DNA of 16,774 nucleotides from Candidatus Hermodarchaeota archaeon (GTDB lineage: Archaea > Asgardarchaeota > Thorarchaeia > Thorarchaeales > Thorarchaeaceae), in contig JBHLLF010000051.1 in the NCBI GenBank assembly GCA_048885865.1, positions 1 through 16,774 on the forward strand. The letters are read 5' to 3'. The translations under genes were made by a program, and so were the position numbers. This document shows, one piece after another, positions 1 to 16,774 of this stretch. Position 1 is the first letter of the stretch; the number at the start of each line of letters is the position of its first letter. A model generated the notes under the pieces. It was not told the DNA's origin and did not search any database. It saw only the letters and a program-made list of their open reading frames with translations.

Positions 1-861
1 CAGCGTATTGTAGACATCCTAAACTGGGAGGATCCATTAAAAGAGCCGTCCCAAGAGGTCACAGACGTCAATTGGTTGGGTGACATTGTATTCGACAACG
101 TCACCTTTGGATATAACACTAACAATGGAAACAATGAGCATTATGCTCTGAAAAACTTCAATATCACCATACCTGGTGGATCCAGAGTTGCTCTTATCGG
201 AGGACCCGGAGGTGGAAAGAGCACCATTCTGAAGCTCCTCTTGAGGCTTTATGATCCGACAGAGGGGTCAGTCAGTGTTGGTGGTGTAGACCTTAGGAAT
301 GTGACAACCAAGCATGTGCGTGATATGGTTGGATTGGTTGAACAGGACATCTTTTTGTTCAGGATGAGTGTTCGTGACAACATTGCGTTTGGGAGAAAGG
401 ATGCCTCGGATTTGGAGGTCATTGAAGCTGCGCGTCGAGCTCAGGCTGATGAGTTCATCGTGGAAATGGACGGGGGATATGATGCAAAAGTGGGCGAAAG
501 AGGTATGACTCTGAGCGGTGGTCAAAGACAACGACTTGCAATTGCCAGAGCGCTCATTCAGGACCCGAAGATCCTTCTTCTGGATGACTCTGTGAGCGCA
601 GTTGATGCACAGACAGAGTTCTTGATGAGGAAGGCACTGGATGAGGTTATGGTTGGCCGCACGAGCATCACTGTCACTCAACGACTTCGCACACTTCTTG
701 AGTCTGATTTGGTGCTAATAGTGGATAAGGGGCATCTAATTGCAGCTGGTACTCACGACGAGCTCATACGGGATTCAGAGCATTATCAACGCATATTCGA
801 GCGTTTGCCGGGAGCAAGAGCACTGCTTGATAGCATGTCTGTCCAGGGAGGTGCTGCGTGA
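1..861 (+). CDS. ABC exporter subunit 1 (NBD part; 5'-truncated by the window), carrying the degenerate catalytic residues of a TM287/288- or TmrAB-type heterodimer
   Basis: Frame is open from base 1 (QRIVDILNWEDP...), so the ORF-track start at 76 is internal. Walker A GGPGGGKS, signature LSGGQRQR, Walker B ILLLDD (Asp in place of the catalytic Glu), D-loop SAVD, switch TQR (Gln in place of His). Confidence 0.95.
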   Translation, partial: QRIVDILNWEDPLKEPSQEVTDVNWLGDIVFDNVTFGYNTNNGNNEHYALKNFNITIPGGSRVALIGGPGGGKSTILKLLLRLYDPTEGSVSVGGVDLRNVTTKHVRDMVGLVEQDIFLFRMSVRDNIAFGRKDASDLEVIEAARRAQADEFIVEMDGGYDAKVGERGMTLSGGQRQRLAIARALIQDPKILLLDDSVSAVDAQTEFLMRKALDEVMVGRTSITVTQRLRTLLESDLVLIVDKGHLIAAGTHDELIRDSEHYQRIFERLPGARALLDSMSVQGGAA

Positions 862-3005
862 TGGGCATGAGAGGTCATGGAGGTCCAAGAGCATTGGCCC
901 AGGGAAGACAAAAGAGAAGTCGTCCTATCCGCGTGCTACTTGGTCGGATGATTCACTACCTTGGTCGATTCAGACGCATTGTGGCGATTGGTGCTGTTCT
1001 ATCAGTTTTAGCTACAATTGTTTCTGTCTTTGATCCCCTTGTCTTGCAATTAGGTATTGATTCACTTGATTCTTCGGATCCTACTGCCTCATTCGGCTCG
1101 CTCTTGCTTCTGATTGGAATCTATATTGTGCTGAGAATTACGAGTTGGGCACTATCAAGTGGGAATACTTGGATTCTCGCAAATGCACAGGCAGGATTTG
1201 TGCAGAACATCCAGGAGGATGTCTATTCGCATCTCGTGAGAGCTGACCTTTCTTATCACAAGGCTGAGCAAAGCGGCAATGTCACATCAAGGGTCACGTC
1301 AGATACAGTCTCATTGGGGACCGGCATTCAGGTGATAATTAGCTTTGCAAGTCAAGCTCTTTTGCTTGTAGGTACATTCCTGCTTCTACTCTCCACTTCA
1401 CAAGCGTTAGCGCTAACGTCTCTCATTATAGTACCAGGGGTTGTCTTCATAGCGGTCCTGTTCGGAACAGTTGGTCAAAGAATCATGTTGGCATCCCAAA
1501 GAGCAGCGGGTGAGGTTTCTGGTCAGATTGCTGAGAATCTAAGCGGTATTCATGTCGCAAAGGCATTCAATCGAGAAACGGAACTCGCTGAGGAGATGAT
1601 GGAACTAAATCAGAAATCATACAAGTTTGGTGTCCGATTCATGATCTTGATGAGTGCTATGCAACCACTTGTAAGGAGCATCGGTCAGTTCGCAATAGCA
1701 GCTCTATTGTTTGTTGGGGGTACATTAGCTGTAGGTACATTACCTATTCTGACACCTGGAGAAGTATTCCTTGGAATTATGCTTGTCAGTCGTTTCATGT
1801 GGCCACTTCTATCACTCTCCATGATGGCTACACAGGTTCAGGCTTCTCTGGCAGCTATGGATCGCCTTTCCGATGTGCTTGAGTCAAAACGAGCAATCGA
1901 TGATTTCGAATATGCAGTCCCTCTCTCAGAAACTAGTGATGGCATCAGATTTGAGAATGTCACCTTTGAATATGTGAAAGAAACTCCCGTTTTGAGGAAT
2001 GTCAACCTCGCCATTGAACCTGGAGCGACTGTTGCTGTTGTAGGACATACTGGAGCTGGAAAAACAACATTGGCTGCCCTAGTTAACAGGTTCTACGATC
2101 CTCAAATAGGCAACATCCTGATTGGTGACCAGAATCTCAGAGAAATCACTTTAGACTCTCTACATGGCAATGTTGCACTGATACCTCAGGAGCCATATCT
2201 GTTCGATGCGTCCATAATGGACAACATCCGCTATGGTCGACCTGATGCCACAGACGAGGAGATCAAGGACCTATGCGCTTTGATTGGAGCAAATGACTTC
2301 ATTGAGGTCTTGGCTGATGGCTATGACACTTGTATCCTAGAGAATGGAAAGAATCTCAGTGCAGGACAAAGGCAAATGATTACCATTGCTCGAACCATGC
2401 TTGCAGATCCGCGAATTCTCATCCTTGATGAAGCTACAAGTAGACTAGATGCCTATAGTGAGTCGCTTGTACAGGATGCTCAGGCAATGCTGTTTTCAGA
2501 TAGAACCACCGTTGTCATCGCGCATCGACTCACTACTATTGCTAACGCATCTCGAATAATAGTCTTTCAGGATGGCGAAATCATTGAGGATGGAACACAC
2601 GAAGAGCTATTGGCTCTAAATGGTACATTCAAGTCACTCTACGAAACCTACTATGCTCATCAAGGCTTTGAGGAACTATCTGAAGAAACAGCACGAGTTG
2701 CCAGTGAGGAGGTTTCCAAGATAGGTGGGGAATCTGCTCTTGAATCGCCAAAGCCAAGTAGCGGTATGAGTATGATGGGTATGATGGGTGGTGGAGGATC
2801 GCACGATATGCCCGGCGGGCATGGTGGAATGATTGCTGGAGGCATGAGCGACCGGCGTGAAATGCTCAAGAAAATGCTCAAGAACCCAGATGATATTCCG
2901 CCGCAAATGCGTGGTCACTTGATTGAGAGGCTGGAGCAATCTGATGATCCTGAGATGCTGGAGCTCCTACAAAAACTGAAGGCGCTTGAAGGCAAATCTG
3001 AGTAG
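861..3005 (+). CDS. ABC exporter subunit 2 (TMD + NBD) with a Met/Gly-rich C-terminal extension
   Basis: Hydrophobic TMD, Walker A GHTGAGKT, signature LSAGQRQM, Walker B ILILDE, switch AHR. The start overlaps the upstream stop (TGATG at 859-863; alternative GTG at 858). RBS GGAGGTG at 847-853. Confidence 0.95.
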   Translation: MGMRGHGGPRALAQGRQKRSRPIRVLLGRMIHYLGRFRRIVAIGAVLSVLATIVSVFDPLVLQLGIDSLDSSDPTASFGSLLLLIGIYIVLRITSWALSSGNTWILANAQAGFVQNIQEDVYSHLVRADLSYHKAEQSGNVTSRVTSDTVSLGTGIQVIISFASQALLLVGTFLLLLSTSQALALTSLIIVPGVVFIAVLFGTVGQRIMLASQRAAGEVSGQIAENLSGIHVAKAFNRETELAEEMMELNQKSYKFGVRFMILMSAMQPLVRSIGQFAIAALLFVGGTLAVGTLPILTPGEVFLGIMLVSRFMWPLLSLSMMATQVQASLAAMDRLSDVLESKRAIDDFEYAVPLSETSDGIRFENVTFEYVKETPVLRNVNLAIEPGATVAVVGHTGAGKTTLAALVNRFYDPQIGNILIGDQNLREITLDSLHGNVALIPQEPYLFDASIMDNIRYGRPDATDEEIKDLCALIGANDFIEVLADGYDTCILENGKNLSAGQRQMITIARTMLADPRILILDEATSRLDAYSESLVQDAQAMLFSDRTTVVIAHRLTTIANASRIIVFQDGEIIEDGTHEELLALNGTFKSLYETYYAHQGFEELSEETARVASEEVSKIGGESALESPKPSSGMSMMGMMGGGGSHDMPGGHGGMIAGGMSDRREMLKKMLKNPDDIPPQMRGHLIERLEQSDDPEMLELLQKLKALEGKSE

Positions 3006-3017
3006 GAACTCGTCATT

Positions 3018-3791
3018 TCAGAAGAGTTCAATCGATTTAGCTGAGATAAGAGCTGTGCCCAGCACAATATAGGCTTCAGTTCTAACTATCTGCCCTAGTG
3101 GTTCTATCGGGGAGAGCTCTATACAGCACCATAGTACTATCTGCATGGTGAGGACAAGGACTGACAGGAAAGCAAGTCCGAGAGGGCGTGCTAACCTGCC
3201 GCTGCGAAAGACAAGAAGCACGTAGCCCATGGCTAGAGTGATGACTCCCATTCCAATAGCGAGGGGTGCGGTGGTGAACACTTCTACAGGATTTCTGGTT
3301 GGATTTAGAACCATCACGAAAGATGCAAGAATCAGCATAGCAACAGCTGGAATGATCACCATCATTGCCAATAGTCTGTTATCTTTGGTTGATTTGAGAA
3401 CTGAGTTGGAAGCCCGTAGATATCCTAGTACGCCAATAGCCCAGAGTATCAGCCCCGGCATCTGAACTAGACTAACTGTGAAGAGAAATGCTTCGCTCCC
3501 TTCCTGATTCGCCAGAAGGCTTGCTGCGACCTCAGAAATTGCATAAAGAACAAGCCCCAGAGAGAAAAACATATTCATCAGATGAAATCTGTCTTCACGC
3601 CTAAAGTCTTCACGTCCAAAGACCCACAAGCCAATGATGCCCATACTAAAAGCTGAAACTGGAGCTGAAATTAAGCCCAATATAGACAGTATGGATTGAT
3701 TGTTGATAAGCCAGGCAATTTCACTAGCAATTAGAATGGCAAGCGCGCTGACCACGAAAACATATGTCAAATATCTTTCTCGAGATGACAA
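3018..3791 (-). CDS. Hypothetical polytopic membrane protein (~8 TM segments)
   Basis: 257 aa with about eight hydrophobic stretches, short loops and no soluble domain. The TTG start is uncertain. Converges on the ABC gene with a 12-nt gap. Confidence 0.8.
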   Translation of the reverse strand: MSSRERYLTYVFVVSALAILIASEIAWLINNQSILSILGLISAPVSAFSMGIIGLWVFGREDFRREDRFHLMNMFFSLGLVLYAISEVAASLLANQEGSEAFLFTVSLVQMPGLILWAIGVLGYLRASNSVLKSTKDNRLLAMMVIIPAVAMLILASFVMVLNPTRNPVEVFTTAPLAIGMGVITLAMGYVLLVFRSGRLARPLGLAFLSVLVLTMQIVLWCCIELSPIEPLGQIVRTEAYIVLGTALISAKSIELF

Positions 3792-3885
3792 AGGTCAACA
3801 GCTCTCCACGCAAATGCAAATACAAAGTCGTGCTATCCTCGATTTGATTGTTTTCCTTATCAATGAGTTTCCGATGGGTATGCGA

Positions 3886-5082
3886 CTAATTCACCTGAAA
3901 TGACTCCCAATGAATGTCAAAGGCAGTACTTGGAAATTGTCGTTCAATGGATCTTCGAGCACCATTGAGAATCGTGTTTACCGGACTTGATCCCATAAGG
4001 GTGCTCATTCTTCTAGTGAACTCTTGGAAGAGGTCTCTGAATCCTCCACTCAATGTTTCAGGTGTAATGCTCCCCCTGACTGTGGCAGATACTAGAGACG
4101 TCTTGATCTCGACGTCTACTCCTTCCTCCAAGCCAACAAAAGCTAGCCATGGCAGCTCTGAGGTCAGTACATCCCTTGAGCTGAAGAATAGGCTTCTCGC
4201 GGGCTTAATTCCAAGTATCTTTGCGGTCCTGTTGAGTGTTTCCTGTAAAGCGGCAGTATACAGTACTGTGGTAGCTTGAGCTGGGGACACAAGCTCCACT
4301 GCTTTTCTTTGGGCAAGAATCGCAATCTCATCCAGAAATCGCTTAAGGTCACTTGTCTTAACTCTCTCCGCTGCTATTGAGAGTGGGGTCTCCCCATCAA
4401 GTTCTGGGAGAACTCTGGCTGTATCTTCCGAGATTCCAACTACAGTTTCTGTGGGTTGAATTAGACTAGTGGCTTGGTAGATGTCGTCAGGCTTAGCAGA
4501 TGGGGCGAGCGTGATTGCCTTCTCCCAATAAGCCTCAGCAGCCATATTCATTGCCAATTCAACAGGAACTTCCAAGAAGTTTGCTGCCTCTTGCACTGTG
4601 CAGACTTCAGGAATGAGCTTTAGAAATGATACCACATCTGCTGATTGAGTGTAGAACTCCCAATCTCGCTTGAGACGCATGGTTGTCTGGGGTTCAATCA
4701 AGTCGCGCACGAATTCCTCAATCACATTACGTTCAAAGCGAGTATACACTGCTAGGTCGAGATCAACCCATCTAAGTAGGCCAAATTGGTCCTCAAACGC
4801 GTCAATAAGCCTCTTGACCTTCTCTCTGACAATCTCCGTGTCTTCTCTAACTGTGACTGCGCCAAGTGTCCACTCACCAAACTCAACAATTATCTTGCTG
4901 TCTGTTCCTTCAAAAGCCCGAGCCTTTGAGGTGACTGAACGAGTAGCTTCATCAAAGAAAGAGGTCATGGCTACGAGGAAAGAGGATAACAGATCAGCAT
5001 CAAACTCAGGCTCTGCGAAATCATGGTGATACATACAAACACCAGTGTCGCGTCTGATGATGTATACGCTTTCTACCTGCAT
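3886..5082 (-). CDS. Longin-like domain protein with tandem winged-helix-like modules (NPR2/NPRL2-like architecture)
   Basis: N-terminus VYIIRRDTGVCMY...DADLLSSFLVAMTSFFDE...LIDAFEDQF fits the longin pattern common in Asgard archaea. Two wHTH-like segments follow (CTVQEAANFLEVPVELA..., LPELDGETPLSIAAERV...). RBS GGTGAGG lies upstream on the minus strand. Confidence 0.7.
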   Translation of the reverse strand: MQVESVYIIRRDTGVCMYHHDFAEPEFDADLLSSFLVAMTSFFDEATRSVTSKARAFEGTDSKIIVEFGEWTLGAVTVREDTEIVREKVKRLIDAFEDQFGLLRWVDLDLAVYTRFERNVIEEFVRDLIEPQTTMRLKRDWEFYTQSADVVSFLKLIPEVCTVQEAANFLEVPVELAMNMAAEAYWEKAITLAPSAKPDDIYQATSLIQPTETVVGISEDTARVLPELDGETPLSIAAERVKTSDLKRFLDEIAILAQRKAVELVSPAQATTVLYTAALQETLNRTAKILGIKPARSLFFSSRDVLTSELPWLAFVGLEEGVDVEIKTSLVSATVRGSITPETLSGGFRDLFQEFTRRMSTLMGSSPVNTILNGARRSIERQFPSTAFDIHWESFQVN

Positions 5083-5214
5083 CTATCCTTTCCTCACCAT
5101 GTGTCTTGCTTGGCGCGCAAGCAGGCAATCCCTCGGAGCGAACTGACGGACCTATCAGTCACCTTTTGAGGATTCTAGTGAAACTGCTAGAGTCAGTATC
5201 AGTATTCACTAGGA

Positions 5215-5221
5215 CTATAAG
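5215..5221. promoter_or_regulatory. TATA box (CTATAAG) upstream of ZPR1, possibly bidirectional
   Basis: Ends 22 nt before the ZPR1 ATG, which fits a leaderless archaeal transcript. Reads CTTATAG on the minus strand, facing the longin gene. Confidence 0.45.
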
Positions 5222-5243
5222 GATATGAAAGTGGTGTGGATGT

Positions 5244-5855
5244 ATGGCCGATGAAGAGTCCCTTGTCATCACGTGTCCCGCTTGTGAGGAAAGCGAGCTA
5301 GATGTGAACTCGATGCTCTACAGTGTGCCATATTTCAACGAGCTCGCAATGTTCACAATGAAGTGTCCGAATTGCAGCTTCACACACAATGACATCTTCT
5401 CAGCAGAGGAGCGGCCACCAAGTCGATGGACTCTAAGAGTTAACGATGAGGCGCATCTCAGAATTCGGGTTGTCAGGTCGGGCTCAGGCACTATCAGAAT
5501 GCCCGAGTTTGGCATTGATGTGGAACCCGGTCCTGCAGCAGAGTCGTTCATCAGCAATGTTGAAGGAGTCTTGATGCGTACTAGGCCAGTTGTTGAGACC
5601 GCAATCCGATTTGCTGAAAATGAGTCAGAAAGAGAAAGGGGAAAGGAGGTCCTCGAAATGATTGACAAATCGATGAGAAGTGAACTGCCATTCACACTCA
5701 TTCTTGAGGACCCGGTTGGTGTAAGTGGAATCCTGCCTGATGATCTCACTCTGGTGGAACATGTACGCTTGAGTCAGGAAGAGGCTTCCCAGTTGAAGGG
5801 TGCACCTGCCTGGATCGATGTGGCTCGTCAGGACTATACGGAGCGTAAGGGCTAA
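5244..5855 (+). CDS. zpr1: ZPR1-family zinc finger protein (archaeal single-module type)
   Basis: CPAC...CPNC zinc ribbon, VPYF motif, and the conserved RVVRSGSGTIRMPEFGIDVEPGPAAESFISNVEGVL and FTLILEDPxG segments. Confidence 0.93.
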   Translation: MADEESLVITCPACEESELDVNSMLYSVPYFNELAMFTMKCPNCSFTHNDIFSAEERPPSRWTLRVNDEAHLRIRVVRSGSGTIRMPEFGIDVEPGPAAESFISNVEGVLMRTRPVVETAIRFAENESERERGKEVLEMIDKSMRSELPFTLILEDPVGVSGILPDDLTLVEHVRLSQEEASQLKGAPAWIDVARQDYTERKG

Positions 5856-5887
5856 AAGGCCAGCCTAGGCTCTGACCAGTCAACAAT

Positions 5888-5964
5888 GGGCCGATAGATC
5901 AGCCTGGCAGATCGTCTGGTTTGCATCCAGAAGGTCGCGAGTTCAAATCTCGCTCGGTCCACCA
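5888..5964 (+). tRNA. tRNA-Ala (anticodon UGC), intron-less, CCA encoded
   Basis: Acceptor stem GGGCCGA/TCGGTCC with the G3:U70 alanine identity pair. D stem GATC/GATC. Anticodon stem TCTGG/CCAGA with TGC at 5922-5924. T arm GCGAG-TTCAAAT-CTCGC. Discriminator A at 5961, CCA at 5962-5964. Confidence 0.98.
5942..5962 (+). repeat. Left direct repeat (attL-like; tRNA-Ala 3' end)
   Basis: TTCAAATCTCGCTCGGTCCAC matches 11235-11255 at 20/21 nt. Confidence 0.85.
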
Positions 5965-5973
5965 TTTTCTTCT
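5965..5973 (+). terminator. Pyrimidine-rich archaeal terminator after tRNA-Ala
   Basis: TTTTCTTCT immediately follows the CCA end. Confidence 0.45.
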
Positions 5974-5979
5974 CAATGT

Positions 5980-6825
5980 TTAGATTAGGGGCTTCCTACC
6001 GCAAAAGATGAGATACCCTATATCCTCATATTCCTCTCCCTCTTCAACAGTAATGGCATTTCTGACACCGAGGACCTTCATGACCGTTCTCCTAACTGGG
6101 CCATTGATTAACATATGGTAAATCAATTTCAGATAGGCCTTGATACTGGCTTTTCTGTCTCTAGGGCTCTCTAGGACTTCTTGATAATTCTCAATTAGCT
6201 CCTTATTCTCCAGGTCTAGTCCTGCAAATTCAGCTCTCCACTCCTCAAGGCTAAGAAGTGCTGCGTCAGACCCAAGAACCATCTTCAAGGCAGCGTCTAG
6301 TTTCTCTGCAGCCTCACGTGATCCCTGTGGATTTGGGAACATGTCCAGAGTCCCAATAACTCCTCCTGGTTTTGTCACTCGTATATATTCTTGAAGTGCT
6401 CTATGCTTGTCAGGTACCAAGGCTGTGATTGCTACTCCGTAGACAGCATCGAATGTTTCATCATCGAAGGGCATTTCCATGACATTAGCAACTTGGAACT
6501 TCACATTGTTCAAACCCATTTTTGCAGCCCGTTCCCGAGCCTTTCGTATAAGTATCTCAGACAAGTCAATGCCTGTGACTTGACATCCATATTTCTCGGC
6601 AACCATGCAGCTCGTATACCCTGATGCGCATCCAAGCTCGAGAACTTGAAAGCCCGGATCTGCTTGAATATCTATTGAGTCCAACAGCCTATTTGTGCCC
6701 TTCAGGCCTCCAATCATAGGGCTGTTGAAAGCGCCTATGTATCCTAGGAAGTCATAGAATCCTAACTCTGCAACTTCCTTTCTCGACAATCTCTTTACTT
6801 TCAAACTGATAGCATTAGCCTCCAT
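5980..6825 (-). CDS. Class I SAM-dependent methyltransferase
   Basis: Motif I VLELGCASG, followed by VTGIDLS, MPFDDETFDAV and RVTKPGG. Start uncertain: ATG at 6825 overlaps the upstream stop; alternatives are 6858 or TTG at 6804. Confidence 0.92.
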   Translation of the reverse strand: MEANAISLKVKRLSRKEVAELGFYDFLGYIGAFNSPMIGGLKGTNRLLDSIDIQADPGFQVLELGCASGYTSCMVAEKYGCQVTGIDLSEILIRKARERAAKMGLNNVKFQVANVMEMPFDDETFDAVYGVAITALVPDKHRALQEYIRVTKPGGVIGTLDMFPNPQGSREAAEKLDAALKMVLGSDAALLSLEEWRAEFAGLDLENKELIENYQEVLESPRDRKASIKAYLKLIYHMLINGPVRRTVMKVLGVRNAITVEEGEEYEDIGYLIFCGRKPLI

Positions 6826-8359
6826 TTTGCAGTTGTTCTTGAGGGACAAGCCCATCAATCTCGATTCTGCTTTTGCTGAACTCGTTGGACAATTCGGATA
6901 GTGAGATTTCTCTCAAGTCGGAATTCTTGCGCATATGGCTCCTATGAGTCAAAGCAGCTTCTTGATTTGCTAGTAGTCTTCTCTTTCGGAAATATGCCCT
7001 AATTCCCTCCCAGATTTTCCCTAGGAGATATGTGTTCTTTGATTTGATTTGACGCCAGATGACAGATGGGCGCATGTAGAATCTGAGATAGGCCTGATAC
7101 AATATTGTCTTGAGTTTCTTCTCGTTAATGTCTGCAAGCTTCATGACAGGTGCCAGAACAGAATATTCTATCCAAGATTTGGCATTAAGCAACCCTTCCC
7201 TTTTAGCTTGCTCAAATAGCGGTGTTCCAGGATAAGGGGTGCAAATCGTGAATTGTGCGATCTCAGGATTCAGACGACATGCAAGGCCAACCGTTGACAT
7301 TGCTTCTTCTACTGTTTCACCGGGATAGCCAAGTACAAACGAGAAAATTCTCTCTAGTTTAGCATATTTCGCAATTTCATTCGATCTCCAAACCTGCTCG
7401 AGGGTTATTCCCTTTCGCATCAAATCTAAAACTCTTTGACTTCCTGATTCAACACCAATATACACAGAGCGACATCCTGCCTGCTTTAGCCGCTTAGCCA
7501 TTACTGGATTATTGGAGAGGATGTCTGCACGTGCAGAACAAGTCCAACCTAGAGAGTAATTCCGAGTTCGTATTAGCTCGCAAATTTGTTTTACTCTCAA
7601 AGGATCATAACAGAATAGATCATCCAGGAACTCCAACTCATCAATCTTGTATCTCCTAACGAGTAAATCCACTTCTGCAATCACATTTTCAGCAGACCGG
7701 CCCCTCCATTTTTTCCCAGATGATCTCGATGAAGAACAGAAAGTACAACTAAATGGACAACCTCTGCTAGATATCATAGTACCAACGCGAATTGGTCCTT
7801 GCAGATATTGCTTCATATCCATCAAGTCATAGGCTGGAAACGGGAGTGTGTCCAAATCTTCAATCGGGCGAGATAGAGGATTCCGTTTAATCTCCGAACT
7901 CATCCGATATGTAATGCCCTTGACCTTTTCCAATTGATCTGTTCCCATTCTTTCCAACAGATCTAACATGACATATTCGCCCTCACCTCTGACAACAAAA
8001 TCAATTTGAGGCGCATCTCTTAGGATGAGGGCATCAGAGAAAGAGGCATGTGCACCACCCACTACAACTTTGCAATCAAGGTCAGAATCCTTCGCTACTG
8101 CTGCCAATCTATAAACGTCATAGATCGCAGGTGTAGCCTGAGCACTGATTCCAACAACATCCGGTCTAAATCTCGATATCACTTCTGCAAACTCAGCATC
8201 ATTAGTTTGGTGAAGCATTCCATCATGTATTGCTACTTCATGGCTTCCAAACTCTCTGAGGTAACTTGCCAAATATCCAAGGCCAAGTGGAGGTGTAACA
8301 AATCCGAGTGAGTCTCTAATGTCATTGGGAGAATAAGGAATGGTGAATAATACTCTCAT
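6815..8359 (-). CDS. Cobalamin (B12)-binding radical SAM protein (class B methylase/BchE-like; Gmm-like candidate)
   Basis: N-terminal B12-binding domain (PPLGLGYLASYL, VVVGGAHAS, DFVVRGEGE), SRGCPFSCTFC CxxxCxxC motif, IGVESGS, LGYPGET and TPYPGT. RBS GGAGG upstream. Confidence 0.93.
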   Translation of the reverse strand: MRVLFTIPYSPNDIRDSLGFVTPPLGLGYLASYLREFGSHEVAIHDGMLHQTNDAEFAEVISRFRPDVVGISAQATPAIYDVYRLAAVAKDSDLDCKVVVGGAHASFSDALILRDAPQIDFVVRGEGEYVMLDLLERMGTDQLEKVKGITYRMSSEIKRNPLSRPIEDLDTLPFPAYDLMDMKQYLQGPIRVGTMISSRGCPFSCTFCSSSRSSGKKWRGRSAENVIAEVDLLVRRYKIDELEFLDDLFCYDPLRVKQICELIRTRNYSLGWTCSARADILSNNPVMAKRLKQAGCRSVYIGVESGSQRVLDLMRKGITLEQVWRSNEIAKYAKLERIFSFVLGYPGETVEEAMSTVGLACRLNPEIAQFTICTPYPGTPLFEQAKREGLLNAKSWIEYSVLAPVMKLADINEKKLKTILYQAYLRFYMRPSVIWRQIKSKNTYLLGKIWEGIRAYFRKRRLLANQEAALTHRSHMRKNSDLREISLSELSNEFSKSRIEIDGLVPQEQLQNGG

Positions 8360-8371
8360 CCCTTAGCCTCC

Positions 8372-9925
8372 TCAGCTGATGTCAGGTGCAGCTTCTGATT
8401 GTCGCTGTACTAGTAGTTGAAGAGAGGGCTTTTTGGTTCTGATTGGAAGAAGACTTTGCCAGGCATCCCGATTATTGATACACCCAGGATCTGGTCCGAG
8501 ATAATCATTGAAGTAACCTAAAGCCCTTGCGCGGCAACCACCACAGACATTTCTAGACTCACACGATCCGCATGCTCCTTTCAAGAGGTCCTTATTCCGC
8601 AAATCACCTAGAATGTCTGAGTTGGCCCATAGGTCATGGAAGTCGTCATTCAGTATATTACCAACGCGCACCTCAGGAATGTGCGGAAAGAAAACACAGG
8701 GATAGATGTCTCCATTTGGCTCAATAGCTACATAGAACCGACCAGCGCCGCAGCCGCCGATGAACTCCGAGAGATCTTTCATCTGAAAAGGCAAACGAGC
8801 ATTGAAAAAGTGAGTGGGGTACACCTGACTGCCGGCATTGGGGGCGGAAGGAGTACACATTCTAGAGGCTGCCTTCCGGGCAAGGCGACCTAGCTGTGGT
8901 GCTGTGGTCAGCACTTCCAGGCTCTCGGGTTCTTTTGATGCAATCATCTCCAGAATTTTCTGAAGCATGCTCTCTCTTTCATCTGGAGTGAGATCAGAAT
9001 CAAGGATATCAAGCCCTCGACCAGTGGGTACAAAGTTATAGACCATGAACCACTTAGCCCTAAGATTTCTGCCGAGTTTAATGGTGTCGTGGAGTTCGGC
9101 AAGATTGTGATGTGTGGCAGTCATTGCAATCTCAACGAAAAAACCCTCTGCCACACAATTTTTGATTCCCTGAATTGCTTTTTCAAAAGCTCCAGATACA
9201 CCCCGAAAACTATCATGAGTTTGTGGGTTAGCTCCATCAAGGCTAATTTGAACAAACTTCAGCCCTGCTCTCTTGAAGTTCTTCACACGCTCGAGATTTG
9301 AGAAGGTATAACCATTGGTTGCCATCGCGACATATATCCCCCTTCTTGTCGCGCTTTTGATTAGTTCCAAGATGTCTGGCCTTAGAGTAGGCTCGCCTCC
9401 AGAGAATGCCAGGAACACAACTCCTGCGTCTGCTAGCTTGTCTATACATTCAAGAGCGTCCTTCGTGGACATCTCATCTGCAGTTCTTTCTCCAGCGCTT
9501 TCGTAGCAGTGCTTACATCTTAGATTACATGCTTTGGTGATGTTCCATACAACCTGAAAGGGTGACCCAGGAACAAATGGAGTTCTTGCACCAAACTTGA
9601 CCAGACCTGATATTACACTTGACAGCGATCTTCTGAAGATGGGGTCACCCAGGCCACCTATGATTGAATCAAGGTCAGTGCCGAAGGTGTCTGCACCTGC
9701 AGAGATAAACCGGCGGATGAGCTTTGCTGCAAGTCTACATGATAAGCAACCTTTCATTCTTGTTCCTGCAATTAGGTCAAGTGCAACATTGATTCGCCTA
9801 TCACCACATGCTCTACATTTCTTTGTAATCCTGCCTAAAATTGGCCTTACTAAACGGCTCTTTGAAACCGATTCCAATAATTCTGCCCTTGTGACTTCTT
9901 CATTCACACTTTCCGTCAACGACAC
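8372..9925 (-). CDS. Radical SAM/SPASM-domain protein with a Cys-containing N-terminal extension (Gms-like candidate)
   Basis: CNLRCKHC motif, FSGGEP and QISLDG. C-terminal SPASM cysteines GCGAG...YPC...CGSC...CGGCR...DPGC. The ~120-aa N-terminal extension has CRAC and CLSC. GTG start. Confidence 0.93.
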   Translation of the reverse strand: MSLTESVNEEVTRAELLESVSKSRLVRPILGRITKKCRACGDRRINVALDLIAGTRMKGCLSCRLAAKLIRRFISAGADTFGTDLDSIIGGLGDPIFRRSLSSVISGLVKFGARTPFVPGSPFQVVWNITKACNLRCKHCYESAGERTADEMSTKDALECIDKLADAGVVFLAFSGGEPTLRPDILELIKSATRRGIYVAMATNGYTFSNLERVKNFKRAGLKFVQISLDGANPQTHDSFRGVSGAFEKAIQGIKNCVAEGFFVEIAMTATHHNLAELHDTIKLGRNLRAKWFMVYNFVPTGRGLDILDSDLTPDERESMLQKILEMIASKEPESLEVLTTAPQLGRLARKAASRMCTPSAPNAGSQVYPTHFFNARLPFQMKDLSEFIGGCGAGRFYVAIEPNGDIYPCVFFPHIPEVRVGNILNDDFHDLWANSDILGDLRNKDLLKGACGSCESRNVCGGCRARALGYFNDYLGPDPGCINNRDAWQSLLPIRTKKPSLQLLVQRQSEAAPDIS

Positions 9926-9964
9926 CTACTTGGTTTAGTCATCCAAGGCGGGGGCATTGAAACG

Positions 9965-10558
9965 CTAGCCGCTACCATCGGATTCGAGAATGCCCCCTGT
10001 GAAAACATCGAGGAAATTATCAAAGGCCTTCTCATGGTCATCGATGAATTCTTCACCAAAGAGGAGTTCCGCCATCCGGCTGAAAGAAATATAGCTTAGG
10101 AGAATGAGTGAAGCAGCTTTGGGATCTATCTTCCGGACAGTACCTTTCCGAATCTGCTCCTCAAAGTATTCTGTCAAATTCTTCAAGATTCGCTGGGGGA
10201 CTGAAGACAGTGACTCAGCGACCGAGGGTAATCTCAGTCCTTCGGCATACTGCAAAATCAAGAGGTCCTGTTCTTTTCTTGTGAACTTTATCAGATTGTG
10301 TCCAAATGCTCGAAGAGCGTTCTGGACAAACGAGTCTTTATCCAAATCAAAGATAGGTTCTAGGGATGCGAGTGCGTTTGCTTCAGTATTGGCTATGACC
10401 GTTTTCATCAATCTGTCCTTAGTCTTATACTTCCTGAACAATGTGACCTCGTTCACACCTGCGTTCTCTGCAATCCTCTTTGTCGTTGCGGCTTTGTAGC
10501 CCTGCTGCACAAAGAGGTTCTTTGCTGCTTCCAGGACTCTTTCCTCGATTGATTTCAT
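9965..10558 (-). CDS. TetR/AcrR-family transcriptional regulator
   Basis: N-terminal HTH AAKNLFVQQGYKAATTKRIAENAGVNEVTLFRKYKTKDRL; 197 aa, typical length for the family. Confidence 0.95.
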   Translation of the reverse strand: MKSIEERVLEAAKNLFVQQGYKAATTKRIAENAGVNEVTLFRKYKTKDRLMKTVIANTEANALASLEPIFDLDKDSFVQNALRAFGHNLIKFTRKEQDLLILQYAEGLRLPSVAESLSSVPQRILKNLTEYFEEQIRKGTVRKIDPKAASLILLSYISFSRMAELLFGEEFIDDHEKAFDNFLDVFTGGILESDGSG

Positions 10559-10560
10559 TT

Positions 10561-10590
10561 ATGCAAGTAAGTGCTTGCTTGCATTATAAG
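10561..10590 (-). promoter_or_regulatory. TetR operon promoter: TATA box plus 24-bp palindromic operator
   Basis: ATGCAAGTAAGT|GCTTGCTTGCAT (10561-10584; arms match at 10/12) lies between CTTATAA (10590-10584, minus strand) and the tetR ATG at 10558. Confidence 0.82.
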
Positions 10591-10791
10591 TGTGTTTCTT
10601 AGAGCAAGATTCAATCCAGACCGTCCCTTGCTGAGAAAGGTATGACTCAAAAGCACAAAAAGCGACTGTTTAACGCTTCTGCCATGGGTGGCCGTAGATT
10701 CGAAGAACAGCCATCTAAAAAACGATTGCGAAACATCAATCCAAAAATGAAAGCACTTAAGCAGAGATACATGTTAGACTGCCTGATTCAA

Positions 10792-11223
10792 ATGGAACCA
10801 CTGAATCCGTCTGACGAGTCTTCGTTACGTAGTGCTAGACGAATAGGGATTGTCTTTCTCGCTTATGCCATTGGGCTGCCGCTGATCATAATCGCACTGG
10901 GGCCTCAGTTGCCACCTAGCACCGGTCCATACATGCTTTCATGGGTATTGATGGCTCTGATGCCTGTCGAGATCCTTCTCATCTATGTGTTCTATTGGTT
11001 CTTTAGTAAAAGCGGCAGGTCCCAGAATATTATGGGTCCATCAGTACTCATGTATACGGTTGCATCCACTCCATCCATCTATGCGTTCATAATCGGTTTC
11101 ACTGACTCAGCTCTATCGCTCTTAGCAATTCCATTGGGATTAATGTTCTCTCTTGTAGGCCTCTGGCTTGCTTCTATGTTCATATCCAAACTGTGGTCAT
11201 CTTTACAGGAATTCGATCAGTAG
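10792..11223 (+). CDS. Small 4-TM hypothetical membrane protein
   Basis: Four hydrophobic segments. ATG at 10792 (MEPLNPSD) is preferred over 10642 because AAAGCACTTAAG (BRE/TATA-like, 10750-10761) lies 30 nt upstream. The stop is just before the right direct repeat. Confidence 0.72.
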   Translation: MEPLNPSDESSLRSARRIGIVFLAYAIGLPLIIIALGPQLPPSTGPYMLSWVLMALMPVEILLIYVFYWFFSKSGRSQNIMGPSVLMYTVASTPSIYAFIIGFTDSALSLLAIPLGLMFSLVGLWLASMFISKLWSSLQEFDQ

Positions 11224-11234
11224 CGAATTCTGAT

Positions 11235-11255
11235 TTCAAATCTCTCTCGGTCCAC
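11235..11255 (+). repeat. Right direct repeat (attR-like; displaced tRNA-Ala 3' fragment)
   Basis: TTCAAATCTCTCTCGGTCCAC, intergenic. 20/21 identical to 5942-5962, and 23/26 over 11232-11257 vs 5939-5964. Confidence 0.85.
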
Positions 11256-11268
11256 TACTTCATCATTC

Positions 11269-11727
11269 TCAGTAGCCCTTTCTACCGTGGGCATAGGATT
11301 CCAGAACTACTCTCCCTTCACTTGTAGCGCAATCTCTACATGTCACTTGGCCTTCAAAGGCAACTTTGTATCCAACATGCGCTGTACTACTTGATTCTTG
11401 GTTTATAGATACGACACGACCGCAAGAGGTTAGGTATAATCCGACCTCTGTTCCTTCTTTCCTTATTTCTCCCATGTGTGTTGGCCCACCGTCCTTCACA
11501 AGTAGCGGCACTGGCTCTTCGAATCTTTGGAGAAGATCCACTCCTGCAGCTATCATGCTAAGACCTAAAAGAGCGATTAGGGGCACCAATGCGGCTTCAC
11601 GCGGCAGGGGGCCATATTCGCCAGTGTAGGAAAGCAAAGTATACGTTCCATAGCCAAAAAGCAAGAAGACAGGGGTCCCAATGATTGCTAGTCCTTTCCC
11701 AATTAGGCGAACCAAACGTTTCTTCAA
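11269..11727 (-). CDS. Hypothetical protein with two TM helices and a C-terminal putative Zn-binding domain
   Basis: Two hydrophobic helices, then THMG...TSCG...VTCRDC. The TTG start is uncertain. Confidence 0.7.
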   Translation of the reverse strand: MKKRLVRLIGKGLAIIGTPVFLLFGYGTYTLLSYTGEYGPLPREAALVPLIALLGLSMIAAGVDLLQRFEEPVPLLVKDGGPTHMGEIRKEGTEVGLYLTSCGRVVSINQESSSTAHVGYKVAFEGQVTCRDCATSEGRVVLESYAHGRKGY

Positions 11728-11780
11728 GATGACCCTCTGGTTGTATATTGGTCAAATCTTGATATCATGTTTTCGCTAAA

Positions 11781-12905
11781 TCATAGCCTTTCATTTTGCT
11801 TGGGTTGTTGAGTCCAATTCAGAATCACATCAATCACCAGGGGGATATTTCCAACCTGACAATGATTTGAGGCATGCTCCTCAGGACTAAAGAGGCGTGT
11901 CGTCACAGATCGTGCAGTAACTAAACCTTGCTTGGTCCTCTCAAGTTCACCTGGAAAAATCAGATGGTCTGTTGCTCCTGCCAGTAGAAGCACATCTTGT
12001 TCGACCTTGTCTGCGATGCTTATTGTGGAGTACTTATCCAATGAGAAACCCCATTCATGGGGGGTTTCTGCACCAGTGACATCTAGCCACTGGTTGATTA
12101 GAAATCTAGCTGTGACACTGCGACTCATAGCGAATCCTACAACTCTATTATAGAAGTTAGGATGATTCTTCAGGAAACGGGTTAACCAGCTCTCAGGATT
12201 GAGATGTTGGTATACATAGACATCAAGCGCCACCACCTGAGAAATCCTTGGTTCAAATGCTGCAGCGCGCAGAGCAAGAAATCCGCCTAACGAAATGCCA
12301 ATGAGAGTGATATCAGAGAGGTTAAAGTAATCCAGAATTGCTGAGGTTGGTTTTTCCCACTCATGAGTTAGTTTCATGCCATATCTTCTAAGTGTCTTCC
12401 CTTGACCGGGACCTTCAAAGAGAATGACCTCACATCCTCTATTTGCGAATATCTTTGCCATGGTGTAGAATTCTTCTATGAACGAGTCCAATCCTCCGTG
12501 AATGACAACAGTTCGATAGGCATCCGGCGGTGTCAGCCTCAGTACGTGCAGATATCCAAATTCGAATGGCACCTCGGAGATTTTGAGGCTAGGATCCTCG
12601 ATGTTATCATAGAACAGAGTTTGAAATCTCTCATAGAGTTCCAGTTTGTCTGCATCATCACTAAATGTGAAGAATTCAGCTGCACGGTAATAGAACGCCG
12701 CGTTGATCATTCGGTTTTCGAATTCAGCCTTTTCAGCTAGACCTATCATCTCTCGCTTCCAGTCATCGAAATTCTTGATGCTCGCTGCGACACTCTCAAA
12801 GTCCTCAGCACGAGCAAAGCCTAGAGACACCCATCTGTTCATCTGGAAATTGAAGTGCTTGTCCTTGTGAAAGGAGTGATAGCCAATTGGGAGGTCGAAC
12901 TCCAT
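11781..12905 (-). CDS. Alpha/beta-fold serine hydrolase (FrsA / 2,6-dihydroxypseudooxynicotine hydrolase-like family)
   Basis: Nucleophile elbow GISLGG, plus HGGLDSFIEE, FEGPGQG, YYRAAEFF and C-terminal NHCQVGN. TATA-like CTTATA 23 nt upstream on the minus strand. Confidence 0.92.
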   Translation of the reverse strand: MEFDLPIGYHSFHKDKHFNFQMNRWVSLGFARAEDFESVAASIKNFDDWKREMIGLAEKAEFENRMINAAFYYRAAEFFTFSDDADKLELYERFQTLFYDNIEDPSLKISEVPFEFGYLHVLRLTPPDAYRTVVIHGGLDSFIEEFYTMAKIFANRGCEVILFEGPGQGKTLRRYGMKLTHEWEKPTSAILDYFNLSDITLIGISLGGFLALRAAAFEPRISQVVALDVYVYQHLNPESWLTRFLKNHPNFYNRVVGFAMSRSVTARFLINQWLDVTGAETPHEWGFSLDKYSTISIADKVEQDVLLLAGATDHLIFPGELERTKQGLVTARSVTTRLFSPEEHASNHCQVGNIPLVIDVILNWTQQPKQNERL

Positions 12906-13087
12906 GTGTCACAAGAGGAGCAAAAGCGTATAAGAATGACTGGAATCCAATTGCCTGGAGGGCTCCTCATAAAACACCGAGATCTAATGATGATAGGCTC
13001 ACTTGTCCTCTTTGCGGCTTGAGATGCTTCCTCGATAGTAGTCTGTTCGACCACTATGCCTATTCTTGCTCCCAAATGCGACAGTGA
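12887..13087 (+). other. Possible zinc-finger micro-ORF or gene remnant (CPxCG...H...C)
   Basis: CPLCG-x8-L-x2-H-x4-C spacing starting at 13004. There is no convincing in-frame start codon, and the TTG at 12887 overlaps the hydrolase gene. Confidence 0.3.
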
Positions 13088-13337
13088 TGCCTGCTAGAAA
13101 AATAGTCGTGATAATGATTGACAACAAGACTAGTACTTCGATCATCCCACTCTCATGATATTATTCGAATTTGAGCTAATAAACAATTGGCCTTTTTTTC
13201 AATCATCTGTCATAAAGCAATCCTTAAGAGGGGTGGTTCTTGCCTCCGGGTTTAACTCACACAGGGAACTAGGCTGTTGACTTTCCATCAATTGAAGGAG
13301 GACTTGGCGCCTAGATCAATCAGTGGTGATACACATT

Positions 13338-15704
13338 ATGCAATTATTCGAGACATTCAACGGTATGGTCTTAATCGAGCAGATCATGATCTTGACGGTC
13401 ATTCTAGCTGCCATAGCCAGTCTCGTGTATGCCTGGTGGCTCAGAAAAGGCGTCTTGGAATTGCCCAAAGGTACTGAGCAAATGCAGAAGGTGTGGAACG
13501 GAATCAGGGAAGGTGCTTTGTCTTATCTCCATAGACAACTGAGGACGATTTTACCAATATTGGTTGTATTGTCAGTCCTTCTATTCTTCACCGTTTATAT
13601 TACCACACCAGAGCGAGGAACGGATATTCTATTTGGTCATACTCCAGACCAGGGACGACTTATTGTAGGAATCGGCAGGTCGTTGGCTTTTATCTTGGGT
13701 GCTAGTTTTTCGCTCATAGTTGGACAGCTCGGGATGAGGATCGCTGTTGAGTCCAACATCCGTGTTGCACAGGCTACACGTGAAGGTGAAGACCGTTACA
13801 ATCGTGCATTGACAATCTCCTATCGTGGCGGTACCTTTACAGGAATGCTGACTGACGGACTGGGTCTGATGGGAGGAACTATCATATTCATTATCTATGG
13901 AATTGCAGCACCTGATGCACTCCTGGGATTTGGTTTGGGAGGCACTCTGCTTGCTCTATTCATGAGAGTTGGAGGCGGAATCTATACCAAGGCCGCTGAT
14001 GTTGGTGCTGACCTCGTAGGCAAAGTTGAGCAAGGCTTACCAGAAGATGATCCACGAAACGCTGCAGTTGTTGCCGATCTTGTAGGTGACAATGTTGGTG
14101 ACTGTGCCGGAATGGCGGCGGACATTTTCGAGTCATATGAAGTCACCATCGTTTCCGCTCTTATTCTGGCTATAGTGCTTTACATTGACAATCCTGCGCT
14201 CCTTGTCTTTCCATTCGCTGTTGTGGTCTTTCCACTTTTTGTGAGGGCAATTGGAGTTATCTCTTCCATGATTGGCACCTTCATGGTCCCAGTCTGGCCA
14301 AGGATTCTTAGGAAGTCTGCAGTCTACGCAGAAAAAGCAATGTTTCTATCATATGAGGCATCCAGCGCTTTTACAATCATACTATCGATGACGCTTTCAT
14401 GGTTCTATGTTGGAGATCTTAGATTCGGAATACTCATTGCAGTTGGTGTCATGCTGGCTGTATCATTCAATCCAATCACGAGTTATTTCACATCGCTAAA
14501 GAAGCCTCCAGTGCAGGAGATCGTAAAGTCAGCCGACACTGGCTATGCAACATTCATACTTTCTGGCCTTGTTGCTGGATATGAGTCGACTGTTGCTGCT
14601 CTTGTGGTAATTGTTGCCACATTTGGAATCTCAGCAGTTTTGTTCTTGGCTCCAGTTGCAGCTGCGGTGCCATGGTTCATAGATGGCATCTTTGGCAATC
14701 TCTGGACACTCTACGGCATTGCCCTGATTGGTATCGGAATGCTATCACATACTGGAAACAACGTGGCGATGGACTCCTATGGTCCTATCAGTGACAATGC
14801 AGCTGGCATAGGCGAACTCTCTCCTGGGGACTTTGACGATGACGCAATGAGGACAATGGCTGAGCTCGATGCCGTTGGGAACACAACCAAGGCCATCACG
14901 AAAGGTGTTGCAATAGCCTCCGCAGTTATTGCTGCAGTAAGCCTCTTTGACAGCTTCGTTGTTGTTGCTGGAATCGAACATCTTCTCATGGACGACCCCC
15001 TAGTGTTCTCTGGTCTGCTTCTAGGTGCCGCTCTCCCATGGCTCTTCTCAGCCTTGAACATCAAGGCAGTTACTCGTGCCGCTGGTGAGATGGTCATGGA
15101 AGTGCGCAGACAGTTCAGGATACCTGGAATATTGGAGGGTACCAAGAAGCCTGACTATGATCGAGCGGTTGACATTTCTACAACTGCAGCTCAGAAGGAA
15201 CTGATTTCCCTTGTGGCTCTCACTGTTTCCATACCTATCATGGTTGGAATTCTATTCGGTGTGAGCGCTCTTGGAGGGTTCCTAGGTGGCATCATTGTTT
15301 CTGGTCAACTCCTGGCTGTGTTCATGTCGAATTCAGGTGGTGCATGGGACAACGCGAAGAAAAGCATCGAAGATGAACCATGCAGCATTGAGGGCAACAC
15401 TGGCAAAGGCTCTGAGAGGCACAAGTGCGGAGTTGTAGGCGACACAATCGGTGACCCATTGAAGGACACAGCAGGCCCCGCACTGAATCCAATGATCAAG
15501 GTAGTCAATCTCCTTGCATTGATTCTTGCTCCACTGCTGGTTCAGTTCAGTTTTGGAGCAGATTCCACAACCAATCTGATTCTTGTTGCAGTACTCTTCG
15601 CGCTGTTTCTGATGACGGTCTGGGCTATCCGCAAGAGTACCAAGCCAGCTGACTTCGGCATGGGTACTCCCGTCGAGGCTACTGCCGAAGCACAAAATGT
15701 GTAA
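13338..15704 (+). CDS. hppA: Membrane-bound proton-translocating pyrophosphatase, predicted K+-independent
   Basis: GGGIYTKAADVGADLVGKVE, EDDPRN, GDNVGD, GPISDNA, GGAWDNAKK and GDTIGDPLKDTAGP motifs. GNTTKAITKG has Lys at the K+-dependence position. ATG at 13338 with RBS GGTGAT at 13325-13330 is preferred over GTG at 13323. Confidence 0.97.
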   Translation: MQLFETFNGMVLIEQIMILTVILAAIASLVYAWWLRKGVLELPKGTEQMQKVWNGIREGALSYLHRQLRTILPILVVLSVLLFFTVYITTPERGTDILFGHTPDQGRLIVGIGRSLAFILGASFSLIVGQLGMRIAVESNIRVAQATREGEDRYNRALTISYRGGTFTGMLTDGLGLMGGTIIFIIYGIAAPDALLGFGLGGTLLALFMRVGGGIYTKAADVGADLVGKVEQGLPEDDPRNAAVVADLVGDNVGDCAGMAADIFESYEVTIVSALILAIVLYIDNPALLVFPFAVVVFPLFVRAIGVISSMIGTFMVPVWPRILRKSAVYAEKAMFLSYEASSAFTIILSMTLSWFYVGDLRFGILIAVGVMLAVSFNPITSYFTSLKKPPVQEIVKSADTGYATFILSGLVAGYESTVAALVVIVATFGISAVLFLAPVAAAVPWFIDGIFGNLWTLYGIALIGIGMLSHTGNNVAMDSYGPISDNAAGIGELSPGDFDDDAMRTMAELDAVGNTTKAITKGVAIASAVIAAVSLFDSFVVVAGIEHLLMDDPLVFSGLLLGAALPWLFSALNIKAVTRAAGEMVMEVRRQFRIPGILEGTKKPDYDRAVDISTTAAQKELISLVALTVSIPIMVGILFGVSALGGFLGGIIVSGQLLAVFMSNSGGAWDNAKKSIEDEPCSIEGNTGKGSERHKCGVVGDTIGDPLKDTAGPALNPMIKVVNLLALILAPLLVQFSFGADSTTNLILVAVLFALFLMTVWAIRKSTKPADFGMGTPVEATAEAQNV

Positions 15705-15717
15705 ACGGAGCATCATA

Positions 15718-15759
15718 AGAGGGTGGCATCTACAGCCACCTTCTCTCTGTTTTTCTTTC
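15718..15759 (+). terminator. Hairpin plus T-rich terminator after hppA
   Basis: AGAGGGTGGC-atctaca-GCCACCTTCT (10-bp stem, one G:U pair) followed by CTCTGTTTTTCTTTC. Confidence 0.7.
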
Positions 15760-15890
15760 ACTATAGTTTCAAGTTCAGTGTGAACTTCCTACAAAATGCC
15801 GCTTAATCGACATGCTTTTCTTCGGAGAATGCAATACAATATAACAAATAGGCTGTAGTCTCATGTCATCGAGGTTAGGGAGTGGAAAAT

Positions 15891-16774
15891 ATGGAAGAAG
15901 AATTGGTCCCTGACACGTGTTTTGAAGGACATGAGTTCACGGTATGGTCTCTTGCTTTTACACCTGATGGCAGATACATAATCTCAGGTGGACAGGATGC
16001 AACAGTCAGGGTGTGGGACCTGCATTCAGGTAGTCAGCTCCACAAACTTAGTGGGCATCGTGGTGCCGTTTACGGACTGTCAGTTTTGGCAGATGGAACT
16101 AGGGTGGTTTCTGTTGCTGATGTGGACCTCGCAGTTCGAATTTGGGACATTGAAGCAGGAGAACCGATCAGCGCGCTAGCTCCGAATTCGGCACACGTCA
16201 ATGCAGTCACTTCTTCTCCGGATAATAGGTATGTTGTAACTGGCGGAGATGATGGCAAGGCAAGAATCTGGGATATAGACAGTGGAGTTCTGCTTAGAGT
16301 CCTTGACCATGCACGAAGCATATATTCAATGAAAATTTCACCGGACGGTCGGCATCTTGTCATCGGCTCAAAAACCACCGCAGGATCGGTTGAGAAGGGA
16401 CTCATCTGGGTATGGGACTTTGAGCTAGGAATGCTACTTCACACCCTTGAGAGCCACACAGGCCATGTCACATCCCTTGCAATGACTGCAGACTCAAGAT
16501 ACATACTCTCAGGAGGACAGGACGGCACAGTCCGTCTGTGGGATCTTGAAACTGGCACTCTCCTTTACACTATGGCTGGACACGAAGGGCCTGTAGTGAT
16601 GGTCACTGTCACGCCAGACGGCCAACACATCATCAGTGGTTCAACGGATAATACTCTCCGTCTTTGGCAATTGCATGGAGGCGTGTTCATCCATTCAGTG
16701 GAACACACTGAGAACGTTCATGCGGTTGCAGTAAGCGCCAATGGCAGGCATATTGCAACAGGCGACGTTGAGGG
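15891..16774 (+). CDS. WD40-repeat protein (3'-truncated by the window; absent from the ORF track)
   Basis: Translated by hand: MEEELVPDTCFEGHEFTVWSLAFTPDGRYIISGGQDATVRVWDL... The frame is open to the window end, with six complete GH...WD-type repeats and part of a seventh. Alternative start GTG at 15882. Confidence 0.95.
   Translation, partial: MEEELVPDTCFEGHEFTVWSLAFTPDGRYIISGGQDATVRVWDLHSGSQLHKLSGHRGAVYGLSVLADGTRVVSVADVDLAVRIWDIEAGEPISALAPNSAHVNAVTSSPDNRYVVTGGDDGKARIWDIDSGVLLRVLDHARSIYSMKISPDGRHLVIGSKTTAGSVEKGLIWVWDFELGMLLHTLESHTGHVTSLAMTADSRYILSGGQDGTVRLWDLETGTLLYTMAGHEGPVVMVTVTPDGQHIISGSTDNTLRLWQLHGGVFIHSVEHTENVHAVAVSANGRHIATGDVE

Follow-up and report, generated by a model that had tools for sequence, protein, structure and literature searches.

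A displaced tRNA-Ala 3' end in a composite, probably serially built gene locus of a Thorarchaeota genus

Introduction

Tyrosine-integrase elements that target tRNA genes leave duplications of the tRNA 3' end. The window analysed here, a stretch of 16,774 nt from a Thorarchaeota genome, presents such a duplication behind its tRNA-Ala gene, and the DNA between the two copies includes a predicted operon for a TetR-family regulator and two radical SAM enzymes. An earlier note on this DNA took the two copies as the ends of one integrase-less 5.3-kb element that had brought the operon to this place. The locus therefore raises the question of what the duplicated tail records, the limits of a single import or some other history of genes arriving behind this tRNA. 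In what follows, G000 is the genome of the window, and among the relatives compared with it are G015, G010, G001, G002, G014, L048 and the metagenome contig L047.

Results

The tRNA tail and its downstream copy

The one tRNA found in the window by ARAGORN is tRNA-Ala(TGC), at 5888-5964 on the + strand. Its segment TTCAAATCTCGCTCGGTCCAC (5942-5962), which spans the T loop, the 3' half of the T stem and that of the acceptor stem as far as the first C of CCA, recurs on the + strand at 11235-11255, 5293 bp downstream, with 20 of 21 positions identical and a G to T change in the T stem as the sole mismatch. The extended repeat measures 29 nt (5939-5967 against 11232-11260; 25/29 identical, spacing 5293), its second copy lying in the 45-nt gap between the stops of h193 (11223) and h152 (11269). 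The locus is laid out as follows.

5244-5855, + strand: zpr1, conserved left flank of the putative hotspot (Pfam jr-ZPR1 and Zn_ribbon_ZPR1)
5888-5964, + strand: tRNA-Ala(TGC) with encoded CCA, array head and candidate insertion target (ARAGORN)
5939-5967, + strand: repeat copy 1, the functional tRNA 3' end from T loop to CCA plus trailer (sequence alignment)
5980-6858, - strand: class I SAM methyltransferase, the first module behind the tRNA (Pfam Methyltransf_25/31/11)
6815-8359, - strand: B12-binding (class B) radical SAM enzyme (Pfam B12-binding and Radical_SAM)
8372-9925, - strand: radical SAM/SPASM enzyme (Pfam Radical_SAM and SPASM)
9965-10558, - strand: TetR-family regulator, first gene of the operon (Pfam TetR_N and TetR_C_7)
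10642-11223, + strand: h193, predicted multi-pass membrane protein, a separate module (no Pfam match; hydrophobic stretches read off its sequence)
11232-11260, + strand: repeat copy 2, the displaced old tRNA-Ala 3' end or scar (alignment; decayed orthologous copies in relatives)
11269-11727, - strand: h152, small membrane protein with a Cys-rich C-terminal domain (no family match)
11781-12905, - strand: alpha/beta hydrolase, variably present between scar and PPase gene (Pfam Abhydrolase_1)
13323-15704, + strand: H+-pyrophosphatase (PPase), conserved right flank of the putative hotspot (Pfam H_PPase)

The co-oriented duplication described in the earlier note is real: a two-match outcome arose in none of 200 dinucleotide-preserving shuffles. 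Nor is it an artefact of assembly, because three independent assemblies, G015, G010 and L047, hold orthologous and more decayed copies at the same gene junction. Other near-matches in the genome are the tails of two other tRNA-Ala genes and their own downstream arrays, with no random scatter. Chance similarity or misassembly, for which the small size of the repeat is the sole support, is refuted by the shuffles and the orthologous copies and retains practically no probability. The second copy is a displaced 3' end of tRNA-Ala.

The same locus in related genomes

In every member of the genus where it was found, zpr1 adjoins tRNA-Ala(TGC), and the H+-pyrophosphatase gene lies 1.5-7.5 kb downstream of zpr1. 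The DNA between these flanks is variable. G015 has the gene order of G000. L047, whose ZPR1 is 88% identical, reads tRNA, h193, decayed scar, h152-like gene, hydrolase and PPase, and the operon is absent. In G010 the operon stands on the opposite side of h193, and a decayed tail (19/28) lies between h193 and the end of the B12-binding radical SAM gene. That gene end is joined straight to the tRNA in G001 and to a 12-nt tRNA remnant in G002, at orthologous junctions and in both cases without the methyltransferase, and in G002 the remnant is separated from the tRNA by a gene of 533 aa (X533). The remaining members of the genus carry 1.4-2.5 kb of other genes behind the tRNA and lack the operon; in clade B species the locus is without operon, h193, h152 and scar, and holds other genes instead.

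The orthologous scars match at 15/21 positions in G015, 15/21 in L047 and 17/18 in G010, and since they occupy the same junction the scar predates the split of these three. Because L047 has the scar without the operon, the scar belongs to an older event, and on this comparison it is older than the operon. That the two repeats bound one 5.3-kb element which brought the operon, as the earlier note had proposed, is not supported: besides the case of L047, the partitions seen in G010, G001 and G002 and the restriction of the methyltransferase to G000 and G015 speak against it. The comparison of relatives bore out that the locus is variable, with differing contents behind the same tRNA, and yielded no site lacking exactly the repeat-bounded 5.3 kb; the repeats do not delimit precisely the DNA missing from L047, and G010, G001 and G002 show other partitions. 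Relatives carry the parts of the 5.3 kb in other combinations, partly separated by further remnants of tRNA tails, and the interval is a composite of a TetR/radical-SAM core, a later methyltransferase and h193. The stretch from zpr1 and tRNA-Ala to the H+-pyrophosphatase gene is thus an insertion hotspot in this Thorarchaeota genus.

The single modules differ in distribution. The nearest homologue of the methyltransferase beyond G015 is 53% identical and located elsewhere in the genomes concerned; when inserted, it took the place of the final ~35 codons of the B12-binding radical SAM gene, and it is the latest addition to the locus. Methyltransferases behind other tRNA-Ala tails (contigs C54 and C61) proved not to be close relatives of it. 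Homologues of h193 stand immediately behind the tRNA in G010, L047 and L048 and begin at residue ~45-49 of the annotated protein, and the true start is probably near 10786. Members of the h152 family (39-83% identical) always lie directly behind a tRNA tail or tail copy and are transcribed towards it, in G015, L047, G010 and twice in G014. The hydrolase is found at the locus in G000, G015 and L047 only. Searches of NCBIfam, PHROGs and Pfam gave nothing informative for h152, h193, h257, X533, h220 and h226 of clade B or several array ORFs, and X533 has neither a family match nor an obvious nuclease motif.

The exons of tRNA-Ala(TGC) are identical in six genomes, and the trailer right after CCA varies with the adjoining module; a 30-nt intron occurs in G015 and G001 only. 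No tail remnant was found between operon and h193 in G000 and G015. Local alignment against shuffles gave no significant remnant at the operon/h193, hydrolase/PPase and other junctions, a test that is insensitive, as the decayed remnant of G010 was revealed by a later alignment that included the trailer.

Origin and possible role of the radical SAM operon

An imported cargo might be expected to differ in composition and descent from its host genome, and the operon differs in neither. The GC content of the cargo is 0.450 against 0.463 for the genome, and its tetranucleotide distance equals the median of random windows. The tree of the radical SAM/SPASM enzyme joins clade A with the congeneric clade B as sisters (SH-aLRT 98), matching the species grouping. 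The TetR, radical SAM/SPASM and B12-binding proteins of clade B are 66, 65-67 and 51% identical (aa) to those of the window, and the B12-binding enzyme is 80-92% identical inside clade A and 50-51% to clade B. Synteny of the operon is not kept across the genus, so vertical inheritance in place, which would contradict mobility, is not what is seen. In clade B it lies between the orthologues of C4:110257-112227 and C4:112654-113130 of G000, which are 427 nt apart in G000 and form an operon-free site; around the copies in clade B and outside the genus no repeats were found and no tRNAs are present. Because the cargo groups with the other subclade and shows no contrast in composition, relocation inside the genus is preferred to distant import. 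The operon is, on these comparisons, native to the genus and was moved into the locus from another chromosomal site or in exchange with one.

Homologues of the radical SAM/SPASM enzyme number more than 3000, including proteins of other Asgard archaea, Nitrososphaerales and Bathyarchaeia, and a scan of the genome collection with the B12-binding enzyme returned solely the close relatives found by other comparisons. The TetR gene accompanies both radical SAM genes in all lineages examined. A gms-gmm gene pair for the synthesis and methylation of GMGT lipids has been described, and such pairs occur in Asgard archaea (PMC11214058). As in that pair, a SPASM/Twitch-type radical SAM gene here adjoins a B12-binding radical SAM gene, whereas the window adds a TetR regulator and a class I methyltransferase. 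NCBIfam and PDB matches for the two enzymes are sub-threshold and at superfamily level only, also for the B12-binding enzyme taken singly. By domains and gene adjacency, the SPASM enzyme is possibly Gms-like and the B12-binding enzyme possibly Gmm-like, and the operon may perhaps serve GMGT-type lipid modification.

Similar arrays elsewhere in the genome

The tail of a tRNA-Ala gene whose start is cut by the contig end is followed on contig C54 by five more copies, with modules of 0.6-5.4 kb between them that hold cargo genes only, and tRNA-Gly, -Arg, -Cys and -Tyr have one downstream tail copy each. C54 and these four other tRNAs thus carry similar integrase-less modules, and co-oriented tail copies are present on several array contigs of relatives. 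Within the C54 array, homology between G000 and its sister species G015 breaks exactly at the 21-nt tail copy: G000 reads LVIVD, copy, SBP5 where one contig of G015 reads LVIVD, copy, GNAT and a second contig of G015 reads luciferase-like gene, copy, SBP5. These alignments establish that tail copies elsewhere in the genome have been points of module exchange, and at the window's own locus such reshuffling appears to hold in part. The pattern extends to a protein-coding gene on contig C14, where the last ~66 nt of an ORF of 415 codons recur seven times downstream. Tail copies and remnants vary in length between 12 and 43 nt (12, 21, 24 and 43 nt). A supposed duplication of the start of C54 at the start of C9 was rejected, as the two share no nucleotide match.

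Search for recombinases and nucleases

That the island lacks an integrase, as the earlier note had described, agrees with the search: neither an integrase nor a remnant of one was found among the island ORFs scanned, and the genome-wide search for tyrosine integrases that the note had suggested returned none in the assembly, which is 87% complete. Neither PF00589 nor PF16795 had a match anywhere in it, nor did PF00239, PF01548, PF01867 and PF14528; for tyrosine and serine recombinases, Cas1, IS110 and LAGLIDADG_3 the search thus came back empty. For PF07282 (TnpB-type) nothing exceeded the cut-off, with three sub-threshold matches on other contigs. Across the family PF00589 occurred in 23 of 61 genomes, and within the genus in 2 of 10; of six such loci inspected, none had a tRNA within 10 kb. 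The modules examined at the locus and in the arrays contain no tyrosine recombinase and replication module, and no nuclease-like gene was found in the modules of the locus or of the G015, G014 and G001 arrays. The 23-nt tail had no match in IMG/VR.

Discussion

We propose that, in one Thorarchaeota genus, tRNA-Ala(TGC) has been a target of insertion again and again. Incoming DNA would enter at the tRNA's 3' end and bring a replacement tail with it, so that the tRNA is kept intact and the old tail is pushed downstream; new modules would enter beside the tRNA, older ones shift outward, and old tails decay or be deleted. The interval between tRNA and scar would then be a stack of separately acquired parts, namely the operon, the later methyltransferase and h193, and such a composite stack would follow from serial insertion at a tRNA hotspot. 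We infer that an enzyme whose gene lies elsewhere, perhaps one from a novel family, carries out the joining; it would act on tRNA gene tails and apparently, in this genome, on those of other genes too. Taken as a whole, with a cast-off tail, serial insertion and a relocated native operon, we regard this explanation as moderately probable. The trailer changes with the module while the tRNA exons stay identical in six genomes, as the proposal would have it. Several observations fit it less well. The assembly yielded neither recombinase nor nuclease, no tRNA lies near six tyrosine recombinase genes found across the family, and the tail is absent from IMG/VR; the remnant-free operon/h193 junction of G000 and G015 calls for a later deletion or a step not mediated by a tail; the methyltransferase swapped out the end of a gene and was not inserted as a clean cassette; and the varied length of the copies suits one fixed integrase cut less well than recombination at short homologies, which is possible.

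The original reading, a single element integrated by a tRNA-targeting tyrosine integrase that was later lost, or a minimal cassette mobilised as a unit, gains from the classical attL/attR appearance of the locus, where an intact tRNA faces a co-oriented 20/21 copy at the opposite end, from a copy that begins at the T loop, a crossover sublocation, and from the shared gene order of G015. It is nevertheless very unlikely: L047 keeps scar and h193 without the operon, G010 has the operon across h193 with a second decayed tail between, the tail meets the end of the B12-binding gene without the methyltransferase in G001 and G002, the methyltransferase is specific to G000 and G015, no integrase or fragment was detected in island or genome, and the cargo follows the genus in phylogeny and composition. 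One may instead invoke no dedicated machinery at all, merely a permissive zpr1-tRNA-PPase region in which genes come and go by homologous and illegitimate recombination, the former between strains and through the conserved flanks, with the copy an inert relic. Such a view accommodates the want of a recombinase in the assembly, junctions without a tail copy or inside a gene, native composition, variable copy lengths and a scar whose rate of decay differs among G000, G015 and L047, as expected of neutral DNA. It is unlikely, however, in view of co-oriented copies behind several tRNAs, including four with downstream copies of their own, and on contigs of relatives; of a module order that breaks exactly at the 21-nt copy between sister species; and of new modules standing right behind an intact tRNA with the displaced tail after them (G002, G010, G014), unlike random indels. 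A selfish nuclease, homing or RNA-guided, might also cut the tail and have a donor with resistant tail and passengers copied in, leaving the old tail downstream. The array on the protein-gene tail of C14, which argues for a mechanism independent of tRNA sequence, the varied remnant lengths and the unsuccessful search for recombinase families would suit such repair, but we consider it decidedly unlikely, as LAGLIDADG_3, Cas1 and any TnpB-type match above the cut-off were not found in this assembly, nuclease-like genes are absent from the modules of the locus and of the G015, G014 and G001 arrays, and the identical tRNA exons of six genomes reveal no resistant allele at the locus.

The tRNA-tail arrays described here are a variant of tRNA-targeted island accretion. 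Islands formed by tyrosine integrases likewise have an intact head tRNA, downstream repeats of its 3' part in the same orientation (starting at the T loop or the anticodon loop and reaching CCA), and the newest insert beside the tRNA with older ones further out. The sublocation scheme that Williams is said to have drawn up for tRNA-targeted islands reportedly includes tandem accretion, and the T loop is said to be one of its known crossover sublocations. Our arrays share the tRNA and the co-oriented repeat, but there is no integrase or remnant in any module or in the assembly, the repeats do not delimit exactly what relatives lack, the cargo is not foreign, the modules are cassette-sized (0.5-5 kb, 1-6 cargo genes), and arrays also stand on the tail of a protein-coding gene in the same genome. 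Partial tRNA fragments have been discussed for tRNA-integrated islands (PMC9897764). In the Tycheposon islands of Prochlorococcus (bioRxiv 10.1101/2020.12.28.424599) successive integrations beside tRNA genes push older elements inward, partial tRNAs separate the elements, remnants are scattered and the cargo is metabolic or adaptive; here too partial tRNAs separate successive inserts behind the island tRNA, but Tycheposons have tyrosine recombinases, replication modules and fragmented integrases, of which none was found in this Asgard archaeon. SSV-type 'suicidal' integrase elements (PMC7253208; reviewed in PMC8371274) resemble the locus in archaeal integration into the 3' part of a tRNA, trapping and tRNA-fragment repeats; their att site lies inside the integrase gene, so that int(N) and int(C) flank the element, whereas here one copy belongs to the tRNA, the other is intergenic, and the flanking ORFs encode a methyltransferase and a membrane protein. 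With integrons (IntI, attI, attC; IntegronFinder, PMC4889954) the arrays share rows of small swappable modules bounded by short repeats, in an order that differs among close relatives with breakpoints at the repeats. They differ in having no IntI beside the array head, where zpr1 and two unassigned genes (one earlier read as longin-like) give no PF00589 match; in repeats that are tRNA tails without an attC-like hairpin (single-stranded folds of two copies, both strands, z-scores -0.4 to -1.3); and in modules that may combine several genes of either orientation and bring a regulator and promoter of their own, the TetR operon being an example.

Annotation should take an orphan tRNA tail as a flag for a hotspot of gene flux and not as a limit of the genes in between. 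A wider proposal, possible rather than probable, is that essential genes of Thorarchaeota, tRNAs and some protein genes, offer their 3' ends as attachment sites to a gene-capture system. Its enzyme would not be encoded in the arrays and would belong to no recognised recombinase family, and the system would insert and reshuffle cassette-sized modules, of which the lipid-modifying operon would be one. If so, a membrane-lipid-modifying operon with its own regulator can act as a movable accessory module, with consequences for how GMGTs and their methylated forms serve as taxonomic or environmental markers. If dedicated machinery does move these modules, Asgard archaea would collect and exchange accessory genes by a route that we did not find described in the literature searched, one that has no visible integrase, extends to the tails of protein-coding genes and bears on gene acquisition in these genomes. 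It would amount to an analogue of the integron, by function, in an archaeal lineage related to eukaryotes.

The tRNA-Ala tail and its displaced copy

The window is contig C51 of a MAG (G000) of 3.58 Mb that is 87% complete. The single tRNA of the window lies behind zpr1, and the operon under study consists of a TetR regulator, a radical SAM-SPASM enzyme (rSAM) and a B12-binding radical SAM enzyme (B12).

Features from zpr1 to the H+-pyrophosphatase gene (window positions)
5244-5855, +, zpr1
5888-5964, +, tRNA-Ala(TGC), CCA encoded (ARAGORN)
5980-6858, -, class I methyltransferase (MT)
6815-8359, -, B12-binding radical SAM
8372-9925, -, radical SAM/SPASM
9965-10558, -, TetR regulator
10642-11223, +, h193, predicted membrane protein
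11232-11260, +, tRNA-tail copy (scar)
11269-11727, -, h152, small predicted membrane protein with a Cys-rich domain
11781-12905, -, alpha/beta hydrolase
13323-15704, +, H+-pyrophosphatase (PPase)

The 21-mer TTCAAATCTCGCTCGGTCCAC at 5942-5962, which covers tRNA-Ala(TGC) from its T loop up to where the CCA starts, has a second copy with one mismatch at 11235-11255 on the + strand, and none of 200 shuffles yielded two matches. The similarity extends to 25 of 29 positions (5939-5967 against 11232-11260) at a spacing of 5293 bp. The scar lies in the 45-nt gap separating the convergent genes h193 and h152. The recurrence of the tRNA-Ala tail 5293 bp downstream, in the same orientation and in a short intergenic gap, had been pointed out in the earlier note and is correct as written. 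No integrase or any other mobility gene is present in the tRNA-to-PPase interval of the window.

Of the two genes flanking the scar, h193 has a first stretch of ~48 codons (10642-10785) without counterpart in the tRNA-adjacent homologues of the relatives G010, L047 and L048; its true start probably lies near 10786, so that TetR and h193 would be separated by a divergent promoter region of ~230 nt. In the h152 family a pair of predicted N-terminal membrane helices is combined with a conserved domain at the C-terminus (GLYLTSCG..INQES..TAHVGY..CRDC). Every member stands immediately behind a tRNA-Ala tail, or a copy of one, and reads towards it (window, L009, L010, two copies in L017, L047), and alleles among close relatives are only 39-83% identical.

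The same locus in relatives

By ZPR1 identity the genus splits in two: clade A (82-96%) comprises G000, its sister species G015, G010, G002, G014 and G001 together with the metagenome contigs L047 and L048, and clade B (66-71%) comprises G004, G005, G006, G011 and G012.

Gene order behind tRNA-Ala(TGC)
G000, G015: MT-B12-rSAM-TetR, h193, scar, h152, hydrolase, PPase
G010: h193, B12-rSAM-TetR, scar, h152-like, PPase
L047: h193, scar, h152-like, hydrolase, PPase; operon absent
G001: B12-rSAM, then contig end
G002: 533-aa orphan, 12-nt tail remnant, B12-rSAM ...
G014: h152-like, 43-nt exact tail copy, h152-like ...
Clade B: 1.4-2.5 kb of other genes, then PPase; operon absent

The other genes found in clade B encode a membrane protein, joined in some genomes by SnoaL and PALP genes, and another contig of G014 carries a 24-nt exact tail copy 1.26 kb before the PPase gene. 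The cargo is not syntenic across the genus, contrary to the outcome that the earlier note had named as refuting its reading; the differing contents mark the zpr1-tRNA-PPase locus as a hotspot of gene turnover.

In the three closest genomes the h193/h152 junction reads GATTTCAAATCTCTCTCGGTCCACTACTTCATCATTCTCAG in G000, GGTTCAACTCTCATTCGGGGCATCACTTCTTCATTCTTAG in G015 and GGTTGTAGCTTCGCTCGGTACACCATTTCTTCATTCTCAA in L047, and the tail copy ahead of the h152-like gene in G010 reads GGTCAAATCACGCTCGGTCCGTCAC. All four are orthologues descending from one old tRNA tail with its trailer, unequally decayed. Since L047 has the scar and lacks the operon, the repeat is not the mark of the operon's own insertion; the scar is older than the arrival of the operon at its present position.

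Signs of serial insertion behind the tRNA

The G001 junction runs from the tRNA (...CCATTTTCTTATCCAGAGGTAATCTTACC...) into the B12 stop, and the G002 junction aligns with it base for base, with only (A)CTCGGTCCACCA left of the tail and a 1.8-kb one-gene module now parting this remnant from the intact tRNA. G010, in this alignment, has a decayed tail (19/28) where h193 and the B12 end adjoin. In G014 one h152-like gene alone makes up the first module, enclosed by the tRNA and the 43-nt exact copy, which starts at the anticodon. These layouts show a recurring pattern, in which the intact tRNA is followed by the newest module, a displaced tail and an older module. The exons of tRNA-Ala(TGC) are identical across six genomes, and despite this the trailer directly after the CCA varies with the adjoining module. 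Orthologues of this tRNA lie at L009:2644-2750 and L011:1457-1563; G015 and G001 have an intron of 30 nt following the anticodon and G000, G010, L047 and G014 have none, a patchy distribution that would fit swapping of the tRNA 3' half.

MT is confined to G000 and G015, the next homologue (53%) being located elsewhere, and has taken the place of ~35 codons at the 3' end of the B12 gene (window 6815-6950). The last ~35 residues of the B12 enzyme in these two genomes are wholly unlike those of G010, G001 and G002 and overlap the MT start. The MT insertion reshaped the B12 C-terminus and gave rise to the overlap of both reading frames. In G000 and G015 no tail remnant separates h193 from the TetR promoter region. 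The TetR/h193 and MT/B12 junctions do not cleanly fit the layout and require the assumption of later deletions or of events not involving a tail.

Origin and role of the operon

In clade B, TetR-rSAM-B12 lies between orthologues of G000 C4:110257-112227 and C4:112654-113130; these flanking genes are 427 nt apart in G000, so that the clade B operon site is empty there, and G000 has one operon copy. Amino-acid identity between the clades is 66% for TetR, 65-67% for rSAM and 51% for B12. In a tree of 64 SPASM enzymes clade A is sister to clade B (SH-aLRT 98), both within a Thorarchaeota-dominated clade apart from Odinarchaeia, Nitrososphaerales and Bathyarchaeia. Neither GC content (0.450; genome 0.463) nor tetranucleotide usage stands out. 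We conclude that this is a native operon of the genus, one that changes position, and not a foreign import. The clade A B12 enzyme is 50-51% identical to that of clade B, as against 56-58% between clade B and another genus; this somewhat greater divergence than expected fits faster evolution after the move.

Two other Thorarchaeota genera (L050, L052) have the order rSAM-SPASM, B12-rSAM, TetR, with the regulator last, in unrelated neighbourhoods with no tRNAs or repeats around the operon copies. Their surroundings are rich in array-type accessory genes (beta-lactamase-fold, abhydrolase, amidohydrolase, MarR, SnoaL). The cargo enzymes gave superfamily-level matches only. A SPASM-type radical SAM enzyme together with a B12-binding one is also what makes up the published gms-gmm pair, which cross-links and methylates GMGT lipids and is reported from Asgard archaea too (PMC11214058); by this analogy a role in lipid modification may be suggested.

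The proposed integrase-less island survives in part: the scar is real, the site is an insertion hotspot and no integrase is present, but the 5.3 kb between the repeats is a composite stack, with a scar that predates the arrival there of the operon, itself native to the genus and relocated.

Tail-copy arrays elsewhere in the genus

Contig C54 of G000 (L021, 135-13615) starts within another tRNA-Ala gene, whose tail it carries along with five further co-oriented copies (1636, 2264, 4310, 8205, 13595). These bound modules of 0.6-5.4 kb holding accessory genes only (amidohydrolase, DUF4760, MarR, methyltransferase, flavodoxin, LVIVD, SBP5, beta-lactamase-fold protein, luciferase-like oxidoreductase), and the array has no mobility genes. 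The gene first after a copy usually points towards it, with its stop 21-25 nt away. Behind each of the tRNA-Gly(GCC), -Arg(TCG) and -Cys genes of G000 stands a module of ~0.65-1.2 kb that ends in a copy of that tRNA's tail; for Gly and Cys the module comprises just one gene.

Modules and tail copies at other tRNA genes of G000
C9:26161-27480, tRNA-Gly(GCC) module, TPR protein
C23:2053-2780, tRNA-Arg(TCG) module, unassigned 174-aa ORF
C28:30077-31070, tRNA-Cys module, ATC-hydrolase-like protein
C23:5332-16800, tRNA-Tyr, two tail copies (downstream by 3.2 and 11.4 kb) set around a TFB paralogue and metabolic genes

Arrays in G015, G014 and G001 have three to six copies and cargo genes only. The order LVIVD / copy / SBP5 on C54 corresponds in G015 to two arrangements on separate contigs, LVIVD / copy / GNAT and luciferase-like / copy / SBP5; the modules share 95% nucleotide identity, and homology switches exactly at the 21-nt copy. 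On C14 (2127-17700) a 415-codon ORF ends at 3374, and its last ~66 nt (ending in IFGPDYLPYRQEKQM and the stop) recur seven times downstream, co-oriented, forming a cassette-like array on the tail of a protein-coding gene. The C14 repeats lack long ORFs. Smaller protein-gene-tail arrays occur on C106, C42, C20 and C13.

Candidate mechanisms

A site-specific recombinase acting in trans could have placed the modules. The G000 assembly, 87% complete, has no match to tyrosine recombinases (PF00589, PF16795), serine recombinases, Cas1, IS110 or LAGLIDADG_3, and only sub-threshold matches to TnpB-type proteins. Of 61 genomes in the family 23 have PF00589, including two of the ten in the genus, G000 not among them, and no tRNA lies near it at six loci in the family; a conserved XerA-type recombinase seems missing from the genus or too divergent for detection. 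The tail sequence was not found in IMG/VR, and attC-like folding of the tail copies was not seen. Nuclease cutting followed by repair with a replacement tail, or recombination between short homologies, would be the alternatives; the copies measure 12, 21, 24 and 43 nt and start mostly at the T loop. The repeated, precise placement of insertions at gene tails weakly favours dedicated trans-acting machinery.

Among the systems known, tRNA-targeted island accretion and tycheposon islands come nearest; the window locus and the arrays differ from them in that no integrase was found and the modules are cassette-sized. The G000 arrays differ further in lying also on protein-gene tails, and the array on C14 implies a process that is not tRNA-specific.

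Follow-up and report, generated by a model that had tools for sequence, protein, structure and literature searches.

Closest described systems and the architecture of the locus

GMGTs are best known from thermophiles and serve as biomarkers and palaeo-proxies. The known GMGT synthases (Gms: M. okinawensis METOK_RS04425, T. guaymasensis X802_RS00105, T. celer and P. furiosus PF0647) combine a radical SAM/SPASM core of AhbD type with a helical N-terminal extension (PMC11186832, PMC11214058) and are described as SPASM/Twitch radical SAM enzymes (PMC11214058). In T. guaymasensis the GMGT methylase Gmm, a B12-binding radical SAM enzyme, is encoded directly downstream of gms; the two genes are often clustered, and their pairing in Thorarchaeota has already been published (PMC11214058). 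The B12 radical SAM family includes methylases (Gmm, Cgm and Pgm), ring synthases (Grs) and the desaturase Ted, which is 31% identical to Gmm, and in Cgm/Pgm-type systems amphiphiles induce lipid methylation (bioRxiv 10.1101/2025.10.20.683597).

The window, by which we mean the entire stretch of 16,774 nucleotides that was analyzed, belongs to a metagenome-assembled genome (87% complete, 5.3% contamination) of a Thorarchaeota-type Asgard archaeon, and the source DNA came from sediment and mangrove metagenomes (public runs). The ORF list revealed four co-directional genes on the minus strand between 5980 and 10558, with 39 nt between tetR and gms, 12 nt between gms and the B12 gene and then an overlap between the B12 gene and the methyltransferase gene. 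The Pfam scores of all four proteins were far over the cut-offs, and homologues of every cassette gene were found in many genomes, which argues that the ORFs are genuine genes and did not arise by chance. The tight packing of TetR, radical SAM/SPASM, B12 radical SAM and class I methyltransferase genes described in an earlier note was seen in both the ORF list and the Pfam matches, and no precursor peptide, protease or exporter lay inside the cassette, as that note had also stated. The computation established which genes are present and to which families they belong, their synteny, the conservation of the candidate operator, and that the genome encodes Tes. The features of the locus are as follows.

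10584..10591, minus strand: TATA-like box CTTATAAT, overlapping the left arm of the candidate operator
10559..10586, minus strand: candidate TetR operator, a 28-bp imperfect palindrome TAATGCAAGCAAGCACTTACTTGCATAA that ends directly at the tetR ATG
9965..10558, minus strand: TetR-family regulator, first gene of the operon, 197 aa (Pfam TetR_N 1.2e-12, TetR_C_7 5e-6)
8372..9925, minus strand: radical SAM/SPASM enzyme of the Gms family; 517 aa, or 515 aa if TTG 9919 is the start
6815..8359, minus strand: 514-aa radical SAM enzyme with a B12-binding domain, of the Gmm (GMGT methylase) type found next to gms
5980..6825, minus strand: class I SAM methyltransferase, 281 aa from ATG 6825
5888..5964, plus strand: tRNA-Ala(TGC), left edge of the variable interval
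10642..11223, plus strand: predicted membrane protein, 193 aa, divergent from tetR; on the other side of the cassette in the relative G377
11232..11260, plus strand: imperfect repeat (25/29) of the 3' end of tRNA-Ala

We consider it probable that tetR-gms-gmm constitutes a three-gene module read from one promoter and repressed by TetR, whose enzymes would form GMGTs and then likely methylate them at carbon. The sediment and mangrove origin of the DNA, given the thermophiles from which GMGTs are mainly known, and the incompleteness and contamination of the MAG weigh against this reading.

Assignment of the two radical SAM enzymes

The 517-aa protein is assigned to the published Gms family. Pfam Radical_SAM matched at 4.2e-30, and the CX3CX2C motif was C133x3C137x2C140 within CNLRCKHC; Pfam SPASM matched residues 392-455 at 6.4e-9, with the SPASM domain spanning 392-482. 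The three cysteines of the former motif and C392, C410, C452, C455, C461, C464 and C482 of the latter domain were invariant in the family alignment. The AlphaFold model (pLDDT 86.5) revealed six N-terminal helices (residues ~13-111), a radical SAM barrel, a bridging β-hairpin (367-378) and the SPASM domain. The same architecture has been published for Gms, with an N-terminal extension of ~100-120 aa that forms six helices and is annotated COG4001 (PMC11186832, PMC11214058). Residues 1-125 alone matched 90 of the 107 family members (Archaeoglobus, 40% identity, E 2e-28; Thermococcaceae, E 1.5e-8). Additionally, the N-domain carried C37xxC40...C60xxC63, a CxxC...CxxC pair that is a minority feature of the Gms family (30/107).

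The 517-aa protein was 60% identical to P0021 (KXH73049.1) and 67% identical to P0005, which represents a cluster that includes P0307 (KXH72834.1). KXH73049.1 and KXH72834.1 are the Thorarchaeota proteins that were named as Gms homologues and are 46% identical to the in-vitro-characterized M. okinawensis Gms (Li et al. 2024); by comparison, Gms proteins that are verified or come from native producers show no more than 42-50% identity to the same enzyme. In a quick maximum-likelihood tree, where the experimentally tested Gms proteins were represented by same-family or same-genus proxies, the 517-aa protein was located within a clade (SH-aLRT 97) that takes in Thermococcaceae, Archaeoglobus, Methanococci, Methanobacteriaceae and Thermoproteus sequences, and the short AhbD-like representatives fell outside. 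Known Gms proteins and the present one are thus alike in clade, in length (~470-520 aa) and in predicted three-cluster architecture, and their hosts are alike in being anaerobes that encode Tes. They are unlike in that the present host is a sediment Asgard archaeon and that its protein, known here from sequence, is ~38% identical to Thermococcaceae Gms. Tes itself was found on contig C39 of the same genome (L004:1108-2751) as a 547-aa protein that matched the structure 7tol (GDGT-MAS) with 529 bits (E 8.5e-158), so that a GDGT substrate should be available. A Tes identity was also tried for the 517-aa protein and was rejected, as its 7tol match reached just 53 bits, over the radical SAM core, and the real Tes is the protein on contig C39.

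The 514-aa protein showed a Pfam B12-binding match (1.1e-24) followed by Radical_SAM (1.7e-22). Besides the present locus, gms was followed by an orthologue of this enzyme in 12 Asgard loci that represent four families, and a gms gene followed by a B12 gene was also found in Archaeoglobi, Desulfurococcales, Thermoproteus, Nitrososphaerales and Methanobacteriaceae. In two Thermococcaceae genomes the B12 gene overlapped gms, and the pair was 38% and 40% identical to the present pair, the 40% identity of the B12 enzymes extending over the full length. The B12 tree placed the present clade with this Thermococcaceae gms-adjacent class (SH-aLRT 93) and left two other Thermococcaceae classes outside; it was a quick tree with unsettled deep branches from which the named Tg-Gmm, MoeK5, Ted and Grs sequences were left out, and the term methylase is therefore a prediction. 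On this evidence the B12 enzyme is an orthologue of the gms-following gene and of Gmm type, with its chemistry predicted. It is like T. guaymasensis Gmm in domain content and gene position, and unlike it in having an extra C-terminal tail of ~50 aa that is absent from other homologues (residues ~462-514, a lineage-specific tail) and in that its methylase activity is predicted. Both statements in the earlier note, namely a SPASM domain in Gms and frequent adjacency of the two genes, agree with the published descriptions cited above, and its proposal of a gms-gmm-type pair in an Asgard archaeon was borne out by family membership, tree placement and synteny.

The earlier note had named AhbC/D-like tetrapyrrole chemistry and RiPP maturation as alternatives, and neither stood up to the comparison. 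A tetrapyrrole cassette composed of an AhbD/NirJ-type enzyme and a BchE-like B12 enzyme appears very improbable. The best NCBIfam matches were NirJ2 and AhbD for the 517-aa protein and BchE for the 514-aa protein, but their scores were about half of the cut-offs (TIGR04055, 255.3 vs 500; TIGR04545, 251.8 vs 500; BchE, 222.7 vs 481), and HpnJ scored 209 against a cut-off of 578 for the 514-aa protein; the AhbD/NirJ and BchE/HpnJ identities were rejected because these curated equivalog scores were not reached. AhbD heme b synthase and NirJ have a catalytic radical SAM/SPASM core homologous to that of the 517-aa protein, whereas they are without its N-terminal domain and differ in gene context, and the tree separated the AhbD-like representatives from the Gms clade that holds the 517-aa protein. 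Moreover, Gms itself was first recognized as an AhbD homologue, at 36% identity (PMC11214058), and no tetrapyrrole genes were found nearby. It seems hardly credible that the 517-aa protein is a RiPP maturase with its precursor peptide encoded elsewhere. Among solved or curated proteins, its catalytic core is closest to SPASM enzymes such as PqqE, SkfB and the mycofactocin maturase, but the protein has no PqqD/RRE domain, and its N-domain is all-helical and homologous to the Gms N-domain. The true RRE-bearing SPASM enzyme of this genome is a paralogue on contig C2 that lies outside the Gms clade. No conserved peptide, protease or exporter was present in more than 100 neighbourhoods, nor was any conserved small ORF in the neighbourhoods examined, and the RiPP maturase identity was rejected on these grounds.

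A different possibility leaves Gms in place and assigns another activity to its partner, such as Ted-like desaturation, Grs-like ring formation, or Cgm/Pgm-like methylation of unbridged GDGTs or archaeol. We regard this as unlikely. Gmm homologues at 30-40% identity do differ in activity, and the deep branches of the B12 tree leave room for such a placement; Ted homologues have been reported in Asgard archaea (bioRxiv 10.1101/2025.10.20.683597), and one third of the gmm-carrying genomes are without gms (Garcia et al., PMC11214058). On the other side, the 40% full-length identity to the Thermococcaceae gms-overlapping gene compares with 31% between Ted and Gmm, the present enzyme groups with the gms-adjacent class and apart from the two other Thermococcaceae classes, and the position right after gms is kept across archaeal phyla. 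An AttH-type hydratase, which was sought beside a distant Bathyarchaeia B12 clade in order to label that clade as Ted, was not found there. We favor the reading of a GMGT synthase followed by a Gmm-type enzyme.

Candidate operator and proposed regulation

The 28-bp palindrome was kept as TTATGCAAGCAAGyACTTrCTTGCATAA in all seven loci with an orthologous TetR (7/7), with diverging flanks, and was perfect in one of them (L053). The window contained one such site, as did the 3.58-Mb assembly. The TetR orthologues, which were 93% and 61-64% identical to the present protein, were likewise encoded upstream of gms. The TATA-like box is centered ~29 nt 5' of the tetR ATG, a spacing that suggests a leaderless or near-leaderless transcript; the promoter geometry is read here from general knowledge of archaeal promoters. 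The TetR control claimed in the earlier note is now backed by a conserved candidate operator at the promoter.

Methanobacteriaceae, Methanobrevibacter acididurans and Methanotrichaceae also have TetR genes beside gms. In L142, a MAG from the first of these families, the TetR encoded upstream of the gms-B12 pair was 35% identical to the present one, and the sequence upstream of the Methanobacteriaceae TetR contained nothing that clearly corresponds to the 28-bp palindrome. In sister lineages, a non-orthologous TetR (20% identity) was encoded downstream of gmm, and a conserved palindrome of its own, CATACCGACnnGTCGGTATG, was found upstream of gms. That one enzyme pair would have acquired two unrelated TetRs with separate operators may reflect selection for control gated by a ligand.

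We compared this arrangement with two kinds of known system. The Cgm and Pgm methylases and Ted, with an adjacent MarR, are similar in that lipid-modifying B12 radical SAM genes stand beside a small-molecule-responsive transcription factor (bioRxiv 10.1101/2025.10.20.683597). In the present locus, by contrast, the regulator belongs to the TetR and not to the MarR family and is encoded inside the operon with an identifiable candidate operator, and the enzymes belong to other clades. Autoregulated TetR/QacR-type units share the N-terminal HTH, the C-terminal ligand domain and a long palindrome overlapping the regulated promoter; they differ in that the present unit has an archaeal promoter context (TATA box, leaderless start) and in that its regulator gene opens the operon that it would control and is not divergent from it. 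The nearest solved TetR relatives were weakly similar (UidR, E 7.6e-10). Unlike the gms-gmm pair, the TetR and palindrome layer was not found described in the literature and would represent a modestly new architecture.

In the mechanism that we propose, Tes, encoded elsewhere in the genome, would make GDGTs, and Gms, with its predicted lipid-binding helical N-domain, would convert them into GMGTs by joining the two biphytanyl chains through a C-C bond. The bridged product would next be modified by the B12 radical SAM enzyme, with C-methylation, the activity shown for Thermococcus guaymasensis Gmm, as the likeliest reaction. TetR would bind the palindrome flanked by the TATA-like box and the tetR ATG and repress its own operon until a ligand, probably hydrophobic or amphiphilic, releases it. 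The methyltransferase would be a separate resident of the variable interval that has come to abut gmm in the present lineage. We infer the enzyme activities, the repression and the ligand response, and a self-encoded repressor could also serve plain negative feedback instead of induction.

More tentatively, the 3.7-kb tetR-operator-gms-gmm unit might be a horizontally mobile 'sense and remodel' module with which a membrane-active small molecule switches on tetraether cross-linking and methylation in mesophilic sediment Asgard archaea. If true, it would represent the first transcriptional switch to be defined for the remodelling of tetraethers in archaea. The enzymes are ordinary members of published families, and the value of the locus lies in its regulator, as a cognate TetR with a mapped, conserved candidate operator offers a direct experimental handle on GMGT induction. 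The locus bears on the sources of GMGTs in cool anoxic sediments and on the signals that trigger their synthesis, and the membranes of Asgard archaea matter for hypotheses on how the eukaryotic cell arose.

The adjoining methyltransferase and the edges of the module

The methyltransferase protein matched Pfam Methyltransf_25/11/31. Its ORF can be read from a TTG (5980-6858, 292 aa) or from ATG 6825, giving an overlap with gmm of 44 nt or 11 nt, respectively; the ATG is the more likely start and is the one used in the database protein P0340. A GGAGG was located 7 nt 5' of the B12-gene ATG, and an identical 9-mer, GGAGGCTAA, was present at both enzyme junctions.

The earlier note had described the cassette as extended by a third SAM enzyme, a claim that the comparison with relatives did not sustain. 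The methyltransferase gene adjoined gmm only here and in a 92%-identical relative (G373), and the two genomes are close kin, so that the adjacency counts as one event. It was missing from the cassette of an 88% relative (G377) that was otherwise collinear, and it was on a different contig from gms in six same-family genomes with both genes (G346, G357, G359, G360, G374 and G377). In relatives without the radical SAM genes, it adjoined ZPR1 and tRNA-Ala or was found near the H+-PPase. Judged by this synteny, the methyltransferase is a separable neighbour and not a conserved member of the module, which removes the tempting over-reading of a 'third enzyme', and it is probably co-transcribed with gmm in the present lineage. 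The overlap with the gmm stop and the shared 9-mer make a functional link possible in this lineage, and a genuine third pathway enzyme could act, for example, on the head group or a hydroxyl of the same lipids. The shared strand, a start that either overlaps the gmm stop or is at most 10 nt away from it, the arrangement kept in G373 at 96% protein identity and a weak similarity to phospholipid and phosphoethanolamine N-methyltransferases are consistent with such a role. Set against the contexts described above, and with all methyltransferase family matches generic and far under cut-offs, we consider this role quite improbable, and we retain the three-gene tetR-gms-gmm module.

Sequence conservation with G377 stopped exactly at 5964, the end of the tRNA-Ala gene, and a contig joint at 10616 bears on the module boundary. 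The 3.7-kb module (~6918-10660) appears to behave as a transferable unit in a variable interval beside this tRNA gene. Other contigs compared over the locus were mostly those of many organisms that share the tRNA sequence. The copy of the tRNA-Ala 3' end at 11232..11260 is possibly the remnant of an old attachment site.

The cassette and its radical SAM/SPASM protein

The enzyme pair of the cassette is a known one, and its lineage was already catalogued for gms-gmm; the layer formed by TetR and a putative operator is new to description and amenable to testing. The ORF list and Pfam searches revealed that the earlier note had accurately described four packed minus-strand genes, which were spaced by 39 nt, 12 nt and then an overlap, and all domains scored well over the Pfam cut-offs.

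Features of the cassette (genes from ORF list and Pfam)
9965-10558, minus strand, TetR, 197 aa
8372-9925, minus strand, radical SAM/SPASM protein, 517 aa
6815-8359, minus strand, B12-binding radical SAM protein, 514 aa
5980-6858, minus strand, class I methyltransferase
10559-10586, directly 5' of the tetR ATG, palindrome TAATGCAAGCAAGCACTTACTTGCATAA, candidate operator

The window is contig C51 of a 3.58-Mb MAG (87% complete, 5.3% contamination), and its closest homologues were labeled Promethearchaeota or Candidatus Thorarchaeota. A closed 2.58-Mb Thorarchaeota contig belongs to the same GTDB genus, and the window DNA recurred in sediment and mangrove metagenomes.

We assign the 517-aa protein to the Gms family, with its activity predicted from sequence. 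Its top curated matches were NirJ2 and AhbD, at about half of the cut-off scores; in resembling AhbD it was like Gms at discovery, an AhbD homologue with 36% identity and an N-terminal extension of ~100 aa annotated as COG4001 (PMC11214058). Li et al. (PMC11186832) described Gms as built from an N-domain of six helices, the radical SAM domain, a bridging region bearing a beta-hairpin, and the SPASM domain. The AlphaFold model of the 517-aa protein (pLDDT 86.5, pTM 0.87) revealed six helices at residues 13-111, a barrel, a hairpin at 367-378 and a SPASM region. When searched alone, residues 1-125 matched 90 of the 107 family members, including proteins of Archaeoglobus (40% identity, E 2e-28), Methanobacteriaceae and Thermococcaceae (E 1.5e-8). 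Two database proteins, KXH73049.1 (P0021; 60% identical to the 517-aa protein) and KXH72834.1 (P0307, in the cluster of P0005, which is 67% identical to the 517-aa protein), are on the Gms homologue list of Li et al. (PMC11186832), where both share 46% identity with the characterised enzyme of M. okinawensis, a value inside the 42-50% range spanned by the Gms of T. guaymasensis, A. fulgidus and M. kandleri.

In a quick maximum-likelihood tree, the 517-aa protein was nested in a Gms clade (SH-aLRT 97) with Thermococcaceae, Archaeoglobus, Methanococci, Methanobacteriaceae and Thermoproteus. Outside this clade were the AhbD-like representatives, which are short, together with a second Asgard clade and the PqqD-bearing SPASM paralogue of the same genome. 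Identity as a tetraether synthase (Tes) was rejected, as the match to the Tes structure 7tol reached 53 bits. The true Tes (529 bits) is encoded on contig C39 of the same genome, and the substrate pathway is therefore present.

The second Gms-like clade (database proteins P0154, P0163, P0185 and P0143) comprised full-length proteins of 476-490 aa with 30-36% identity; in many other Asgard genomes no other type was found. Asgard proteins of matching length and identity, from Lokiarchaeota, Heimdallarchaeota and Thorarchaeota, are among the Gms homologues of Li et al. (PMC11186832); despite this listing, the function of the clade may differ from that of Gms. A paralogue of RiPP-maturase type, the 473-aa PqqD(RRE)-radical SAM-SPASM protein, is encoded on contig C2 (L002:997-2418, minus strand).

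The gms-linked B12 radical SAM protein

By sequence and gene order, the 514-aa protein belongs with the B12 radical SAM enzymes linked to gms (Gmm type). It showed 84%, 53% and 52% identity to the post-gms genes of three other Thorarchaeota loci, and, in a survey of 20 Asgard loci, this orthologue stood after or before gms in four families. In a set of 80 loci from other phyla, gms and the B12 gene were likewise neighbours in Archaeoglobi, Desulfurococcales, Thermoproteus, Nitrososphaerales and Methanobacteriaceae. Thermococcaceae homologues fell into three classes; the class with 39-41% identity lay right behind gms and overlapped it in two genomes, in agreement with the published description of T. 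guaymasensis gmm, and the 514-aa enzyme clustered with this class (SH-aLRT 93), away from the other two. Garcia et al. explicitly place Thorarchaeota among the lineages with gms-gmm clusters (PMC11214058). The earlier proposal of a gms-gmm-like pair in an Asgard archaeon was supported.

Later work by the Gmm authors reported that proteins sharing 30-40% identity with Gmm can function either as GDGT methylases or as the desaturase Ted, and that Ted homologues are present in Asgard archaea. Because homologues in this range differ in activity, and because the B12 radical SAM tree, built from homologues other than the named references, lacks resolution at deep nodes, we grade methylation as the most likely activity rather than a demonstrated one.

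Residues ~462-514 of the B12 enzyme (6815-6975) form a C-terminal tail that had no counterpart in homologues of 454-467 aa, and the enzyme diverged from that of the close relative G377 beyond residue 481; the tail may once have been intergenic DNA that came to be translated as far as the methyltransferase start. In a Nitrososphaerales genome, a 62-aa 4-oxalocrotonate tautomerase (4-OT) gene (L018:6507-6695) follows gms, an order recalling the overlap of pgm and 4-OT described in T. aggregans.

TetR and the candidate operator

The palindrome TAATGCAAGCAAGCACTTACTTGCATAA overlaps a TATA-like CTTATAAT whose centre lies ~29 nt from the tetR ATG, a geometry consistent with leaderless transcription in archaea, the putative operator lying between TATA box and start. 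It was kept in all seven loci with an orthologous TetR (61-96% protein identity) and was perfect in one; the neighbouring intergenic DNA was unlike between two locus groups. It occurred once in the window (0.01 chance matches expected) and once in the whole assembly.

In SMTZ1-45-type sister lineages, gms-gmm is followed by a different TetR (20% identical), and these loci (L013, L055 and L056) have another conserved palindrome, CATACCGACnnGTCGGTATG, ~40-55 nt upstream of gms at its promoter. This second, unrelated type looks like an independent TetR recruitment to the same enzyme pair. A Methanobacteriaceae MAG carries TetR (35% identical)-gms-B12 in the order of the window, and TetR genes also lie beside gms in Methanobrevibacter acididurans and a Methanotrichaceae MAG. 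We infer repression by TetR and a ligand response. A full-text literature search found no paper connecting TetR regulators with GMGT genes; the nearest precedent is MarR genes next to cgm and pgm, with lipid methylation induced by amphiphiles (bioRxiv 10.1101/2025.10.20.683597).

The methyltransferase and the genomic setting

As a third enzyme, the methyltransferase is not conserved, and the 'extra enzyme' of the earlier note was not supported. Its family is Asgard-specific (~270 aa) and occurred in 19 of the 86 genomes of the taxonomic family; the protein's own family matches were generic throughout. It adjoined gmm solely in the window genome and its close relative G373 (92.5% identical, collinear). 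The G377 cassette, 87% identical over 6918-10660, lacks it and has a homologue of the 193-aa membrane protein in its place; in six same-family genomes with both genes, the methyltransferase and gms were on separate contigs. Relatives without the radical SAM genes have it between ZPR1 and tRNA-Ala or close to the H+-PPase. In the window genome it is probably co-transcribed with the cassette, and an identical 9-mer, GGAGGCTAA, is present at both enzyme-enzyme junctions (8363-8371 and 6815-6823, minus strand); for these two reasons we leave a small probability to a lineage-specific role. At the first junction the 9-mer is a Shine-Dalgarno-like site 7 nt ahead of the B12 ATG. At the second it lies past ATG 6825, the more likely start of the methyltransferase (281 aa, matching database entry P0340), and would instead suit an in-frame TTG at 6804.

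The interval from tRNA-Ala/ZPR1 to the H+-PPase was variable, with differing cargo among relatives. The 3' end of tRNA-Ala recurs as a direct repeat of 29 nt (25/29) at 5939-5967 and 11232-11260. Between the two copies lie the 193-aa membrane ORF and the genes for TetR, Gms, Gmm and the methyltransferase, and no integrase was found there. Other species of the genus carry the module at ~65% identity in unrelated surroundings; judging from this, the three-gene tetR-gms-gmm unit appears to move as a block. At one locus (L020), the methyltransferase lay on the tRNA's other flank, and 47 nt of the ZPR1 end were duplicated. The ORFs at 3886-5082 (398 aa) and 3018-3791 (257 aa, multi-pass membrane) matched no Pfam or NCBIfam family, and their synteny with ZPR1 and an ABC transporter was kept in relatives. 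The membrane H+-pyrophosphatase (13323-15704) and a WD40 beta-propeller protein (15882-16772) were backbone genes conserved in relatives.
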